Source: an uncultured Actinomycetes bacterium
GTDB taxonomy: Bacteria > Actinomycetota > Actinomycetes > Nanopelagicales > Nanopelagicaceae
Assembly (NCBI GenBank): GCA_903953805.1
Contig: CAJBLC010000052.1
Span: 1 to 62,392 of the forward strand
Direction of reading: 5' to 3'
Length of the DNA: 62,392 nt
Shown here: positions 1 to 62,392 of the stretch, piece by piece
How the letters are laid out: every line of letters begins with the position of its first letter
How positions within the stretch are numbered: position 1 is the stretch's first letter
Notes under the pieces: generated by a model
Database searches by the model: none
What the model was told of the DNA's origin: nothing
The model's input: the letters and a program-made list of their open reading frames with translations, nothing else
Made by a program: the position numbers and the translations under genes

Positions 1-588
1 AATCATCAACTGAAGACGCTCACTCGCATCTTCGTAGGCCTCATCCATCCGTTCCGAAGTGCCATCCCAGTTAATTGCATTCGCGATAAGTGTGAGCGAG
101 CCAGTGAGGTGATCAAAGATCGCAAGGTCTGATGTCAACATATATGCGATTTCCGGCAGATCAACATCGTTTACTGCAATTTCAGGAATCTTCTCGAGAC
201 GACGAACAATCTCATAGCCAGCGTACCCAACTAAACCACCAGTTAACGGTGGCAAACCGTCAATCGTCGGACTCTTCAAATGTGCAGCAGTTATCTTCAA
301 GGCATCAAGTGGATCGATTCCGGTTGGAACTCCAGCCGGTGCCTTTCCTTTCCACACTGCAAGGCCATCTTCTTCAGTAAGGGTCGCGAGTGAATTAACG
401 CCAACAAAGGAGTAACGCGACCAGACTCCACCATGTTCGGCAGACTCCAAAAGAAATGTTCCGCTTCGATCACCGGCAAGCTTCTTATAAACAGTTAATG
501 GAGTTTCGTGATCAGCAAGAATGCGCTTCCAAACGGGAACAACGTTATAACGTGCAGCGTATTCGCGAAATTCTTCTAAGGTCATCAT
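1..588 (-). CDS. trpE: anthranilate synthase component I, N-terminal part (gene runs off the left edge of the window)
   Basis: My own minus-strand translation from the ATG at 588 gives MMTLEEFREYAARYNVVPVWKRILADHETPLTVYKKLAGDRSGTFLLESAEHGGVWSRYSF..., open to position 1. This is a TrpE-type N-terminus. It starts 2 nt after the hisI stop (actinobacterial hisI-trpE synteny). It is missing from the ORF track because it has no stop inside the window. Confidence 0.85.
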   Translation of the reverse strand, partial: MMTLEEFREYAARYNVVPVWKRILADHETPLTVYKKLAGDRSGTFLLESAEHGGVWSRYSFVGVNSLATLTEEDGLAVWKGKAPAGVPTGIDPLDALKITAAHLKSPTIDGLPPLTGGLVGYAGYEIVRRLEKIPEIAVNDVDLPEIAYMLTSDLAIFDHLTGSLTLIANAINWDGTSERMDEAYEDASERLQLMI

Positions 589-590
589 GG

Positions 591-926
591 CTAGAGATCC
601 AGATTTCGATGGAAGCAGCTTCGCTCGCCGGTGTGACAAGCAGCGCCTATCTGATCGACTTTGAGAAGGATTGCATCGCCATCACAATCATAAGAAGCGC
701 TCACCAACTTTTGAGTGTGGCCCGATGTGAGCCCTTTCTCCCAGAGCTCATTTCGACTTCGACTCCAGTAAGTAACTCTTCCGGTTGCGAGCGTCTGCTC
801 AAGGGCTTCGCGGTTCATCCAAGCAACCATCAATACATCACCACTCAAGTGATCCTGCGCGATTGCGGCGACGAGTTCACCACGGTCAAAGTGCTCCGTG
901 ATCTCTACAGGAATTGTCGACGTCAT
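591..926 (-). CDS. hisI: phosphoribosyl-AMP cyclohydrolase
   Basis: 111 aa. Contains [25 protein letters not shown]...[25 protein letters not shown], the HisI signature. It is the last gene of the his operon. Confidence 0.93.
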
Positions 927-950
927 CAGCCCATTCTGCCCTATTGGCGC

Positions 951-1709
951 CTAGCGGCGAATTGAATAACCACGTGCCGAGAGATCTTCCTTGACCTCAG
1001 CAATTGTGAAGGTGCCAAAGTGGAAGACACTCGCCGCTAGGAGCGCATCAGCCCCAGCGTCGAGGGCGCTTGCGAAATCCGATAACTTTCCAGCTCCTCC
1101 ACTTGCAATGACCGGAACAGAAGAGATTGCTCGAACTGCTCGAATCATCTCGATGTCGTAGCCATCACCTGTGCCATCAGCATCCATTGAATTGAGCAGA
1201 ATCTCACCCACACCTCGGGTGATGCCTTCCTCTACCCATGCGAGTGCATCGAGGCCAGCGCTCTTTCTCCCACCGTGAGTCGTGACTTCAAATCCCGAAG
1301 GGGTTTCTGCCCTTCTCGCATCGACTGATAAGACCAATACTTGGTTGCCAAAACGATCTGCTATCTCATTAATTAACTGCGGATTGTTGATCGCTGCAGT
1401 GTTTATGGAAACCTTGTCGGCGCCCGCACGCAATAGACGATCCACATCTGCACTCGCTCTGATGCCACCACCTACCGTGAGTGGAATAAAGACCTGTTCG
1501 GCGGTTCTACTCACCATCTCAAGAGTTGTTGATCGATCTTCAACAGATGCTGATATGTCGAGGAAGGTCAACTCATCTGCGCCAGCATCTCCGTACAACT
1601 TTGCAAGTTCTACCGGGTCGCCTGCATCACGAAGATTTTGGAAATTAACTCCCTTAACGACTCTGCCTGCTGCCACATCAAGGCAGGGAATGATTCTCTT
1701 TGCCAGCAT
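951..1709 (-). CDS. hisF: imidazole glycerol phosphate synthase, cyclase subunit
   Basis: 252 aa. [12 protein letters not shown]...[11 protein letters not shown]...ASGGAG is typical HisF. Its start overlaps the hisA stop. Confidence 0.95.
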
Positions 1710-2431
1710 TAGCGACAGGTTTCAATCGCTTCTGGAAGTGTGAATGCGCCTGCGTATAACGCTTTGCCGACGATCGCACCTTCAACGCCAATAGAAGTGA
1801 GCGATTTGATTGCAACAAGATCAGCCAGTGTTGATACACCACCACTTGCGACAACAGGCCTTGTTGTAGCAGCACACACTTCTCGAAGTAATTCAAGGTT
1901 GGGCCCGGTTAACGTTCCATCCTTAGCAACATCTGTCACGATATAGCGAGAACACCCATCGCGATCTAAACGTTCGATCGTCTCAAAGAGATCTCCACCT
2001 TCACGTGTCCAGCCTCGTGCAGCGAGCGTGTGGCCTCGCACATCGAGACCGACAGCAATTCGATCCCCACATTCAGAGATCACTTTTGCAGTCCAATCAG
2101 GATTTTCGAGTGCTGCGGTTCCAAGGTTCACTCGTTCACAACCGGTTGCAAGGGCACGGCGAAGCGAATCGTCATCACGAATTCCGCCAGAGAGTTCTAC
2201 GCGTAGATCAACGCTCTTGATTACCTCTGCCAAGAGATCGGCATTACTTCCGATTCCAAATGCCGCGTCGAGATCAACGAGATGGATCCACTCGGCACCT
2301 GCAGCGAGAAATTCAAGCGCAACCTCACGAGGGTCTCCGTACTGACTCTCAGCTGAGAGTTCACCTTGCACAAGGCGAACAGCTTTGCCGCCTTTTACAT
2401 CAATAGCCGGAAGCAGTTCTAAAGCGCTCAT
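1709..2431 (-). CDS. hisA: ProFAR isomerase (HisA; actinobacterial PriA type possible)
   Basis: Contains [20 protein letters not shown]...SGGIRD...ASGGVS. I chose the internal ATG at 2431 because it forms an ATGA overlap with the hisH stop. The ORF track start at 2446 is 5 codons longer. Confidence 0.9.
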
Positions 2432-3024
2432 AAGGTCTCCGCCCAATTCTTGATCAATCTTGCTCCCGCTTTACCACTCTTCTCGGGATGGAATTGTGTG
2501 GCACTCACCTTTCCATACTCAACAGCAGCGATAAAGCGCTCGCTATATTCTGTTGTGGACGCGAGGATCGCTGAATCAACGCTCTTCACCGCATAAGAGT
2601 GCACAAAATAGAAAGATTCGTTTTCAATGCCGTGAAAGAGTTTCGAGTTGGGCGCTGACGAGACAGTGTTCCACCCAATATGCGGCAGGACCGGCGCGTC
2701 GAGCGGTGTCACTTCACCCGAAAATACTCCAACGCCTGAGTGAGAGCCCTTCTCGGCACCGCGCGAAAAGAGGATCTGCATTCCTACGCAAATACCAAGT
2801 AACGGCTTCTCAGATTCCACTCTTGCTCGAATGATCTCTTCGCCACCGATTGCGAGAAGTTGATCCATGCAGGCACCAAACGCACCAACGCCAGGCACGA
2901 CAAGTCCATGGGCTGCTAAGGCGCGATCGCGATCAGCAGTGATCTCAACATCGTGCCCTGTTAATTCAAAGGCGCGTTGTGCAGAGCGAAGATTCCCCGA
3001 TCCGTAGTCGAGTATCGCGATCAA
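2428..3024 (-). CDS. hisH: imidazole glycerol phosphate synthase, glutamine amidotransferase subunit
   Basis: 198 aa. [19 protein letters not shown]...LLGICVGMQ...HSY is the class-I GATase triad context. Confidence 0.95.
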
Positions 3025-3626
3025 AGAGTTCCCTTTGTAGAAGGAATCCCTGCTACTCCGTCGCGAGAAACGGCATCGCGAAGTGCGCGAGCGACAGCTT
3101 TAAATTGTGCTTCGAAGACGTGATGGGCATTGCGTCCTTCAAGAACGCGAACGTGCAATGCAATACGTGCTTCAGCGACGATTGATTCCCAGATGTGGCG
3201 GCCTAAGGTCGTATCGAAGGTACCTATGAGCTCTACGATTTCTGGTTGGCGATGTACAAGGTAAGGACGTCCAGAGAGATCTACCGCTGCTTGGACAAGA
3301 ACTTCATCAAGCGGGACCATGGCATCACCGAAGCGACGAATTCCAGATTTATCGCCAAGCGCCTCTCTAAGTGCCTGCCCAAAGGCAAGGGAAGTATCTT
3401 CAACAGTGTGGTGTGAATCGACATCGACATCGCCTTTTGTTACAACGGTGAGATCGAAACCTGAGTGCTTACCTAATTGTGAGAGCATGTGGTCGAAGAA
3501 AGGAACACCGGTCTCAACGTTGATCTGCCCAGCGCCATCAAGATTGATCTCAACGCTAACGCTGGACTCTTTGGTCTCGCGTACGACTTTGGCACGACGA
3601 GCACTTCCATTCGCTGATGTAGTCAT
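3021..3626 (-). CDS. hisB: imidazoleglycerol-phosphate dehydratase
   Basis: 201 aa. Contains [15 protein letters not shown]...FFDHML...DSHHTVEDT...NAHH motifs. Confidence 0.95.
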
Positions 3627-3661
3627 CTTCCTTCTTCCCGTTTCTTTTTAATCAGAGCTAA

Positions 3662-4792
3662 TTATGAGGCAAAGCTATGCATCACCGAGAGGAATTCATC
3701 GTTTTCACGAGGAGTTCCTATCGTGACTCGCAGATATCCTTCAAGACCGGTATCTCGGATGAGGACACCGCCATCAAGGAAGCGCTGCCACACCTCATGG
3801 CTCGTTCCTGGAAAGCCACTGAAGAGAATGAAATTTGCGGCACTTGGAAGCGGCTTCCACCCGTTGAGAGAGATTGCCGCCGCAACACGTTCACGTTCAG
3901 CCTTAATCTCTTCGATTCCCGATTGCATTAATTCTGCATTATCGAGGGCGACCTCAGCGGCTGCCTGTGTAAGAGCGCTCAAGTGATACGGGAGTCTCGT
4001 GACGAGCATGGAATCAATCACTGCTGGATGAGCTACGAGATATCCAAGTCGAACTCCTGCAAAGGCAAATGCTTTACTCATTGTGCGAGAGACAACCACG
4101 TGTGGAAATCTCCTGATGAGAGTGACAGCTGAATCTTCAGGCGAGAACTCGGCATATGCCTCATCGACGATAAGAAGTCCCCCAACATCCCCCGTTGCTC
4201 GAGCAATCTCTTCGATATCAGAGATTGATGTCGCAGTTCCAGATGGATTATTAGGTGTTGTTAAAAAGACTAGCGAAGGTTTGAGCTCGCGAATTCCAGT
4301 CGCTGCACCGGATGCGTCGACACCAAACTCTGAATCTCTACTTCCGACGATCCATGATGTGCCGGTGATATTCGCGATCATCGGATGTACTGAATAAGAA
4401 GGAGTGAAACCGATTGCAGTTCGCCCCGCTCCCCCGAAGGCCAAGAAGAGTGTCTGAAGAATCTCATTACTGCCGTTTGCTACCCAAATATGTGAAACTC
4501 CGAACTGAGTATCAGAAGCGCGATTGATATATCCCGCCAATTTTTCACGAAGTGCCACCGCATCTCGATCGGGATAACGATTCAATCCAGTCGCGATCTC
4601 TGCGATTCGATCCATCATTCGATCCCGTACCAAATCAGGAAGGGAGTTCGGATTCTCATTTGTATTGAGTTGAATCACCTGGTCGAGCTGTGGAGCGCCG
4701 TATGGTGTTGAATTTTTAAGAGCAGGTCGAAGTGGAAGCCAGCCAGGCCAACGTGTGTTGTGGCTATTCGTCGTTACATTCTTTTCGCTCAT
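3662..4792 (-). CDS. hisC: histidinol-phosphate aminotransferase
   Basis: 376 aa class-II aminotransferase. Contains NTNENP...YPD...SRTMSKAFAFAGVRLGY, which carries the PLP lysine. It sits in the his operon. Confidence 0.93.
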   Translation of the reverse strand: MSEKNVTTNSHNTRWPGWLPLRPALKNSTPYGAPQLDQVIQLNTNENPNSLPDLVRDRMMDRIAEIATGLNRYPDRDAVALREKLAGYINRASDTQFGVSHIWVANGSNEILQTLFLAFGGAGRTAIGFTPSYSVHPMIANITGTSWIVGSRDSEFGVDASGAATGIRELKPSLVFLTTPNNPSGTATSISDIEEIARATGDVGGLLIVDEAYAEFSPEDSAVTLIRRFPHVVVSRTMSKAFAFAGVRLGYLVAHPAVIDSMLVTRLPYHLSALTQAAAEVALDNAELMQSGIEEIKAERERVAAAISLNGWKPLPSAANFILFSGFPGTSHEVWQRFLDGGVLIRDTGLEGYLRVTIGTPRENDEFLSVMHSFAS

Positions 4793-4803
4793 CAGCGCTT
4801 CTC

Positions 4804-6135
4804 CTAATTCTCTTCCGAAGCGATTGTCTCGAGTCTGGCGCTCATCGCTTGGCCATGTGCAGGTAAATCTTCTGCTTGCGCCAATGTGATGACATTCTGA
4901 GCGATATCGATAAATGCACTCTTGTCATACTCAATAAAGTTCAATCCACGTAAGAAACTCTGGACCGAGAGTCCGCTTGAGTGACAGGCGCAACCACCAG
5001 TAGGAAGGACGTGATTTGAGCCCGCGGAGTAATCCCCCAGCGAGACGGGAGCGAATCGACCAATAAAGACAGCACCAGCATTTCTAATCCGATGAGAAAG
5101 TGCTTGTGCATTCTCGAAGATCAACTCTAAATGTTCGGCGGCATAAGCGTTGACGACATCAAAGCCTTGATCGAGCGAGTCGACTAATACAAGTGCAGAT
5201 TGAATGCCGCTGAGTGCAATCTCAATACGCTCACGGTGCTTGGTGAGAGCGACTCTCTTTTCGAGTTCAGCGCGAACAGCAGCGATGAGTTTTTCAGAAG
5301 GAGTAACGAGTACCGCGGCAGCAATCGTGTCATGTTCTGCTTGGCTAATAAGGTCAGCTGCGACTTCACTTGCTATCGCAGATTCATCGGCGAGAATAGC
5401 GATCTCCGTTGGACCCGCCTCTGAGTCGATTCCGATAACTCCTCGAAGTGCTCGCTTTGCTGCTGCTACATAAATATTCCCGGGTCCAGTGACCATATCG
5501 ACGCGCTCACAGACGCCTTCAACTCCGTATGCGAACATGGCGACAGCTTGAGCGCCACCAATGGCATAGACCTCATCGATTCCCAATAAGGCACATGTCG
5601 CCAGAATCGTTGGGTGCGGGTATCCGCCATTCTCTTTTTGTGGTGGGGAGGCAACTGCAATACTGCCGACCTTTGCGATCTGCGCAGGAACAACATTCAT
5701 GATGACCGAACTTGGATAGACCGCTCGCCCACCTGGGACATAAAGTCCTACGCGATCGACAGGGATCCACCGTTGTTCAACTCTTCCGCCATCCACGACC
5801 TGTGTCGCCACCGATGCACGGGTTTGATCGCTATGAACTTTCTGAATTCGACGAATTGCTTCTTCAAGAGAGCTGCGAATGTCAGGTGCAAGCGTCGCTA
5901 AGGATTCCGAGATGACGTGGGCTGGGACTCGAATCTGCGCTGGCTTTATGCCATCAAATTTTTCGCCCAGGGCAATCAGGTCAGATTCAGAGCCATTCTT
6001 TACCTGCGCCAAGATCGGTTCAATAGCGACCATGGCGGTCGCGATATCGAGCGTCGCCCGCGGGAGGCGCTTTTGGTATTCGCCTTTAGACAGGTGTTGG
6101 CCGCGGAGATCTAGGGTACGAATCTGCACGCTCAT
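4804..6135 (-). CDS. hisD: histidinol dehydrogenase
   Basis: 443 aa. Contains [11 protein letters not shown]...[11 protein letters not shown]...SQAEHD...[13 protein letters not shown]. Confidence 0.95.
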
Positions 6136-6197
6136 AGGTGAAGTCTAGAGGTTGCCCAGCCTTCCCCATCTCGCATAATCAGGAGAGCAGATCAGGG

Positions 6198-9100
6198 TCA
6201 GGCGAGGATGCAATCTGCGCCAAGAATCTGCTTGAGGTCAGCGGAGAGGCTCGGTGAAGCGGTCACTCGGAGGGCGTCATCAATCTTCATCACCATGCCA
6301 CCACGACCATCTTCAACTTTGAGATGGACTTCACGATTTCCAGGATGAGATCTCAAGATCTCTTTCATTCGCTCGACAATTGGCGCAGTGACTCGAGCTG
6401 AATCCATCGAGATGAGGACTGGTCCAGTCGGTGCAGCGCTGATGTCCGGCATCGACATATCCAGTGCGGTGATGCGGAGGTTCTCTTCGCGGCGGTCGAC
6501 CCGGCCTCGAATCACGACCACCTTATCTTCAACAAGATTCATGGCATGAGTTGTGTAGGTATTTGCAAAGAAGAGAACATCGGCAGAGCCTTCAAGATCT
6601 TCAATCGTGACGATCGCCCATGATTTACCTTGCTTGGAAACTTTTCGTTGTACTGAGGTGATGAGTCCACCGATCGAGACGATAGCCTCGTGACCAACTG
6701 AATCATCCGCAAGTGCCGAGATCGGCATATCAACCGCTGCGCGCAAGATATGTTCAACACCAAAGAGCGGATGGTCTGAAACATAGAGACCTAACATCTC
6801 GCGTTCGTAACTGAGAAGAAGAGATTTCTCCCATTCCTCTGAGGGGATATCGACCTCAACGCTTGAGACTGTAGAACCACTATCTGGAGTAGATCCAAAG
6901 AGATCGTATTGACCCAATGATTCTGCTCGCTTGCTCTCCATGACTGAATCAATCGCACCTAAGTAGATCATCATCAGACCACGGCGGCTATGTCCGAGCG
7001 AGTCGAATGCTCCCGCTTTAATGAGCGATTCAATGGTCTTCTTATTGCAGACTTGTTGATCCACCTTCGCCAAGAAATCGCCGAAAGATGTGTAACGACC
7101 CTTCTCGTGGCGGGCGGCAACAATAGCTGCAGTAACGTTTTCACCGACATTGCGGATAGCGCTCAATCCAAAACGGATATCGCTCCCACGTGGTGTGTAA
7201 TCAGATTCTGATTCATTGACATCCGGAGGGAGAACCTTGATTCCCATGCGACGACACTCGCTGAGATAGAGCGCGCTCTTATCTTTGTCGTCCCGCACGC
7301 TGGTGAGAAGTGCCGACATGTACTCAGTAGGGAAATTAGCTTTGAGATAGGCGGTCCAAAATGAGACCACTCCATACCCTGCGCTATGTGCTCGGTTGAA
7401 GGCATAGTCCGCAAACGGGATTAACGTCTCCCATAACTTTGCGATCGCGCCCTTGGAGAAACCATTCTCAAACATGCCCGCCTCAAAATTTACAAACTCT
7501 TTATCCAGAATCTCTTTCTGCTTCTTACCCATCGCCTTACGAAGGAGATCCGCACGACCGAGAGAGAAGCCCGCAACCTTTTGAGCAATCGCCATAACCT
7601 GCTCTTGGTAGACGATCAGGCCGTAGGTATTACCTAAAATCTCAGCGAGCGGCTCCGATAGCTCGGGGTGGATAGGGACAACCGGCTTACGTTTATTCTT
7701 TCGATCTGCATAATCATTATGTGCATTAACGCCCATCGGTCCTGGACGATAAAGTGCAATCACCGCTGAGATATCTTCAAAGGAATCTGGCGCCATCTGT
7801 CTAAGGAGTGCTCGCATTGGGCCGCCATCAAGTTGGAATACTCCCAGGGTGTCTCCGCGACCTAGAAGTTCAAATGTCTTTGCATCTGCAAGCTCGAGAT
7901 CTTCGAGGCGAATATCAATATTTTGATTCGACTTAATGTTGAGAAGCGCTTCATCGAGCACCGAGAGATTTCGGAGACCCAAGAAATCCATCTTGAGTAA
8001 TCCGATCGCTTCGCAGGCTCCCATATCGAACTGAGTGATGATCGCACCGTCATTTTCACGGCGATGGATAGGAATAACATCGAGCAATGGGTACTTACTC
8101 AGGATAACGCCAGCAGCATGCACGCCAGATTGTCGCTTGAGTCCCTCTAGACCACGGGCTGTATCAACAATCTTCTTTGAATCAGGATCTGTCTCATAGA
8201 GTGTTCGGAATTCACCGGCTTCGCCGTATCGATCATCCTTTGGATTGAAGATGCCTGAGAGCGTTATATCTTTCCCCATCACTGTTGGTGGCAGCGCCTT
8301 TGTTAAACGCTCACCTAGTGCATAGGGATAGCCGAGAACTCGTGTTGAATCTTTAAGCGCCTGCTTCGACTTAATATTGGAGTACGTAATGATCTGCGCT
8401 ACTCGATCTTCACCATACTTCTCAGTCGCATAGGCAATCATCTCGGAGCGACGACGTTCATCGAAGTCGAGGTCGATATCTGGCATGGAGATACGTTCTG
8501 GATTGAGGAAGCGCTCAAAGAGCAGGCCATGGCGGATCGGATCTAGTTGAGTGATTCCTAGTGCATAGGAGACGAGCGAGCCGGCGGCGGAGCCACGACC
8601 TGGACCGACGCGGATTCCAACTTCACGGGCATGCTCACACAGATCTGCGACAACGAGGAAGTACCCCGGGAATCCCATCTTGATCATCGTATCCAGCTCG
8701 TAGTCGAGTCGCTCTTGATACTCAGCTGGAAGATCGCCTCCAAGGCGAACTCTCATACCCTCGTTAGCGAGTTTTCGTAGCCAAGAATCTTCGCTCTCGC
8801 CCTTGGGGACATCGAACTGCGGCAAGAGATTTTCATGGTCGCGCATCGTCGTATTGCAACGTTCAGCGATCAAAAGGGTGTTGTCGCAAGCACCTTCGAG
8901 CTCTGCAAATTTCTCGCGCATCTGCGCAGGGGTCTTGAGATAGAACTCGTCATTATCAAATTTAAATCGCTTCGGATCGGCGATCGTTGAACCACTTTGC
9001 ACACAGAGCAGTGCTTCATGAGCGCCAGCATCCTCATGCTTTGTATAGTGAAGATCATTTGTCGCTAACAGCGGAAGCCCAAGATCCTTACCCAATTTGA

Positions 9101-9707
9101 GAAGTTCAGATTTCACTCTGCTCTCAATTTCAATTCCGTGATCCATTACTTCAAGGAAGAAATTCTCTTTTCCAAAGATATCTCGAAGTTCACTCGCTGC
9201 TGCACGAGCTTCTTTATATGCCCCCATCCGCAATCGAGTTTGAACTTCTCCTCCGGGACAACCCGTCGTTGCAATGATTCCCTTCGAATATTGCGCGAGC
9301 AGTTCACGATCCATGCGTGGCTTGTAGTAAAAACCTTCAAGGGATGCGAGCGAAGAAAGTCTAAAGAGATTTCCCAAACCCTCATTATTTTCAGCGAGCA
9401 AGGTCATATGTGTATATGCGCCGCCACCTGAGACATCATCTTCTCCACCATCGGCCCATTTCACGCGACTCTTGGTGAAGCGCGATTCGGGCGCAACATA
9501 AGCTTCGATGCCGATGATTGGCTTCACGCCCGCTTTTAAGGCCTGCTTATTAAATTCGTACGCACCAAAGACATTGCCATGATCGGTAATCGCTATAGCT
9601 GGCATCTCTAGCCGAGCCACCTCTTTTACGAGTTCGTCGACGCGCGCCGCACCATCGAGCATCGAGTACTCGGTGTGGACGTGAAGGTGGACGAAGCTAT
9701 CGGACAT
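6198..9707 (-). CDS. dnaE: DNA polymerase III alpha subunit (replicative)
   Basis: 1169 aa. PHP start FVHLHVHTEYSMLDGA and catalytic PDIDLDFDERRR. It is full length with an OB-fold/C-terminal region. Confidence 0.96.
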   Translation of the reverse strand: MSDSFVHLHVHTEYSMLDGAARVDELVKEVARLEMPAIAITDHGNVFGAYEFNKQALKAGVKPIIGIEAYVAPESRFTKSRVKWADGGEDDVSGGGAYTHMTLLAENNEGLGNLFRLSSLASLEGFYYKPRMDRELLAQYSKGIIATTGCPGGEVQTRLRMGAYKEARAAASELRDIFGKENFFLEVMDHGIEIESRVKSELLKLGKDLGLPLLATNDLHYTKHEDAGAHEALLCVQSGSTIADPKRFKFDNDEFYLKTPAQMREKFAELEGACDNTLLIAERCNTTMRDHENLLPQFDVPKGESEDSWLRKLANEGMRVRLGGDLPAEYQERLDYELDTMIKMGFPGYFLVVADLCEHAREVGIRVGPGRGSAAGSLVSYALGITQLDPIRHGLLFERFLNPERISMPDIDLDFDERRRSEMIAYATEKYGEDRVAQIITYSNIKSKQALKDSTRVLGYPYALGERLTKALPPTVMGKDITLSGIFNPKDDRYGEAGEFRTLYETDPDSKKIVDTARGLEGLKRQSGVHAAGVILSKYPLLDVIPIHRRENDGAIITQFDMGACEAIGLLKMDFLGLRNLSVLDEALLNIKSNQNIDIRLEDLELADAKTFELLGRGDTLGVFQLDGGPMRALLRQMAPDSFEDISAVIALYRPGPMGVNAHNDYADRKNKRKPVVPIHPELSEPLAEILGNTYGLIVYQEQVMAIAQKVAGFSLGRADLLRKAMGKKQKEILDKEFVNFEAGMFENGFSKGAIAKLWETLIPFADYAFNRAHSAGYGVVSFWTAYLKANFPTEYMSALLTSVRDDKDKSALYLSECRRMGIKVLPPDVNESESDYTPRGSDIRFGLSAIRNVGENVTAAIVAARHEKGRYTSFGDFLAKVDQQVCNKKTIESLIKAGAFDSLGHSRRGLMMIYLGAIDSVMESKRAESLGQYDLFGSTPDSGSTVSSVEVDIPSEEWEKSLLLSYEREMLGLYVSDHPLFGVEHILRAAVDMPISALADDSVGHEAIVSIGGLITSVQRKVSKQGKSWAIVTIEDLEGSADVLFFANTYTTHAMNLVEDKVVVIRGRVDRREENLRITALDMSMPDISAAPTGPVLISMDSARVTAPIVERMKEILRSHPGNREVHLKVEDGRGGMVMKIDDALRVTASPSLSADLKQILGADCILA

Positions 9708-9731
9708 GATTGGCGAGATTACTACTGAGGA

Positions 9732-10676
9732 TCAATCGCGCTCTTGATTTGCTTCAAGTGAGCGGAGCGAGCGTGTCAGATCGGCTGGGTATGGCGAGGT
9801 GAAGTGAAGCAATTCACCAGTAATTGGGTGTTTCAGGGAGAGCTCGCGCGCATGTAACCATGGTCGGTTCATCTCAAGTCGATCTGCGATCGTGTGATCC
9901 GCTCCGTAGGTGAGATCCCCCACCAATGGATGGTGTAGCGCCGAGAAGTGGACGCGAATTTGATGGGTGCGGCCCGTCTCTAACTCAATTTCAAGAAGTG
10001 AGACAGCCCGGAAATATTCCAAGGCCTTGTAGTGCGTAATGCTCGGCTTTCCTTCGGCAACAACAGCAAAGCGATAATCCTCTTTTGGATGGCGATCAAT
10101 CGGAGCATCGATTGTTCCCTCTGATGGATCCATATGGCCTTGCACTAATGCGTGATAGACCTTACCCACTGTGCGATCTCTAAATTGATCTTTCAAGTTT
10201 GTATAGGAAGCTTCATCTTTCGCAACAACCATAAGACCGGTTGTACCAACATCAAGGCGATGAACAATCCCCTGACGTTCTGCAGCTCCACTTGTTGAGA
10301 CGTTGTAACCAGCGGCGATGATTGCACCAATAACTGTTGGCCCACTCCAGCCAGGGCTTGGATGTGCTGCAACTCCCGCAGGCTTATCAATCACAATAAT
10401 GTGGTCATCGTTGAAGACAACGGTAAGACCATCAACGGGTGTTGGAGTAAGAGTCGGCTCACTCTTTGCTGCCGGCATAAGTATCTCTAGGAGATCTCCA
10501 TCCGAAACTTTATCGGATTTGCCTAGCGCCTTTCCTTTGCGAGTGATCTCATCCGCCTCTAAGAGAAGAACGACAACAGAACGTGAAAGTCCTAATAATC
10601 TGGCAAGTGCAGCATCGACCCGTTCTTGATCAAGACCCTCTGGAATAGAAAGGATCTTTCGCTCGCGCTCACTCAT
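9732..10676 (-). CDS. rluD: RluA-family 23S rRNA pseudouridine synthase (RluD-like, with S4 domain)
   Basis: Contains HRLDVGTTGLMVVAK...GRTHQIRVH. I chose the start at ATG 10676 (AAGG lies 8 nt upstream, and it makes an 8-nt overlap with the lspA stop). The longest ORF reaches 10745. Confidence 0.88.
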   Translation of the reverse strand: MSERERKILSIPEGLDQERVDAALARLLGLSRSVVVLLLEADEITRKGKALGKSDKVSDGDLLEILMPAAKSEPTLTPTPVDGLTVVFNDDHIIVIDKPAGVAAHPSPGWSGPTVIGAIIAAGYNVSTSGAAERQGIVHRLDVGTTGLMVVAKDEASYTNLKDQFRDRTVGKVYHALVQGHMDPSEGTIDAPIDRHPKEDYRFAVVAEGKPSITHYKALEYFRAVSLLEIELETGRTHQIRVHFSALHHPLVGDLTYGADHTIADRLEMNRPWLHARELSLKHPITGELLHFTSPYPADLTRSLRSLEANQERD

Positions 10677-11220
10677 TGTCATCACCTTTAGTCGTGTCTC
10701 TTTCATCGAGCCCACCATGGCTGTTCTTTCTACCATGAGATTCACGCGATGGTATCTCTCTCAAGACGAGGACCGCCGCGAGAACTGCTCCGACAACAAT
10801 AGAGGAATCTGCCAGATTAAATGTTGGCCAATGAGGGAGCTCAATCCAATCGATGACCTGCCCTGCCAGCGCGCCTGGTGCTCTAAAAATTCGGTCGATC
10901 AGGTTGCCGCAAATTCCCCCAGTGACGAGTCCGGCGGAGAGAAGCCAGAGGCGATGAGTGAACTCCTTGGCGCGAATCAGAATGAGCGTCCCAGCGGTCA
11001 TCGAGAAGGCGGTCAGAAGTGTTGTCCGATTCGGGGCAAAACTAAATGCCGCCCCAGAGTTATAAAGGAGATGCAACGAGAGGAAGTTTCCTAAGAGCTT
11101 GTGCCTCTGACTTCCTAAGGTAGCGAGCGCAGCCGACTTCGATGCTAGATCGAGACCGGCGGTAAGAAAGAGTGTGAGCGCGAGGCGACGATGCGCCTGT
11201 GATCGTGGAACGAAGGTCAG
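10669..11220 (-). CDS. lspA: lipoprotein signal peptidase (signal peptidase II); the 5' end is uncertain
   Basis: Contains LLYNSGAAFSF...GNLIDR...FNLADS. The ORF track starts at TTG 11076, but the frame stays open upstream and encodes the expected first TM helix and the D-x-x-SK motif (RRLALTLFLTAGLDLASKSAALATL). No ATG/GTG/TTG is available there. A CTG at 11220 forms a CTGA overlap with the upstream stop. Confidence 0.8.
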   Translation of the reverse strand: MTFVPRSQAHRRLALTLFLTAGLDLASKSAALATLGSQRHKLLGNFLSLHLLYNSGAAFSFAPNRTTLLTAFSMTAGTLILIRAKEFTHRLWLLSAGLVTGGICGNLIDRIFRAPGALAGQVIDWIELPHWPTFNLADSSIVVGAVLAAVLVLREIPSRESHGRKNSHGGLDERDTTKGDDNE

Positions 11221-12107
11221 CGACGTTCCTCTTTTTGCTTACATGACATGCAGAGGGTTGCGCGTGGGAAGACCTGAAGACGTGCCTTTCCGATCGGATT
11301 GCCACACTCTTCACAACGCCCGTAGCTCTTCGTATCAATTCGCTCAATAGCGCGCTCTGTCTGTAGGACCATGTCACGTGCGTTATAGACGAGTGACATC
11401 TCATGTTCGCGCTCAAAGGTCTTAGTTCCAGCATCGGCCTGATCATCGCCGGCACCTACGCCTGCAGAAATAATGAGATCTTCCATCTCTCCTTCGGCCT
11501 CGAGGAGCTCTGCCTTGAGACGAGTGAGATCCTTTGCGAGTTCAGCGCGCATCGACTTTAATTCAGCGGCGGTCCAGACTCCTTCGCTCTCCTCAATCAC
11601 AAATGGTGCAGGGGCGCCTTTAATTGGCTTGAGTGGAGCTACCTTCTTACCTGCCTTAATGGGACGAGGTGGAGGTGGCATCACTAAGCGACGCTCTTCA
11701 ACAACTACCTCTGGGCCGGAGTTAACATCCTTTGGAGCGACCGAGATCGTGGTCGAGTCTCCGGTTGTCGTGCTCTGTAGCTTTGCTGGAACTGTCTTGA
11801 CTGGTGCCTTCTTCGCAAGTTGCGGCTTCACAATATTGGGTGAGCGAGTTGTTGGCGCCGCCTTCTTAGCGGGTGTAACTTTCTTCGCTGGCGCTACCTT
11901 TTTAGCTGGTGCGGTCTTCTTTACTGGGGCCTTCTTCGCCGGTGCTTTCTTAGCAGGTGCCGCCTTCTTAACGGGAGCAACTTTCTTCGCAGGTGCCGCC
12001 TTCTTAACGGGAGCAACTTTCTTCGCAGGTGCTTTTGCGGGTGCGGCCTTCTTCGCCGGTGCAGCTTTCTTCACGGTATCCAAGACTCTCTTCACTGCCT
12101 TCTTCAT
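11217..12107 (-). CDS. TraR/DksA-family C4 zinc-finger protein with an N-terminal Lys/Ala/Pro-repeat (histone-H1-like) tail and a coiled coil
   Basis: 296 aa. The N-terminal ~95 aa are (A/P/V)KK repeats (KKAAPAKKVAPVKKAAP...). The middle has AELKSMRAELAKDLTRLKAELLEAEGE. The C-terminus has CEECGNPIGKARLQVFPRATLCMSC (CxxC-x17-CxxC). Confidence 0.8.
   Translation of the reverse strand: MKKAVKRVLDTVKKAAPAKKAAPAKAPAKKVAPVKKAAPAKKVAPVKKAAPAKKAPAKKAPVKKTAPAKKVAPAKKVTPAKKAAPTTRSPNIVKPQLAKKAPVKTVPAKLQSTTTGDSTTISVAPKDVNSGPEVVVEERRLVMPPPPRPIKAGKKVAPLKPIKGAPAPFVIEESEGVWTAAELKSMRAELAKDLTRLKAELLEAEGEMEDLIISAGVGAGDDQADAGTKTFEREHEMSLVYNARDMVLQTERAIERIDTKSYGRCEECGNPIGKARLQVFPRATLCMSCKQKEERR
11955..12032. repeat. 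perfect 36-bp tandem duplication (2.2 copies) inside the PAKKA-repeat coding region
   Basis: The unit aggtgccgccttcttaacgggagcaactttcttcgc at 11955-11990 is repeated exactly at 11991-12026, followed by a partial aggtgc. It encodes AKKVAPVKKAAP twice. Confidence 0.95.
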
Positions 12108-12266
12108 ACTATCTACCTCTTTTATGTTCCCAAGTAGTACGAGTTCTTAGTACGACAGGGGGCTCAGGCTAGGTCTTCCGAGGGGTAAACACCAACTTCG
12201 CCGCGCTAGACTTACGACCTTTACGAGACCTTCCAGGTTCTCGGGGCGCGAAAAGGGGCAGCAGAG

Positions 12267-15200
12267 TTGAGCACAGGTAGTTTCAAGGCGCTCGCACCGG
12301 CCATCGATCTGCCAGCTACCGAGCACGAGATCCTTCGATTCTGGGAAGAGAACTCAATCTTTGCGAAGACTATCGCTGCGCGCGAGGGCGCACCGCGTTG
12401 GACCTTTTACGAGGGTCCACCGACTGCCAACGGAAAGCCCGGCACCCACCATATTGAGGCTCGAGTATTTAAGGATCTCTTCCCCCGTTATCAGACGATG
12501 AAGGGGAATCAAGTCATCCGTAAGGCTGGCTGGGATTGTCACGGTCTCCCAGTTGAGATCGCAGTAGAGAAAGAACTTGGTTTTTCAGGCAAGGGCGATA
12601 TTGAAAAATTTGGTATCGCTGCATTTAATGAGAAGTGCCGCGAATCGGTCCAACGCCACGTCGGCGAATTCAGTGACATGACGCGTCGCATGGGCTTCTG
12701 GGTCGATTTCGATGAGGCCTACTGGACCATGTCCCCCGAATATGTTGAGAGCGTCTGGTGGTCACTTCAGCAGATCTTTAAGAAGGGGCTCTTAGTTCAG
12801 GATCATCGAGTTGCTCCCTATTGCCCACGCTGTGGAACAGGGCTATCTGATCATGAACTTGCCCAAGGCTATGAGACTGTTCAAGATCCATCGGTCTATG
12901 TTCGTTTCAAAGCAACCTCGGGTATCGCTGCCGAACATGGTGCTTCGTTCTTAGTCTGGACGACTACGCCGTGGACACTCGTCTCTAATACCGCGATCGC
13001 CGTAAATCCTTCGGTCAATTATCAAATTATTGAAATCACCTCAGATGAAGATCCCGAAAAGAATGAGCGCCTCGTTGTTGCAGAGAATCTTGTTGCTGCG
13101 ATCGCTAAGCCTGAAAATACGACCGTCCTAGCAAATATTCTCGGAGCTGATTTAGAGCGTTCTACGTATGAACGCCCCTTCGATCTCATTGAAATCCCTG
13201 ATGCCCACTTCATCATCCTCGCTGATTACGTCACGATCGAAGATGGAACTGGGTTAGTCCACCAAGCCCCTGCTTTTGGTGCTGATGACCTTCTCACCTG
13301 CCGTAAGTACAACCTTCCGGTCGTCAATCCAGTTGCTCCAGATGGAACTTTTCTACCTGAGATCGCTCTCGTTGGTGGCGCCTTCTTTAAAGATGCCGAC
13401 AAGGTTCTGATCAAGGATTTGAAGTCACGTGGCTTAATGTTTAAGCACACGCAATATGAACACTCCTATCCGCATTGCTGGCGGTGCCACACAGTTCTTA
13501 TCTACTACGCGCAACCTTCGTGGTACATCCGCACGACTTCCATCAAGGATGATCTCATCCGCGAAAATGAGAAGACAGATTGGCACCCAGAGACCATCAA
13601 GACTGGCCGCTATGGTGATTGGCTAACCAACAATATTGACTGGGCGGTCTCACGTAATCGATATTGGGGAACTCCCCTTCCTATCTGGCGTTGCCCAGAG
13701 AACCATCTTTACTGCGTTGGCTCGCTCGCTGAACTCTCCCAGTTAAGCGGAAAAGAGTTGACTGCATCTGATCCACATCGACCATTTGTTGATGACATTA
13801 CCTTCCCATGCAGTGAATGCTCCGAGACGATGGTCCGCGTGAGTGAGGTTATCGACTGCTGGTACGACTCTGGTGCGATGCCATTTGCGCAATGGGGCTA
13901 CCCTCATAAACCTGGTTCGGTCGAGAAGTTTGAAGCGGCATACCCTGCAGATTTCATCGCAGAAGCGATCGACCAGACGCGCGGTTGGTTCTATACATTG
14001 ATGACAATTGGAACCCTTGTCTTCGATAAGAGTTCTTACGAAACTGTTCTCTGTCTAGGCCACATCCTTGATAAAGATGGTCGCAAGATGAGCAAGCACC
14101 TAGGAAATGTGCTCGAGCCGATTCCATTGATGGATCAACATGGTGCAGATGCGGTTCGCTGGTACATGCTCGCCGCTGGTTCACCATGGTCTGCCCGCCG
14201 CGTCGGTCACGATGCACTCTCTGATGTCGTGCGCAAGACCTTACTTACATATTGGAACACCGTCTCTTTCTTCACCTTGTATGCAAAAGCTGCAAGCTTT
14301 ACGGTTGATCAATCTGCCCCAGTCGCAACCGCGACCATGGATCGCTGGATCAACTCTGAGCTCAACCTCCTCATTGAAAAGGTTGATCAGGCTTATGCAG
14401 ATTTCGATTCACAGCTTGCCGGAAAACTGCTCGCCGCATTTATTGATGACCTCTCAAATTGGTATGTCCGCCGCTCTCGCAGAAGGTTCTGGGATGGCGA
14501 GACCGCCGCTCTCGCAACTCTTTATAACGCGCTGAAAGTTCTTACACAATTGCTCTCTCCGATGATTCCATTTATCTCAGAGCATGTTTGGCAGGAGCTC
14601 GTTCGCGTAGCAGAACCTGGAGCGCCGGAGTCGGTACACCTCACCGATTTTCCTGTCACGAAGACAGAGCTCGTCGATCTAGAACTCTCTCGCTCGGTTC
14701 AACTTTCGCGCCGACTTGTAGAACTTGGACGTGCCGCTCGTGCTGAATCAAAGATTAAGATCCGCCAACCTCTCGGTCGTGCCCTCGTTGCCGCTGCCGG
14801 CTTTAGTGCGATGGATGAAGAGATTAGAGCGCACATCTCCGAAGAGTTAAATGTTCTTCATCTTGATGACCTTGCTCATGCTGATGGTGATCTCGTCGAT
14901 GTCTCTATTAAGGCGAATTTCCGAACTATCGGAGCGAAATTTGGCGCAGATGTCCAAGCAATCGCAAAGGCTCTCCTTGCAACTGACCACACCGAAACTG
15001 TTCGCGCGATCCGTGAAGATGGCAGCCTGACCCTCTCTTATGATGGAAAGAACGTGACCTTAGATCTTGAAGATCTCGTCATTACCGAGACACCAAAGAG
15101 CGGCTGGTCGGTCGCATCTCACTCAGGAGAGAGCGTTGCGCTGGACTTGGCACTCACTCCAGAGTTAATCCAATCCGGCCTCGTGCGCGAAGTTATTCGT

Positions 15201-15410
15201 GCAATTCAAGAGGAGCGCAAAAACTCTCAGTTCGATATCTCAGATCGGATTGTTGTGAATTGGAATGGCACCTCGGAGATCGCTGATGCAATTGCGGCTC
15301 AGAGCGGACTCATCTCTGATGAGGTCTTAGCCGTTGAGATCACTCGCGATGAGGGCCTTGATATCACCGATGCCGAGATCGGTCTCGCACTCGCGCTCCG
15401 TAAGAATTAA
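12267..15410 (+). CDS. ileS: isoleucine--tRNA ligase
   Basis: 1047 aa, TTG start. Contains PPTANGKPGTHH (HIGH) and KMSKHLGN (KMSKS), with a CP1 editing-domain-sized insertion. Confidence 0.96.
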   Translation: MSTGSFKALAPAIDLPATEHEILRFWEENSIFAKTIAAREGAPRWTFYEGPPTANGKPGTHHIEARVFKDLFPRYQTMKGNQVIRKAGWDCHGLPVEIAVEKELGFSGKGDIEKFGIAAFNEKCRESVQRHVGEFSDMTRRMGFWVDFDEAYWTMSPEYVESVWWSLQQIFKKGLLVQDHRVAPYCPRCGTGLSDHELAQGYETVQDPSVYVRFKATSGIAAEHGASFLVWTTTPWTLVSNTAIAVNPSVNYQIIEITSDEDPEKNERLVVAENLVAAIAKPENTTVLANILGADLERSTYERPFDLIEIPDAHFIILADYVTIEDGTGLVHQAPAFGADDLLTCRKYNLPVVNPVAPDGTFLPEIALVGGAFFKDADKVLIKDLKSRGLMFKHTQYEHSYPHCWRCHTVLIYYAQPSWYIRTTSIKDDLIRENEKTDWHPETIKTGRYGDWLTNNIDWAVSRNRYWGTPLPIWRCPENHLYCVGSLAELSQLSGKELTASDPHRPFVDDITFPCSECSETMVRVSEVIDCWYDSGAMPFAQWGYPHKPGSVEKFEAAYPADFIAEAIDQTRGWFYTLMTIGTLVFDKSSYETVLCLGHILDKDGRKMSKHLGNVLEPIPLMDQHGADAVRWYMLAAGSPWSARRVGHDALSDVVRKTLLTYWNTVSFFTLYAKAASFTVDQSAPVATATMDRWINSELNLLIEKVDQAYADFDSQLAGKLLAAFIDDLSNWYVRRSRRRFWDGETAALATLYNALKVLTQLLSPMIPFISEHVWQELVRVAEPGAPESVHLTDFPVTKTELVDLELSRSVQLSRRLVELGRAARAESKIKIRQPLGRALVAAAGFSAMDEEIRAHISEELNVLHLDDLAHADGDLVDVSIKANFRTIGAKFGADVQAIAKALLATDHTETVRAIREDGSLTLSYDGKNVTLDLEDLVITETPKSGWSVASHSGESVALDLALTPELIQSGLVREVIRAIQEERKNSQFDISDRIVVNWNGTSEIADAIAAQSGLISDEVLAVEITRDEGLDITDAEIGLALALRKN

Positions 15411-15421
15411 CTGTGTAGGAA

Positions 15422-15706
15422 TTAAAGGGTATTAACGAATCGCGCGAGCATCTGCACGACGATAAAGATCAAAATAAACGATAGATCGATCGCAACTGGT
15501 CCTAGGCGAAGCGGTGGAATAAAGCGTCGCACAAATCGCATGACGGGATCGGTGATCGCGTAGATCGCCTCGGCGATAGCCAAGATAACTCCGCGAGGCC
15601 GCCACTGTGGCGCAAAGATTCGAATGTAATCGAGGATCAATCGCCCAAAGAGTGAGAGAACAAAGATCTGTAGAGCAATTTTTAAAACTATAACAAGAAG
15701 TGACAT
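15422..15706 (-). CDS. yggT: YggT-family membrane protein (YlmG)
   Basis: A small 2-TM protein following sepF. I chose the ATG at 15706 (MSLLVIVLKIAL...) because the longer ORF (start 15778) would overlap sepF by 65 nt. Confidence 0.8.
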   Translation of the reverse strand: MSLLVIVLKIALQIFVLSLFGRLILDYIRIFAPQWRPRGVILAIAEAIYAITDPVMRFVRRFIPPLRLGPVAIDLSFILIFIVVQMLARFVNTL

Positions 15707-15713
15707 CTGCCAA

Positions 15714-16208
15714 TCAACTCTGGTTGAAGAAGCTAGCTTCCGCTGCAGCTGCCTTATGCTCTGATGAGACTCTGACATTTGCAGGAGTCAAGAGAAATAC
15801 CTTGGAGGTAACTCGTTCAATACTTCCGTGGTGTCCAAAGACGAGTCCTGATGCGAAGTCAACGAGGCGCTTGCGCTCTGACTCTTCCATATCGCTGAGG
15901 TTCATCAAAACTGGCTGTCCCTCGCGGAAATGTTCGCCGACGGTGCGTGCCTCGTTATAGAAGCGAGGATGGATAGTGAAGATGGAATCCAAAATTGGGA
16001 GTTCAGTCTGAACAACTGGTGCTGCAACTGGTGCAACGGCACGCTCGCGTAGCGGCGCGGCTGGTGTTGTACGTACTGATGAAGTTACGGAAGGAGTGGT
16101 GACTCGAACGCTCTTCTGCGGAATCTCCATTGCGACCGTACTTTCGAAATCTGCCTCGTCATCAACGAGTCCTAGATATCCGGCCATCTTCTTGAATGCA
16201 TTTGCCAT
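15714..16208 (-). CDS. sepF: cell division protein SepF
   Basis: 164 aa. The N-terminus MANAFKKMAGYLGLVDDE is the amphipathic membrane-targeting helix. The C-terminal domain has GQPVLMNLSDMEESERKRLVDFASG. Confidence 0.92.
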   Translation of the reverse strand: MANAFKKMAGYLGLVDDEADFESTVAMEIPQKSVRVTTPSVTSSVRTTPAAPLRERAVAPVAAPVVQTELPILDSIFTIHPRFYNEARTVGEHFREGQPVLMNLSDMEESERKRLVDFASGLVFGHHGSIERVTSKVFLLTPANVRVSSEHKAAAAEASFFNQS

Positions 16209-16217
16209 AGTCCAAGT

Positions 16218-16910
16218 TTAGGTGAGCGTCGGCCTCGAACCGAGGATTGAACTACCTACCCGGATATGTGTCGCTCCTGCGAGGATTGCAGCTTCGAAGT
16301 CATTACTCATGCCGATGGAAAGTTTGGCCAGGTCATATTTTTGCTGTAACCCAGCGACGATCTCAAAGCCCTTCTCGATCTCCAGGTCAATCGGGAGGAC
16401 GGCCATGAGGCCAGATACTTTCACCGCCGAGAACTTTCGGACCGAACCAAGAAAATTTTCCAGATCAGATGGGGCCACTCCCCCTCGATCGTTTCGCTCC
16501 GGTTCAAGATTCACCTGAATGAAGAAGTCTCGCTCAACCTCGGTTGCTCGTTCTGGTGACTCAAGGATCTCATTGAACTTCGCGGCATGGTCCAACGAGT
16601 CGAGTGAGTGGATAGTTTTTGCCCAGGTAGCGATCGATTTAATCTTTCGACTCTGTACCTGCCCTTGAAAATGCCAATGAGCATCGCTCGGAAGAAGCGC
16701 CGACTTATCGGCTCCTTCATTATCTCGGTTTTCCCCGAAATCCCGGAGACCAAGGTTGTACAGAGTCTGAACATCCGAAGCTGGGAAGAACTTCGTGACG
16801 GCGATCAATGTGATCTCAGAGCGGGAGCGGCCGACTGAGCTTGCCGCATTCACTATCCGCTCTTCAACCGTTTGCAGGTTCTTTGATAGCTCAATCTCTC
16901 TCGCACTCAC
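16218..16910 (-). CDS. yggS: YggS-family pyridoxal-phosphate homeostasis protein (YlmE)
   Basis: 230 aa. Contains LIAVTKF, HFQGQVQSRK and LSIGMSNDFEAAI...THIRVGSSI. Confidence 0.9.
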   Translation of the reverse strand: MSAREIELSKNLQTVEERIVNAASSVGRSRSEITLIAVTKFFPASDVQTLYNLGLRDFGENRDNEGADKSALLPSDAHWHFQGQVQSRKIKSIATWAKTIHSLDSLDHAAKFNEILESPERATEVERDFFIQVNLEPERNDRGGVAPSDLENFLGSVRKFSAVKVSGLMAVLPIDLEIEKGFEIVAGLQQKYDLAKLSIGMSNDFEAAILAGATHIRVGSSILGSRPTLT

Positions 16911-17542
16911 AATGAAATAACCCCTGCCTGACGGCCGATCGTTTTATCTCGTCGATAAGAGAAAAATTGAGAATTTTCGAGGGTGCAGAGCCCGAGTGCA
17001 TGGGTATCCACCCCGCGCTCTCGCAAAAGCGCAATCGTTCCGCGGGGCAGATCCAAACTATGTTGTTGGACAGTTGTAGCAGAAGCGGGGAAGAAGGTAG
17101 TTACCTCTTCATACATCTCTTGCGAAACCTCATAACAATTCCCACAGATAGCGGGGCCGATCCAGGCAATAATCCCTGTCGCACCGAGGCCTTCCATAAT
17201 GTCGATCGTCTTATCGACGATGCCATTCGTCATCCCAATTCGTCCAACATGAACCGCAGCCACACATGTTGTCGAACTCAAAAGTAAGGGAATGCAATCG
17301 GCAACCAGAACAGCAAGTCCAAGACCCGGCCGTTGAGTAATGAGTGCATCGGATGGGAGATCAACGGAGGAGAACTCATCTACGACTCGAACCTGGTCAC
17401 TATGGCTCTGACTCATGAACTGCAGATTATCGAGGTTCAACTCTTCTGTTAAAGCAAACCGATTTCGGGCTACTGATTCTGCATTATCGCCGGTATGAAG
17501 CGCGAGGTTTGACGGTGCCGAAGTGAAATGGATCTTTGGCAT
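16907..17542 (-). CDS. pgeF: YfiH/PgeF-family purine nucleoside phosphorylase / peptidoglycan editing factor (YlmD)
   Basis: 211 aa. Contains QSHSDQV...ADCIPLLL...VHVGR...CGNCYEV...FSYRRD. Confidence 0.88.
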   Translation of the reverse strand: MPKIHFTSAPSNLALHTGDNAESVARNRFALTEELNLDNLQFMSQSHSDQVRVVDEFSSVDLPSDALITQRPGLGLAVLVADCIPLLLSSTTCVAAVHVGRIGMTNGIVDKTIDIMEGLGATGIIAWIGPAICGNCYEVSQEMYEEVTTFFPASATTVQQHSLDLPRGTIALLRERGVDTHALGLCTLENSQFFSYRRDKTIGRQAGVISL

Positions 17543-17551
17543 ACCAAAGTA

Positions 17552-18712
17552 CTACTTCATGAAATCGGGGATATCAATCTCATCTTCAACGACCAACTCT
17601 TCGAAGGTGATCTTTCGACGTGGCGTTGAGATCGTTGGAACCTCACCAGTGTTCTCCGAGTTTCCGAGATCGAGAGCAACCGCAAGTGGATCATTCGCCG
17701 CGATGGGATCGGCCTGACCGCTGAGCGCTGCTGCATCGATTACTGGCATCTGCACCTTCTTTGGCTCACCACCATCGAATCCAGCTGCAATAACGGTGAT
17801 ACGGACTTCATCGCCAAGCGCATCATCGATAACTGTTCCAAAGATGATATTTGCATCTGGGTGAGCCGCTTTTGCCACCATCTCTGCAGCTTCAGAGAGT
17901 TCAAAGAGACCGAGATCTGATCCACCCGCGATAGACATGAGTACGCCACGAGCACCATCAATGGAAGCTTCAAGAAGTGGAGATGCAATAGCCAACTCAG
18001 CAGCACGTATTGCCCGTGACTCACCGCGAGCCGAACCGATACCCATGAGGGCCGATCCAGCACCAGCCATAACACTCTTCACATCTGCGAAGTCAAGGTT
18101 GATGAGGCCGGGAGTTGTGATGAGATCGGTAATACCTTGCACGCCAGAGAGGAGAACCTGATCAGCGCTGCGGAATGCTTCAACTGCAGTAATAGTGCGA
18201 TCAGAGATTGCAAGGAGGCGATCATTTGGAATGACGATGAGAGTGTCGACCTCTGCACGAAGATTCGAAATACCTTCTTCGGCCTGCAAGGTGCGATGCT
18301 TCGCTTCAAAGGAGAATGGTTTAGTAACAACACCAACAGTGAGTGCGCCTAGATCCTTTGCAACTTTCGCAATAACAGGTGCGCCACCAGTACCGGTACC
18401 GCCACCTTCACCGGCAGTAACAAAGACCATATCTGCTCCGCGAAGAACTTCTTCAATTTCATCGAGGTGATCGAGCGCAGCTTGACGACCAACCTCAGGT
18501 GCAGCCCCTGCACCAAGTCCACGAGTAGATGTGCGACCGATATCTAACTTCACATCAGCATCAGACATAATTAATTGTTGTGCATCAGTATTGATAGCGA
18601 TGAACTCAACACCTTTAAGTCCTGCTTCGATCATGCGATTGACAGCATTTACTCCACCGCCGCCAATGCCAACGACTTTGATCACTGCAAGATAATTTTG
18701 TGGAGTTGCCAC
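17552..18712 (-). CDS. ftsZ: cell division GTPase FtsZ
   Basis: 386 aa, GTG start. Contains [24 protein letters not shown] and NDRLL. The C-terminal peptide is DIPDFMK. Confidence 0.97.
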
Positions 18713-18831
18713 GATTCGCCTCTTCCTGATCTCTAAATCTCTACTTGAGACTTAAAGTTATGTAATAACTATTAGGCAGAAAGTAAAGGTGTGTGGTGGT
18801 TCGTGCAACGACCGACACGAAATGGCAACCG

Positions 18832-19530
18832 TTATTTTGTAATCGGTGAAAGTGGATTACTGAGGTCGAAGAGAACTGCCTTCGCATTCTCTTTAAGCCC
18901 CAAAAGCTTCTTATAGATTTCAACTTTCAACGAAATATCGTTGGGACTTCCCCACTTAATCAAAGCCTGGCGTTTTTGATCTATCGCAACATGAGTTTCC
19001 ATATCGTCAGATCCATTTACGGTAAAACTCTGGACCTCATTTAAGAGATTCTGTGGCATGAGTTGTAGAAGGTTTGAGATAGCTCGCTTTGTTGGAATGT
19101 CATGGGTGCGCAGTTTTATCGTCGGGATATTCGGATATGTCAGTGGAGAGGAGAAATCCCGTCCATCTGCATCAAAATATCGAAGCTCACCTAAATCATT
19201 GAGATAGGAAGCAACTGGCTTACGTTCTTCAACATAGATTGTTAGTGAGCCATGGATCCAGCTTCTGCCAACATCAACCTTCGAGATCCACTCATTCTGT
19301 TTGATAGCACGACTTGTTGCTCTAACATCGATACGAGCAAGTGGCTCTCCAATATAGATAGGTGGCTTCACTGTCTGTAAAGAACTTTGGATATTTGACT
19401 GCGCTTTTACACCATGGATAACAATCGTCTTGAGGGAGAGCAGGTGCGACCATCCCAGTAAATAAGTAAGTAGTCCAAGGAGTAGAACGGCAAGAAAGGC
19501 TCCAGGCGAGCGTCTAAATTTCTTCATCAC
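18832..19530 (-). CDS. ftsQ: cell division protein FtsQ (POTRA domain)
   Basis: 232 aa with an N-terminal TM helix and POTRA-like IVIHGVK. It lies between murC and ftsZ. Confidence 0.85.
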   Translation of the reverse strand: MMKKFRRSPGAFLAVLLLGLLTYLLGWSHLLSLKTIVIHGVKAQSNIQSSLQTVKPPIYIGEPLARIDVRATSRAIKQNEWISKVDVGRSWIHGSLTIYVEERKPVASYLNDLGELRYFDADGRDFSSPLTYPNIPTIKLRTHDIPTKRAISNLLQLMPQNLLNEVQSFTVNGSDDMETHVAIDQKRQALIKWGSPNDISLKVEIYKKLLGLKENAKAVLFDLSNPLSPITK

Positions 19531-20924
19531 ATTTTGTCTTCAAGCGATCGAACAATTACCGGGGCTAGCGAGCTGACATCGCCTGCACCCAGCGTCATGA
19601 TGACATCCCCAGATTTCGCCTCCGAAGTAACTCTTTCGACGACCTCAACCATGGAAGGTTCGTATGTCACCTTTAATGGATCCATCTGCTGTGCAATCAA
19701 CAAGGATGAGACTCCCGATAGTGGTTCTTCGCTCGCTGCATAGATCTCAAGCAAATAAATATGGTCAGCTAGATTCAGTGCTTGAGCAAACTCTTGATAG
19801 AAGGCCTTTGTTCGCGAGTAACGATGTGGCTGGAAGATCACAATTACTCTTCCAGTTCCGGCATACCGTCTAGCGGTCTCAAGAGTGACTCTAATTTCAG
19901 TGGGATGATGTCCGTAATCGTCTATAACTCGGATCTTTTCGACATCTCCCTTTAATTCAAAGCGCCTTCTCGACCCAGTGAAATTCTTCAAGCCATCCAA
20001 GATTGATGCAACTGGCAATCCCAACTGGTGTGCCGCAGCTAGAGCGGCAGTAGCGTTGAGAAGGTTATGGTGGCCCGGAACTTTAAGCTCTAGTTCTCCT
20101 AAAACTTTCCCGTTATGAGTAATTCGACCTATTGATGAACCTTCAGAAAGGTGCACTCGCGAGAGCTGCCAATCAGCATCTCCCTCACCATAGGTAATGA
20201 TCGAGATATCGGTTCTGACGAGCTTCGTTCGCAGCGCTTGGACACCTGGATCATCTCCGCAGAGAATAAGGAACCCACCGCTTTGAATAGAGCTGACGAA
20301 ATCATGGAAGATTGAATAGATGGAGTCGAGATCAGCAAAGTGATCGACATGATCAAGTTCAATATTTGTGATAATTGCACCGAGGGGTTTGTAATGAAGG
20401 AATGAGCCGTCGCTCTCATCTGCCTCTGCTACAAAGATATCTCCTGAGCCAGAGTACGCATTTATTCCTGACGCGTTGATCATGCCACCAATTGCAAATG
20501 ACGGATCTGCTCCGGCGCTCTGCAATGCAACGGTCAACATGGATGTTGTTGTGGTCTTTCCGTGGGTACCAGCGATGGCAACTGATCGCATGCCATTCAT
20601 TAATAAGGCGAGAGCCTGTGCTCTAGCGATTGTCGGAATTCCAGCTTGAACCGCTGCTAACCGCTCTGGGTTCTTTTCAGAGATGGCAGTTGAGAGGACG
20701 ATGAGGTTCGCAGCTGAAATATTCTCTGCGCTGTGACCAATAAAAATTGTGGCACCAAGAGTCTGAAGATTCTCGGTTACGGTCGATGCTTTAACATCGG
20801 AGCCACTCACCTGAATACCCCGAGCGATCATGATCCGTGCAATTCCACTCATCCCGGCACCACCAATACCGATGAAATGGACTTGTTTTCCGATGAGACT
20901 TTCGAAGGTGAGATATTGCGTCAT
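19527..20924 (-). CDS. murC: UDP-N-acetylmuramate--L-alanine ligase
   Basis: 465 aa. Contains HFIGIGGAGMSGIA and GTHGKTTTTSM. Confidence 0.95.
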   Translation of the reverse strand: MTQYLTFESLIGKQVHFIGIGGAGMSGIARIMIARGIQVSGSDVKASTVTENLQTLGATIFIGHSAENISAANLIVLSTAISEKNPERLAAVQAGIPTIARAQALALLMNGMRSVAIAGTHGKTTTTSMLTVALQSAGADPSFAIGGMINASGINAYSGSGDIFVAEADESDGSFLHYKPLGAIITNIELDHVDHFADLDSIYSIFHDFVSSIQSGGFLILCGDDPGVQALRTKLVRTDISIITYGEGDADWQLSRVHLSEGSSIGRITHNGKVLGELELKVPGHHNLLNATAALAAAHQLGLPVASILDGLKNFTGSRRRFELKGDVEKIRVIDDYGHHPTEIRVTLETARRYAGTGRVIVIFQPHRYSRTKAFYQEFAQALNLADHIYLLEIYAASEEPLSGVSSLLIAQQMDPLKVTYEPSMVEVVERVTSEAKSGDVIMTLGAGDVSSLAPVIVRSLEDKM

Positions 20925-22021
20925 CGCGACTTATCCGCCTTCAAAGTAGAGAGCACAATCTTTCCTAACTTCTCATGTGCAGAGGTCGTGAAGGCTGGGC
21001 CAGTTACTCGTGATCGATATTCCTGAGCAGCTTTGATGAAAGTAAAGAACTCTTCTGAGAGTTTCCTGGCCGTAAATTCTGACTCCGGAATAATGGTCGC
21101 TCCCCCACATTCCACAAGTTCCTTGGCATTGAAGAGTTGCTCGCCATTGCCGATCGGAAGTGGGACGATCACGCCGTAGGTTCGGAGTATTCCCAGTTCG
21201 GCACACGTAACGGCACCGCCACGAGTGATGGCGAGATCTGCTGCGATCATTGCCTCTCCCATATCAGCGATGTAATGAAGTGGAAGGTAATTCTTACTTC
21301 GCGCCGGAAGCGCATTCGCCTTACCCACTGCGTGAATAATTTGAATTCCTACCCTCTCGGTCTCAGGCAAGATCTTCGCCAAGACGGAATTGATCGCACG
21401 TGAACCTTGTGAGCCTCCAAAGACCAGAATGATCGGACGCTTCTCATCAAAGTTCCACTCCGCAGATTTCGCAGATCGAATCTGAGATCTATCACTCGCG
21501 CCACTTTTCGCAAGATCTTTAATGGCAGAGCGGATTGGCATACCAACTAATTCTGCGCTCTCCCAGGTTGGTGCGATCGTTCGCGTGCTTTCAAAGGCAA
21601 TTGTTAGGTGAGCACCAAGGCGTCTTCCTAAATCATTCGCCATTCCAGGTTTTGCATTAGCTTCGTGAATAAGGATGGGGATCTTCTTAATCCGCGCCAT
21701 GATGTATGTGGGGGCGCAGACATAACCGCCGAAACCAACCACAAGATCGGTATCACTCAGGTAACGTGAAAGTTGGAGAAGTGATTGAGTAAATTTTACT
21801 GGCCAGGTCAGGAGTGAGAACGAAATTTTCCGTGGAAAGGGGGCCTTTGTCACTGGCCGGAGTGAGAAGCCACTTGATTGCATCAGTGATGAATCGAGCG
21901 CAGCAGAACTTCCAAGAAATTCACATTCGAGATCAGGCTCGACCGATTTCAGCCAATGTGCCAATGCAAGCGCTGGTTCGATGTGGCCAGCCGTACCAGC
22001 GGCAGCAAGTGAGACTCTCAT
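20921..22021 (-). CDS. murG: undecaprenyl-PP-MurNAc-pentapeptide GlcNAc transferase
   Basis: 366 aa. Contains AAGTAGHIEPALA and GGSQGSRAIN. It sits in the dcw position. Confidence 0.94.
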   Translation of the reverse strand: MRVSLAAAGTAGHIEPALALAHWLKSVEPDLECEFLGSSAALDSSLMQSSGFSLRPVTKAPFPRKISFSLLTWPVKFTQSLLQLSRYLSDTDLVVGFGGYVCAPTYIMARIKKIPILIHEANAKPGMANDLGRRLGAHLTIAFESTRTIAPTWESAELVGMPIRSAIKDLAKSGASDRSQIRSAKSAEWNFDEKRPIILVFGGSQGSRAINSVLAKILPETERVGIQIIHAVGKANALPARSKNYLPLHYIADMGEAMIAADLAITRGGAVTCAELGILRTYGVIVPLPIGNGEQLFNAKELVECGGATIIPESEFTARKLSEEFFTFIKAAQEYRSRVTGPAFTTSAHEKLGKIVLSTLKADKSR

Positions 22022-22028
22022 AGAGTCC

Positions 22029-23222
22029 CTATTCTGCCGTTCTTCGTGACTTAGATCGAAGTGCGGCGCGAACTTCAGGGTCCCGCCTAATCACAGAGAG
22101 AACGAATCCGACACCAATAAAGTCGGCGAGGAGCGCTGATCCGCCATATGAGAGGAATGGTAGAGATACTCCAACCACTGGCAGCACGCCGATATCCGAG
22201 CCAACATTGACCGCCACCTGGAGCATTAACCAGGCACCGATTCCGGCACAGGCATACTTATTAAGCAGATCCTTAGTATGAAGAGCTGTTCGAAAAATCC
22301 CATAGATAAGTGCCACGTAGAGAAGAAGGACGATGATTGTTCCGAGCAATCCCAACTCTTCACCGATGACAGAGAAGATGAAGTCGGTATTCGCCTCAGA
22401 TAAGTTCGCCCACTTCTGTCGACTCGCACCGAGACCTACGCCGAAGAAGCCACCGCTCGCAAGACCCATGATGGAGTGCGCAGTCTGCCAACCAGCTAAT
22501 TTGTAGACGCCAGGATCAAATGGATGAAGTACCGCGCTAAATCGTTGCAAGCGATTTGGCGATGTCACGACAAAACCAGCTACTGCGGCAAGGCCGAGTA
22601 ACCCAGTGCCTACCAATGTCAGGGAATCAACTCCCGCAATAAAGAGCATTGCAAATGCGATACCCATAACAATCATCGCTGTGCCCAAATCTTTTCCTGC
22701 CATAATCAAAACCAAGAAGAGCGCCGGTGCCGGTGCGACCGCTTTTAGAATTTCAAAGGTACTTGGTCGTTCTTCGCGTTCATCGAAACGACGTAGGATC
22801 ATCGCGCACCACAGAACGAGTAGCACCTTAGCTATCTCACTTGGCTGAATCGTGAATCCGCCGAAGCCAATCCACGATCTATTACCATTAATATTTTTTC
22901 CAACGCCAGGGATTTGAGGAAGCACGAGTGCTATGGCCCCAATGACGAGTCCCCACCGTGCCATTTTCTCCCATAGGGCTCGCTTGAGATGAATAGCAAG
23001 GTAGAGAGCACCCGAACCAACGACGATAAAGAGGAGCTGCTTAAAGAAGATCGAATACGTTGAACCTGTTGTCTCATACGCTTTGACGGAAGATGATGAA
23101 AGCACCATCACAATTCCAAGGGCTGTTAGTAAAGAGGTTGAGGCGGAGATTAAAATATAGGCAGCGGTCGGCTTTTGGAAGAAGTTAAGGTAGCGCTCTC
23201 GTCCTTGATTACTTCCGCTCAC
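22029..23222 (-). CDS. ftsW: SEDS-family peptidoglycan glycosyltransferase FtsW
   Basis: 397 aa polytopic membrane protein. Contains QPSEIAK, TDFIFSVIGEELG and LPFLSYGGS. Confidence 0.93.
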   Translation of the reverse strand: MSGSNQGRERYLNFFQKPTAAYILISASTSLLTALGIVMVLSSSSVKAYETTGSTYSIFFKQLLFIVVGSGALYLAIHLKRALWEKMARWGLVIGAIALVLPQIPGVGKNINGNRSWIGFGGFTIQPSEIAKVLLVLWCAMILRRFDEREERPSTFEILKAVAPAPALFLVLIMAGKDLGTAMIVMGIAFAMLFIAGVDSLTLVGTGLLGLAAVAGFVVTSPNRLQRFSAVLHPFDPGVYKLAGWQTAHSIMGLASGGFFGVGLGASRQKWANLSEANTDFIFSVIGEELGLLGTIIVLLLYVALIYGIFRTALHTKDLLNKYACAGIGAWLMLQVAVNVGSDIGVLPVVGVSLPFLSYGGSALLADFIGVGFVLSVIRRDPEVRAALRSKSRRTAE

Positions 23223-24592
23223 GATGCCACCTTTGCGACTACAGCCCGAGCAAAGAGTTCGCCCCGGTGGGCATACGAGTTAAATTGATCCATCGATGCA
23301 CATGCTGGTGCCAACAAGACCGCATCTCCCGCTGTTGCTAAATCTGATGCCTTGGCGACAATCGCATTCATAAGTGACTCGGAGCCATCGTTGCTATCTA
23401 TACGGTAGATCGGAATCGCGGGTGCATGTTGAGAGAGGGCATCAGCGAATAACTCCCGATCAGTACCTATTAAAAGAACAGCCTTGAGCCGTGGAGCAGC
23501 CCGCTTGACCAACTGATCGACCTGCGCCCCTTTAGCAAGGCCACCTGCAATCCAAATAACTGACGTATGAGAGAGGATTCCGGCGATAGCAGCATGTGGG
23601 TTGGTCGCCTTTGAATCATTGATCCACGAAATTCCATCCCTCTCAAGAACCAACTCCAACCGATGATGATCGAGTTGGAATGAAGAGAGGCCTGTTCTAA
23701 TAGCGGCATGAGAGATATTAAGAGAAAGCGCTAAGCCAGCCGCGGCGAGTGCATTGGAGACGTTGTGAGGCACTTGCGGCTTGATATCCAAAAGTTCGGC
23801 AATCATCTCGGCCTGCGAAGAGTCGGCACCAAAAGCTCGATCGACAAGTAGCTCTTCGACGAGACCGAGCTCGCCGCTGGCAGGAGTATCGAGGGAGTAG
23901 AAAATTTTCTGCCCGGTGAATGCTGTACTGCGAGTAACAATCTCTGGATCTTGAGCGTTAAGAATTGCCACTGGCGCCATTCTCATAAGACTCATCTTCG
24001 CATTTGCATAGGCATCAAAGGTTCCATGCCAATCAATATGGTCTTCAGCGATATTAAGAATTGCCACCGACTCGAATTGTGGCAGTTCACTCCAATCGAT
24101 CTGGAAGGAAGAGAGTTCAAGAGCGAGATAGTCGTATGGTTCCTTGCTCATCACGGCAGAGATTGCTGGTTCGCCAACGTTTCCACATGCCAGACCACGA
24201 ACTTGCGCAGAGTCAAAGATCGATTGAACCATCTGAACGGTGGTCGTCTTTCCATTTGTACCAGTAAGGGCAATCCATTTTTGCTCTGGAACTATCTCGC
24301 TCTTCACCAACCAAGCGAGGTCAATCTCCGAAATTACTCGGACTCCTGCCTGAGTAAATTTCTCAACAAGGTGATGGTCACGTCGCCAGCCAGGCGAAAC
24401 GATCGCTAATTGGTAATCATGAGGGTTTTCAATAACTGTAAGTGCTTGGATTCCATCGAATTCACCGTTCTTCTCATCGAAGAGCGAGAATTCAATGGTG
24501 CGTTCTTGCAGAAAGGCGATGATCGCTCTTCCAGTAACGCCACCACCCAAGACAGCGACCCTGCCATGAAGTAGTTGGCTCAGCGAACTCAC
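23219..24592 (-). CDS. murD: UDP-N-acetylmuramoylalanine--D-glutamate ligase
   Basis: 457 aa. Contains VLGGGVTGRA and GTNGKTTT. Confidence 0.94.
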   Translation of the reverse strand: MSSLSQLLHGRVAVLGGGVTGRAIIAFLQERTIEFSLFDEKNGEFDGIQALTVIENPHDYQLAIVSPGWRRDHHLVEKFTQAGVRVISEIDLAWLVKSEIVPEQKWIALTGTNGKTTTVQMVQSIFDSAQVRGLACGNVGEPAISAVMSKEPYDYLALELSSFQIDWSELPQFESVAILNIAEDHIDWHGTFDAYANAKMSLMRMAPVAILNAQDPEIVTRSTAFTGQKIFYSLDTPASGELGLVEELLVDRAFGADSSQAEMIAELLDIKPQVPHNVSNALAAAGLALSLNISHAAIRTGLSSFQLDHHRLELVLERDGISWINDSKATNPHAAIAGILSHTSVIWIAGGLAKGAQVDQLVKRAAPRLKAVLLIGTDRELFADALSQHAPAIPIYRIDSNDGSESLMNAIVAKASDLATAGDAVLLAPACASMDQFNSYAHRGELFARAVVAKVAS

Positions 24593-25651
24593 TTATCGAA
24601 CTACCCATTGTGCATAGAAGAGGCCGAGTCCAGATGCGACACAGATACCTGCGATGATCCAGAAGCGGACCACGATCGTCACCTCGCCCCAACCGGAGAG
24701 TTCAAAGTGATGCTGGAGCGGCGCCATCTTGAAGAAACGTTTTCCCTTTGTGGCCTTGAAATAGAGAACCTGGATGATCACCGAAAGAGTGATGATGATA
24801 AAAAGCCCACCAAGCGGGGCAAGAAGAAGTTCGGTACGTAAGGTAATTGCTAATCCTGCGATCGCACCACCAAGTGAGAGAGAACCGACATCTCCCATAA
24901 AGATTTTTGCGGGTGAGGTGTTCCACCACAAGAAGCCAGCACACGAGCCCGCAAATGCTGCAGCCAAGACCGCCATATCAAGCGGGTCGCGTACGGCATA
25001 ACATTTTGCGAGGTGTGTGTATGCGCAACTCTGTCTAAACTCCCAAATACCGATTAAGACAAAGGCGAGAAATGCCATGATCGCAGCACCGCTTGCCAAG
25101 CCATCTAAGCCATCAGTGAGGTTAACGGCATTACTCGAACCCATGATGAGAAGAAGAACCCACGCAACAACAACTGCCGCTCCCAGAACGATCGAGGTAT
25201 CTCGAACTGTTGAAAGGTGTCGAGAGATCGGTGCTAATCCATATTTGTCAACGAAGTGAAGGCCGGCATAGCCAAATCCCCCTGCAACAAGTGCTTGGCC
25301 AAGGAGTTTCTGCTTAGCAGTGAGACCAAGTGATCGCTGCTTTGAAATCTTCAACCAATCATCGAGCAGACCAAGTAGACCAAGACCGAAAACCATCGCC
25401 ATGACAAGGAGGGCGGATGAACTTATGTCTGAACCTGCCAACAGGTGAGAGATCAGGTATGCGACCACAACTGAACCCAGGATAACAACGCCACCCATGG
25501 TTGGAGTTCCACGCTTCACATGATGAGCTGTTGGGCCATCATCACGAATCTGCTGGCCATACCCTTGCTTCGCTAAAAATTTAATAAAGAGCGGTGTAAG
25601 AAATAGTGAGAGGAATAATCCCGTCGCTCCTGCATACAAGATACCTTTCAC
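24593..25651 (-). CDS. mraY: phospho-N-acetylmuramoyl-pentapeptide transferase
   Basis: 352 aa. Contains KRGTPTMGG, NAVNLTDGLDGLA and MGDVGS. Confidence 0.96.
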   Translation of the reverse strand: MKGILYAGATGLFLSLFLTPLFIKFLAKQGYGQQIRDDGPTAHHVKRGTPTMGGVVILGSVVVAYLISHLLAGSDISSSALLVMAMVFGLGLLGLLDDWLKISKQRSLGLTAKQKLLGQALVAGGFGYAGLHFVDKYGLAPISRHLSTVRDTSIVLGAAVVVAWVLLLIMGSSNAVNLTDGLDGLASGAAIMAFLAFVLIGIWEFRQSCAYTHLAKCYAVRDPLDMAVLAAAFAGSCAGFLWWNTSPAKIFMGDVGSLSLGGAIAGLAITLRTELLLAPLGGLFIIITLSVIIQVLYFKATKGKRFFKMAPLQHHFELSGWGEVTIVVRFWIIAGICVASGLGLFYAQWVVR

Positions 25652-27033
25652 GCTTCCACCTCTTCACTCTTTGTCGAGCACCATGCAACGATCTTCTCGG
25701 CTAAGGTATTCAACGCCTCTGCTCTCGATGCCTTAATCAAGAAGCAATCTCCGGCCTCACTATTCTTTACGAGCTCAAGCGCTTCTTCTTGACTTGCACA
25801 CTGATGTACTGTCATGTCACCGCTTGTCGTTCCGTAAAGTTCAGTACCAACTGCAACGAGATGATCAATTCCCATTTCGGCGGCAAGTCTGCCAATTTCT
25901 CGGTGTGATTGTGCCTCGGACTCGCCGAGTTCGTGCATCTTCCCGAGAATCGCCCAGGATGAGCCACCGCGCTCTTGGGCGAAGAGCGCAAGCGTTGTGA
26001 GCGCCGCCTTCATACTCTCTGGGTTTGCATTGTATGAATCATTGATGATGACGAAGTTTCCGAAGTCGTGTAACTCCATTCGCCACTTGCTTGTGATCTC
26101 AGCGGTCGAAAGCGCGGAGGCGATCGAGTCAATAGGGATCTCAAGAGTAGTTGCTACAGCGGCTGCAGCTAAGGCATTTGCAATCTGATGGGCACCAATC
26201 AATCGCAAACTTACGGCAGCCCTTCCAGAAGGCGTAACCAAATCAAAGTGAGCTCGACCCTCACGGATCTCAATATCGGCCGCCCTGACATTGCAATCCG
26301 AGCTTTCACCGAATGTCATACGGCGCAAATCCGAACGCTCCTCCCCCATTCTGGGAGTAAATTCGTCATACTTTCCGAGTACTGCGATGCCACCATGAGG
26401 AAGAGAATCAATCATCTCGCCTTTAGCCTTAGCGATCATTTCACGACCACCAAATTCACCAACATGAGCGTTTCCGACTACCAATACCGTTCCGATTGTT
26501 GGCTCGGCAATCTTGCTTAATGCGGCAATATCTCCGATGTGGCGGGCACCCATCTCCAATACACAGAATCGAGTTGAATCCGAGCAACCAAGAATGGTGA
26601 GGGGCAGACCAATTTCGTTATTAAAGGATCCCTGCGGAACAACGGTCTCACCCGCGGTCGCCAAGATATGACCTAAGAGTTCCTTAGTCGTTGTTTTACC
26701 TTGCGAACCAGTGATTCCAATAAAGGTACAGTTCTTTGCCAAGGTGCGTGCACAGTGTGCAAGAGATTGAAGCGCAACTAAAGTGTTCTCAACGACCAGA
26801 CATGGGCCATCTACTTCCCTAGTGGTAATGACAAATCGGGCACCACTCTCTAATGCAGAGAGGGCAAAATCATTTCCATCGACACTTTCGCCAGGTAGAG
26901 CGATGAAGAATGTTCCAGGTTTGGCAAGGCGCGAATCAATAACCGCATTTTCAGTGATGGTTTGATCAGGTGATATCTCATGTATGCGTGCGTCGATCGC
27001 TAGAGCAATATCTTCAATTGTCATAGAGATCAT
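25648..27033 (-). CDS. murF: UDP-MurNAc-tripeptide--D-alanyl-D-alanine ligase
   Basis: 461 aa. Contains GITGSQGKTTTKE and DSYNANP. Confidence 0.94.
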   Translation of the reverse strand: MISMTIEDIALAIDARIHEISPDQTITENAVIDSRLAKPGTFFIALPGESVDGNDFALSALESGARFVITTREVDGPCLVVENTLVALQSLAHCARTLAKNCTFIGITGSQGKTTTKELLGHILATAGETVVPQGSFNNEIGLPLTILGCSDSTRFCVLEMGARHIGDIAALSKIAEPTIGTVLVVGNAHVGEFGGREMIAKAKGEMIDSLPHGGIAVLGKYDEFTPRMGEERSDLRRMTFGESSDCNVRAADIEIREGRAHFDLVTPSGRAAVSLRLIGAHQIANALAAAAVATTLEIPIDSIASALSTAEITSKWRMELHDFGNFVIINDSYNANPESMKAALTTLALFAQERGGSSWAILGKMHELGESEAQSHREIGRLAAEMGIDHLVAVGTELYGTTSGDMTVHQCASQEEALELVKNSEAGDCFLIKASRAEALNTLAEKIVAWCSTKSEEVEA

Positions 27034-28511
27034 GAGAGCGCCTCAATTGCCTTGGCTAATTCAATGCGATCATCAAATGGCTCTTTGACGCCCAGTATTT
27101 CTTGACCCTTTTCATGTCCTTTTCCAAGAACGATCACGGTATCTCCAGGAAGCGCCTCTGTAACTGCACGAGCAATCGCCTGCCGACGATTTTCTTCAAT
27201 GACAACACTCTCACTCTCTTCACGGCCATTGACCATCGCTGCAAGAATCTGTGAAGGTTCTTCACTACGTGGGTTATCGCTTGTGAAAATTGCAATATCG
27301 CTACCTGCTACAAGAGCATCTCCCATGATCGGTCGTTTGCCGGGATCGCGGTCTCCCCCACAACCTAAGACGGCAATGATCCGGCCTTCGCTCACGCCTC
27401 GAACCGCCTGCAAGACACTCTTCACGGCATCGGGAGTATGAGCGAAATCGACGAGAGCTAAGTACTTCTGTCCAACATCTACACGCTCTAGTCGACCGAT
27501 TGCGCCAACCAGGCGAGGTAGATCAACTCCCATTGCAATGGGGTCTAATCCACTTGCATAACCCATGGCAATAGCAAGAAGAAGATTATCTAAGTTGTGC
27601 TCACCAATCAGGTGAGTTCTTCCTTCAATCAGAATTCCACCCACGCCTCGAATCGAAAGTTGATAACCGCCGGTGAGAAGCTTCTCAATCGATGTGTAGT
27701 GCCAGTCAGCTGCTGTGATACTTCTCGAGACGGTCTCTGCAGGAATAGGCACCTGATCGAAGAGTTTCGCTCCCCAAGGGTCATCGATATTAATAATCGC
27801 ACGCTCAGCATATTCATGAGTAAAGAGAAGTGATTTTGCCGCGAAGTACTCGTCCATCGTTCCGTGATAGTCCAGGTGATCTTGCGTGAGGTTTGTGAAT
27901 GCCACGCAATCAAAGTGCGAACCGCGAATCCGCTTCTCAACGAGGGCGTGACTACTTACTTCCATCACCATGTGCGTCAGACAGCGCTCTCTCATGGTTG
28001 CAGCGATTGCTTGTAATTCCGTTCCTTCGGGGGTTGTAAATACTGCTGGAAATTCATCTCGGTCGATGACAACGCCAGTTGTGCCAATCATGCCAACGGA
28101 ACGACCTTGAGCCTCCCATAGTTGATGTAAGAGCGAGGCGGTCGTGGTCTTGCCATTTGTGCCGGTAATTCCAAAACTCGACATTGCAGAGAAAGGGCGA
28201 TTGTAAAACCACGAAGCCACATCGGCGCTTACGGAACGCAGATCCTCATAGATCACAACAGGCAGGAGTGTGCCAACCATCTGAGCGCCTGCGCTATCGG
28301 TAAGGACTGCGACTGCGCCTCTTTCTATCGCCTCTTGAAGATAGAGCGCACCATGACTCTTTGCTCCAGGTAGTGCGATAAAGAGATCACCAGATTGGAT
28401 ATATCCACTCGTACTTGAAAGTCCTGTGAATGCAATGTCGCTCGCAGACTCTATCGAAAGAAAACGAGCAAGTTCGCTCAGCGTCTTTGAATGCGTGTTA
28501 ACGGGACGCAT
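27030..28511 (-). CDS. murE: UDP-MurNAc-L-Ala-D-Glu--2,6-diaminopimelate ligase
   Basis: 493 aa. Contains GITGTNGKTTT, DYHGT and GCGGDRDPGKR. Confidence 0.94.
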   Translation of the reverse strand: MRPVNTHSKTLSELARFLSIESASDIAFTGLSSTSGYIQSGDLFIALPGAKSHGALYLQEAIERGAVAVLTDSAGAQMVGTLLPVVIYEDLRSVSADVASWFYNRPFSAMSSFGITGTNGKTTTASLLHQLWEAQGRSVGMIGTTGVVIDRDEFPAVFTTPEGTELQAIAATMRERCLTHMVMEVSSHALVEKRIRGSHFDCVAFTNLTQDHLDYHGTMDEYFAAKSLLFTHEYAERAIINIDDPWGAKLFDQVPIPAETVSRSITAADWHYTSIEKLLTGGYQLSIRGVGGILIEGRTHLIGEHNLDNLLLAIAMGYASGLDPIAMGVDLPRLVGAIGRLERVDVGQKYLALVDFAHTPDAVKSVLQAVRGVSEGRIIAVLGCGGDRDPGKRPIMGDALVAGSDIAIFTSDNPRSEEPSQILAAMVNGREESESVVIEENRRQAIARAVTEALPGDTVIVLGKGHEKGQEILGVKEPFDDRIELAKAIEALS

Positions 28512-30300
28512 GTGATGCCTTCACTTGAGATGCCTTTAATGCAACTTCGGTGAGCGGATAGGAAATCTTCGACGGGGCGGTAGGTGCAATGTGCTTTGCT
28601 TGCAGAACAAAGCTCATTACCTTTTTGAATACTGGTCCTGATACAACTCCACCAAAATGTTGACCTTGCGGGGCTTGTACAACAACACTGACAACGTATC
28701 GAGGAGCATCAGCCGGTGCGAATCCGATGAATGAAGCGGTGTATCCGCTGTATCCGCCCTTTCCATTTGCCCGCATCGCAGTTCCTGTCTTACCAGCAAC
28801 GCGATAGCCAGGTATGGCTGCTTCAGGGGCAGTTCCATCTTTACCAACAACACTCTCCATCATCAAGCGCATCTGTGTTGCAGTAGTTGGGCTCACAACC
28901 TGGGTGGTTGATGAAGGCTTTGATGGTGTGAAATTTCCACTTGGATCGAAGTATCCTGCAACAACATTGGGCGTGACTCGAACTCCATTATTTGCAATTG
29001 TTGCAAAGACGCTCGTTGCTTGAAGCGCAGTCACTGAATATCCCTGACCAAATGCAATCGTGGGAGCTGAGGTAGCCGACCAGGTTGATACTGGGTGAAG
29101 AATTCCTTGGGTTTCACCTGGCAGATGCGAACCAGTGAGTTGGCCTACGCCAAATTTTTGAAGGTACGAATACAAGGTGTCATGTGAAATCATGGAGCCG
29201 ACCTGTATGGCTGCCGTATTACTTGAGATTGCGAGTGCACCAGTTGCAGTCAAGACTTCAGTTGGGTGACCTTCATGGTCATGGAAAGTGGAACCACCAA
29301 CTTTGAGAGAGTAAGGAACGGTAAGCGTGGAAGTCGGAAGAATCTTCCCTTCCTCCATCGCAGCTGAGTAAGTGATGATCTTTCCGACCGAACCAGGCTC
29401 ATATGCATCTGTCACTGCAGGGTTCTGAAGAACTGATACATCTTTAATCGGTTTTGTTGGATCAAATGTTGGTGCTGATGCCTGTGCCAAAATCGCACCA
29501 GTCTTTGGGTCCATCACGATCACAGTTCCTGAGATGGCATGGGCCTGCTTCACCGCGGCAGAGATTGCATCCTGTGCAACCCACTGAACATCACGGTCAA
29601 TCGTCAATTGAACACTCGTACCTGGCTTAGCCTCCGTGATGACCTCTTTAGATCCGGGAATGATAGTGCCGGCACCGTTGGCGAAGAGATAACGGCCATT
29701 AGATCCAGTCAATGTTGAATCTAAACTCGATTCCAATCCACCTGCGCCAACTCCTGCTTCATTGATCTTTCCAATGAGCGAGGCGGCGAGCATGCCAGTT
29801 GGATAATCCCGAACATATGACCGCTCAGAGTAGAAACCGAGCATTCGCTGGGCGAGACCGCCCGGTTGCTTTACGATCTGATTGTTATACGACTTTAATG
29901 CCTCGTTGAGAGAGTTCCACACTGCCGGTTGGACTTGCTTAGCAATAATTTGATAGCGCTTCGTTCCGCTCAGCAATGGGAGCAACTCGCTTGGCTTCAT
30001 GGAAAGGTATGGGGCAACAAATACGGAAGTCTTCGCTGGGTCAGATATTTGAACTTGATCTACAACAATATTGATGGCTGCCACACTTCGAGCAAGTTCA
30101 ACACCGTTGATATCTGTGATCGTCCCGCGTGGTGCAAGTAAAACAGAAGAATTGAGCAACTCAGAGTTTGCTCTCGCTGTGTAACCGCCTGCTTGAACTG
30201 CTTGAACATCGATCAGGCGAAGGCCAAAGAGTAAAAATATGCCCGCTGATGCCGTCACTAATTGACGGATGCGCTTGGAGGTGAGGTGCGTTTCGCTCAT
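28498..30300 (-). CDS. ftsI: class B penicillin-binding protein (septal transpeptidase FtsI/PbpB)
   Basis: 600 aa with an N-terminal TM helix. Contains SVGK (SxxK), SSN and KTGTA motifs. Confidence 0.92.
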   Translation of the reverse strand: MSETHLTSKRIRQLVTASAGIFLLFGLRLIDVQAVQAGGYTARANSELLNSSVLLAPRGTITDINGVELARSVAAINIVVDQVQISDPAKTSVFVAPYLSMKPSELLPLLSGTKRYQIIAKQVQPAVWNSLNEALKSYNNQIVKQPGGLAQRMLGFYSERSYVRDYPTGMLAASLIGKINEAGVGAGGLESSLDSTLTGSNGRYLFANGAGTIIPGSKEVITEAKPGTSVQLTIDRDVQWVAQDAISAAVKQAHAISGTVIVMDPKTGAILAQASAPTFDPTKPIKDVSVLQNPAVTDAYEPGSVGKIITYSAAMEEGKILPTSTLTVPYSLKVGGSTFHDHEGHPTEVLTATGALAISSNTAAIQVGSMISHDTLYSYLQKFGVGQLTGSHLPGETQGILHPVSTWSATSAPTIAFGQGYSVTALQATSVFATIANNGVRVTPNVVAGYFDPSGNFTPSKPSSTTQVVSPTTATQMRLMMESVVGKDGTAPEAAIPGYRVAGKTGTAMRANGKGGYSGYTASFIGFAPADAPRYVVSVVVQAPQGQHFGGVVSGPVFKKVMSFVLQAKHIAPTAPSKISYPLTEVALKASQVKASHASR

Positions 30301-30686
30301 TTGCTTGTCTTACTCAGATCGATAAACGAAGGAGTCGAATCCGGGACCATGCCCAACTTTGTAGCGGCAACGGAGAGGGCATCGGGTGATCCCTTGAGCG
30401 CCGCACTTCGAAGAACTGCATCTCTTTGGTCATTCACAACATTCATCTGATGCTTCATTCGCTGGAGAACAAATGCATCTTGATTGAGCGAAGTATTGAT
30501 AACGAGGAGAGCCACGAGGCTTACAACAAATATTCCAACAAGTACGGTCGAGAAAGCTCGGAGTTGTATCTCTTCACCAGCTTCAACGCGCAGATCAGGA
30601 ACGAGTCGTAGCACGACCTTTGTCGAACCATTGATGACCGCAGCTCGTGAACGAGCAATTGTTGGAGTAAGTAATGCGATCGCCAT
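30297..30686 (-). CDS. FtsL-like septation protein (bitopic membrane protein)
   Basis: 129 aa with a single TM helix (VLVGIFVVSLVALLVINTSL) followed by a coiled-coil-like stretch. It lies between rsmH and ftsI. The call rests on position and architecture only. Confidence 0.6.
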   Translation of the reverse strand: MAIALLTPTIARSRAAVINGSTKVVLRLVPDLRVEAGEEIQLRAFSTVLVGIFVVSLVALLVINTSLNQDAFVLQRMKHQMNVVNDQRDAVLRSAALKGSPDALSVAATKLGMVPDSTPSFIDLSKTSK

Positions 30687-31639
30687 TATGCGGCCAGCCT
30701 TTCGACTGCACGCAAGCGCATGGATTGAGCACGTGGGTTACTCTCGATTTCAGAGTCGCTTGCAGCCTCACTACCTGTAATAACGAGCCGATACTTCGCG
30801 GCGGAATTAGGAAGATCAATTGGTAATCCAAGAGGTGTTCCAGATTTACAGACTCGAGCAAATTCTGCTTTAACAATCTTGTCTTCGAGCGATTGATAGG
30901 ACATCACAACTACACGACCCGAAATCGTGATTGCCTCCAGCGCGGCGGGAATAGCGCGTGAGAGAACTTCGAGTTCCTTGTTTACTTCGATACGAAGCGC
31001 TTGGAATGTGCGTTTTGCTGGGTTTCCACCAGTACGGCGTGCAGGAGCTGGGATGCTCTCTTTAACGATATCGGCAAGCACTTTCGTGCTGTTCAATGTG
31101 CCGGCAGAGCGCGCTTCGATAATGCGATCGACTATGCGCGGAGCAAATTTCTCATCTCCATATGCTCGCAAGATGCGAACAAGCGCGTTGCGGTCATAGG
31201 TCATCAAAATCTCAAAGGCTGAAAGACCTTGTGATTGATCCATTCGCATATCAAGCGGAGCGTCTTGCGAGTATGCAAAACCACGGTCTGCTTCATCAAG
31301 TTGCATCGATGAGACACCCAAATCAAAGAGGATTCCATCCACATAGTCATAACCAAGATCTTCAAGAACCGTGGATATTTGATCGTAGATAGCGTGAACC
31401 ACAACTGCACGATCACCGAATTTAGCCAAACGCTCTTGTGCGATTGCGATCGCTGCCAAATCGCGATCAAACCCAATAACAGTCAACTCTTCATAACGCG
31501 CGAGAAGTTCACTTGTATGACCTGCAAGTCCAAGAGTTGCATCAATAACAACTGCACTCCCCTTCTCGGAGATTGCACGCTCTATCGAAGGAGCAAGCAG
31601 CGCGATACAACGATCGAGTGCTACTGGAATATGTTGCAA
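30686..31639 (-). CDS. rsmH: 16S rRNA (cytosine1402-N4)-methyltransferase
   Basis: 317 aa, TTG start. Contains HIPVAL, DATLGLAGH, DLGVSS and SYQSLEDK. Confidence 0.95.
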   Translation of the reverse strand: MQHIPVALDRCIALLAPSIERAISEKGSAVVIDATLGLAGHTSELLARYEELTVIGFDRDLAAIAIAQERLAKFGDRAVVVHAIYDQISTVLEDLGYDYVDGILFDLGVSSMQLDEADRGFAYSQDAPLDMRMDQSQGLSAFEILMTYDRNALVRILRAYGDEKFAPRIVDRIIEARSAGTLNSTKVLADIVKESIPAPARRTGGNPAKRTFQALRIEVNKELEVLSRAIPAALEAITISGRVVVMSYQSLEDKIVKAEFARVCKSGTPLGLPIDLPNSAAKYRLVITGSEAASDSEIESNPRAQSMRLRAVERLAA

Positions 31640-31785
31640 CTGCTTCCCCTTTCTTACCTATCGGGCTCCCGGCCCTTCTCTTTCTTTACTGAGGTCATCG
31701 CCGACCGACGGATCTTGGGGGGGGTCCATCGGCGCCGGGGAAGAGGCGTCGATAGCTGAAGATCGGCGATGGCCTTAGTAGAGAT

Positions 31786-32217
31786 CTAGAAGAGTCCTGG
31801 GAGCACCTCCGTGGATACATCTGCAAAACCCTTCTCGCGATCTGCGAGATAGGTATTCCATGCAGCGCTATCCCAAATTTCTAACCGAGTATTTGCGCCG
31901 ATAACGACGCACTCTTTCTCTAGACCGGCATATGTTCGAAGCCCGCTAGGGATCGTTACGCGACCCTGCTTATCGGGAACTTCATCATGGGCGCCGGCGA
32001 ACATCACACGCATGTAGTCACGAGCTGCCTTCTCGGTGACGGGTGCTTGGCGAAGGCGATCGGTGATTGCGGAGAACTCATTGACGGGGAAGACATAGAG
32101 GCAGCGCTCCTGCCCCTTGGTGATAACGAGGCCCTTCGCGAGCTCATCGCGGAAACGGGCGGGGAGGATAATTCGACCCTTTTCATCCAACTTGGGTTCA
32201 TGGGTGCCGAGAAACAT
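31786..32217 (-). CDS. mraZ: transcriptional regulator MraZ
   Basis: [26 protein letters not shown]... plus a second DKQGRVTIP repeat. The ATG at 32217 lies 6 nt after GGGGGAG. The ORF track starts one codon earlier (TTG 32220). Confidence 0.95.
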
Positions 32218-32238
32218 CAATGGCTCCCCCTTATCTAC

Positions 32239-32355
32239 CCACTTTTACGCCTAAATCCCCCGATTTAAGGTCGTGGCACCACTTTACTCCACTTTTCTCC
32301 ATTTTCAACCATCTTTGCCCACTTTCTCACCTTTTTATCGCCTTGGGACCCACTT
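32239..32355 (-). promoter_or_regulatory. array of AAAGTGG-type direct repeats upstream of mraZ (candidate MraZ operator)
   Basis: Plus-strand CCACTTT occurs at 32239, 32279, 32289 and 32319, and CCACTTC at 32350. Degenerate copies lie at 32299 (CCATTTT), 32309 (CCATCTT) and about 32329 (ACCTTTT). Six consecutive boxes from 32279 to 32329 are spaced exactly 10 bp apart. Confidence 0.65.
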
Positions 32356-32418
32356 CCCCATCGGAAGTGAGCCTCACCAATGGCTCCATCAGGGGCAGGC
32401 GGCACTACAGTTCGCCGA

Positions 32419-33354
32419 ATGAGTGGTGAATCCGAGGTCTTGATCAACGCTGTAGGTCTTCGTAAGGAGTACGGCGACTTTGTGGCAGTCGATGGGATCG
32501 ACTTCCAGGTCAAAAAGGGAGAATCCTTCGGATTTTTAGGGCCTAATGGCGCTGGAAAATCAACCACAATGCGGATCATCGCTGCGACGCTCACTCGTAC
32601 CGCAGGAGAGATCACAATTTTGGGGAAGGATCCTGAGAGGCATGGACCAGAAATTCGTGCACATCTTGGCGTCGTTCCGCAGCAAGATAATTTAGATAAC
32701 GCTCTTACTGTCGAAGATAACTTGTACGTCTACGGAAGATACTTCGGTCTATCCAAGAAATTTATTCGAGCGAAGATTGAAGATCTCTTGGACTTCGCCC
32801 AGCTTCAAGAGAAGCGCTCAGTAAAGGTAGAGGCACTTTCTGGCGGCATGAAACGTCGATTAACAATCGCGCGCGCACTTGTCAGCGAACCTGAAATTTT
32901 GATGCTCGATGAACCAACAACTGGTTTGGATCCTCAGGCGCGACACATTCTGTGGGACCGGCTCTTTCGTTTGAAAGAAGATGGAGTAACACTCCTCATC
33001 ACGACTCACTACATGGATGAGGCTGAACAGCTTTGTGATCGTTTAATTGTGATGGACAAAGGTCGCATTATGGCTGAGGATTCACCTGCCAATTTAATTA
33101 AAACATACTCCACTAAAGAAGTCCTAGAAGTGAGATTTGGAACAGATCGAAATGCTCTTTATGCAGATCAACTAAAGAGCATGTGTGAACGAATTGAAGT
33201 TCTTCCTGACCGCATCTTGATGTACTCCAATGATTGCGAACAGCTTCTCCACGAGATTACTCAAGCAGGCATGCATCCCACGACTTCACTGGTACGTAGA
33301 AGCTCTCTCGAAGATGTCTTCTTGCGTCTCACCGGACGGTCATTGGTTGAGTAA
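32419..33354 (+). CDS. ABC transporter ATP-binding protein (DrrA/NodI-like, ABC-2 type exporter)
   Basis: Contains GFLGPNGAGKSTT (Walker A), LSGGMKRRL (signature) and ILMLDEPTTGLD (Walker B). I chose the start at ATG 32419 (MSGESEVL...). The longest ORF starts at 32380. Confidence 0.9.
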   Translation: MSGESEVLINAVGLRKEYGDFVAVDGIDFQVKKGESFGFLGPNGAGKSTTMRIIAATLTRTAGEITILGKDPERHGPEIRAHLGVVPQQDNLDNALTVEDNLYVYGRYFGLSKKFIRAKIEDLLDFAQLQEKRSVKVEALSGGMKRRLTIARALVSEPEILMLDEPTTGLDPQARHILWDRLFRLKEDGVTLLITTHYMDEAEQLCDRLIVMDKGRIMAEDSPANLIKTYSTKEVLEVRFGTDRNALYADQLKSMCERIEVLPDRILMYSNDCEQLLHEITQAGMHPTTSLVRRSSLEDVFLRLTGRSLVE

Positions 33355-34193
33355 TGAGCTCTCCTAAGTTGGCCCGCCAGGGCTCGTTACAGATCGTTGA
33401 TCTCTCCAAAGTCCTCTCCTTTGGCTCATTCTTTGTTACTGCCTCCAGAATCAGAATTATGTGGAAGTGGCGCTGGTCGATTGCTGGTGAAGCCATTGCA
33501 AACCCACTCTTTTACCTGCTTTCGATCGGTATCGGTATCGGCAAATTCGTTGGTTCTCACCAATCAGCTGGCATTGATGGGGTCTCCTATTTAAAGTTTT
33601 TGGCACCGGCCCTCCTTGCATCTGCCTGCATTATCGGCGCAGTGAATGAAGTTATGCACCCCACGCTCGAAGGCTTCAAATGGAATAAGAATTTCTTCGC
33701 CATGAACGCGACCCCGCTCTCGGCCAAGCAGATTGCAGATGGCGTACTTGTTGCAGCGTTGGTTCGCGCACTCTTTGGAACGGTGATGTATTACATCGCA
33801 TTGTTAGCTTTTGGTGGAGTCTCGGGGTGGAATTCGCTCTGGCTATTGCCGGCGACCATGTTTGCCGCAGCATCATTTGCTTCAGTCATGCTAGGCGTAT
33901 GTGCAGCAGTTGAGAATCCTGATCTCTTACTCAACATCGTAAACCGGCTTCTGATTATGCCGCTCTTCCTCTTTTCCGGAACCTTCTACTCTCTGAAAAC
34001 TATGCCGCTCTTCTTGCAGGTAATCGGATGGTTCTCACCTCTATGGCACTCCACCGAAATCGGACGATGGATTGCATATGGACACTCAATTTCAGGCCTT
34101 GGGCTAGTTATCCATTTTGCATATATGGCAGTGATGTTGATCGTTGGAGTTTATTTCTCTCGCCGCTTCTTCGCTCAAAGGTTGGCAAAATGA
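33354..34193 (+). CDS. ABC-2 type transporter permease (DrrB/NodJ-like)
   Basis: 279 aa, about 6 TM helices. Its start overlaps the ATPase stop (TAATG). Confidence 0.82.
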   Translation: MSSPKLARQGSLQIVDLSKVLSFGSFFVTASRIRIMWKWRWSIAGEAIANPLFYLLSIGIGIGKFVGSHQSAGIDGVSYLKFLAPALLASACIIGAVNEVMHPTLEGFKWNKNFFAMNATPLSAKQIADGVLVAALVRALFGTVMYYIALLAFGGVSGWNSLWLLPATMFAAASFASVMLGVCAAVENPDLLLNIVNRLLIMPLFLFSGTFYSLKTMPLFLQVIGWFSPLWHSTEIGRWIAYGHSISGLGLVIHFAYMAVMLIVGVYFSRRFFAQRLAK

Positions 34194-35020
34194 CGATCAG
34201 TAGAGCGGTAGAGATCGCCGAAAAGCAAAAGGGTCGAATTGGTGAGGGTACCTACTCGCGTCGCGCTCGAACTATTTTGGAACATCGCAGACTCGCCTTT
34301 AAACAAGGTCATTGGATCGTTGTCTTTACCGGTTTTATCGAGCCTGTTCTCTACCTCTTCTCTTTCGGATTCGGAGTTGGAAAACTCGTCGGAAAAGTTG
34401 AAGTTGGCCAGCACCACTTTGTCACATATGCCCAATTTATCGCCCCAGCACTATTGGCCACATCGGCAATGAACGGTGCGATCTTTGATTCAACGTGGAA
34501 TGTCTTCTTTCGATTGAAATATGACGGTACCTATAAGGCGATGCTTGCAACATCACTTGGGCCTCTTGATGTTGCGATGGGTGAGATCGGGTGGGCGCTC
34601 ATACGCGGTCTTATTTACGCCACCGGCTTTACCGCAATCGTGATGCCTCTAGGGTTGATCAAGGGTTGGTATGGCTTGCTAGCTATCCCTGCAGCAGTGC
34701 TCATCGCATTCGGTTTTGCCTCCGTTGGAATGCTTTATACCTCGTATGCGAAATCCTTCCAGCACATGGATTGGGTCAACATCATCATGCTCCCCCTCTT
34801 TCTCTTCTCGGGAGCGCTCTACCCACTCTCTATCTATCCCGTGTGGCTTCAGCGAGTTATCGAAGCTCTCCCGCTCTGGCATGCGATCTCGATTATTCGC
34901 GCGCTCTGCTTAGGGGAGATTCATTGGAGTTTGCTCGCACACTGCGCATACTTTGCCGTCATGATTGGTGTGGGGCTTGCATTTACAACCCGTCGCCTGC
35001 GCGCACTCTTTATGCGTTAA
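34190..35020 (+). CDS. ABC-2 type transporter permease, second subunit (DrrC/NodJ-like)
   Basis: The ATG at 34190 forms an ATGA overlap with the previous stop. The protein is polytopic (MTISRAVEIAEKQ...). The longer ORF-track start (34028) lies inside the previous gene. Confidence 0.8.
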   Translation: MTISRAVEIAEKQKGRIGEGTYSRRARTILEHRRLAFKQGHWIVVFTGFIEPVLYLFSFGFGVGKLVGKVEVGQHHFVTYAQFIAPALLATSAMNGAIFDSTWNVFFRLKYDGTYKAMLATSLGPLDVAMGEIGWALIRGLIYATGFTAIVMPLGLIKGWYGLLAIPAAVLIAFGFASVGMLYTSYAKSFQHMDWVNIIMLPLFLFSGALYPLSIYPVWLQRVIEALPLWHAISIIRALCLGEIHWSLLAHCAYFAVMIGVGLAFTTRRLRALFMR

Positions 35021-35032
35021 AAATCTGAACGA

Positions 35033-35398
35033 CTACTGATTATTGCGGTCATCCCAGCGACGCTCGAGGCGATCGCTCCAACGTGGCGAGCGATTTTTTC
35101 CGGAAGAAGTTCCGGTGTTCTTGCCCATCATCTGGCGCAATGAGAAATTTGAGATAGCGGTAAATGCACCGCTGAGAGCGATAATGAAGCCGATAACACC
35201 AACCACAGTATTCTTTGCAACGAGGCCAGCGACGATAACTGCCAAGCCAGTAAGAACGGCGAAGAATCCCGCGAGAACACGTGAAGCCTGACGCGTACGG
35301 GCTTTACCGCTTAGCGCACCTACGAGACGTGGGTCATCCGCGGCAAGCGCCGCCTCCATCTCCGCTAAGAGCTTCTGTTCATGTTCTGAGAGTGCCAC
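35033..35398 (-). CDS. DUF3040-family small membrane protein
   Basis: 121 aa. MALSEHEQKLLAEMEAALAADDPRL followed by two TM helices is the typical actinobacterial DUF3040 architecture. Confidence 0.8.
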   Translation of the reverse strand: MALSEHEQKLLAEMEAALAADDPRLVGALSGKARTRQASRVLAGFFAVLTGLAVIVAGLVAKNTVVGVIGFIIALSGAFTAISNFSLRQMMGKNTGTSSGKNRSPRWSDRLERRWDDRNNQ

Positions 35399-35413
35399 GT
35401 CTTTAGATTAGCC

Positions 35414-36616
35414 CTAATCCTGGGATTCGTCAGCCTCAGTAGAGGAGACCAGGCGGGCAGGCCGAACGCTCCCTCTGCCAAAACGCTTTGTTGCCGCATC
35501 CATAGCCGCCGTCGCCTCCCGCCAGCCCTTTTCGCGCTCACCGAGGAGAAGTTGCTGGGGGGAACCGGTGCCATCACTGAGATTTTCGAGCGATACGCCG
35601 ACTAAGCGAATTCTCGCTCGATCTAATTTCAGCGCCTTGTAAAGATTCCGGACTACCTCGTAGCACTCTTGAACTCCACTGATCGGAAGTGGCACGGTCT
35701 TAGAGCGGCTGATGGTTGTGAAATCTGCAAATCTAATTTTTATCGCAATTGTTTTACTCACAAGTCCACGATCACGAAGTCGATGAGATGCCCGCTCCAC
35801 CATGCGAAGTAATTCGCGAAGGATCTCCTCGTGATTATCGAGATCGATCAGAAAGGTCTCTTCCGCACCAATACTTTTATCTGGTTCATCCGTTGTTACG
35901 CTTCGATAGTCGCGACCCCACGCCAACTCGTAGAGCGTCTCCCCTGCTGATTGACCGAGAGCGCGTATCAAAGTCGCACGCGGCGTCTGCGCAATATCAC
36001 CGATCTTGGTTAAGCCAATACGCTGAAGTTCTTCATTTGTCTTTGGCCCAACGCCCCACATCGCACTCACTGGTAGTGGGTGGAGAAATTCAAGAATACG
36101 ACTCTGCTCAATCTCCAACATTCCATTTGGCTTGGCATATGTTGATGCGAGCTTGGCAATAAATTTCGAAGGGGCGATTCCTACTGAGCAGGTGATCCCC
36201 TCTTCGCTCTCAACTCGTGCCCGAATCTTGGCGGCGATCACTCTTCCATCGCCATGCAACCTCTGACTTCCTGTGACATCGAGAAAGGCTTCATCAAGAG
36301 AGAGCGGCTCAACCAGCGGGGTAAAGGAGTGGAAGATCTCCATAATGTGGCGAGAGATTTCTGCATTTCGTTCCATATTGACCGGAACGAAGATTGCGTG
36401 CGGGGCTAATCGTCGCGCTTGTCCGAGGGGCATGGCAGAGCGCACACCAAATTTTCGCGCTTCATAATTTGCCGATGAGACAACTCCGCGTGCTCCCATG
36501 CCAACGACAACTGGCTTTCCTTTGAGTGTTGGGTCATCGCGTTCTGCAACCGATGCATAGAAGGCATCCATATCAACGTGGAGAATGGTGAGCCGCTTCT
36601 CATCTAACTCACTCAT
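35414..36616 (-). CDS. dinB: DNA polymerase IV (Y-family, catalytic residues intact)
   Basis: Contains LTILHVDMDAFYASV, SLDEAFLDVT, GIAPSKFIAKLAS and PVSAMWGVGPKT. The ATG at 36616 overlaps the dnaE2 stop by 8 nt. Confidence 0.9.
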   Translation of the reverse strand: MSELDEKRLTILHVDMDAFYASVAERDDPTLKGKPVVVGMGARGVVSSANYEARKFGVRSAMPLGQARRLAPHAIFVPVNMERNAEISRHIMEIFHSFTPLVEPLSLDEAFLDVTGSQRLHGDGRVIAAKIRARVESEEGITCSVGIAPSKFIAKLASTYAKPNGMLEIEQSRILEFLHPLPVSAMWGVGPKTNEELQRIGLTKIGDIAQTPRATLIRALGQSAGETLYELAWGRDYRSVTTDEPDKSIGAEETFLIDLDNHEEILRELLRMVERASHRLRDRGLVSKTIAIKIRFADFTTISRSKTVPLPISGVQECYEVVRNLYKALKLDRARIRLVGVSLENLSDGTGSPQQLLLGEREKGWREATAAMDAATKRFGRGSVRPARLVSSTEADESQD

Positions 36617-39600
36617 GGACTGCTCGCTCACGAGAGTTGAGATTACGCCACTTCTCATATGAGGAGCCGAGTTCCCACGCCTTTGTTGCGCGAATAGAGA
36701 GTCCGCGCGGCCCCGTTCTGCGCACCTCGCCCTTTACCAAAAAGAGTGATGAGCTATAGAGAAGAGCGGCGCAGCTATTTTGCACATCCTCGAAGAAGGT
36801 AATGTCACTACACCCGTAGCCATCATCGAGTGTTAAGAAGATGACTCTCCTGCCTGACCGGACTGGCGGTGTTTGCAGCGCAACCTTTACACCAGCAACA
36901 AGTACTGGGCTTCCTGCTCGTTGGTGGATGAGATCGGAAGATCTGATCGCCCCTACATGGTTGAGAAAATCGCCATAGAACTCGAGCATATGGCGGGAGA
37001 TATCCATTCCCGTAATATCAATCTCATGGCGCACTCGCTCAGCTGCAGTGAGATCTGGAAGCCCAGTTGATTCAAGTGGTGGCGGCGTTAATCCAAGAGT
37101 TAACTGACCGCTCCCGAGGTTACCCTTCTTCGATGCTGATAATTTATAGAGATCCTGCGCATGCAGCAAGAGGTCTCTTCTATTAAGAGCGCTCTTCTCT
37201 TCTGGTCCAATCTTATGAAGAGCATCAAATGCTCCAACCAGAATAAGAGCTTGCGTTGTTGGATATGCAGAGCCAGATCGTGCAACAAAATCAGCAAGAT
37301 CAAGATAAGGACGCGCACTGAGAATCGTCTCAATTTCGCCACTACTAATTCCCTGGATCTCGCTGAGTGCGATACGAATCGCATACCCTCGCGCATCTGG
37401 TAGCGAGAGTGAACTTCCGGTGCTGATTAAATCTGGTGCGACATAAGGGGCTCGTGCTCCATCATCAGAAGGCGAGATCTTCTCTACGCGATACGTTCGA
37501 TCTGAACGATTGATATCGATAGGAGCAATAACAATCCCCCATTGGCGAGCCTCATCAAGAATCAATCGCTTTGGATACATCCCCGGATCGTGGGTAAGCG
37601 CTCCAGCTATAAATGCCGCAGTGTGATGTGTCTTCAACCATGCCGATTGATAAGTAGGAAGTGCAAAAGCGGCTGCATGCGCCTTGCAGAATCCAAAGGA
37701 GGCGAAGGCTCGAAGAACATCCCAGACCTTATCGACAACCTTCATCTCGAAGCCTTGCGCAAGCGCTGCTGGGTAGAACCAATCGCAGACCGCTTGCTGA
37801 CTTTCAAGGGATCCCAACTGTCGACGGCGCTCATCTGAGTGCGCAAGTGAGGAGCCGGTCATGACCGAGATCAGGCGTATGACTTGCTCATGGAATACGA
37901 CAACTCCTTCAGTCTCTTCCAGAATTGGATCGAGCTGTGGATGGAGAAGGGTGCGACTTCGATGGCCATGTCGGGTATTAATAAAAGGGGTAATCATGTC
38001 GCTCTTCACTGGCCCAGGACGGAAGAGAGAGATATCAATGATGAGATCGGTAAATGTCGAGGGAGCAAACTTTCCGACAAGCTCACGCTGCCCCGGACTC
38101 TCTACTTGGAATATTCCTAAGGTCCGAGTCGATTTAATCAAATCAAAGGTCTTGTGATCATTGAGTGGAATAACATCGATATCGACACGCTTCTCTTCTA
38201 CTCTCTCTATTTCAGAGAGGGCATATGAGATAGCAGATTGCATCCGCACACCAAGAACATCGAGTTTGAGAAGGCCGATCGCCTCAACATCATCTTTATC
38301 GAAATAGACCATGGGATAGTTGCTTGAATTCCGAAGAGTCGGTGCGACATCGCCAAGTTTTGCATCCGAGAGGATGATGGCACAGGGGTGCATCGAGAGG
38401 TGGCGCGGTAATCCATCAATCCTTCCGGCAAGTTCAATCGCCATCTTCATGATTGGCGTATTGAGTTTGAGTCCTTTGAGCTCGGGAAGGTTCTCAAGTG
38501 CCTTACCGATGTTGCGAGCGCGAATATGCGGCAGAGATTTTGCAATCAGATCAATCTCCATCGGAGATATCCCCAAAGCTGCTCCGACATCACGAATAGC
38601 GTGACGTGCTCGGTAGGTATCGACCATTGCAACTGTTGCAGTTCTCTCCGGGCCATACCTCTCAAAGATTGCATCGTAGATTTCAAGGCGACGTGCGGAT
38701 TCAACATCGATATCAATATCTGGAAGTTCACCGCGAAGCGTTGAGCAGAACCGCTCCATAAGAAGTCCTTGGCTCATCGGCTCAACTCCAGAAATTCCTA
38801 AGAGATAACAGATGAGCGATCCGGCGCCGCTTCCTCGCGCTGCTACCCGAATTCCTCTATCCCGTGCCATATCCGTTATATCTGCAACGGTAAGAAAATA
38901 TGATTCAAATCCAAGGGTGCGAATAGTCGCTAACTCTTCTTCAAGTCGCATTGCTGCACCGACTGATTCAGCTGATGAGTAACGCCGCGAAAAGCCAGCT
39001 TCAGCACGATCGCGGAGCTGGATAGCCATCTCTGCATGGTTGCGGGCGCCCACTACTGATGCTTCTGGCAAGTGGACTCCCCCGATGCCGATATCGCGGC
39101 GTGGCGAGAGGATGCAGCGCTCTGCCAAATTGTGAGTTGCCGCAAGGAGGGTCTTGCCATCTCGTTCACCCGCCATGCGCGCAATCTCATCTGCGACATA
39201 ACGCATCTCTTCACCACTTTTGAGATATCCCTCGCTATTTGTTCGCTCGATATGGCTATGGTGAAGCGGAACAAGTAACCGGGCAGCATCAAGAACATCT
39301 GCGACCGGCCCATCTGTGCGATTGAGCATTCGCGCAGCATTTGTGAGTACCGCTGGTAATCCATGATCGCGAGCGAAGGCTAAAGCCTTTGCCGCATAGG
39401 GAGTAGAGAGCGGACCATCTCCCTTTGCCAAGTGAGATGTGCATTCAATAATTTGTTCAGCGAAGAGATCGCGCGTCGCGTTGTACATAGAGAGTGCAGC
39501 ATCGTGGCGACGCGCAGCGATGCTCTGTGCGAGTTGAGAGTCATAGCCATGCATGATGAAGAGCTGTGATGAATGTTCAGACTCTTGCTGAAGAATTTCA

Positions 39601-39923
39601 TAGGTAAGGAGGTTCTCATTATTGACCTTATTCATAGCGCTGACTAAGCGATAGAGCGCAGAGAGCTTCCCTGCTGGAGCAAGCAGCGTCACGCGGTACT
39701 TCTTCTGAATAAAGCTGAGATTGATACCGAGGATCGGATTCACTCCATACGCTTCACAACTTTGAGCAAAACGAATTGCACCAGCTAAACCATCTCGATC
39801 AGTAAGAGCGAGTGAGCTCATCCCAAGCTCTGCCGCTCGAGCAACGAGGGCATCGGGCTGTGCTGTTCCATATTTAAAGGAGTAGCCGCTTGAGAGGTGA
39901 AGGTGTGTAAACTCTTTAAACAT
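36609..39923 (-). CDS. dnaE2: error-prone DNA polymerase III alpha homologue DnaE2 (ImuC)
   Basis: 1104 aa and a second alpha-subunit paralogue in this window. PHP start HLHLSSGYSF..LTDRDGL and catalytic PDIDIDVESARR. It lies behind a LexA box. Confidence 0.88.
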   Translation of the reverse strand: MFKEFTHLHLSSGYSFKYGTAQPDALVARAAELGMSSLALTDRDGLAGAIRFAQSCEAYGVNPILGINLSFIQKKYRVTLLAPAGKLSALYRLVSAMNKVNNENLLTYEILQQESEHSSQLFIMHGYDSQLAQSIAARRHDAALSMYNATRDLFAEQIIECTSHLAKGDGPLSTPYAAKALAFARDHGLPAVLTNAARMLNRTDGPVADVLDAARLLVPLHHSHIERTNSEGYLKSGEEMRYVADEIARMAGERDGKTLLAATHNLAERCILSPRRDIGIGGVHLPEASVVGARNHAEMAIQLRDRAEAGFSRRYSSAESVGAAMRLEEELATIRTLGFESYFLTVADITDMARDRGIRVAARGSGAGSLICYLLGISGVEPMSQGLLMERFCSTLRGELPDIDIDVESARRLEIYDAIFERYGPERTATVAMVDTYRARHAIRDVGAALGISPMEIDLIAKSLPHIRARNIGKALENLPELKGLKLNTPIMKMAIELAGRIDGLPRHLSMHPCAIILSDAKLGDVAPTLRNSSNYPMVYFDKDDVEAIGLLKLDVLGVRMQSAISYALSEIERVEEKRVDIDVIPLNDHKTFDLIKSTRTLGIFQVESPGQRELVGKFAPSTFTDLIIDISLFRPGPVKSDMITPFINTRHGHRSRTLLHPQLDPILEETEGVVVFHEQVIRLISVMTGSSLAHSDERRRQLGSLESQQAVCDWFYPAALAQGFEMKVVDKVWDVLRAFASFGFCKAHAAAFALPTYQSAWLKTHHTAAFIAGALTHDPGMYPKRLILDEARQWGIVIAPIDINRSDRTYRVEKISPSDDGARAPYVAPDLISTGSSLSLPDARGYAIRIALSEIQGISSGEIETILSARPYLDLADFVARSGSAYPTTQALILVGAFDALHKIGPEEKSALNRRDLLLHAQDLYKLSASKKGNLGSGQLTLGLTPPPLESTGLPDLTAAERVRHEIDITGMDISRHMLEFYGDFLNHVGAIRSSDLIHQRAGSPVLVAGVKVALQTPPVRSGRRVIFLTLDDGYGCSDITFFEDVQNSCAALLYSSSLFLVKGEVRRTGPRGLSIRATKAWELGSSYEKWRNLNSRERAVHE

Positions 39924-39960
39924 TGCAGTCCATAATTCGCTATCTCGTTATTAACTCGAG

Positions 39961-40326
39961 CTATCGGGGCCGAGATGTTGGACGAATCTGCCAACTCCCA
40001 GTGAGTTCATCGAGTTCGAGTTCAAAGGTAGCGAGCGCACCAACTGGCGCCGCCTCTACCCGCCAGATAGCGCGCGCTCCATCATCGAAGATCGTCTGTT
40101 CTAAATGTCTTTGATCCAACGGCCTCTGGCGATAATTTCCATCATCGATCCGGTTCCACCATCCCCCTGATTCGCGCCATCTCGAGGCGATGGCATGGAT
40201 GTGGAAGCGACGACCTTGGTAGATAAATTCGACCGGCTCGCCCTCAGGGGCCAATACCGGAGGGACCCTGGGGCTAGATGGCTCGGAGCTCTCAGGGGTT
40301 GCTGGGTTCTTCGTTGATTCGAACAT
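39961..40326 (-). CDS. hypothetical 121-aa protein, first gene of the SOS-box-controlled dnaE2 operon
   Basis: It has a Pro/Ser/Glu-rich N-terminus followed by EFIYQGRRFHIHAIASRWRESGGWWNRIDDGNYR. It lies 37 nt upstream of dnaE2 on the same strand. Its ATG is inside the LexA palindrome. I did not recognise a family. Confidence 0.65.
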   Translation of the reverse strand: MFESTKNPATPESSEPSSPRVPPVLAPEGEPVEFIYQGRRFHIHAIASRWRESGGWWNRIDDGNYRQRPLDQRHLEQTIFDDGARAIWRVEAAPVGALATFELELDELTGSWQIRPTSRPR

Positions 40327-40335
40327 ATGTTCGAA
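40318..40335. promoter_or_regulatory. LexA operator (SOS box), perfect palindrome
   Basis: The sequence TTCGAACATATGTTCGAA contains the actinobacterial consensus TCGAAC-N4-GTTCGA with no mismatch. It overlaps the start codon at 40326. Confidence 0.85.
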
Positions 40336-40363
40336 AGATAGCCCTCGCCACTGACAGTGGCAA
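40335..40363 (-). promoter_or_regulatory. promoter of the dnaE2 operon: RecA-NDp-type motif TGTCAGTG-N8-TATCTT (also a TTGCCA-N17-TATCTT reading)
   Basis: On the minus strand: TTGCCA (40363-40358), TGTCAGTG (40356-40349), gcgagggc, TATCTT (40340-40335). The ATG follows 8 nt later with no Shine-Dalgarno, so the transcript is leaderless or near-leaderless. Confidence 0.65.
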
Positions 40364-40426
40364 GGTGGCTCCGCTCCGTAGTCCAGCCTGGCTTACAGAG
40401 CCTCGCCGATCTGCCACGATACCCAC

Positions 40427-41176
40427 ATGACTCTCATCGAGGCCCTTCTGGCAGGTGGCTTTATCGGCTCGGTCTTGGGCTTTGTCGGCGCTGGCGGCGC
40501 CATGGTCTCGGTCCCGATCCTGCTCTATATCTTCCACTTCACCAACGAGGCGGCCACGATCGCCGCCCTGGTCATCGTGGGCCTTGCCGCTGCATCAGGA
40601 GTACTCCCTAAATTCAAGAGTAAAGAGGTGCTCGTGCGCGAGGCGGTCTCGATCTGGGCGATCGGACTTGTAACCACTCTCTCTATGACTGTCCTTGCAA
40701 CTCATATCAATGTCAAAGTTCTTCACTCAGCTTTTGCACTCGTGCTTGTTATCGCTGGTGCATCCATGCTGCGCGGACCCTTTAAAGCAAATCCAGAACG
40801 ACGCATGCCGGTGCCGGTACTTATTCTCATCTCACTCATTATTGGAACACTCACAGGTCTCTTCGGAATCGGCGGTGGATTTCTCGCGATACCAGTACTT
40901 GTCCTCTTCTATAACACGCCACAGAATAAAGCCGCAGGGACTTCACTCCTGATAATTGCGATGAATTGCACAACATCATTTCTTGAACGTTATAAGAGCT
41001 GGCATATCGTTGAGTGGAAGACTCCCTTTACGATCGCTCTCGTCGCCATCGTCGTCTCGCGCATTGCATCACAGAAAAGTGGAAAGGCGAATGCCAAGCT
41101 ACTCAAGAGCTCATTCGCTTATCTGCTCTTCAGCCTCTCGGCATTTACCTTGATCAAGACCTTTCTCTTAGCCTAA
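40427..41176 (+). CDS. TauE/SafE-family (sulfite/anion exporter-like) membrane protein
   Basis: 249 aa, about 8 TM helices, with repeated G-x-x-G-G-G motifs (VGAGGAMVSVPIL, FGIGGGFLAIPVL). Confidence 0.8.
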   Translation: MTLIEALLAGGFIGSVLGFVGAGGAMVSVPILLYIFHFTNEAATIAALVIVGLAAASGVLPKFKSKEVLVREAVSIWAIGLVTTLSMTVLATHINVKVLHSAFALVLVIAGASMLRGPFKANPERRMPVPVLILISLIIGTLTGLFGIGGGFLAIPVLVLFYNTPQNKAAGTSLLIIAMNCTTSFLERYKSWHIVEWKTPFTIALVAIVVSRIASQKSGKANAKLLKSSFAYLLFSLSAFTLIKTFLLA

Positions 41177-42121
41177 TTACTCTCCCGATCTTCGGTACCA
41201 ATTTCGCCAGATGAGTCGGTGAACTGGAATCCAATAAGGAATTCGTGAAATCACCGGAAGTACTGGCAACAGTAGAAGACCCAGACTTAGTACCCCCATC
41301 AATGACATCACCAGAATGTCGGCATTGCCCGAAGATTTGAATGGTTCGATCTGATACCACAGTGAGTAAAGCCAGAGCCATGACTGCCCCGGCCAGGATC
41401 CCGTCTCATTCATGACGCCCCATTGGTCTCCACTCAGATGTTGAGCAGCTGCTTTATCTGGGAAGTAACTTCCGCTATCGGCGAGAAAGAGAAGTGGTTT
41501 CGTAAAGTTGGTTGGCAACGTCGAGTCGCTTGTGGTGAGAGCGCCATCAAGGGCTCCTGTACTCGCCATCCCATAAAGTGAGGTGACGAGCGTCGGAACT
41601 GGTCCATATTTTCCGCTTGGATCTTTGAGCGAGAGCGATTTTCCATCTTTAGTGAGCGCATCAGAATAGGCGCTCGCCCATTTAGCCTGTACTTGTGCAG
41701 ATGCTGAGATCCACATCGATACCGCAGATTGGATCTTTGAATCACTCTGTGACTTCAGTGGTTCAATGACAAAGCTTTGTGCAGGATCGATTGGAATCCG
41801 AACGCCTGCAGCCTTAGAGAGATTGATGGGTCCAATATTCTGGCCTTCACCATTTTTGTTATAGGGCGGTCCATAACTTGCGCTCGTTGTCGTCCCAGCA
41901 AGTTCACCTGCAGTTGTCTGCACAAAATCTGCTGGTGCGGCTTTTGCCCACGACTGCATAGTGAGCGCCTTCTCATCAGGAGAGCTAAATACCGCAGCGA
42001 GAGTGAGTGCCAGAAATCCCACAACGACTACAGCGATGACAAACTCTTTAATCAAGTCATACTCGCGAACTGGACCATTCCACTTCTTTGAAGGGTCAAT
42101 TGTTGAAAGTTTACGACTCAC
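41177..42121 (-). CDS. membrane protein resembling a cytochrome b C-terminal / subunit IV module with a ~230-aa extracytoplasmic insertion
   Basis: 314 aa. The GTG start lies directly after the cytochrome b stop, with GGAGG upstream. An N-terminal TM helix follows NGPVREYDLIKEF. A long Ser/Thr/Ala/Gly-rich domain comes next, then WLWLYSLWYQIEPFKSSGNADILVMSLMGVLSLGLLLLPVLP. It has no Cys, so no heme c site. Confidence 0.55.
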   Translation of the reverse strand: MSRKLSTIDPSKKWNGPVREYDLIKEFVIAVVVVGFLALTLAAVFSSPDEKALTMQSWAKAAPADFVQTTAGELAGTTTSASYGPPYNKNGEGQNIGPINLSKAAGVRIPIDPAQSFVIEPLKSQSDSKIQSAVSMWISASAQVQAKWASAYSDALTKDGKSLSLKDPSGKYGPVPTLVTSLYGMASTGALDGALTTSDSTLPTNFTKPLLFLADSGSYFPDKAAAQHLSGDQWGVMNETGSWPGQSWLWLYSLWYQIEPFKSSGNADILVMSLMGVLSLGLLLLPVLPVISRIPYWIPVHRLIWRNWYRRSGE

Positions 42122-42123
42122 TT

Positions 42124-42747
42124 TTACTTACCTCCCTCTTCAATAGGAGGGACGACGCCTTTGCGACGCACCAATATGACATGCCAGACAACAATAAATC
42201 CGAGAGTGAGCGGTAGAAGAGAGACATGAAGGAGAATCGCCTGTCCGGTATTCAAGGTATTAAAGAATGCTCCAATGCCCATCGCGTTAAATCCATCTTT
42301 AGCCTGCGTGGCAATCCATTGCGAATCAAAATTAGTCTGGATGATGTAACCGGTAAAGCCAGTAATTATTGAGGCGAAGAAAGCGAGGCAGCCAGTCACC
42401 CACGTTGCTAGGCGCCGGCCGCGCCAAGCCGCCATCCAGAACTTCCCCCAGAGGTGCACCACCATGAAGACGAAGAAGAGTTCAACGCTCCACAAGTGAA
42501 CAGAGTTCACATAATGCCCCACCTTTGAAGAATGCCACCAAGCCGGTCCTTCTAAAGTGAGATAGAGGCCGGATGCAATCAACATGACAAAGGCCGCGAG
42601 CGTGGCAACTCCAAAGATGTAGATCCACGAGGCGACATATGCTGGTTGGTGATCAGGAAGGAGATCTTCAGGTTCAAACTTTTCGATCGTTGCCATCCGC
42701 ACTCGACTTGTCCACGATCGTTGTGGGGTCACCTTTTGAGTGCTCAT
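42124..42747 (-). CDS. cytochrome b (N-terminal, di-heme four-helix domain; b6-like)
   Basis: 207 aa. SVHLWSVELFFVFMVVHLWG gives His-x13-His, and LLHVSLLPLTLGFIVVWHV gives His-x14-His. It also has a WVTG...FTGY motif. Confidence 0.85.
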   Translation of the reverse strand: MSTQKVTPQRSWTSRVRMATIEKFEPEDLLPDHQPAYVASWIYIFGVATLAAFVMLIASGLYLTLEGPAWWHSSKVGHYVNSVHLWSVELFFVFMVVHLWGKFWMAAWRGRRLATWVTGCLAFFASIITGFTGYIIQTNFDSQWIATQAKDGFNAMGIGAFFNTLNTGQAILLHVSLLPLTLGFIVVWHVILVRRKGVVPPIEEGGK

Positions 42748-42941
42748 TGGTGCATTCCTCTCTTTATCCTCACGCCAGAAGGTGATCTGTGTTCGGGGAA
42801 TGGGGCAAAGAGCGCGATCGTGAAAATAACCGCCATTGCAATAATGATGGAGAGATTGCCGATAGATACTGAAACTGGCCCGATCGAGAGATAGTGGGCT
42901 GGATGATTGAGATTAATTTCTGCGAATCGGTTGATACTCAT
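42744..42941 (-). CDS. small single-TM protein translationally coupled to cytochrome b
   Basis: 65 aa. GAGAGGGAG lies upstream of the ATG. Its stop overlaps the cytochrome b start (ATGA). One TM helix: LSIIIAMAVIFTIALFA. Confidence 0.55.
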   Translation of the reverse strand: MSINRFAEINLNHPAHYLSIGPVSVSIGNLSIIIAMAVIFTIALFAPFPEHRSPSGVRIKRGMHQ

Positions 42942-43097
42942 TGCTAGAGCTCCCTCTCAGATTGCCTAAAAGAAATACTAGGTATTGACGACGCTACTCC
43001 GATATAGGAAAATTTTTATGAAGTTCATCTACTAAACCCTTGGGCTAGCACTCAAAAGAGAGCACAATGGGGTCAAACCACTAGAAAGGAAAGTTCC

Positions 43098-43412
43098 ATG
43101 GACATCATCATTCTTTCTCGCGAACTCACACCTTTTGAACATTTAGTTGCAAAACATCTGTGTGACGGCAAATCGAATGCCGCAATAGCTCGCGAAACTG
43201 CACATACTGAGAAGGTCATTGAAAATACTGTCTCGAGAATGGCGAGGGCTTTCAATATCCTCTCAGGACCCGAGGTCAATCTCCGGGTATTACTCGCACT
43301 TGCATATCGCGCGCAATTTGGCGATGGCTCCTTCGACAAACTTGGAGTCGATTGCAGTCATGCTGAGGTTGGAGCTGACGGTAGAAAGTATTGCAACCTG
43401 CACATCGATTAA
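43098..43412 (+). CDS. LuxR/GerE-family HTH protein without a receiver or ligand domain (LuxR solo)
   Basis: 104 aa. LTPFEHLVAKHLCDGKSNAAIARETAHTEKVIENTVSRMARAF is a GerE-type HTH. The C-terminal tail is DCSHAEVGADGRKYCNLH. The RBS is GAAAGGAAAG. Confidence 0.8.
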   Translation: MDIIILSRELTPFEHLVAKHLCDGKSNAAIARETAHTEKVIENTVSRMARAFNILSGPEVNLRVLLALAYRAQFGDGSFDKLGVDCSHAEVGADGRKYCNLHID

Positions 43413-43444
43413 CTTTCCCCGCTCGCTTCAGATAAACTGCGGCA

Positions 43445-44233
43445 ATGTTTGAACTGTGGCACCAGAAAATGGGAAGTGGCGAACCGCTCCTCCTCGTTCA
43501 TGGCATGGGCTCTTCTCATGATGCCTGGAAGTTGATCACGCCAGAGTTGTCGAAACACCACGAAGTTGTCATTCTCGATCTCCCTGGACATGGCGCCAGC
43601 AAGATGCCCGGTGGAACACGTATGGACCCGCGCTCGCTTGGTGAGTTAGTTATTTCTCAGATGAAACATTGGGGTTACGACCAATTTCACGTTGCTGGAA
43701 ATTCCCTTGGTGGCTGGGCTGCACTTGAGATGGCAGCAGCTTCTCCGAAGGTCATTCAATCTGTCACCGGCCTTGCTCCAGCAGGACTCTGGTTAGTTCC
43801 TGAGACTGAACGAAAGTCGCTGGGAGCTCTCTCTCGATATATGGCACAGACGACACATCCGATTGCTCCGCACCTACTCAAATATCGCTGGGCAAAGAAG
43901 ATGGGCTTTGGAATGGTGAGCCCGCAATGGGAATCGTTACCACTAGAGATATGTATTGATGCAGCGAAGGCTATGGGAACGTCACTCGGCTACTTCCCCG
44001 CTTGGGATGCGATGCTCGGACTTCGTTTTGATAAAGAGATTTCTCCCGACATTCCGATAACGATTCTCTTTGGCGATACCGATAACACCCTTCCTGCTCA
44101 ATTTTCTCAAGAGCGATCACTCGTACCTCCGCACTCTCGCTGGGTTGTGCTTCCAGAATCTGGGCATGCACCGATGTGGGATCGACCAGCAGAGGTAGTT
44201 GCCGAAATTCTCCACACCACCTCTCAGGCATAA
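43445..44233 (+). CDS. alpha/beta-fold hydrolase
   Basis: 262 aa. Contains LLLVHGMGSS, the nucleophile elbow GNSLGG, and a C-terminal GH. Confidence 0.85.
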   Translation: MFELWHQKMGSGEPLLLVHGMGSSHDAWKLITPELSKHHEVVILDLPGHGASKMPGGTRMDPRSLGELVISQMKHWGYDQFHVAGNSLGGWAALEMAAASPKVIQSVTGLAPAGLWLVPETERKSLGALSRYMAQTTHPIAPHLLKYRWAKKMGFGMVSPQWESLPLEICIDAAKAMGTSLGYFPAWDAMLGLRFDKEISPDIPITILFGDTDNTLPAQFSQERSLVPPHSRWVVLPESGHAPMWDRPAEVVAEILHTTSQA

Positions 44234-44242
44234 ACCACAACC

Positions 44243-44911
44243 ATGAAAAGTTATTTCTTCATCTGGAAGATCTCTCGCAGACAGATTCCTCGTGCGCTTT
44301 TTCACATGGCGTTTGATCGATTCGCACTTGGTAAGAATTCTCAGATTACATTCTTCAAATCATTGGGCGCAGGCGCTGGAAAAACATTTACACCAAATGA
44401 TGCCGACCCTCTTACCTGGGCCCTTGTGATCTCAACTGTCGAACCCATTCAAGATTTCTCGCGCCTCGCACCGATCGCCGCTTGGCGTTCATTCTCGCAA
44501 TCGGAAGAGTTCTTTGAACTCGAAGCGATCTCCTCCCATGGACAGTGGGCAAAGATGGAGCCATTCCTATCGACCCGCGGTGGAGATTGGAATGGCGAAG
44601 TCGCAACAATTACCAGAGCAAGAATTGCATGGCGTGAAAATTTACGATTCTGGCGAGCCGTTCCACCAGTTACTGAATCTTTGCTCGGAAATGACGGATT
44701 GATCAGTACCATTGGAATCGGTGAGGCACCGATTGGTCTGCAAGGCACCTTCTCGCATTGGCGATCACAGGAAGCGCTCCGAACCTTCGCCTATCAGAGT
44801 GAGGCCCACAAACGAGCAATTGCACAGACGGCTGAGCGCCACTGGTACAAGGAAGAGCTCTTTGCCCGATTTGCAGTGATTAATCATTACACGCGGACTC
44901 TGCCGAGATAA
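44243..44911 (+). CDS. CrtA (spheroidene monooxygenase)-like protein, putative carotenoid oxygenase
   Basis: 222 aa. FFKSLGAGAGKTFTPNDADPLTWALV resembles the FFKLLGSGTG.GFTP core that I recall from CrtA-family proteins. It sits in carotenoid gene context. The assignment is from memory and needs an HMM check. Confidence 0.5.
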   Translation: MKSYFFIWKISRRQIPRALFHMAFDRFALGKNSQITFFKSLGAGAGKTFTPNDADPLTWALVISTVEPIQDFSRLAPIAAWRSFSQSEEFFELEAISSHGQWAKMEPFLSTRGGDWNGEVATITRARIAWRENLRFWRAVPPVTESLLGNDGLISTIGIGEAPIGLQGTFSHWRSQEALRTFAYQSEAHKRAIAQTAERHWYKEELFARFAVINHYTRTLPR

Positions 44912-44948
44912 GGTCCACAACCAGCCCGCGGTGAGGCAGAATTGAACC

Positions 44949-45761
44949 ATGTCGATTCGCCAATACCGGCCGCGCACGAGGAGCAAACGCCTCCTCTCGG
45001 GTAAGCGAGCGCTCCTTCTTAACGCACTCTTTATCTCAACGATTCTACTGATGATCACCTACCCACTTGTCCATGGTGATTCTCTGCGCCTTATAACTAT
45101 TGCAACAGTCGTTTGTGGATCGCTGACGATGGTTGTCCATTCGAACTTCGCTTTCGGAACTCGCTTCGCACTCACTCTCTTCGCTCTCACCACTCTCTTT
45201 GCACTTGGCGTGGAGATCATAGGAACAAAGACAAGTTGGCCCTTTGGTGCATATAGCTATAACCACTCATTGGGTTACGCAGTTGGATCGGTACCGTTAC
45301 TTGTTCCACTTGCTTGGCTGATGATGAGTTATCCCATTCTCATCGCGGCTCGGAGAGTGGGTAAGAGTTGGGTATTTCTCTACGGTGGACTTGGTTTAAT
45401 GGCCTGGGATCTCTTCATGGATCCACAAATGGTGAGCGCACATCGCTGGACCTGGGCTCCCCACAAAACATCACTTCCCTTTGCGCCAGAGATTCCGCTC
45501 TCCAATAGCGCAGGGTGGTTATTCGCAGGAATGGGTCTTATGGCGCTCCTGCATTGGGCGCTTCCACACGATCGCAGGAAGAATGGCGCGCCTCTTCTGA
45601 TCCCTAATGCCTTTCTCGGATGGGCGCTCTTCTCTGGCATCGTCGGAAACCTCTTCTTCTTCCATCGACCAGGTGTGGCTCTACTTGGTGGGGTCGTATT
45701 TGGTGCGGTCCTTGCTCCTTATTTCTTCGTGCTGCGCTTTGGAAGACCCGATACCTTTTAA
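44949..45761 (+). CDS. carotenoid biosynthesis membrane protein (DUF422/CruF-like carotenoid 1,2-hydratase family)
   Basis: 270 aa polytopic protein with GTKTSWPFGAYSYNHSLG and PLLVPLAWLMM motifs. It lies between CrtA-like and GT2. Confidence 0.65.
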   Translation: MSIRQYRPRTRSKRLLSGKRALLLNALFISTILLMITYPLVHGDSLRLITIATVVCGSLTMVVHSNFAFGTRFALTLFALTTLFALGVEIIGTKTSWPFGAYSYNHSLGYAVGSVPLLVPLAWLMMSYPILIAARRVGKSWVFLYGGLGLMAWDLFMDPQMVSAHRWTWAPHKTSLPFAPEIPLSNSAGWLFAGMGLMALLHWALPHDRRKNGAPLLIPNAFLGWALFSGIVGNLFFFHRPGVALLGGVVFGAVLAPYFFVLRFGRPDTF

Positions 45762-45767
45762 CACCTT

Positions 45768-46853
45768 ATGAAGAATCTTCTCCTTCTTTCAACACTTCTG
45801 ACCGGCATCTCTCTTCTTATTTCTCTCATCAATTACTTCACTATGCGGGTAGTGCGGAGTTCCGATGCGATCATTTCTGAGAGCGTATCCATACTCATTC
45901 CGATGAGGAATGAAGAAGTGAATGTCGAACCACTTCTTCAATCGCTATTAGCAACGCAGAATCTAAATAATTTTGAAATCACAGTTCTCAATGATCATTC
46001 CGAAGATCAGACCTATGATCATCTGCAGAAATTCGCGGCGAATATCTCAATACTCAACGGTCGCGAACTTCCTGAGGGCTGGATGGGTAAGCCATTTGCC
46101 TGCCACCAATTAGCCGAAAGTTCGCTCTCTGAATACCTAGTCTTCCTGGATGCTGATGTTCGTCCATCACCTTCTGCTATAAGTTCTGCAATTAGTGTGA
46201 TGCGCACGCTCAATTGGGATTTCATCTCTCCTTATCCTGCACAGACTGCACGTACGAAGGTCATGAAACTGATTCAACCTCTCCTCCAATGGTCCTGGTT
46301 TTCAAGTGTTCCGTTGCGCATCGCTGAATCGGGTCGTCAGAGCTCGATGGTCATCGCAAATGGTCAATTCTTTATTGTTAAGCGACAAGCCTACGAGTCA
46401 ATCAAGGGTCATGAATCGGTGAAGGCAGAGGTGCTTGAAGATCTCTGCTTGGCAAGAGCTCTCGCGAGCGCGGGTTTCAAAGGTGGTGTCGCCGATGGCA
46501 GCACAGTGGTTACCTGCTCAATGTATGAACGCAATGTTGATCTCATAACTGGATATACCAAGTCGCTCTGGAAAGCATTCGGTGGGGTAATTGGAACCAT
46601 CTTTGCAATACTCCTTTTGGCGCTCACCCAAATCGTCCCTCTTTTACTCCTTCTAACTGGAGAACGTTGGGCGATAATCCCATTTGCATGTGCGGGACTT
46701 ACCCATGTTTTCGCTTCAATGAAAACTGGTTCTCGCCCGGTGAATGCCCTCACTCATCCCGTTGCGATCGCGCTCCTTATTCTCTTGATCTGTGAGTCGT
46801 ATCGCCGCAAACTCGTGGGCCGATTGGAATGGCGAGGTCGTAGAGTTCTCTAA
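45768..46853 (+). CDS. family-2 glycosyltransferase (CrtQ/CruC-like carotenoid glycosyltransferase candidate)
   Basis: 361 aa. Contains VSILIPMRNEE, FLDADV and C-terminal TM helices. Confidence 0.7.
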   Translation: MKNLLLLSTLLTGISLLISLINYFTMRVVRSSDAIISESVSILIPMRNEEVNVEPLLQSLLATQNLNNFEITVLNDHSEDQTYDHLQKFAANISILNGRELPEGWMGKPFACHQLAESSLSEYLVFLDADVRPSPSAISSAISVMRTLNWDFISPYPAQTARTKVMKLIQPLLQWSWFSSVPLRIAESGRQSSMVIANGQFFIVKRQAYESIKGHESVKAEVLEDLCLARALASAGFKGGVADGSTVVTCSMYERNVDLITGYTKSLWKAFGGVIGTIFAILLLALTQIVPLLLLLTGERWAIIPFACAGLTHVFASMKTGSRPVNALTHPVAIALLILLICESYRRKLVGRLEWRGRRVL

Positions 46854-48391
46854 TGCGCAAGGTCATAGTTATTGGAGCGGGGATGGGCGGCATGGCCGCT
46901 GCCGCTCGGTTAGCAAGAGCTGGCTTTGCGGTGGAGATCTTCGAGTCATCTGATCGCGTCGGCGGTAAGTGTCGAACCGAGTGGATCGGAGATTATGCCT
47001 TTGACACGGGGCCATCTCTCTTGACACTGCCTGCCGTTTACCGAGATCTCTTTAAAAAGACTGGTAAGCGATTAGAACTAGTCAAAAAATTGCAGCCTGT
47101 TGATCCGGCATTTACATATACCTTCGCTGATGGAAAGACCCTTACCTTTCCAAATCTCTCATTGCCCGATATCTGCAAAGAGATCGATCGAGTCTTGGGC
47201 AAAGAGGCGGGCGATCAATGGCACGCCTTGATGCAGCAGGCAGAGAATATGTGGGATGCCGCCCGCGGACCTTTCATAGAGTCAGAACTCCCAACGCTCT
47301 TCGAATTGATTCGCCGCAAAGGATTTATCAAAGATCTTAAGCGCATCGCGCCACTTACAACCCTTGATGAGTTCACAGCGAAGTTCACCTCAAATCCATA
47401 CCTCACCAAGATCATTCATCGATATGCCACCTACACCGGCTCTGACCCGCGTGAAGTCCCAGCGGTTCTACTCACGATTGCTTTTGTAGAGATAACTTTT
47501 GGAGCATGGCATATCCAAGGTGGAATCGGTACCTTGGCCGAAGCGCTGGGCGAGCGTTGCAAAGAACTTGGCGTTGTTATTCATCTCAATGCGCCCGCCG
47601 AAAAGATTGAATTATCATCGGGAACCGCCACTGGCGTGCTCATTAATGGTGAGCTTCATTCCGCTGATTACATAATCTCTAATGCAGATTCTGAAATCAC
47701 CTTCAATCAGTTGATCGCCAAGGATGAGAGGCGAGCTCAACCAGAGCGTAAAAAATTGGCACGTTCCGAGAAGTCTTTCTCGGGATTCTCCTTGTTGCTT
47801 GGACTCGATAATTCAAAGATCTCAGGCGATATCCCAGTACTCACGCATCACAATGTCTTTTTCCCAGAGGATTACTCTCGAGAGTTCGACCAGCTCTTCA
47901 AAGAGAAGAGTTCGGTATCTGATCCAACGATCTACATTTGCGCACCTCGCGATCCAGATATGGTGAAGGGTGATAACAAGGAGTTGAAAGAGGCTTGGTT
48001 CGTGCTAGTCAACGCACCACTGCATGATCCAGAACACGGCTTTAACTGGCAGGAAGATCCAGAGACATATGCCACCTCGATCGTAAAGAAATTGGATGCG
48101 CTGGGATTAAGAGTCTCCGAGCGGTTAGATCTGTTGGAGATACGGACTCCATATCATCTAGAACAATCTGTCTCTGCTCCGGGTGGGTCAATCTATGGAC
48201 GTTCCAGCAACGGTAAACGCGCAGCATTCTTGAGAACAAAGAACAAAAGTACGATCAAGAATCTCTACTCCGTTGGAGGTTCGGCACACCCTGGAGGCGG
48301 ACTTCCCTTAGTTGGAATTAGCGGTGAATTAGTCGCTGAATCAATTATCGCTGCGCAGGGCGGCGTAGGTATCCCGAAGGACCATCACTAA
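46853..48391 (+). CDS. phytoene-desaturase-family FAD oxidoreductase (CrtD/CrtO-like carotenoid desaturase or ketolase)
   Basis: 512 aa. Contains VIVIGAGMGGMAAAARLARAG and a C-terminal GGSAHPGGGLP. It is a paralogue of the CrtI at 50952. Confidence 0.8.
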   Translation: MRKVIVIGAGMGGMAAAARLARAGFAVEIFESSDRVGGKCRTEWIGDYAFDTGPSLLTLPAVYRDLFKKTGKRLELVKKLQPVDPAFTYTFADGKTLTFPNLSLPDICKEIDRVLGKEAGDQWHALMQQAENMWDAARGPFIESELPTLFELIRRKGFIKDLKRIAPLTTLDEFTAKFTSNPYLTKIIHRYATYTGSDPREVPAVLLTIAFVEITFGAWHIQGGIGTLAEALGERCKELGVVIHLNAPAEKIELSSGTATGVLINGELHSADYIISNADSEITFNQLIAKDERRAQPERKKLARSEKSFSGFSLLLGLDNSKISGDIPVLTHHNVFFPEDYSREFDQLFKEKSSVSDPTIYICAPRDPDMVKGDNKELKEAWFVLVNAPLHDPEHGFNWQEDPETYATSIVKKLDALGLRVSERLDLLEIRTPYHLEQSVSAPGGSIYGRSSNGKRAAFLRTKNKSTIKNLYSVGGSAHPGGGLPLVGISGELVAESIIAAQGGVGIPKDHH

Positions 48392-48967
48392 CGAGATCAT
48401 TTGCACGACTAGCCACATTGACGCAATCACGCCCGTGAAGTGGAACGTAAGAACGTGCATGAGAAGTGCTACTGCCAAGAAGATCGCCCTCACTGGCCGT
48501 TCAGAAAGCGTGATAACTCCAATGGTTCGGTAACCGACTCCTGCAGCTCTCGCCCGCACGTATTCTTGGATGAAGGCCGACAACCAGGCCACTGCCACAA
48601 CCGCTATTGGTGCGCCGATTGCAATAAAAGCAAGTGCCCAGAAAAATTCGACAACTCGATCAACCACTGAATCTAACTCAGCGCCCCATCTACTTGTTCT
48701 CTGAGAAGCAATCGCCAAAGATCCATCGATTCCATCTGCAATAAGCGAGAGTACGAGAAAGAGAATCGCTATTGGATGCGAAGCTCGCTGCCAGGTCAAG
48801 AATCCCAAAATCAAACCGGCATACGTCACTAAATCTGGCGTGATGCGCAGACGTATGAGTGGCTTGATGAGGATGTATGAGATTCTGAGCCAACCTTTTA
48901 CAAATCCAGATATTTCTGCTCCACCATGGAGCTCACTCCACTCGGTAAGAAAATTATCGAGATCCAC
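48341..48967 (-). CDS. CDP-alcohol phosphatidyltransferase family protein
   Basis: 208 aa polytopic protein. ADGIDGSLAIASQRTSRWGAELDSVVDRV is a variant of DG-x2-AR-x8-G-x3-D-x3-D. It overlaps the metF stop by 14 nt. Confidence 0.7.
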   Translation of the reverse strand: MDLDNFLTEWSELHGGAEISGFVKGWLRISYILIKPLIRLRITPDLVTYAGLILGFLTWQRASHPIAILFLVLSLIADGIDGSLAIASQRTSRWGAELDSVVDRVVEFFWALAFIAIGAPIAVVAVAWLSAFIQEYVRARAAGVGYRTIGVITLSERPVRAIFLAVALLMHVLTFHFTGVIASMWLVVQMISLVMVLRDTYAALRSDN

Positions 48968-49886
48968 GACGATCCATTCCTAGGTTCTTTGCAATCTCAA
49001 GAGTGGCGGCAGAGGTATTCATTGTGTAGAAATGCAATCCGGCGACTTCACGTTCAAGAAGATCTTGGGACAACTTCGTAGCAATTTCTATTCCTACTTT
49101 ACGAATCGCATCAGGATCGTTCTCGATCGCTTCAAATCTATGAAGCATTGACTCTGGAATTGGCGTACCTGTAAGTTCAGCCATTCGAGTCAACTGCTTG
49201 AAATTGGTAACCGGAAGCACCCCAGCAATGATCGGCAGGTGCGAACCCTTCTTTGCCAGGCCTTCAATAAGACGGTCATATGAAGTGATATCGAAGAAGA
49301 ATTGAGTTGTCGCAAAGGTAGCGCCTAACTCTTCTTTTCGAATAAGAGTGTCAATATCCTGATCAAAATCTCCGTGTGAAGCTGGGTGACCGTCCGGGAA
49401 GGCAGCTACCCCGATTTCAAACCCACCTTCAGATTTCGCGAGCTCAACAAGTTCATCGGCGTGATCTAATCCCCCAGGTGTTGTGACCCACTCTGCTCGA
49501 GGACCACCAGTTGGATCGCCACGTAATGCAAGGATGCTAGAAATCCCTGCCCGTTTGTAATGACGAAGAATTTCGACGAGTTCCTCTCGCGTAGAACCCA
49601 CACATGTGAGGTGTGCGACTGTTGAAACGCCAGTTCGAGTCGTGAACTCTTCTGCAATACGGATCGTACGATCTCGGGTACTACCACCAGCGCCATATGT
49701 CACGGAGACGAAGTCCGGATGCAAGACTTTCAGCGCATCGACGGCATGCCAGAGTTTTGCTTCTCCTTCAGAGTCCTTTGGTGGAAAGAGCTCGATAGAG
49801 AGCGTTGCTCTCGACTCTTTGGCACTCTCGACAGGCATAACCATAGAGAGGCAGGGTACCTTTACCGCGTGGAACTTAGCGAACAC
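48954..49886 (-). CDS. metF: methylenetetrahydrofolate reductase
   Basis: 310 aa. Contains SIELFPPK, VSVTYGAGGSTR and AHLTC. The GTG start is preceded by GGGGAGG. Confidence 0.9.
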   Translation of the reverse strand: MFAKFHAVKVPCLSMVMPVESAKESRATLSIELFPPKDSEGEAKLWHAVDALKVLHPDFVSVTYGAGGSTRDRTIRIAEEFTTRTGVSTVAHLTCVGSTREELVEILRHYKRAGISSILALRGDPTGGPRAEWVTTPGGLDHADELVELAKSEGGFEIGVAAFPDGHPASHGDFDQDIDTLIRKEELGATFATTQFFFDITSYDRLIEGLAKKGSHLPIIAGVLPVTNFKQLTRMAELTGTPIPESMLHRFEAIENDPDAIRKVGIEIATKLSQDLLEREVAGLHFYTMNTSAATLEIAKNLGMDRRGSR

Positions 49887-50945
49887 CTCGACCTCCCCGC
49901 GTTGCGTGGGTCGATCAACGAGGCTCTCTCAGCATTTATTGCTGCAGACAATCACTACCTCACCCAGATCGGACCGGAGCTCGAACCAGTCGCTGCCGCA
50001 CTCAAAGAATTTCTCCTTCAAAGCGGTAAGCGCTTTCGCCCACTCTTTGCCAGCGTCGGCTACTTAGGGACAGGGTCACCTCTCTCCCCTGAATTATTTA
50101 GCGCGTTATCGAGCGTTGAACTTATTCACGTCTGCGCTCTCATCCACGACGATGTGATGGATGCCTCCGATACCCGCCGCGGCGCACCTGCAATTCATAA
50201 GCAATTTGAGAACCTGCACCAATCCAAGAAATTATCTGGATCTTCTGCACAATTTGGAATTGCCAGCGCAATTCTTCTCGGAGATCTCGCCTTAGTCTGG
50301 GCCTCAAAGATGCTCCATGAATCAAAGATTCCTGCTGAGCAGATAATTGCGGCGCTTCCAATCTTTGATGAGATGGAAGTTGAGTTGATGGCTGGCCAAT
50401 ATCTCGATATCTATGAGCAAGCACTTGCAAGCGAGAGTGTTGAGCGATCGCTCAAGGTAGCCCGATATAAATCCGGTAAGTACAGCATTGAACGACCACT
50501 CCACTTTGGTGCAGCAATTGCAAATAAGAATCCAGAGAGGTTCTATCCGATTTACTCTGCCTATGGCCTGCCGCTTGGTGAAGCCTTCCAACTCAGAGAT
50601 GATCTCTTGGGTGTCTTCGGTGAGCCTGCCGAAACTGGCAAGCCTGCGGGAGATGACCTACGCGAGGGAAAGCGAACGGTGTTAATGGCGCTCACTCATG
50701 AACGATCTAATGAGTCGCAGCGAAAGACAATAAAAGAGTTACTAGGAAAGCCTGATCTCTCCCTCGATGAAGTCAACGAATTGCGTGGAATTATCATCGA
50801 CACGGGCGCAAGAGATCATCTTGAGGGTCTGATCTCAACTCTTACTCAAGAGGCGGTATCTGCGATCGACAATCCTCTCATCACCTCACATGTTCAGAGC
50901 CTGCTTCACCAGATGGCTACCATCGCAACCCAACGAAAGATATAG
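49869..50945 (+). CDS. crtE: geranylgeranyl diphosphate synthase (polyprenyl synthetase)
   Basis: Contains GKRFRPLF, LIHDDVMD (FARM) and QLRDDLLG (SARM). The start is uncertain (GTG 49869 or TTG 49902). The ORF-track start at 49719 lies deep inside the divergent metF. Confidence 0.85.
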   Translation: MELSEHLDLPALRGSINEALSAFIAADNHYLTQIGPELEPVAAALKEFLLQSGKRFRPLFASVGYLGTGSPLSPELFSALSSVELIHVCALIHDDVMDASDTRRGAPAIHKQFENLHQSKKLSGSSAQFGIASAILLGDLALVWASKMLHESKIPAEQIIAALPIFDEMEVELMAGQYLDIYEQALASESVERSLKVARYKSGKYSIERPLHFGAAIANKNPERFYPIYSAYGLPLGEAFQLRDDLLGVFGEPAETGKPAGDDLREGKRTVLMALTHERSNESQRKTIKELLGKPDLSLDEVNELRGIIIDTGARDHLEGLISTLTQEAVSAIDNPLITSHVQSLLHQMATIATQRKI

Positions 50946-50951
50946 GACACC

Positions 50952-52436
50952 ATGCCAAAGAGAATTAAAGGTCCTACTGATCATGTCGTCATTGTTGGCG
51001 CTGGGCTTGCTGGTTTAAGTACCGCCCTTCGTTTGGCAGGCGCTGGCAGAAAGGTCACAATCCTTGAGCGCGAGAGTTACCCAGGTGGACGTAATGGTCT
51101 GCTCAATAAAGAAGGTTATGCCTTTGATACTGGCCCGACCGTTCTCACCATGCCATCGCTGATTGCAGATGCCTTTGCCTGCGTTGGTGAAGATATGAAG
51201 GATTGGCTTGACCTGATCCCAGTTGCGCCCCTCTACCGCGCTTTCTACGACGATGGTTCACAACTTGATGTCCACGCCGACACTGCTCGAATGCAAGAAG
51301 AGATTAGAAATGTCATTGGCGCCGATGAAGCAGCTGGCTACGCCAGATATGTCGATTTCGTAACAAAGTTGTACAAGTACGAGATGAATGACTTCATTGA
51401 TCGAAATATTGATAATCCACTCAACCTCTTAACCCCAAACTTGGCGAAGCTGGTTGCGCTCGGTGGATTTAGACGATTGGCCCCAAAGGTCGAACAGTTC
51501 TTAAAGGATCCACGCACCCAACGGGTCTACTCATTCCAGGCGATGTATGCAGGAGTAAGCCCACAACAGGCTCTCGCTATCTATGCAGTGATTGCATATA
51601 TGGATTCAGTGAACGGCGTCTTCTTCCCTAAAGGCGGAATGCACGCCTTGCCACGAGCACTTGCGGCAGCAGCGGAAAAGCATGGCGTCGAGATTCACTA
51701 CAACACCACTGTGTCAACGATCGAACACCACAATGGACGTGCCACAGCGGCGATTACCGAATCAGGTGAGCGCTACACCTTTGATGCAGTTGTGCTTAAT
51801 CCCGACCTGCCAGTCGCTTATCGAGAACTATTAGGAAAGACCCCTCGTAAGGTCGCGAAGCTGAACTACTCCCCATCATGCGTAACGATGTTGGTTGGCT
51901 CAAACAGGTCCTATGACCACCTGGCACATCACAATATCCACTTTGGAAAGTCTTGGGATGGTGTCTTTGATGAGCTCATCAATAAGAAGCAGCTCATGAC
52001 TGACCCAAGTTTGCTTGTAACTGTGCCAAGCATGGATGAACCATCCATCGCTCCAGCCGGCAAACACTCATATTACGTACTCTTCCCTACCCCGAACCTC
52101 ACTGCTGATATTGATTGGAAGAAGATCGGACCCTCATATCGCGATGAAATGATCAGAGTCCTTGAGAGCCGCGGCTATGAAGGATTTGGTGACGCGATCG
52201 AAGTCGAACATATGATCACACCATTAGATTGGCAGAAGATGGGTCTTGAAGCAGGCGCACCATTCGCCAGCGCCCACACCTTTATGCAGACTGGGCCATT
52301 CCGTCCTCGCAATATCGCTGAAGGCTTTGAAAATGTCGTCTTTGCTGGTTCTGGCACTCAGCCGGGTGTTGGCGTTCCGATGGTTTTGATCTCTGGTCGA
52401 CTCGCAGCCGAGAGAATTGTTGGAAATATCGCTTAA
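50952..52436 (+). CDS. crtI: phytoene desaturase
   Basis: 494 aa. Contains VVIVGAGLAGLSTALRLAGAG and a C-terminal AGSGTQPGVGVPMV. Confidence 0.9.
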   Translation: MPKRIKGPTDHVVIVGAGLAGLSTALRLAGAGRKVTILERESYPGGRNGLLNKEGYAFDTGPTVLTMPSLIADAFACVGEDMKDWLDLIPVAPLYRAFYDDGSQLDVHADTARMQEEIRNVIGADEAAGYARYVDFVTKLYKYEMNDFIDRNIDNPLNLLTPNLAKLVALGGFRRLAPKVEQFLKDPRTQRVYSFQAMYAGVSPQQALAIYAVIAYMDSVNGVFFPKGGMHALPRALAAAAEKHGVEIHYNTTVSTIEHHNGRATAAITESGERYTFDAVVLNPDLPVAYRELLGKTPRKVAKLNYSPSCVTMLVGSNRSYDHLAHHNIHFGKSWDGVFDELINKKQLMTDPSLLVTVPSMDEPSIAPAGKHSYYVLFPTPNLTADIDWKKIGPSYRDEMIRVLESRGYEGFGDAIEVEHMITPLDWQKMGLEAGAPFASAHTFMQTGPFRPRNIAEGFENVVFAGSGTQPGVGVPMVLISGRLAAERIVGNIA

Positions 52437-52443
52437 GTAGGTT

Positions 52444-52992
52444 TTACAGAAGAACAGAGATCGGAACGTTTACTCCGCTTGCCGCGAACTTCTCATGGCC
52501 GTTCAGGCCATCAATCTCAATTAAGACTGCAACGCTATCAACGAGAGCACCGCATTGTTGGATCAATTTAGCTGCAGCAGTAAGCGTTCCACCTGTTGCC
52601 AGCACATCATCAATAAGTAGCACTCGCTCGTGTGGATGCAATGCATCCTTATGTATCTGAAGTGATGCCTCACCATATTCCAAGGCATAACTCTGTGAGA
52701 AAGAATCAGCCGGAAGTTTTCCACTCTTACGGATCGGAACGAAACCTTTGCCCGTAACTGCACCCACGGCAGCTGCAAAGATAAAACCTCTGGCTTCAAC
52801 ACCAGCAACAACGTCATAGCTCTCGCTAACGTTCGCAAATAATTCGGCAGCAACAGCAAAGGCCCCGCCTTCTCGAAGCAGCGGGGTTATATCTTTAAAG
52901 AGGATGCCTTCATGCGGAAAGTTGGGCACATCGCGAATCAGGCTCCGAAGGAGATCCTTCGAAGCCTGATCGGAGTTGCGAGTGTTATTAAT
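52444..52992 (-). CDS. apt: adenine phosphoribosyltransferase (5' end uncertain)
   Basis: Contains IRDVPNFPHEGILFKDITPLL, VAGVEARGFIF and LLIDDVLATGGT. There is no ATG/GTG/TTG in the expected start region, so the listed 5' end is an ATT at 52992. The next canonical start, GTG 52929, would clip the N-terminus. Confidence 0.85.
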   Translation of the reverse strand: MNNTRNSDQASKDLLRSLIRDVPNFPHEGILFKDITPLLREGGAFAVAAELFANVSESYDVVAGVEARGFIFAAAVGAVTGKGFVPIRKSGKLPADSFSQSYALEYGEASLQIHKDALHPHERVLLIDDVLATGGTLTAAAKLIQQCGALVDSVAVLIEIDGLNGHEKFAASGVNVPISVLL

Positions 52993-54434
52993 TACTTGCT
53001 TGTCCAGATGCTGATTGGAGATTGCAAGAAGTAGATCACGAAGAGACCTGACACGACATAAAGAAGTGCGTGAATCTCTTTCGCGCGACCTTGGACGACA
53101 CGTACAAGTACATGTGAAACAAAGCCAGCACCAATACCTACAGAGATGCTGTATGTGAATGGCATCAAGATGATGGTCAAGAATGCTGGAATCGCGATTC
53201 CATAATCTGCCCAATCAAGATTCTTGATCTGAGTCATCATCAAGAAGCCAACGATGATGAGTGCAGGAGTTGCAGCCTCGTAAGGGATTACTGCTACGAG
53301 CGGAGCAAGGAAGGTTGTGAGGAGGAAGAGAATTCCAGTCACGACTGATGCAAGGCCAGTACGAGCACCTTCGCCAACACCTGAAGCCGACTCGATATAG
53401 CTTGTGTTTGAAGAGATATTTCCAACTCCACCAGCAACAGCGGCGACACCGTCGATCAACAAGATGCGATCGATATTTGGAATATTTCCTTCACCATCGA
53501 TGAGTCCACCTTCAGTTGCAATCGCTGTAACTGTTCCGACATTGTCGAAGAAGTCAGAGAGCAAGAGTGAGAAGATGAGAAGGATTGCGGTAACCACTGT
53601 AACGCGGTTGAAAGCACCTGTTAGGTCAATGTGACCGAAGAGGCTGAAATCTGGCTTAGCAAAGACCTTTGAAGGAATTGTTGGAACATTGAGTCCCCAA
53701 CCCTTTGGATTGACCTTGCCAGTTGCGCCATCGAAGTTAGGGCCGATCTTGAATGCCTTCTCAACGATGATTGCAATAACAGTTGTGGTCGCAATTCCAA
53801 TAAGGAGCGCGCCCTTAACCTTGCGAACGACGAGAGCGATCATCAAGAAGAGTCCGAATGCGAAGACAACGATTGGCCATCCAACGAGATTTCCGTTATC
53901 GCCAAGTTGAACTGGAACTGGTCCAGCACCTGTGCGGCGTACAAAACCTGAATCGACGAGGCCGATCATGGTGATGAAGAGACCGATACCAACTGCGATA
54001 GCGATTTTAAGCTGTGATGGAACGGCACGGAAGACGGCGGCGCGCACACCGGTCACGACGAGGACGACGATGATGAGGCCTTCGATAATGACAAGACCCA
54101 TTGCATCTGCCCATGTCATGCGGGATGCGATACCAACAGCAACGAAGGTATTGAGACCAAGACCTGTTGCTAGAGCGAGTGGGAAGTTAGCAACTGTTCC
54201 CATAAAGATTGTGAGCAGACCAGCCATAAGGGCAGTCATTGCAGCTACGAGAGCGAGATTTGGATGTGATCCATCTCCTCCGAGGAACTTGCCATCGCCA
54301 TCTTTTGTGAGGCCGATGATGAGCGGATTGAGAGCCACGATATAGGCCATGGTGAAGAATGTGACGAAACCGCCACGAATCTCACGGCCGATCGTTGACC
54401 CGCGCTCAGTGATCTTGAAGAAAGAATCAAGCAT
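52992..54434 (-). CDS. NCS2/AzgA-family purine (adenine/guanine/hypoxanthine) permease
   Basis: MLDSFFKITERGSTIGREIRGGFVTFFTMAYIVALNP is the typical N-terminus. The ATG at 54434 follows GGAAGG. The ORF-track start at 54695 adds 87 non-homologous residues. Confidence 0.88.
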   Translation of the reverse strand: MLDSFFKITERGSTIGREIRGGFVTFFTMAYIVALNPLIIGLTKDGDGKFLGGDGSHPNLALVAAMTALMAGLLTIFMGTVANFPLALATGLGLNTFVAVGIASRMTWADAMGLVIIEGLIIVVLVVTGVRAAVFRAVPSQLKIAIAVGIGLFITMIGLVDSGFVRRTGAGPVPVQLGDNGNLVGWPIVVFAFGLFLMIALVVRKVKGALLIGIATTTVIAIIVEKAFKIGPNFDGATGKVNPKGWGLNVPTIPSKVFAKPDFSLFGHIDLTGAFNRVTVVTAILLIFSLLLSDFFDNVGTVTAIATEGGLIDGEGNIPNIDRILLIDGVAAVAGGVGNISSNTSYIESASGVGEGARTGLASVVTGILFLLTTFLAPLVAVIPYEAATPALIIVGFLMMTQIKNLDWADYGIAIPAFLTIILMPFTYSISVGIGAGFVSHVLVRVVQGRAKEIHALLYVVSGLFVIYFLQSPISIWTSK

Positions 54435-54611
54435 GAGGGACCTTCCTGATTTTGTTATCGAGGGTGTTTGCGACCCCGTGTGAAATGACGGCTCACAGAC
54501 CGAGGGAATACGAGAACGGTATAAGGAAATTTTTAAACTGGTGAGTAGCCACTCTCGATTTCTACTTGAGGGTTGAGCGTGAAGAAGCCCTCCGATCACT
54601 AGACTCCCCGT

Positions 54612-55511
54612 ATGAACGAGCTCGATGCCGCTGGAATTGTCGGCGAGGAACTTCGCGCCTCCTACACCGAATGCAAACGACTCAACTCGCTCCACGGTAA
54701 GACCTATTACTTAGCAACGCTACTTCTTCCTAAGGCGAAGCGGCCCTTTGTCCATGCGCTCTATGGCTTTGCACGCTACGCCGATGAGATCGTCGATGAC
54801 CTCGCCTCAACCCTGAGCGAAGATGAGAAGGCAGCCCACTTATCTACGTGGGGAGAAGGAGTGCTCACTGATCTTCGAACTGGAGCCAGCAGAGACCCCA
54901 TTGGAATGGCGCTGGCAGATACCGTTTCGCGTTTTTCTATTCCGATCGAATACTTCGAATCCTTTCTCCACTCCATGACGATGGATCTCACGGTCTCGGA
55001 GTATCAGACATATGACGACCTCATGGAATATGTATATGGAAGTGCCAGTGTCATCGGCCTACAGATGGTCCCAATCTTGGGTCCACTCTCCCCTGAGGCT
55101 TACCCCCTTGCCGAGAAACTCGGAACAGCCTTTCAGCTCGCAAACTTTATTCGCGATGTTGGTGAAGATTTAGATCGAGGACGAATCTACTTGCCATTGC
55201 AAGAGTTACAGGCTCATGGCGTGAGCTGGGAGATCTTAAATGAACGCGTAACAACTCCCGAGATCCGTTCAGCGCTCAAAGAACAGATCGCACGAGTTCG
55301 ACAATTGCAACGTGAGGCTGATGCAGGTATCCATCTTCTCGAACCATCAAGCAGAGCATGTATTGAGGCGGCGAGTGAACTCTATTGCGGCATCGTTGAT
55401 GAAGTAGAAAAAATTGATTATCAGATATTTGATGAGCGGGCGAAGACTTCTACCTGGCGCAGATTAAAAGTTGCCGTACCTGCATATCGCAGAGCGCTCG
55501 CAGCCCGCTAA
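54612..55511 (+). CDS. crtB: phytoene synthase
   Basis: 299 aa. Contains YGFARYADEIVDD and FQLANFIRDVGEDLDRGRIYLP. Confidence 0.93.
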   Translation: MNELDAAGIVGEELRASYTECKRLNSLHGKTYYLATLLLPKAKRPFVHALYGFARYADEIVDDLASTLSEDEKAAHLSTWGEGVLTDLRTGASRDPIGMALADTVSRFSIPIEYFESFLHSMTMDLTVSEYQTYDDLMEYVYGSASVIGLQMVPILGPLSPEAYPLAEKLGTAFQLANFIRDVGEDLDRGRIYLPLQELQAHGVSWEILNERVTTPEIRSALKEQIARVRQLQREADAGIHLLEPSSRACIEAASELYCGIVDEVEKIDYQIFDERAKTSTWRRLKVAVPAYRRALAAR

Positions 55512-55801
55512 CCTCGTTTTCCTAATTTCACCCACAAGGTCAGCACGCCAAGAATAAGTGCAAAACCAAAGAGCAGATCTTCGACAGGTGCAGAAGCGAT
55601 GCGCCATCCAATTATTGCTCCACCTCGATACATCACAATATTGCGCGAAGTCAGCCACCAATTTGTCAGAAGTTGAAAGGGCAGAATAATGGAGTACGAA
55701 GTCCAGAAAGCTCGTCGAGTGACGAGCCGAATCTTTGTCACAAAGAGATCAAGAGCCAGGCTGGAAGTAACGAAGGCAAGGACGATGAAGGTATATGTCA
55801 T
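55508..55801 (-). CDS. crtYd: lycopene cyclase domain protein (heterodimeric lycopene beta-cyclase, second subunit)
   Basis: 97 aa with 3 TM helices and a PVEDLLF motif. It overlaps the partner gene by 4 nt. The c/d naming is by gene order only. Confidence 0.75.
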   Translation of the reverse strand: MTYTFIVLAFVTSSLALDLFVTKIRLVTRRAFWTSYSIILPFQLLTNWWLTSRNIVMYRGGAIIGWRIASAPVEDLLFGFALILGVLTLWVKLGKRG

Positions 55802-56130
55802 TTCTCATCGCCAATCTTCCACTGTGGTTTAACTTTCCGGACCGCTTCGATCGTCATGATTGCGGCAAGTGGAACTACAACGAAGAAGAGGTACTCCTCG
55901 ATTGGAATCTGAAACGGTCCGTAAATCCCAAGAATCTGCTTGGTATCAAAGTACCAATCGTGGTGATGCACTGCCCACGCATCCCATACGAGAAATGCAA
56001 GTGCAACCGGAAGGATCGATTTGAGGGCTCGTGTGATTCGTTGTAAGACTCGAACTTTAAAGACTATTTCGAGCCAGAAGGAGCCAACGACTGTGAAGGC
56101 AAGCATCACTACATAGCCCCACTTCATCAT
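55798..56130 (-). CDS. crtYc: lycopene cyclase domain protein (heterodimeric lycopene beta-cyclase, first subunit)
   Basis: 110 aa with 3 TM helices and a PIEEYLFF motif. Confidence 0.75.
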   Translation of the reverse strand: MMKWGYVVMLAFTVVGSFWLEIVFKVRVLQRITRALKSILPVALAFLVWDAWAVHHHDWYFDTKQILGIYGPFQIPIEEYLFFVVVPLAAIMTIEAVRKVKPQWKIGDEK

Positions 56131-56144
56131 GGGAGTAATGGTAA

Positions 56145-56232
56145 CCTTCCATTAACGGGAGCCGCTCTTTGGCTGAGAGGACTTGAAATCCAAGTCGACC
56201 GTATGACCAGTTCGGTAATGCGAATTGGAAGG
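56145..56232 (+). promoter_or_regulatory. TPP (THI-box) riboswitch-like leader of the PnuC-family transporter
   Basis: The sequence is CCTTCCATTAACGGGAGCC-gctcttt-GGCTGAGAGG-[hairpin GACTTG/CAAGTC]-GACCGTATGACCAGTTCGGTAATGCGAATTGGAAGG. It shares CUGAGA, ACCGUAU.ACC and GG.UAAUGC with the E. coli thiM THI-box. P1 (CCUUCC/GGAAGG) would sequester the SD. Confidence 0.6.
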
Positions 56233-56241
56233 GGTTCACTC

Positions 56242-56853
56242 ATGCATTCAATAAATTCGATCATCATGACCACTCTCTTTACTGCGTGGGGCTATCACCT
56301 GAGCATTTTGGAGTTCTTCGCCTTTGTCACTTCTGTTATTGGAGTTGGGTTGGGAGTCCTTGGACCCCGCTCTACATGGCCGTGGTGGAACGTCAGTAGT
56401 TTTCTCTATGCCATTCTCTTCTTCGAGCAGAAGTACTACGCCAGCGGACTCCTTCAATTTATCTTCATCGCCGGTGGCTTCTGGGGATGGTTTGGTTGGG
56501 GCAAACAGGGTGCAAAACCAGCACGACTCTCTCTAAAGCAGAACTCTCTTTGGCTAGCCGGATTTGCGGTTGGGTGGATTGCGCTCAATCCCCTCTTAAT
56601 TCATATCGGAGCGGCAGCAACCCTGACTGACTCTTTTGGTTTTGTGGGTAGTTGCATCGCACAGGTTTTGATGGTGAAGGAGAAGTTTGAGACCTGGCCA
56701 CTGTGGTTTGTGGTTGATGCCGTCTATACCTATCAGTTCTGGCATGGCGGGCAATATCTCACTTCGATTCTCTATCTCATCTTTGTAGGAATCGCAGTAG
56801 CAGGGTGGATCCGTTGGAAACGCGAATCAAGCACATCAGTGACAACCCACTAA
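56242..56853 (+). CDS. PnuC-family vitamin (nicotinamide riboside / thiamine-type) transporter
   Basis: Contains FWGWFGWGK and WPLWFVVDAVYTYQF, PnuC signatures. The ATG at 56242 lies 7 nt after GGAAGGGG. The ORF-track start at 56203 falls inside the riboswitch-like element. Confidence 0.85.
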   Translation: MHSINSIIMTTLFTAWGYHLSILEFFAFVTSVIGVGLGVLGPRSTWPWWNVSSFLYAILFFEQKYYASGLLQFIFIAGGFWGWFGWGKQGAKPARLSLKQNSLWLAGFAVGWIALNPLLIHIGAAATLTDSFGFVGSCIAQVLMVKEKFETWPLWFVVDAVYTYQFWHGGQYLTSILYLIFVGIAVAGWIRWKRESSTSVTTH

Positions 56854-56862
56854 ATTCGAATC

Positions 56863-57366
56863 ATGAAGTCACTCATCACTATTGATGGACCTGCTGGCTC
56901 TGGAAAGACCACATTGGCAGGTCTCATCCAAGATGCTTTGGTCCGAGATGGCGTTGAAGTACTCACCATTCACATGGATGATCTCTACAACGGCTGGGAG
57001 AAGGCGCTCGATAGTTCACTTACCGAATCGCTCGAGAAATTAATGAAGGGACTTTCGGGATCTGACTACCTGAACGTTCCGCAATACAACTGGAGCGAAG
57101 GTCGATTTGGTGAATCACTCGCTCTGCCCACTCCACAAGTACTTATTCTGGAGGGTGTCGGCAGCGGTCAACGGGTTACGAGGACCATGGCTGAGATCAA
57201 ATTATGGATTGAGGCGCCTTCAGATCTAGCTCTTGAGCGAGTGCTTGACCGAGATGGTGAAGAGATACGTGAAGAGATGCAACGGTGGCAACTGCGTGAA
57301 GCTGAGCACTTCCTGTTAGAGGGTACAAAAAGTGCAGCGGATTACACAGTAAAGAGCGCGCCTTAG
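56863..57366 (+). CDS. small P-loop kinase (uridine kinase / ribosylnicotinamide kinase-like)
   Basis: 167 aa. Contains ITIDGPAGSGKTTLAG (Walker A) and ILEGVG. It lies 9 nt downstream of the transporter. Confidence 0.6.
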   Translation: MKSLITIDGPAGSGKTTLAGLIQDALVRDGVEVLTIHMDDLYNGWEKALDSSLTESLEKLMKGLSGSDYLNVPQYNWSEGRFGESLALPTPQVLILEGVGSGQRVTRTMAEIKLWIEAPSDLALERVLDRDGEEIREEMQRWQLREAEHFLLEGTKSAADYTVKSAP

Positions 57367-57396
57367 CCGTCGAACTCCGGTGCTTCTCCTTAAACT

Positions 57397-59346
57397 TTGA
57401 GCGTGTCAGACCTCACTGGAGAACTCATTGATGGTCGCTATCAATTACAGCGGCTGATCGCTGCCGGAGGTATGGCCTCAATCTATATTGGGATGGATAC
57501 TCGTCTCGATCGAAGCGTGGCAGTGAAGATCATGCACCCGCACCTGGCAAATGATGAAGAGTTCGTCAACCGATTCATTCGAGAAGCTAAGGCGGCAGCT
57601 GCGCTCTCTCATCCAAATATTGTTGCCATTCAAGATCAAGGCTGGAATGAGGGCGGAAGTCCTGCCGTTTTCATTGTGATGGAGTATGTGGACGGGTTTA
57701 CTTTGCGTGAACTCTTACACGAACAGGGACCGCTCTCAGCAACAGATCTCTTACGGTATATGACACCTATTGTCAGCGCTCTCGCTGAAGCGCATCGCCA
57801 TGGAATCGTTCATCGAGATATCAAGCCAGAGAATATTTTAATCTCTAAAGATGGTCGCGTAAAACTTGCAGATTTCGGATTAGCTCGAGGCGCTGAACTT
57901 GGTGCCACGATGACAGTGGAATCAAGTGTTGTTCTTGGCAGTGTCTCGTACTTATCCCCCGAGCAAGTGCAGCGAGGAATTTCTGATGAGCGGAGTGATA
58001 TCTACTCTGTTGGAGTCGTGCTCTTTGAGTTAATGACGGGCAGAAAACCTTATGAGGGCGAATCCCCCATTCAGATTGCTTATAAGCATGTCAATGAACG
58101 CATTCCTGCACCTTCGACAATTGTGTCTTCAATACCTCCAACTATTGATGCCATTATTTTCAAGGCGACCTCGCCTAACCCAGATCAACGTCAACGTAAT
58201 GCCGGAGTACTTCTCTCTGAGCTGCGGGCTGCTGCGATCGAGATTGATCCACTCAAGCGCCAATTGAGTCTTGAATTAGATATTCCTCTACCCCGAGAGA
58301 AGAAGCGAAGCCGTAAACCCCTCGGCGAAATTCGAATCGGCAACACCATCGTCAATAGAGAGCAGAGCGAGCCGCTTGCTTCATCAGCTGGGAAAGAAGC
58401 GGAGAAAACTGTGACCTTATCGAAGAAGAGCGAAACTACAGTTGAGGTTCGTCGCCGAAACTCTAAGCGGGTAATTCGGAATCGCTTTATTGCACTGGTC
58501 CTGGTCATCGCAGTTGCTACAGGTGGCGCTTGGTATCAATTCATTGGCTCCAAGATCTCAATTCCATCAATCGCGGGGTTAAGCCAAGACGATGCTAAGA
58601 ACACATTGACTCCCCTCGGCCTTCATCTCGCTATTGGCAGTAAATCATTTAGCGAAGATATTCCTGCTGGAAAGATCATTTCTTCTAATCCTGGCGGGGG
58701 TGGCCACCTCAGTAAAGGCGGAACAGTCTTCATCATCCTCTCCAAAGGCCCAGAACGCATTGCAGTCCCGTCAATTGCTGGAATGACTTCGGATGCAGCG
58801 TCGGCAGCCCTTCTCGGAGCTGGACTTAAAGTCGGTAATACAACACAGGATTACAGCTCAACGATTGCATCTGGCATGGTGATTGATGGTGATCCAGTAA
58901 CTGGCACTCCTGTCCGTAGAAACTCGATAGTGAATCTTGTGATTAGTAAGGGTATTCAAACACTCTCATTGAATTCGTACGTTGGCTTATCTGGAGACCA
59001 AGCAACAAATGAATTAACGACCGCCGGTTTCAAGGTCATCTCTACCTTCGGATACAGCGACACCGTTGCCGCCGGAAATGTGATCTCTCAAACCCCAAAT
59101 GGTGGAGCGGCCATCGCGGTCGGATCTCGAGTTTCGATTGTCGTTTCCCAAGGCTCATCGAGCGTCTATATTCCAAATGTCTATAGCCTTACCCAACGTG
59201 CTGCAACGACAGCCCTTGAGAACCTCCAACTTCACGTCAAGGTCAAGAAGATTGGAAGCAAGAAGATCAAGAGCGTCACCAATATCTCGCCAAAGGTAGG
59301 GACCAAGGTGAAGCGCGGTTCGACCGTAACCATCACGCTCGGTTGA
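57397..59346 (+). CDS. pknB: Ser/Thr protein kinase with four extracellular PASTA domains (PknB-like)
   Basis: 649 aa, TTG start. Contains VAVKIM, HRDIKPENIL and DFGLA, one TM helix (ALVLVIAVATGGAWY), then four ~65-aa PASTA repeats. Confidence 0.88.
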   Translation: MSVSDLTGELIDGRYQLQRLIAAGGMASIYIGMDTRLDRSVAVKIMHPHLANDEEFVNRFIREAKAAAALSHPNIVAIQDQGWNEGGSPAVFIVMEYVDGFTLRELLHEQGPLSATDLLRYMTPIVSALAEAHRHGIVHRDIKPENILISKDGRVKLADFGLARGAELGATMTVESSVVLGSVSYLSPEQVQRGISDERSDIYSVGVVLFELMTGRKPYEGESPIQIAYKHVNERIPAPSTIVSSIPPTIDAIIFKATSPNPDQRQRNAGVLLSELRAAAIEIDPLKRQLSLELDIPLPREKKRSRKPLGEIRIGNTIVNREQSEPLASSAGKEAEKTVTLSKKSETTVEVRRRNSKRVIRNRFIALVLVIAVATGGAWYQFIGSKISIPSIAGLSQDDAKNTLTPLGLHLAIGSKSFSEDIPAGKIISSNPGGGGHLSKGGTVFIILSKGPERIAVPSIAGMTSDAASAALLGAGLKVGNTTQDYSSTIASGMVIDGDPVTGTPVRRNSIVNLVISKGIQTLSLNSYVGLSGDQATNELTTAGFKVISTFGYSDTVAAGNVISQTPNGGAAIAVGSRVSIVVSQGSSSVYIPNVYSLTQRAATTALENLQLHVKVKKIGSKKIKSVTNISPKVGTKVKRGSTVTITLG

Positions 59347-59365
59347 CTTCCTATAGGGTGGCGCA

Positions 59366-60229
59366 ATGGCTACCCTCCCTCGCATTGGCGCTCATACTCC
59401 TACCTCGGGAGGTATGGCCAAACGCTCCATTGAGTACGCGTTAACGACCGGGGCTGAAGCAATCCAAGTATTTGCATCTAACCCTCGTGGCTGGGCTATG
59501 CCGGAGGCCAATTCTGAAGCTGATGCAAAATTTATTGAACGCACGAATGAACTCGATATCGAGAGTTATGTACACGCACCCTTTCTCATTAATTTAGGTT
59601 CCCCAACGGTCGGCACATATGAAAATTCCTTGGCATCTACGGCTTACTCGCTCAAGCGAGGACGCCAAATCGGCGCAAAGGGTGTCGTCATCCACACTGG
59701 TTCAGCTGTAGATGAGAAGCATCTCCCAACTGCTTGGAAGCAGATCCACGATGGCATGATGCCTGTTCTTAACGCCTTAAGTGATGAAGATCCGTGGTTG
59801 CTTCTCGAGCCGACTGCTGGCCAAGGTCAATCATTGGTGAAGAAACTTGAAGATCTCACTCAATACTTTGATGCCCTCGAATGGCACCCAAAGGTTGGTG
59901 TCTGCCTCGATACCTGCCACGTCTTTGCGGCAGGCCATGACATCGCTGTGAAAGGTGGAATGACCAAAACTCTCGATCTCCTCGTTGAGTTAGTTGGTAT
60001 TGAACGCATTCAACTTATTCATGCGAATGACTCTATGGATGTCTGTGGCGCTCTCAAAGACCGCCACCAAAATATTGGTCAAGGCGAAATAGGTGAGAAG
60101 CCATTTGCAGAACTCCTTGCTCATCCTGCAGTTGCAAATGCGCCACTTATTCTTGAGACACCAGGCATGGAACCTGAACACGGGGCTGAAATCGCTCTGC
60201 TCAAAAAGATGCGGGCGAAGATCAAATGA
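59366..60229 (+). CDS. nfo: deoxyribonuclease IV (endonuclease IV)
   Basis: 287 aa. Contains HAPFLINL, VIHTG, DTCH and HANDS. Confidence 0.92.
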   Translation: MATLPRIGAHTPTSGGMAKRSIEYALTTGAEAIQVFASNPRGWAMPEANSEADAKFIERTNELDIESYVHAPFLINLGSPTVGTYENSLASTAYSLKRGRQIGAKGVVIHTGSAVDEKHLPTAWKQIHDGMMPVLNALSDEDPWLLLEPTAGQGQSLVKKLEDLTQYFDALEWHPKVGVCLDTCHVFAAGHDIAVKGGMTKTLDLLVELVGIERIQLIHANDSMDVCGALKDRHQNIGQGEIGEKPFAELLAHPAVANAPLILETPGMEPEHGAEIALLKKMRAKIK

Positions 60230-61104
60230 CTGGTGGAAGAAATAAATATCTTGTCGTATCTCTCGTTTTAACTGTCGCAGCAATATGGGGTAGCGCATTT
60301 GTTGTTATGAAAGATACGCTCCATCGAATCAATGTCAGCTCCTTTCTCGGGTGGCGCTTTCTCATAGCAACCTGCGTCATGGCTGCTATCCGTCCCCAGG
60401 CGCTTAAACATATCCGCGGAAAATTTCTCGTAAAAGGCGTTGTAGTTGGCTCTCTCCTTGGTGGGGGCTACCTCTTCCAAACCTTTGGGCTTACTCAAAC
60501 GACAGTGGCGAAGACCGGATTTATCACTGGCCTCTATGCCATCTTTACTCCTCTGTTCGCCGCCGGACTCTTTAAGAAGCATGTCTCCAAAATCCAGTGG
60601 GCAGCTACGGCGCTCGCCTTTGCTGGGCTAGCAATGCTCTCTTTTAAAGGACTCTCCATCGGCGTTGGCGAATCACTCGTCCTTGTGAGTGCGATTCTCT
60701 TCGCTGGGCACATCATTGCATTGAGTGAGTGGAGCAATGGGATGGATACATATGCCCTAACGCTCATTCAGATGGCGATGGTGAGCGCGATTTCATTCCT
60801 TGGCGGATTCAAGCAAGGCATTGAAGCCCCACATGATTCAGGTGTGTGGCAGGCAATCTTGTACACGGCGATATTGGCCAGTGCATTCGCCTTTCTTGTC
60901 CAAACGTGGACGCAGTCTTTCATGACAGCAACCTCCATTGGCATCTTGCTGACCATGGAATATATCTTTGCCGCAATCTTCGGTGTCATATTTGGACATG
61001 AGACCCTTGCGCTTCGTACCTTGCTAGGTGGCTCTCTCGTAATTATTGCCATGGTTGTCATCATAAAGTCTGAAGAGTCGAAAGAGGTTGTAACGAGTGA
61101 TTGA
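60226..61104 (+). CDS. EamA/DMT-family transporter
   Basis: 292 aa, 10 TM helices, with two EamA-like halves. Confidence 0.8.
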
Positions 61105-62131
61105 TCTACGCTCCGATACCGTTACCCGCCCTACGCCAGCCATGCGAGAGGCGATGTTTGCAGCTGAAGTTGGTGATGATGTCTATGGTGACGATCTCAC
61201 CGTCAATAAACTTCAAGAGCGAGTCGCTGCCCTCTTCGGCAAAGAGGCAGCTCTCTTTACTCCCACAGGCTCCCTCTCCAACCAACTAGCAATTCGCTCG
61301 CTCGTTGCACCTGGAGAAGAACTACTTACTGAAACTCAATCTCATATCGTTCGCGCTGAACTCGGTGCTGGGGCAGTCTTTAGCGGCATTACAACGAGAA
61401 CGTGGCCAGCAAAGAATGGATTACTGCAAGCGGCTGATCCATTGGCAATCGCCTCTCCTGATGCCGGGCCCTATCTTGTCTCGACGAAGGCTATAGCCGT
61501 CGAAAATACGCATAACTTTGGCGGTGGAACAGTCCAGCCTATTAGCGAAATTGCCCTACTTCGTGACGAGTCTTCGAAACTTGGCTTATCTATGCATCTT
61601 GATGGTGCGCGTATTTGGAATGCACACGTTGCTTCAGGAGTCTCATTCAAGGAATATGGCTCACACTTCGACACAGTGAGTGTCTGTTTCTCAAAGGGAC
61701 TTGGCGCACCTGTTGGGTCGATGATGCTCGGAACTCATGAAGTTGTTGAGAACGCTCGTCGCTGGCGCAAGCGATATGGAGCGGGCATGCGGCAGATTGG
61801 CATCTTGGCTGCAGCCGTCGATTATGCGCTCGACCATAACATTGAACGCCTCGCGCAAGACCATCAACGCGCACGAACAATTGCTGAGGCGCTTTCTCGA
61901 ATCTCTGATGCTTTTATTGATCCATCATCAGTTCAGACAAATATCGTTGCGATTGATGTATCGCATACAAGTACTTCTGCTGGTCAATTAGTTTCAACGT
62001 TAAAAGATCACGGAATCCTTGCAGGAGCGATGGGCTCAAAATTGCTCCGCTTCGTAACTCATATGGATTTCACTGATAAGGAGTTAGAACAAGTCTTGGA
62101 GATTCTGCCAAAGGCGCTAGGAAAACTCTAA
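61097..62131 (+). CDS. ltaE: low-specificity L-threonine aldolase
   Basis: 344 aa. Contains [22 protein letters not shown] and [12 protein letters not shown] (PLP lysine). Confidence 0.9.
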
Positions 62132-62392
62132 ATTGCGCTTTCGTGACGCAATAAGAACTCTTTAACCTCAACCCCATAGCCGTAATTTCCAATTGCTCCG
62201 CCGCTTTTAACGACTCTGTGGCATGGGATGATCGGCGCAATAAGATTTTTACCGCAGGCAGTTCCTACCGCTCGAACTGCGGCAGGTGATCCAATCTTCT
62301 TCGCTAAATCTGAGTAACTCCAGGTCTTTCCGGCGGGGATTTTCCGCATCGCCTTCCAAACGCTCTGAGAAAATTCAGATCCAGGCTGGCGT
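62128..62392 (-). CDS. ogt: methylated-DNA--protein-cysteine methyltransferase, C-terminal part (gene runs off the right edge)
   Basis: Contains IPCHRVV, the active site. The frame stays open upstream of the ORF-track Met to position 62392 (..[27 protein letters not shown]..). Confidence 0.88.

Follow-up and report, generated by a model that had tools for sequence, protein, structure and literature searches.

A probable SOS-controlled split-ImuB translesion operon of the DnaE2B-PolY-ImuB-C-RecA type in a freshwater Nanopelagicaceae actinobacterium

The window analysed in the current work (the whole 62,392-nucleotide stretch of DNA) originates from a member of Ca. Nanopelagicaceae (acI), an abundant, genome-streamlined freshwater actinobacterium, and contains three minus-strand genes which we consider likely to constitute an SOS-controlled split-ImuB translesion/mutagenesis operon of the DnaE2B-PolY-ImuB-C-RecA type. 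The module is a real, non-canonical gene set and a member of an already predicted putative mutasome type of this composition. Its non-canonical nature, claimed in a preliminary description of this DNA, is borne out by an active-looking Y-family partner, a separate ImuB-C and the lack of an ImuA in the window.

The three genes are tightly packed on the minus strand in the order imuB-C (39961 to 40326, 121 aa), dnaE2 (36609 to 39923, 1104 aa) and a gene for a Y-family polymerase of the PolY-core/Pol IV type, here named PolY (35414 to 36616, 400 aa). Recomputation of the open reading frames returned the coordinates given previously, including the 37-nt gap between imuB-C and dnaE2 and the 8-nt overlap of the PolY ATG with the dnaE2 TGA (36611-36609). 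The longest form of the Y-family frame starts at 36658 and ends at 35414 (414 aa), and the ATG at 36616 is the start favoured by alignment of homologues. When the gene order was surveyed in relatives, as had been proposed, the succession imuB-C, dnaE2, PolY was found again in 63 of the 65 Nanopelagicales loci that were informative (long enough to show the three genes), and is therefore not a product of chance. The L060 and L078 lineages retain imuB-C and dnaE2 without an adjacent PolY, and the Y-family polymerase is therefore not an obligatory neighbour.

A gene for a DUF3040/SCO2097-like small membrane protein (35033 to 35398, minus strand; PF11239, 76 bits) begins 15 nt after the PolY stop and succeeds PolY, in the same orientation, in 62 of 63 loci; its product scores 103.9 bits against NF058603, below the cut-off of 110. 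A scan of the PolY-DUF3040 intergenic stretch retrieved no terminator-like site. This gene is possibly co-transcribed with PolY, while its product probably stands outside the polymerase module. The replicative dnaE is separate, as previously noted (6198-9707; it scores 1504 where the DNA polymerase III alpha cut-off is 1002), and its product, DnaE1, shares 27% identity with the dnaE2 product. No homologue of ImuA, ImuB, RecA or LexA was found in the 62-kb window.

The 121-aa protein, previously presented as an unknown replacement for ImuA/ImuB, is identified by profile and sequence matches as ImuB's C-terminal domain (ImuB-C, Pfam DUF6504) made as a separate protein. It is matched by PF20114 with 33.8 bits (cut-off 24.2), a profile which also matches residues 428-498 of Agrobacterium ImuB, a bona fide ImuB C-terminus. 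Profile-profile alignment of DUF6504 with ImuB C-termini using hhalign gave 80% probability (E 1.4e-5, 72 columns), and a BLASTP comparison with Tessaracoccus ImuB-C gave 27% identity (E 9e-7). Since ImuB-C is encoded by a gene of its own, ImuB is split, not absent. The AF2 model of the protein is all-beta and of moderate confidence (pLDDT 68.7), and its comparison with the PDB returned no structural match. A RecA-fold ImuA was ruled out for the first gene, in line with the preliminary description, its product being a small all-beta DUF6504 protein of 121 aa.

The 1104-aa protein comprises PHP, DNA_pol3_alpha, finger, HHH_6 and OB domains and scores below the NCBIfam cut-offs of DnaE and of ‘error-prone DNA polymerase’ (633 vs 939 for the latter). 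It shares 42-45% identity with DnaE2B of Streptomyces, Nonomuraea and Tessaracoccus (over the N-terminal 400 aa, 42% for Tessaracoccus and 37-39% for Streptomyces) and 26-30% with the DnaE2A proteins of imuA-imuB cassettes. In a neighbour-joining tree of the N-terminal 400 residues, calculated without bootstrap, it is placed inside the actinobacterial DnaE2B clade, apart from six DnaE2A proteins of imuA-imuB cassettes. This grouping, together with the score under the error-prone cut-off, rules out membership of DnaE2A; by these comparisons the window's DnaE2 is a member of the DnaE2B group and not of the ImuA/ImuB-linked DnaE2A. The motifs PDIDID and KLDVLG are both invariant and indicate an intact polymerase active site; by alignment the PHP metal/proofreading site is degenerate, with HLH/HLR...KYG and TDRDG replacing HLHVH...LDG and TDHGN. 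An internal beta-clamp-binding-like motif, QLTLGL (residues 940-945; 37089 to 37106, minus strand), aligns with the internal clamp motif site ahead of the OB fold and shows moderate conservation across 65 loci (Q[LM]TLGL); given its likeness to the E. coli Pol IV motif QLVLGL, it may bind the clamp.

PolY, which comprises IMS, IMS_HHH and IMS_C domains, passes the NCBIfam curated cut-off for DNA polymerase IV (389.9 bits vs 367). Alignment to structures equates its residues D15, D17, D108 and E109 with D8, D10, D103 and E104 of E. coli Pol IV, and places a Tyr steric gate at the position of Pol IV F13. PolY looks catalytically intact and is Pol IV-like, not an ImuB, as had been proposed. It is 47% identical over 387 aa to the Tessaracoccus PolY of the published system, the alignment running through the clamp motif and the RecA-N-terminus-like (RecA-NT) tail. 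The PolY tail contains QQLLLG (residues 354-359; 35540 to 35557, minus strand), a putative beta-clamp-binding motif that resembles QLVLGL, the C-terminal clamp motif of E. coli Pol IV, and is conserved as [EQ]QLxLG in 63 loci. This segment had been recognized previously; the RecA-NT-like motif that follows, WREATAAMDAATKRFGRGSVRPARL (residues 365-389; 35450 to 35524, minus strand), had been missed. The latter aligns with the Tessaracoccus PolY tail, has the consensus GWREAxxAIDxAxxRFGxGSVRPARL in 63 loci, and resembles RecA N-termini such as ALxxIEKxFGKGSVMRLG in the RecA sequences compared; the RecA-NT motif itself was defined previously (PMC6511836). The PolY tail ends after this motif, without a fused ImuB-C. 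Profile searches with the three proteins, suggested in the preliminary description, upheld Pol IV and the polymerase domains of the large protein, and replaced the supposedly unknown first protein by DUF6504.

The region upstream of imuB-C contains, on the minus strand, a -35-like hexamer TTGCCA (40358 to 40363) positioned 17 nt upstream of a -10 hexamer TATCTT (40340-40335), both retrieved by a promoter scan; the CTTGC core of the -35 region is 89-100% conserved among 81 aligned upstream regions. The -10 hexamer lies within a PafBC-type (RecA-NDp-like) motif, TGTCAG-N10-TATCTT (40335 to 40356, minus strand), which alone in the window matches TGTCRG-N10-TANNNT exactly and, with 0.5 matches expected by chance, is not significant by itself; TGTC and TATCTT are invariant across the 81 related upstream regions. 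The motif fits the consensus tGTCgg(N10)tA(N3)T of mycobacterial PafBC (PMC8635444) with the exact -26/-10 spacing. Directly after the -10 hexamer begins a perfect palindrome, TCGAACATATGTTCGA (40319 to 40334), predicted to be an actinobacterial SOS box (LexA operator). It was found by pattern search and fits TCGAAC-N4-GTTCGA exactly, and no other site of the window comes within one mismatch. This box overlaps the imuB-C ATG (40326-40324), and the identical 16-mer lies across the start codon at every one of 80 related loci examined (80/80). It also encodes the N-terminus of ImuB-C, in that codons 2-3 (TTC GA.) specify the Met-Phe-Glu/Asp start (MFE/MFD) that is invariant in related loci. With a perfect LexA box on its first start codon, the module is almost certainly damage-inducible, as claimed before. 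There is no Shine-Dalgarno sequence upstream of imuB-C, and this, together with the order of PafBC-type motif, -10 hexamer and LexA box, suggests dual damage control of the operon by LexA and a possible PafBC-type activator, and an mRNA that is probably leaderless.

Among known systems, the DnaE2B-PolY-ImuB-C-RecA type, itself a predicted class confined to Actinobacteria (PMC12926913), shares with the window a DnaE2B, an ImuB-C made separately and a PolY-core that looks active and has a RecA-NT tail. Its example from Tessaracoccus lapidicaptus (VEP41449-41451) has these three genes, likewise arranged, under consecutive accessions, with identities of 47% for PolY, 42% for DnaE2 (N-terminal 400 aa) and 27% for ImuB-C. 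The window differs from this type in its host (streamlined genome of 1.2-1.4 Mb, ~50% GC, freshwater, vs a high-GC soil actinomycete), in a DnaE2 that is ~150-200 residues shorter (1104 vs 1250-1320 aa) and in the LexA box fused to the start codon. With the canonical ImuA/ImuA'-ImuB-DnaE2 mutasome of Caulobacter, Pseudomonas and Mycobacterium the window shares SOS control, a DnaE2 without proofreading, an ImuB-C presumed to hold DnaE2, and RecA-NT and clamp motifs on the Y-family partner; dual control of the kind suggested here is known for mycobacterial imuA'-imuB, which is under both LexA and PafBC (PMC8682763). Unlike in that mutasome, the window's DnaE2 is of group B, not A, and keeps a clamp-like motif, and RecA is the presumed substitute for ImuA. 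Canonical membership was rejected on the intact Y-family active site, the separate gene for ImuB-C and a window without homologues of ImuA or RecA. The Deinococcus cassette also combines a standalone ImuB-C with a Y-family protein and DnaE2, has no ImuA and is under LexA/RecA control, and is the one cassette with a split ImuB that has been studied genetically; it differs in that its ImuY is predicted inactive, lexA lies inside the operon, the order is Y-family/ImuB-C/DnaE2 and the phylum is another. The Streptomyces dnaE2-dinB2 operon (DnaE2B-iPolY-RecA) has a related DnaE2B and a Y-family gene overlapping the dnaE2 stop, by 4 nt (ATGA) vs 8 nt in the window. It is UV/MMS-inducible with an SOS box upstream (PMC3273824), and DinB2 was classed as an inactivated polymerase in a later survey (PMC12926913); the Y-family protein of a Streptomyces plasmid copy carries a shortened N-terminal IMS domain (19 bits). 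That operon has no ImuB-C gene, and the window was excluded from its type, its PolY being full-length and active-looking and ImuB-C being present.

The genes may alternatively be co-regulated but separate in function, PolY being simply the cell's one housekeeping Pol IV, working at the clamp by itself or together with RecA, and ImuB-C with DnaE2 forming a pair of its own, in which case the shared operon would reflect only a common damage signal. Such an arrangement, which we regard as rather unlikely, would suit the DnaE2B-ImuB-C pairs without PolY in Arthrobacter, Cryobacterium, Nonomuraea and the L060 and L078 loci, as well as the published finding that, among predicted complexes, pairs of PolY with RecA are the most frequent (PMC12926913). 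PolY is moreover the sole Y-family member in related complete genomes and must therefore cover ordinary Pol IV tasks too. Yet PolY follows dnaE2 in 63/65 informative loci, with frames overlapping or nearly abutting, and published multimer models include confident four-chain complexes, those of the same four-protein composition from five Actinobacteria reaching an ipTM of 0.84 +/- 0.06 (PMC12926913). Slightly less probable still is that DnaE2, induced by damage, serves as a back-up or fills gaps and hardly alters the mutation rate, with PolY performing the translesion work. Deletion of S. coelicolor dnaE2, a gene UV-induced with dinB2, left UV killing and UV mutagenesis unchanged (PMC3273824); with the downstream dinB2 mattering, DnaE2B may not be the main mutator, and the internal clamp motif and intact palm of the window's DnaE2 would fit a back-up role. 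Against this stand its degenerate PHP proofreading site, as in error-prone DnaE2, the role of ImuB-C as the DnaE2-binding element of the mutagenic mycobacterial complex (PMC12926913), and the related Deinococcus cassette, in which UV mutagenesis needs both imuY and dnaE2.

Mycobacteria split imuA'-imuB from dnaE2, and the 62 kb covered here are part of a genome, so a canonical imuA'-imuB located elsewhere might be imagined to serve DnaE2, with the 121-aa protein and Pol IV as bystanders. This is very improbable: besides the lack of such homologues in the window and the position of its DnaE2 outside the ImuA/ImuB-linked group, in complete genomes of Ca. Planktophila and Ca. Nanopelagicus the Y-family is represented by one gene and DnaE2A is absent, Nanopelagicaceae genomes being listed with four polymerases in total (DnaE1, DnaE2B, PolA1 and one PolY-core), and DnaE2B was found only in genomes without imuA/imuB (PMC12926913).

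The module had been considered possibly uncharacterised unless its gene order was already described; since it is, the claim of novelty is largely refuted on its own terms. A standalone ImuB-C beside DinB and DnaE2 was reported in 2013 (PMC3765255), ImuA-less variants in 2019 (PMC6511836), and the exact DnaE2B-PolY-ImuB-C-RecA composition, with AlphaFold-Multimer models, by the Venclovas group in NAR in 2026 (PMC12926913), all of these being computational descriptions. With the composition predicted in 2019 and 2026, the gene set, though real and non-canonical, cannot be called new; the control-region features are the addition of the current work to the published description. No laboratory experiments on a split-ImuB variant with two active-looking polymerases were found in the literature.

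For the preferred reading, an SOS-controlled split-ImuB operon, a mechanism can be proposed in which, in undamaged cells, LexA would sit on the start site and block RNA polymerase, its operator covering both the predicted transcription start and the imuB-C ATG. Upon damage, RecA filaments would trigger LexA cleavage, a PafBC-like activator might contribute a further signal, and a leaderless mRNA would be made from which the three proteins are translated, with PolY translation coupled to that of dnaE2 through the 8-nt overlap. By reference to AlphaFold models of other species, we infer a four-protein complex in which ImuB-C would bind the DnaE2 PHP domain, PolY would bind DnaE2 through its thumb, and the RecA-NT tail of PolY would take one RecA subunit, RecA replacing ImuA as in the published model, where the RecA-NT motif recruits RecA as its substitute (PMC12926913). 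The clamp motifs of both polymerases would then recruit the complex to a beta clamp that has stalled, where one polymerase would insert opposite the lesion and DnaE2, lacking proofreading, would extend, with mutations as the cost.

The module occupies the minus strand of the window as three tightly packed genes: a 121-aa ORF (imuB-C, 40326-39961), followed after a 37-nt gap by the 1104-aa dnaE2 ORF (39923-36609) and by the gene for a Y-family polymerase (PolY) ending at position 35414, whose longest ORF form begins at 36658 and whose ATG at 36616, the start backed by homologues, overlaps the end of dnaE2, including its stop codon, by 8 nt. An ORF check reproduced exactly the positions, gap and overlap reported for these genes in the preliminary description, and the separate replicative dnaE placed at 6198-9707 was likewise borne out, with a score of 1504 (curated cut-off 1002) and 27% identity to the second copy. 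A scan for related loci, in which one genome per species was retained, yielded 80 loci, all from MAGs or isolates of freshwater actinobacteria that belong to the Candidatus Nanopelagicales (acI lineage); several are located on complete chromosomes of 1.38-1.45 Mb, and the closest encodes a small protein 100% identical and a DnaE2 99% identical to those of the window. The order ImuB-C, DnaE2, PolY, whose recurrence had earlier been left to a survey, was present in 63 of the 80 loci and absent in two of the 65 informative ones (L060 and L078, without PolY downstream), the remaining 15 being too short to tell.

In these two exceptional loci (L060:1290-4750 and L078:686-4279), imuB-C and dnaE2 are kept and unrelated genes occupy the site expected for the Y-family polymerase; the dnaE2 ORF of L060 moreover misses approximately 77 N-terminal residues, which suggests decay. 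Two other related loci (L021:8442-9801 and L026:8437-9778) carry a type IV toxin-antitoxin pair, consisting of an AbiEi antitoxin and an AbiEii nucleotidyltransferase toxin, between imuB-C and dnaE2. A gene for a DUF3040/SCO2097-like small membrane protein (window 35033-35398, minus strand), whose family is associated with Streptomyces cell division and morphology, starts 15 nt past the PolY stop, is found 3' of PolY in 62 of the 63 loci and may share a transcript with the damage operon.

The 121-aa protein, initially regarded as unknown, matches Pfam DUF6504 (score 33.8 against a gathering score of 24.2), and its close homologues are all short and standalone. The DUF6504 model also aligned, below threshold (E 0.004), with residues 428-498 of the 503-aa ImuB of the Agrobacterium pTiC58 imuA-imuB-dnaE2 cassette, and a profile-profile comparison of 44 diverse DUF6504 sequences with six ImuB C-termini returned a probability of 80% and an E value of 1.4e-5 over 72 columns. 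Alignment with the ImuB-C of the published Tessaracoccus system gave 27% identity (E 9e-7), and on these Pfam, profile-profile and Tessaracoccus matches the protein is identified as ImuB-C. This domain was named in 2013, when its standalone form beside DinB and DnaE2 was also reported (PMC3765255); no paper was found in the literature under the name “DUF6504”, and the family is treated there as ImuB-C. The AlphaFold model of the protein is all-beta with one helix in a variable insert (pLDDT 68.7), and a PDB structure search with this model produced no match at E < 0.8, in agreement with the published statement that the ImuB-C fold is without a close solved relative, and thus yielded no hint as to function.

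When a Nanopelagicales ImuB-C profile was searched against 1.84 billion representative proteins, 112 matches were obtained, mostly short standalone proteins and with no typical ImuB among them; the link to ImuB therefore needed the broader alignment and the profile-profile comparison. The best match and several others in this search are long eukaryote-like proteins with tandem Tudor/SH3-like repeats (KVEAQYKGKSKFYPGVISRCRLNGTYDIDYDDGEKE), present in up to 26 copies in proteins P0121, P0146 and P0227 and scoring on the N-terminal half of the profile. As relatives of ImuB-C these were set aside, the similarity being weak and probably amplified by repetition; they echo the 2013 proposal that ImuB-C is an SH3-like barrel (PMC3765255). 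In the ImuB-C of one related locus (L067:7732-8007), a short tandem peptide repeat (DQQVP) in the variable N-terminal region is broken by a run of N, which is probably an assembly gap.

The 1104-aa protein contains the Pfam domains PHP, DNA_pol3_alpha, finger, HHH_6 and OB, and was scored almost equally by the NCBIfam models for “error-prone polymerase” (633) and DnaE (628), in both cases below the curated cut-offs. It shares 42-45% identity with the second DnaE copies of Streptomyces, Nonomuraea and Tessaracoccus, as against 26-30% with the DnaE2 of proteobacterial imuA-imuB cassettes and 27% with its own DnaE1. In a neighbour-joining tree built without bootstrap from the 400 N-terminal residues, it is positioned inside the actinobacterial DnaE2B clade and apart from DnaE2A, the clades being named after the 2026 classification (PMC12926913). 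Across 65 loci the palm aspartates (PDIDID, KLDVLG) do not vary. Substitutions affect the PHP metal ligands (KYG for LDG, TDRDG for TDHGN and, in most relatives, HLR for HLH), and a QLTLGL segment is located at the position of the DnaE1 internal clamp motif.

The Y-family protein, with the Pfam domains IMS, IMS_HHH and IMS_C, scored above the curated Pol IV threshold, and its alignment to E. coli Pol IV structures revealed that the three catalytic carboxylates are kept and that a Tyr is present at the steric gate, thereby upholding the intact Pol IV active site that had been read from the sequence. The tail segment QQLLLG, also recognised at that time, is indeed like the clamp motif QLVLGL of E. 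coli Pol IV; overlooked was a RecA-NT motif in the same tail, WREATAAMDAATKRFGRGSVRPARL, which is conserved in 63 loci, aligns with the Tessaracoccus PolY tail and resembles RecA N-termini, the motif having been defined in 2019 (PMC6511836).

ImuA-less variants with a standalone ImuB-C were described by the Venclovas group in 2019 (PMC6511836), and in 2026 the same group divided DnaE2 into three groups, A, B and X (PMC12926913). The latter work includes a “fourth DnaE2B group”, found in Actinobacteria only and exemplified by Tessaracoccus lapidicaptus, that combines DnaE2B and RecA with a standalone ImuB-C and a seemingly active PolY; AlphaFold-Multimer models of this composition from five species reached an ipTM of 0.84 +/- 0.06 (PMC12926913). 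The three genes of the Tessaracoccus exemplar have consecutive accessions and the same order as in the window. The module is a member of this published, computationally defined class, and the suggestion in the preliminary description that it may not have been characterised does not stand, the same composition and gene order having already been catalogued computationally (PMC12926913); the observation itself was confirmed and its interpretation was partly right. Homologues of ImuA, ImuB (canonical imuA'/imuB), RecA and LexA were not found within the 62-kb window. Ca. Planktophila and Ca. Nanopelagicus possess four polymerases each, being DnaE1, DnaE2B, PolA1 and one PolY-core, with no DnaE2A (PMC12926913), and this single Y-family gene in related complete genomes suggests, on the question of whether a separate imuA'-imuB exists, that it is probably absent. 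Experimental work concerns cousins of the system only: the Streptomyces dnaE2-dinB2 operon is UV-inducible, and deletion of dnaE2 was without UV phenotype (PMC3273824).

In Nonomuraea gerenzanensis (L083:4276-8654), the last 10 nt of an ImuB-C-like ORF overlap the start of a gene for a 1220-aa DnaE2B-like protein, and no Y-family gene is present 3' of that gene. On a linear plasmid of Streptomyces sp. NBC_00637 (L081:4992-10921), a dnaE2-like gene is followed by the gene for a Y-family protein of 330 aa, whose catalytic domain is truncated, and lexA is located two genes further. Similar matches occur on many Streptomyces plasmids (152 records); a reading of these dnaE matches as DnaE1-type copies was rejected, since their position in the tree and the truncated Y-family gene beside them both point to DnaE2B.

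What is new in the current analysis is the control region of the operon, in which a LexA box is placed on the start codon. A perfect actinobacterial SOS box, the 16-mer TCGAACATATGTTCGA, spans positions 40319-40334, includes the imuB-C ATG and represents the sole match in the window at 0 or 1 mismatch. The same 16-mer is situated on the imuB-C start codon in all 80 loci, a count that includes L067, whose box sat beyond the first search range (79 there). Because an identical 16-mer covers the start codon, all homologues start with Met-Phe-Glu or Met-Phe-Asp. Of the systems examined, this clade alone has its operator fused to the start codon; the Nonomuraea locus, by contrast, has a GAACATATGTTCGA box upstream of the coding frame, approximately 330 nt before the dnaE2-like start and not in the frame of the ImuB-C ORF. 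Across 0.98 Mb of related loci no further exact SOS box was present besides second copies in the two loci with the toxin-antitoxin insert, located 3' of that insert (L021:9902 and L026:9857); the copy in L021 is approximately 90 nt ahead of dnaE2, and the L026 contig stops short of dnaE2.

Directly upstream of the SOS box, the sequence TATCTT is invariant among the related loci, and ten bases upstream of it TGTC(A/G)G is nearly invariant; together they fit the PafBC motif tGTCgg(N10)tA(N3)T, the consensus of which is mycobacterial. Because the -10 hexamer is separated from the imuB-C ATG by eight bases and no Shine-Dalgarno sequence is present upstream of imuB-C, the mRNA is, judging from the sequence, probably leaderless, and with such a start on the operator LexA would cover the predicted transcription start. 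Precedent for this control logic is provided by mycobacteria, in which imuA'-imuB is under LexA and PafBC control (PMC8682763) and leaderless SOS genes are known. We tentatively propose that this region of approximately 45 bp, in which PafBC-type -26/-10 elements abut a LexA operator that doubles as leaderless start and codons 1-3, might constitute a two-input damage switch. A terminator scan gave counts equal to those of shuffled sequence, the sole strong hairpin being inside the promoter. A palindrome, GCCACTG-T-CAGTGGC (window 40343-40365, minus strand), extends across the -35-like hexamer and the TGTC element and lies outside the transcript of this promoter; its arms in other loci read CCAC/GTGG, CTAC/GTAG, CCTC/GAGG and CCCC/GGGG, changes that look compensatory.

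The gene products and their motifs, the conservation of the gene order, and the sequence motifs of operator and promoter are seen directly, and the manner in which they would operate is extrapolated from the cited models and from the mycobacterial system. By this analogy, damage would cause LexA cleavage, perhaps together with PafBC activation, and thereby release the leaderless transcript; ImuB-C would hold DnaE2 by its PHP domain, the Y-polymerase would contact DnaE2 and take a RecA subunit via its RecA-NT tail, and the clamp motifs would recruit the whole complex to a stalled clamp, where the lesion would be bypassed and proofreading-less DnaE2 would extend. The main rival to such an assembly, which we consider unlikely, is that the enzymes are co-regulated only and act separately. 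The module shows that ImuB is able to exist in pieces. Its pairing of DnaE2 with an apparently active Y-family enzyme raises the question of how insertion opposite the lesion and extension are divided between the two polymerases.

As a discovery the module is modest, its gene set being already catalogued and its closest systems already modelled; the main points of interest are the very small host genome and the compact, invariant control region, whose LexA/PafBC-type arrangement represents a directly testable regulatory prediction. The host lineage is dominant in sunlit lake water and is among the most abundant freshwater bacteria. With a very small genome and four DNA polymerases only, it provides a clean natural system in which to ask whether streamlined genomes retain damage-induced mutagenesis. 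If the predicted two-input switch is real, two of the four DNA polymerases in the cell would be under its control, and its operator would dictate the invariant N-terminus of ImuB-C; its unchanged presence in 80 of 80 genomes would then point to strong selection on induced translesion synthesis and mutagenesis, even at a genome size of 1.2-1.4 Mb, and induced mutagenesis could add to the well-known microdiversity of acI.

Follow-up and report, generated by a model that had tools for sequence, protein, structure and literature searches.

A translesion-polymerase operon in a Candidatus Nanopelagicaceae (acI) genome is headed by a compact module in which a promoter with a PafBC-type motif runs directly into a LexA-type operator, and the operator in turn encloses the start codon of the first gene. 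On balance, the module is probably a damage-inducible promoter/operator that places the DUF6504, DnaE2-like and DinB genes under combined LexA and PafBC-type control and gives rise to a leaderless mRNA. It lies in a stretch of 62,392 nucleotides, analysed here in full and referred to as the window, which otherwise carries housekeeping functions such as the dcw cell-division cluster, his genes and carotenoid genes. The acI/Nanopelagicales are among the most abundant freshwater bacteria and have genomes of about 1.3–1.4 Mb. The features on which the argument turns are as follows, with coordinates given for the window.

40358–40363, minus strand: −35-like hexamer TTGCCA, found by promoter scan 17 nt 5′ of TATCTT
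40351–40356, minus strand: TGTCAG, the PafBC-type '−26 element' (5′ part of the RecA-NDp motif), in an exact match to TGTCRG-N10-TANNNT
40335–40340, minus strand: −10 hexamer TATCTT, which fits TAnnnT and is invariant in 80/80 loci
40319–40334, no strand assigned: LexA-type SOS box TCGAACATATGTTCGA, with zero mismatches to TCGAAC(N4)GTTCGA
40326–40328, minus strand: predicted transcription start, at A 40328 (2 nt before the ATG) or at A 40326 (the ATG itself)
40324–40326, minus strand: ATG at the operator dyad centre, in frame with the conserved domain in 80/81 loci
39961–40326, minus strand: DUF6504 gene, the first of the operon (121 aa; Pfam PF20114, E = 4e-8)
36609–39923, minus strand: gene for a DnaE2-like error-prone Pol III alpha paralogue (1104 aa)
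35414–36658, minus strand: gene for DinB / DNA polymerase IV (414-aa ORF)
35033–35398, minus strand: DUF3040 / SCO2097-family gene, with Pfam and NCBIfam matches, 15 nt 3′ of dinB

The operator and its conservation

Read along the minus strand, the module has the order cTTGCCA-c-TGTCAGTG-gcgagggc-TATCTT-TCGAACAT-ATG-TTCGAA. The SOS box is the core of a perfect 18-bp palindrome, TTCGAACATATGTTCGAA (40318–40335), and all sequence statements of the initial annotation hold. The final T of the −10 hexamer is the first base of this palindrome; the box itself adjoins the −10 with a gap of 0, holds the start codon and has the DnaE2-like and DinB genes behind it. It is the sole match to TCGAAC-N4-GTTCGA at 0 or 1 mismatch in the 62 kb window, and 100 dinucleotide-preserving shuffles of the window yielded 0 exact matches to the consensus, which was defined experimentally in M. 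tuberculosis (PMC3381160). The early reading of the palindrome as a LexA operator is borne out by this exact match, by its invariance (80/80) and by its place ahead of typical SOS genes (dnaE2-like and dinB), and as far as sequence can tell, we hold with high confidence that the palindrome acts as such an operator. In 737 kb of related DNA there were no further SOS boxes at ≤1 mismatch and one isolated match to the PafBC-type motif, and no regulon could therefore be shown.

A one-genome-per-species scan returned 342 relatives, and the best 80, all of them MAGs or single-cell genomes of acI/Nanopelagicales and one with a 100% identical protein, were taken for locus comparison and stacked gap-free on the ATG. 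The composite is present with identical spacing in all 80 loci, which places it far beyond chance, and the 22 bases TATCTTTCGAACATATGTTCGA (−14 to +7) are invariant in 80/80 even though protein identity drops to 55%. The SOS box is likewise identical at all 80 orthologous promoters (the best 80 of 342 relatives). These loci are not one clone counted repeatedly, since 65 distinct spacer sequences occur among them; 5′ of −38 conservation falls to ∼0.1 bit per position, and coding DNA past codon 3 varies freely. In a metagenomic variant (L185) the N4 spacer alone is altered (GTAT) while both arms and the ATG are intact, the pattern that dimer binding to an operator would predict. The feature is real, under strong constraint and almost certainly functional.

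Two of the related loci carry the module twice. In both, L021 and L026, the DUF6504 gene and dnaE2 are separated by an inserted AbiEi/AbiEii pair, and a second full module, CTTGCC-tc-TGTCTG-N10-TATCTT-TCGAACATATGTTCGA, stands directly 5′ of dnaE2 together with ∼80 nt of the DUF6504 5′ end. A second copy ahead of dnaE2 makes sense if dnaE2 depends on the module as its promoter, and it suggests a portable promoter unit. The insertion itself, a type IV toxin–antitoxin pair, spans 5442–6990 in L021 and is also found in L026.

Similar fusions extend beyond the acI. A scan of JGI metagenomes for TGTCRG-N10-TAnnnT followed within 0–10 nt by an SOS box, with the acI N4 spacer excluded, gave at least 120 matches, and among the matches listed all contigs have 55–76% G+C save one acI variant (L185). 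DUF6504 homologues stand behind the fused promoter in 34/120 of the matches listed; among the same matches it also precedes ruvC, DUF222-HNH (13E12-like), DUF5131 and DUF3072 genes, a HEPN_SAV_6107 gene followed by dnaE2, and an imuA′–imuB-like pair. The distance between box and −10 varies among the matches listed, from 1 nt after the −10 ahead of ruvC to 6 nt ahead of an Rv2719c-like gene followed by nrdR and 8–10 nt in the high-GC DUF6504 promoters, whose start codon, again among the matches listed, usually lies 20–300 nt downstream. What sets the acI module apart from these high-GC promoters is that its operator adjoins the −10 without a gap, its −35 is canonically spaced and its start codon sits at the dyad. 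Judging from this distribution, the fused design is old and common in Actinobacteria. As a separate observation on the matches listed, high-GC fused promoters (L081–L200) often have TTGAC 19–20 nt from the −10, and a TTGnn hexamer lies 17–20 nt from the −10 in 29/33 DUF6504-linked cases.

The start codon and the operon behind it

The ATG of the 121-aa ORF had been placed at the centre of the palindrome, 8 nt from the −10 and without a Shine–Dalgarno sequence, and each of these points was confirmed. With just 8 nt between the end of the −10 and the ATG, a Shine–Dalgarno sequence in the transcript is excluded; the nearest GAGG, at −19, falls within the promoter spacer, and there is no other. Comparison of the loci supports the boxed ATG as the true start: in each locus that can be read (80/81 with the window counted, the unreadable one being L067, which has an assembly gap) an open, in-frame linker of 39–74 aa connects it to the conserved SGGWW/WRVEA domain, and in 32 loci it is the only option, with no in-frame ATG, GTG or TTG before the conserved block. 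If the mycobacterial PafBC geometry applies, in which the −26 element lies at −28..−23 (PMC8635444), +1 would be A 40328 and the transcript would begin 5′-AUAUG, while a +1 at 40326 would require an 8-nt gap behind the −10. Position 40328 is A in all 80 loci and G in L185. Leaderless or near-leaderless translation from the boxed ATG is accordingly a prediction that we regard as well supported.

The DUF6504 protein has 172 detectable homologues, and in all of them the N-terminus is MFE or MFD. These residues are encoded by ATG TTC GA, which lies inside the operator, and the first three residues are therefore dictated by an operator half-site. An AlphaFold model suggests an all-beta domain (mean pLDDT 66.6), a fold search of this model against the PDB returned no match with E ≤ 0.001, and a literature search on DUF6504 found nothing relevant. 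It was also considered whether the protein might be a free-standing ImuB C-terminal domain, and this was rejected on a motif-level resemblance that was not significant. A DUF6504 gene is a recurrent first gene of actinobacterial DnaE2 operons (39961–40326 of the window, minus strand, and L124, L166 and L185), sometimes with a HEPN_SAV_6107 gene, and DUF6504 may be an unrecognised DnaE2 partner. The linker region of the protein seems prone to repeat expansion: L067 (about 5010–5200) has a repeated DQQVP-coding unit along with the assembly gap in the N-terminal linker of DUF6504. Short tandem repeats of GGGGAATCA were also seen 5′ of the module in L007 (about 4925–4965).

The DnaE2-like gene begins 37 nt 3′ of the DUF6504 gene, and its product has PHP, DNA_pol3_alpha, finger, HHH_6 and OB domains in Pfam; the top NCBIfam match is 'error-prone DNA polymerase', at a score under the cut-off of that model. 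A 1169-aa ORF at 6198–9707 is likely DnaE1, and its equal-length counterpart in related contigs (L201–L203) carries the full Pol III alpha domain set. The Y-family protein matches NCBIfam PRK03858 at 389.9 bits (cut-off 367) and carries the catalytic motifs DMDAFY and SLDE, which marks it as an active-type DinB and not an inactive ImuB; the real start of dinB is probably a few codons inside the 414-aa ORF. An ImuA′–ImuB–DnaE2 mutasome cassette was rejected on these grounds, the Y-family gene scoring as Pol IV with its catalytic motifs present, and no ImuA-like gene occurs in the DUF6504/DnaE2/DinB operon of the window. The DUF3040 gene is possibly the last of the operon, its co-transcription being suggested by the 15-nt gap alone. 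Elsewhere in the window (41177–42747, minus strand) the gene for a short, 207-aa cytochrome b-like membrane protein is directly followed by one for a 314-aa protein that matches nothing in Pfam or NCBIfam, and these two genes are apparently co-transcribed.

Promoter elements and competing readings

The mechanism that we favor can be set out as follows. A housekeeping-sigma promoter (TTGCCA, 17 nt, TATCTT) would abut a perfect LexA operator covering about −6 to +10 of the transcript, with the ATG at the dyad centre, such that in the undamaged cell a LexA dimer on the operator would block RNA polymerase. Upon damage, RecA-stimulated cleavage of LexA would free the promoter, and a PafBC-type WYL activator at TGTCAG, 10 nt 5′ of the −10, would raise initiation further. 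A start at A 40328 or A 40326 would leave an mRNA leader of 0–2 nt, and translation would proceed from the 5′-terminal AUG without a Shine–Dalgarno sequence. For ruvC of M. tuberculosis, induction is reported to be mostly independent of RecA although the SOS box is well placed (title of a paper cited in PMC3381160), which makes the relative weight of LexA and PafBC inputs unpredictable here.

The PafBC-type input is the less secure of the two. The segment TGTCAGTG-gcgagggc-TATCTT (40356–40335, minus strand) is the only exact RecA-NDp/PafBC match of the window, although ∼0.5 chance matches are expected per window and the motif by itself is unremarkable. Conservation gives it more weight. TGTC at −30..−27 is invariant in 80/80 loci, the next base is A or G in nearly all and then G in most, whereas the spacer positions near TGTC are variable (0.1–1.0 bit), and the distance from TGTCRG to the −10 is that of the ChIP-derived mycobacterial PafBC consensus tGTCgg(N10)tA(N3)T, in which PafB makes its base-specific contact with the GTC triplet (PMC8635444). 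The −35-like hexamer that had been noted 17 nt from the −10 is indeed present at 40363–40358, and cTTGC at −38..−34 is nearly invariant over the 80 loci (1.4–2.0 bits). Most loci have TTGCnn at the 17-nt distance. In the Nanopelagicus-like loci (L069, L076, L077, L079 and L080) the hexamer is TTGACC, displaced one base farther 5′ with an 18-nt spacer, and this shift is the behaviour of a genuine −35. Mycobacterial PafBC promoters are by definition hybrid −26/−10 promoters without a −35 hexamer (PMC8635444). The motif and the conserved GTC of that class are found here, then, together with a −35 hexamer that the class lacks, and of the proposed PafBC-type element the motif, its spacing and the invariance of TGTC stand while the conserved −35 runs against the mycobacterial definition.

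It is in this light that a simpler reading has to be weighed, in which an ordinary housekeeping-sigma promoter is de-repressed on LexA cleavage and the invariant TGTC is kept for some other spacer-binding factor or as an ancestral, unneeded PafBC site. Given the conserved −35 at canonical spacing, the promoter might work without PafBC; a hexamer that is conserved and moves by one base as a true −35 would, alongside mycobacterial PafBC promoters that have none (PMC8635444), is what such a reading predicts. It draws further support from the sequences analysed, the window and the 10 kb to its left among them, none of which yielded pafBC, and from Streptomyces venezuelae, in which the PafBC motif is reported not to be conserved though pafBC homologues exist (PMC9380542). 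However, an unused relic would be expected to have decayed, and TGTC is invariant in 80/80 loci amid a variable spacer at exactly the PafBC consensus distance from the −10. The same element also occurs in homologous high-GC promoters where TTGAC, 19–20 nt away from the −10, is too distant to be recognised unaided as a −35. Control by LexA alone is for these reasons a serious alternative, if an unlikely one. Combined LexA and PafBC-type control remains our preferred reading, with PafBC-type activation of the operon promoter predicted at moderate confidence; with LexA removed, the promoter is probably active by itself, and a PafBC-type factor would boost it further.

A different repressor, for instance of XRE or HTH type, might instead occupy the palindrome in a lineage that has lost LexA, its likeness to an SOS box being convergent or inherited. 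The searches for regulators are compatible with this: no lexA, recA or WYL/pafBC gene was found in the window (motif scan, and Pfam or NCBIfam on about 47 proteins), phmmer queries with E. coli LexA and RecA gave no lexA or recA among the ORFs of the 80 related loci, and there was no lexA, recA or pafBC within 10 kb beyond the left end of the window. LexA-independent damage regulators are also known elsewhere, such as DdiA in Myxococcus. Yet all 12 specified bases fit the actinobacterial LexA consensus, the target genes belong to the evolutionary core of the LexA regulon (PMC3381160), and the same box is found in homologous promoters of high-GC Actinobacteria that bear LexA, all of which makes a regulator other than LexA very improbable.

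Nucleic-acid hairpins (a terminator, an attenuator or an AUG-masking structure) as the reason for the inverted repeats can be dismissed almost outright: a scan did flag CCTTGCCACTGTCAGTGGCGAGG with its T-rich tail as terminator-like, but no gene ends on that strand and the neighbour is divergent, transcription from the predicted start would leave out the left half of the SOS box, the region has no Rfam match, and the 15-bp palindrome is complete in 1/65 distinct sequences with no pair meaningfully above shuffled controls. This last palindrome, GCCACTGACAGTGGC (40347–40361), is perfect around TGTCAG, as had been described. Its presence holds and its conservation does not, as all 7 pairs form in 1/65 distinct sequences and no covariation exceeds that of shuffled controls; it was rejected as a functional element, being specific to the window and devoid of covariation. 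The terminator-like call was rejected as well, the palindrome not being conserved and no gene ending there, and the only Rfam hit on the promoter region was a sub-threshold snoRNA match that amounts to noise.

The upstream neighbour offers little more. The divergent TauE gene does start at 40427, but its sharing of the region with the operon is incidental, as the neighbours vary between loci (a DoxX gene or others) and nothing is conserved 5′ of −38. A recurrent 14-bp palindrome, GTTGAACTTTCAAC within TTGGTTGAACTTTCAACTAATT, lies ahead of a divergent DoxX-family gene in L035 (about 4890–4912) and about 25 other loci, at −90..−110 from the DUF6504 ATG; it does not occur in the window and is probably the operator of some regulator.

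Comparison with known damage-inducible promoters

A literature search found nothing on SOS or LexA in Nanopelagicales, Planktophila or acI, and the module is the first sequence-level evidence that we found for tightly regulated, damage-inducible error-prone polymerases in acI/Nanopelagicales. It provides a compact test case for the combination of LexA repression and PafBC activation at a single promoter, for the coexistence of a −35 hexamer and a −26 element, and for the limits that an operator may set on a protein N-terminus (Met-Phe-Glu/Asp fixed by ATG TTC GA), and it flags DUF6504 as a putative damage-regulated DnaE2 partner worth study. Current concepts are left unchanged. A bolder proposal, that the genome-streamlined acI have united unaided −35 recognition by the housekeeping sigma factor, PafBC sigma adaptation and LexA repression in one 46-bp promoter with the leaderless start codon as its operator dyad, and that DUF6504 is an accessory subunit which takes the place of ImuA′/ImuB in a DnaE2–DinB mutasome, is doubtful and on the whole improbable.

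The novelty implied at first was overstated, since there are published accounts from mycobacteria of mutasome control by both LexA and PafBC and of SOS boxes that lie over transcription starts and start codons. The individual features have all been described before, and the acI module is an unusually compact case of a known actinobacterial DNA-damage promoter class. LexA and PafBC jointly control imuA′/imuB, dnaE2 and recA in mycobacteria (PMC8682763; reviewed in PMC8223512). In M. tuberculosis, as in acI, error-prone polymerase genes (Rv3395c-imuB and dnaE2) have a consensus SOS box, and the transcription start of Rv3395c (imuA′) lies inside its box, 7 nt before the start codon (PMC3381160). 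The PafBC site of Rv3395c, however, belongs to a separate promoter 166 nt 5′ of the LexA site (PMC8682763), whereas in acI both sites share one promoter within 46 bp, and the mycobacterial mutasome pairs ImuA′ with ImuB where the acI operon has DUF6504 and an active DinB.

Closer parallels exist for single aspects of the layout. In the leaderless genes Rv1378c and Rv2100 transcription and, most likely, translation begin inside the LexA box (PMC3381160), but these genes are of the 13E12 family or of unknown type and their promoters have no −26 element described, and in acI the start codon falls exactly on the dyad centre and is fixed across the whole order. RecA-NDp motifs and SOS boxes share a single regulatory region in ruvC and Rv2719c of M. 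tuberculosis (PMC3381160), which differ in having leaders and an induction that is mostly RecA-independent, while in acI the operator directly adjoins the −10 and matches the consensus perfectly, and a −35 is conserved as well. Leaderless mRNA likewise has a precedent in the lexA transcript of M. tuberculosis (PMC2897130).

With respect to the promoter proper, the acI module resembles the 'sigma adaptation' promoters of PafBC in M. smegmatis, tGTCgg(N10)tA(N3)T, in its conserved GTC and canonical −10 (PMC8635444), but those have no −35 consensus and acI has TTGCnn or TTGACC at 17–18 nt. With respect to gene content, the nearest counterpart is the S. venezuelae dnaE2-dinP operon, which like the acI operon has a Pol IV gene behind its DnaE2 gene, and which is strongly induced by mitomycin C with LexA bound at its SOS boxes (PMC9380542). 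The boxes of S. venezuelae lie ∼68 nt 5′ of the annotated start and the PafBC motif is reported there as not conserved (PMC9380542), in contrast to the acI arrangement of operator, −26 element and start codon.
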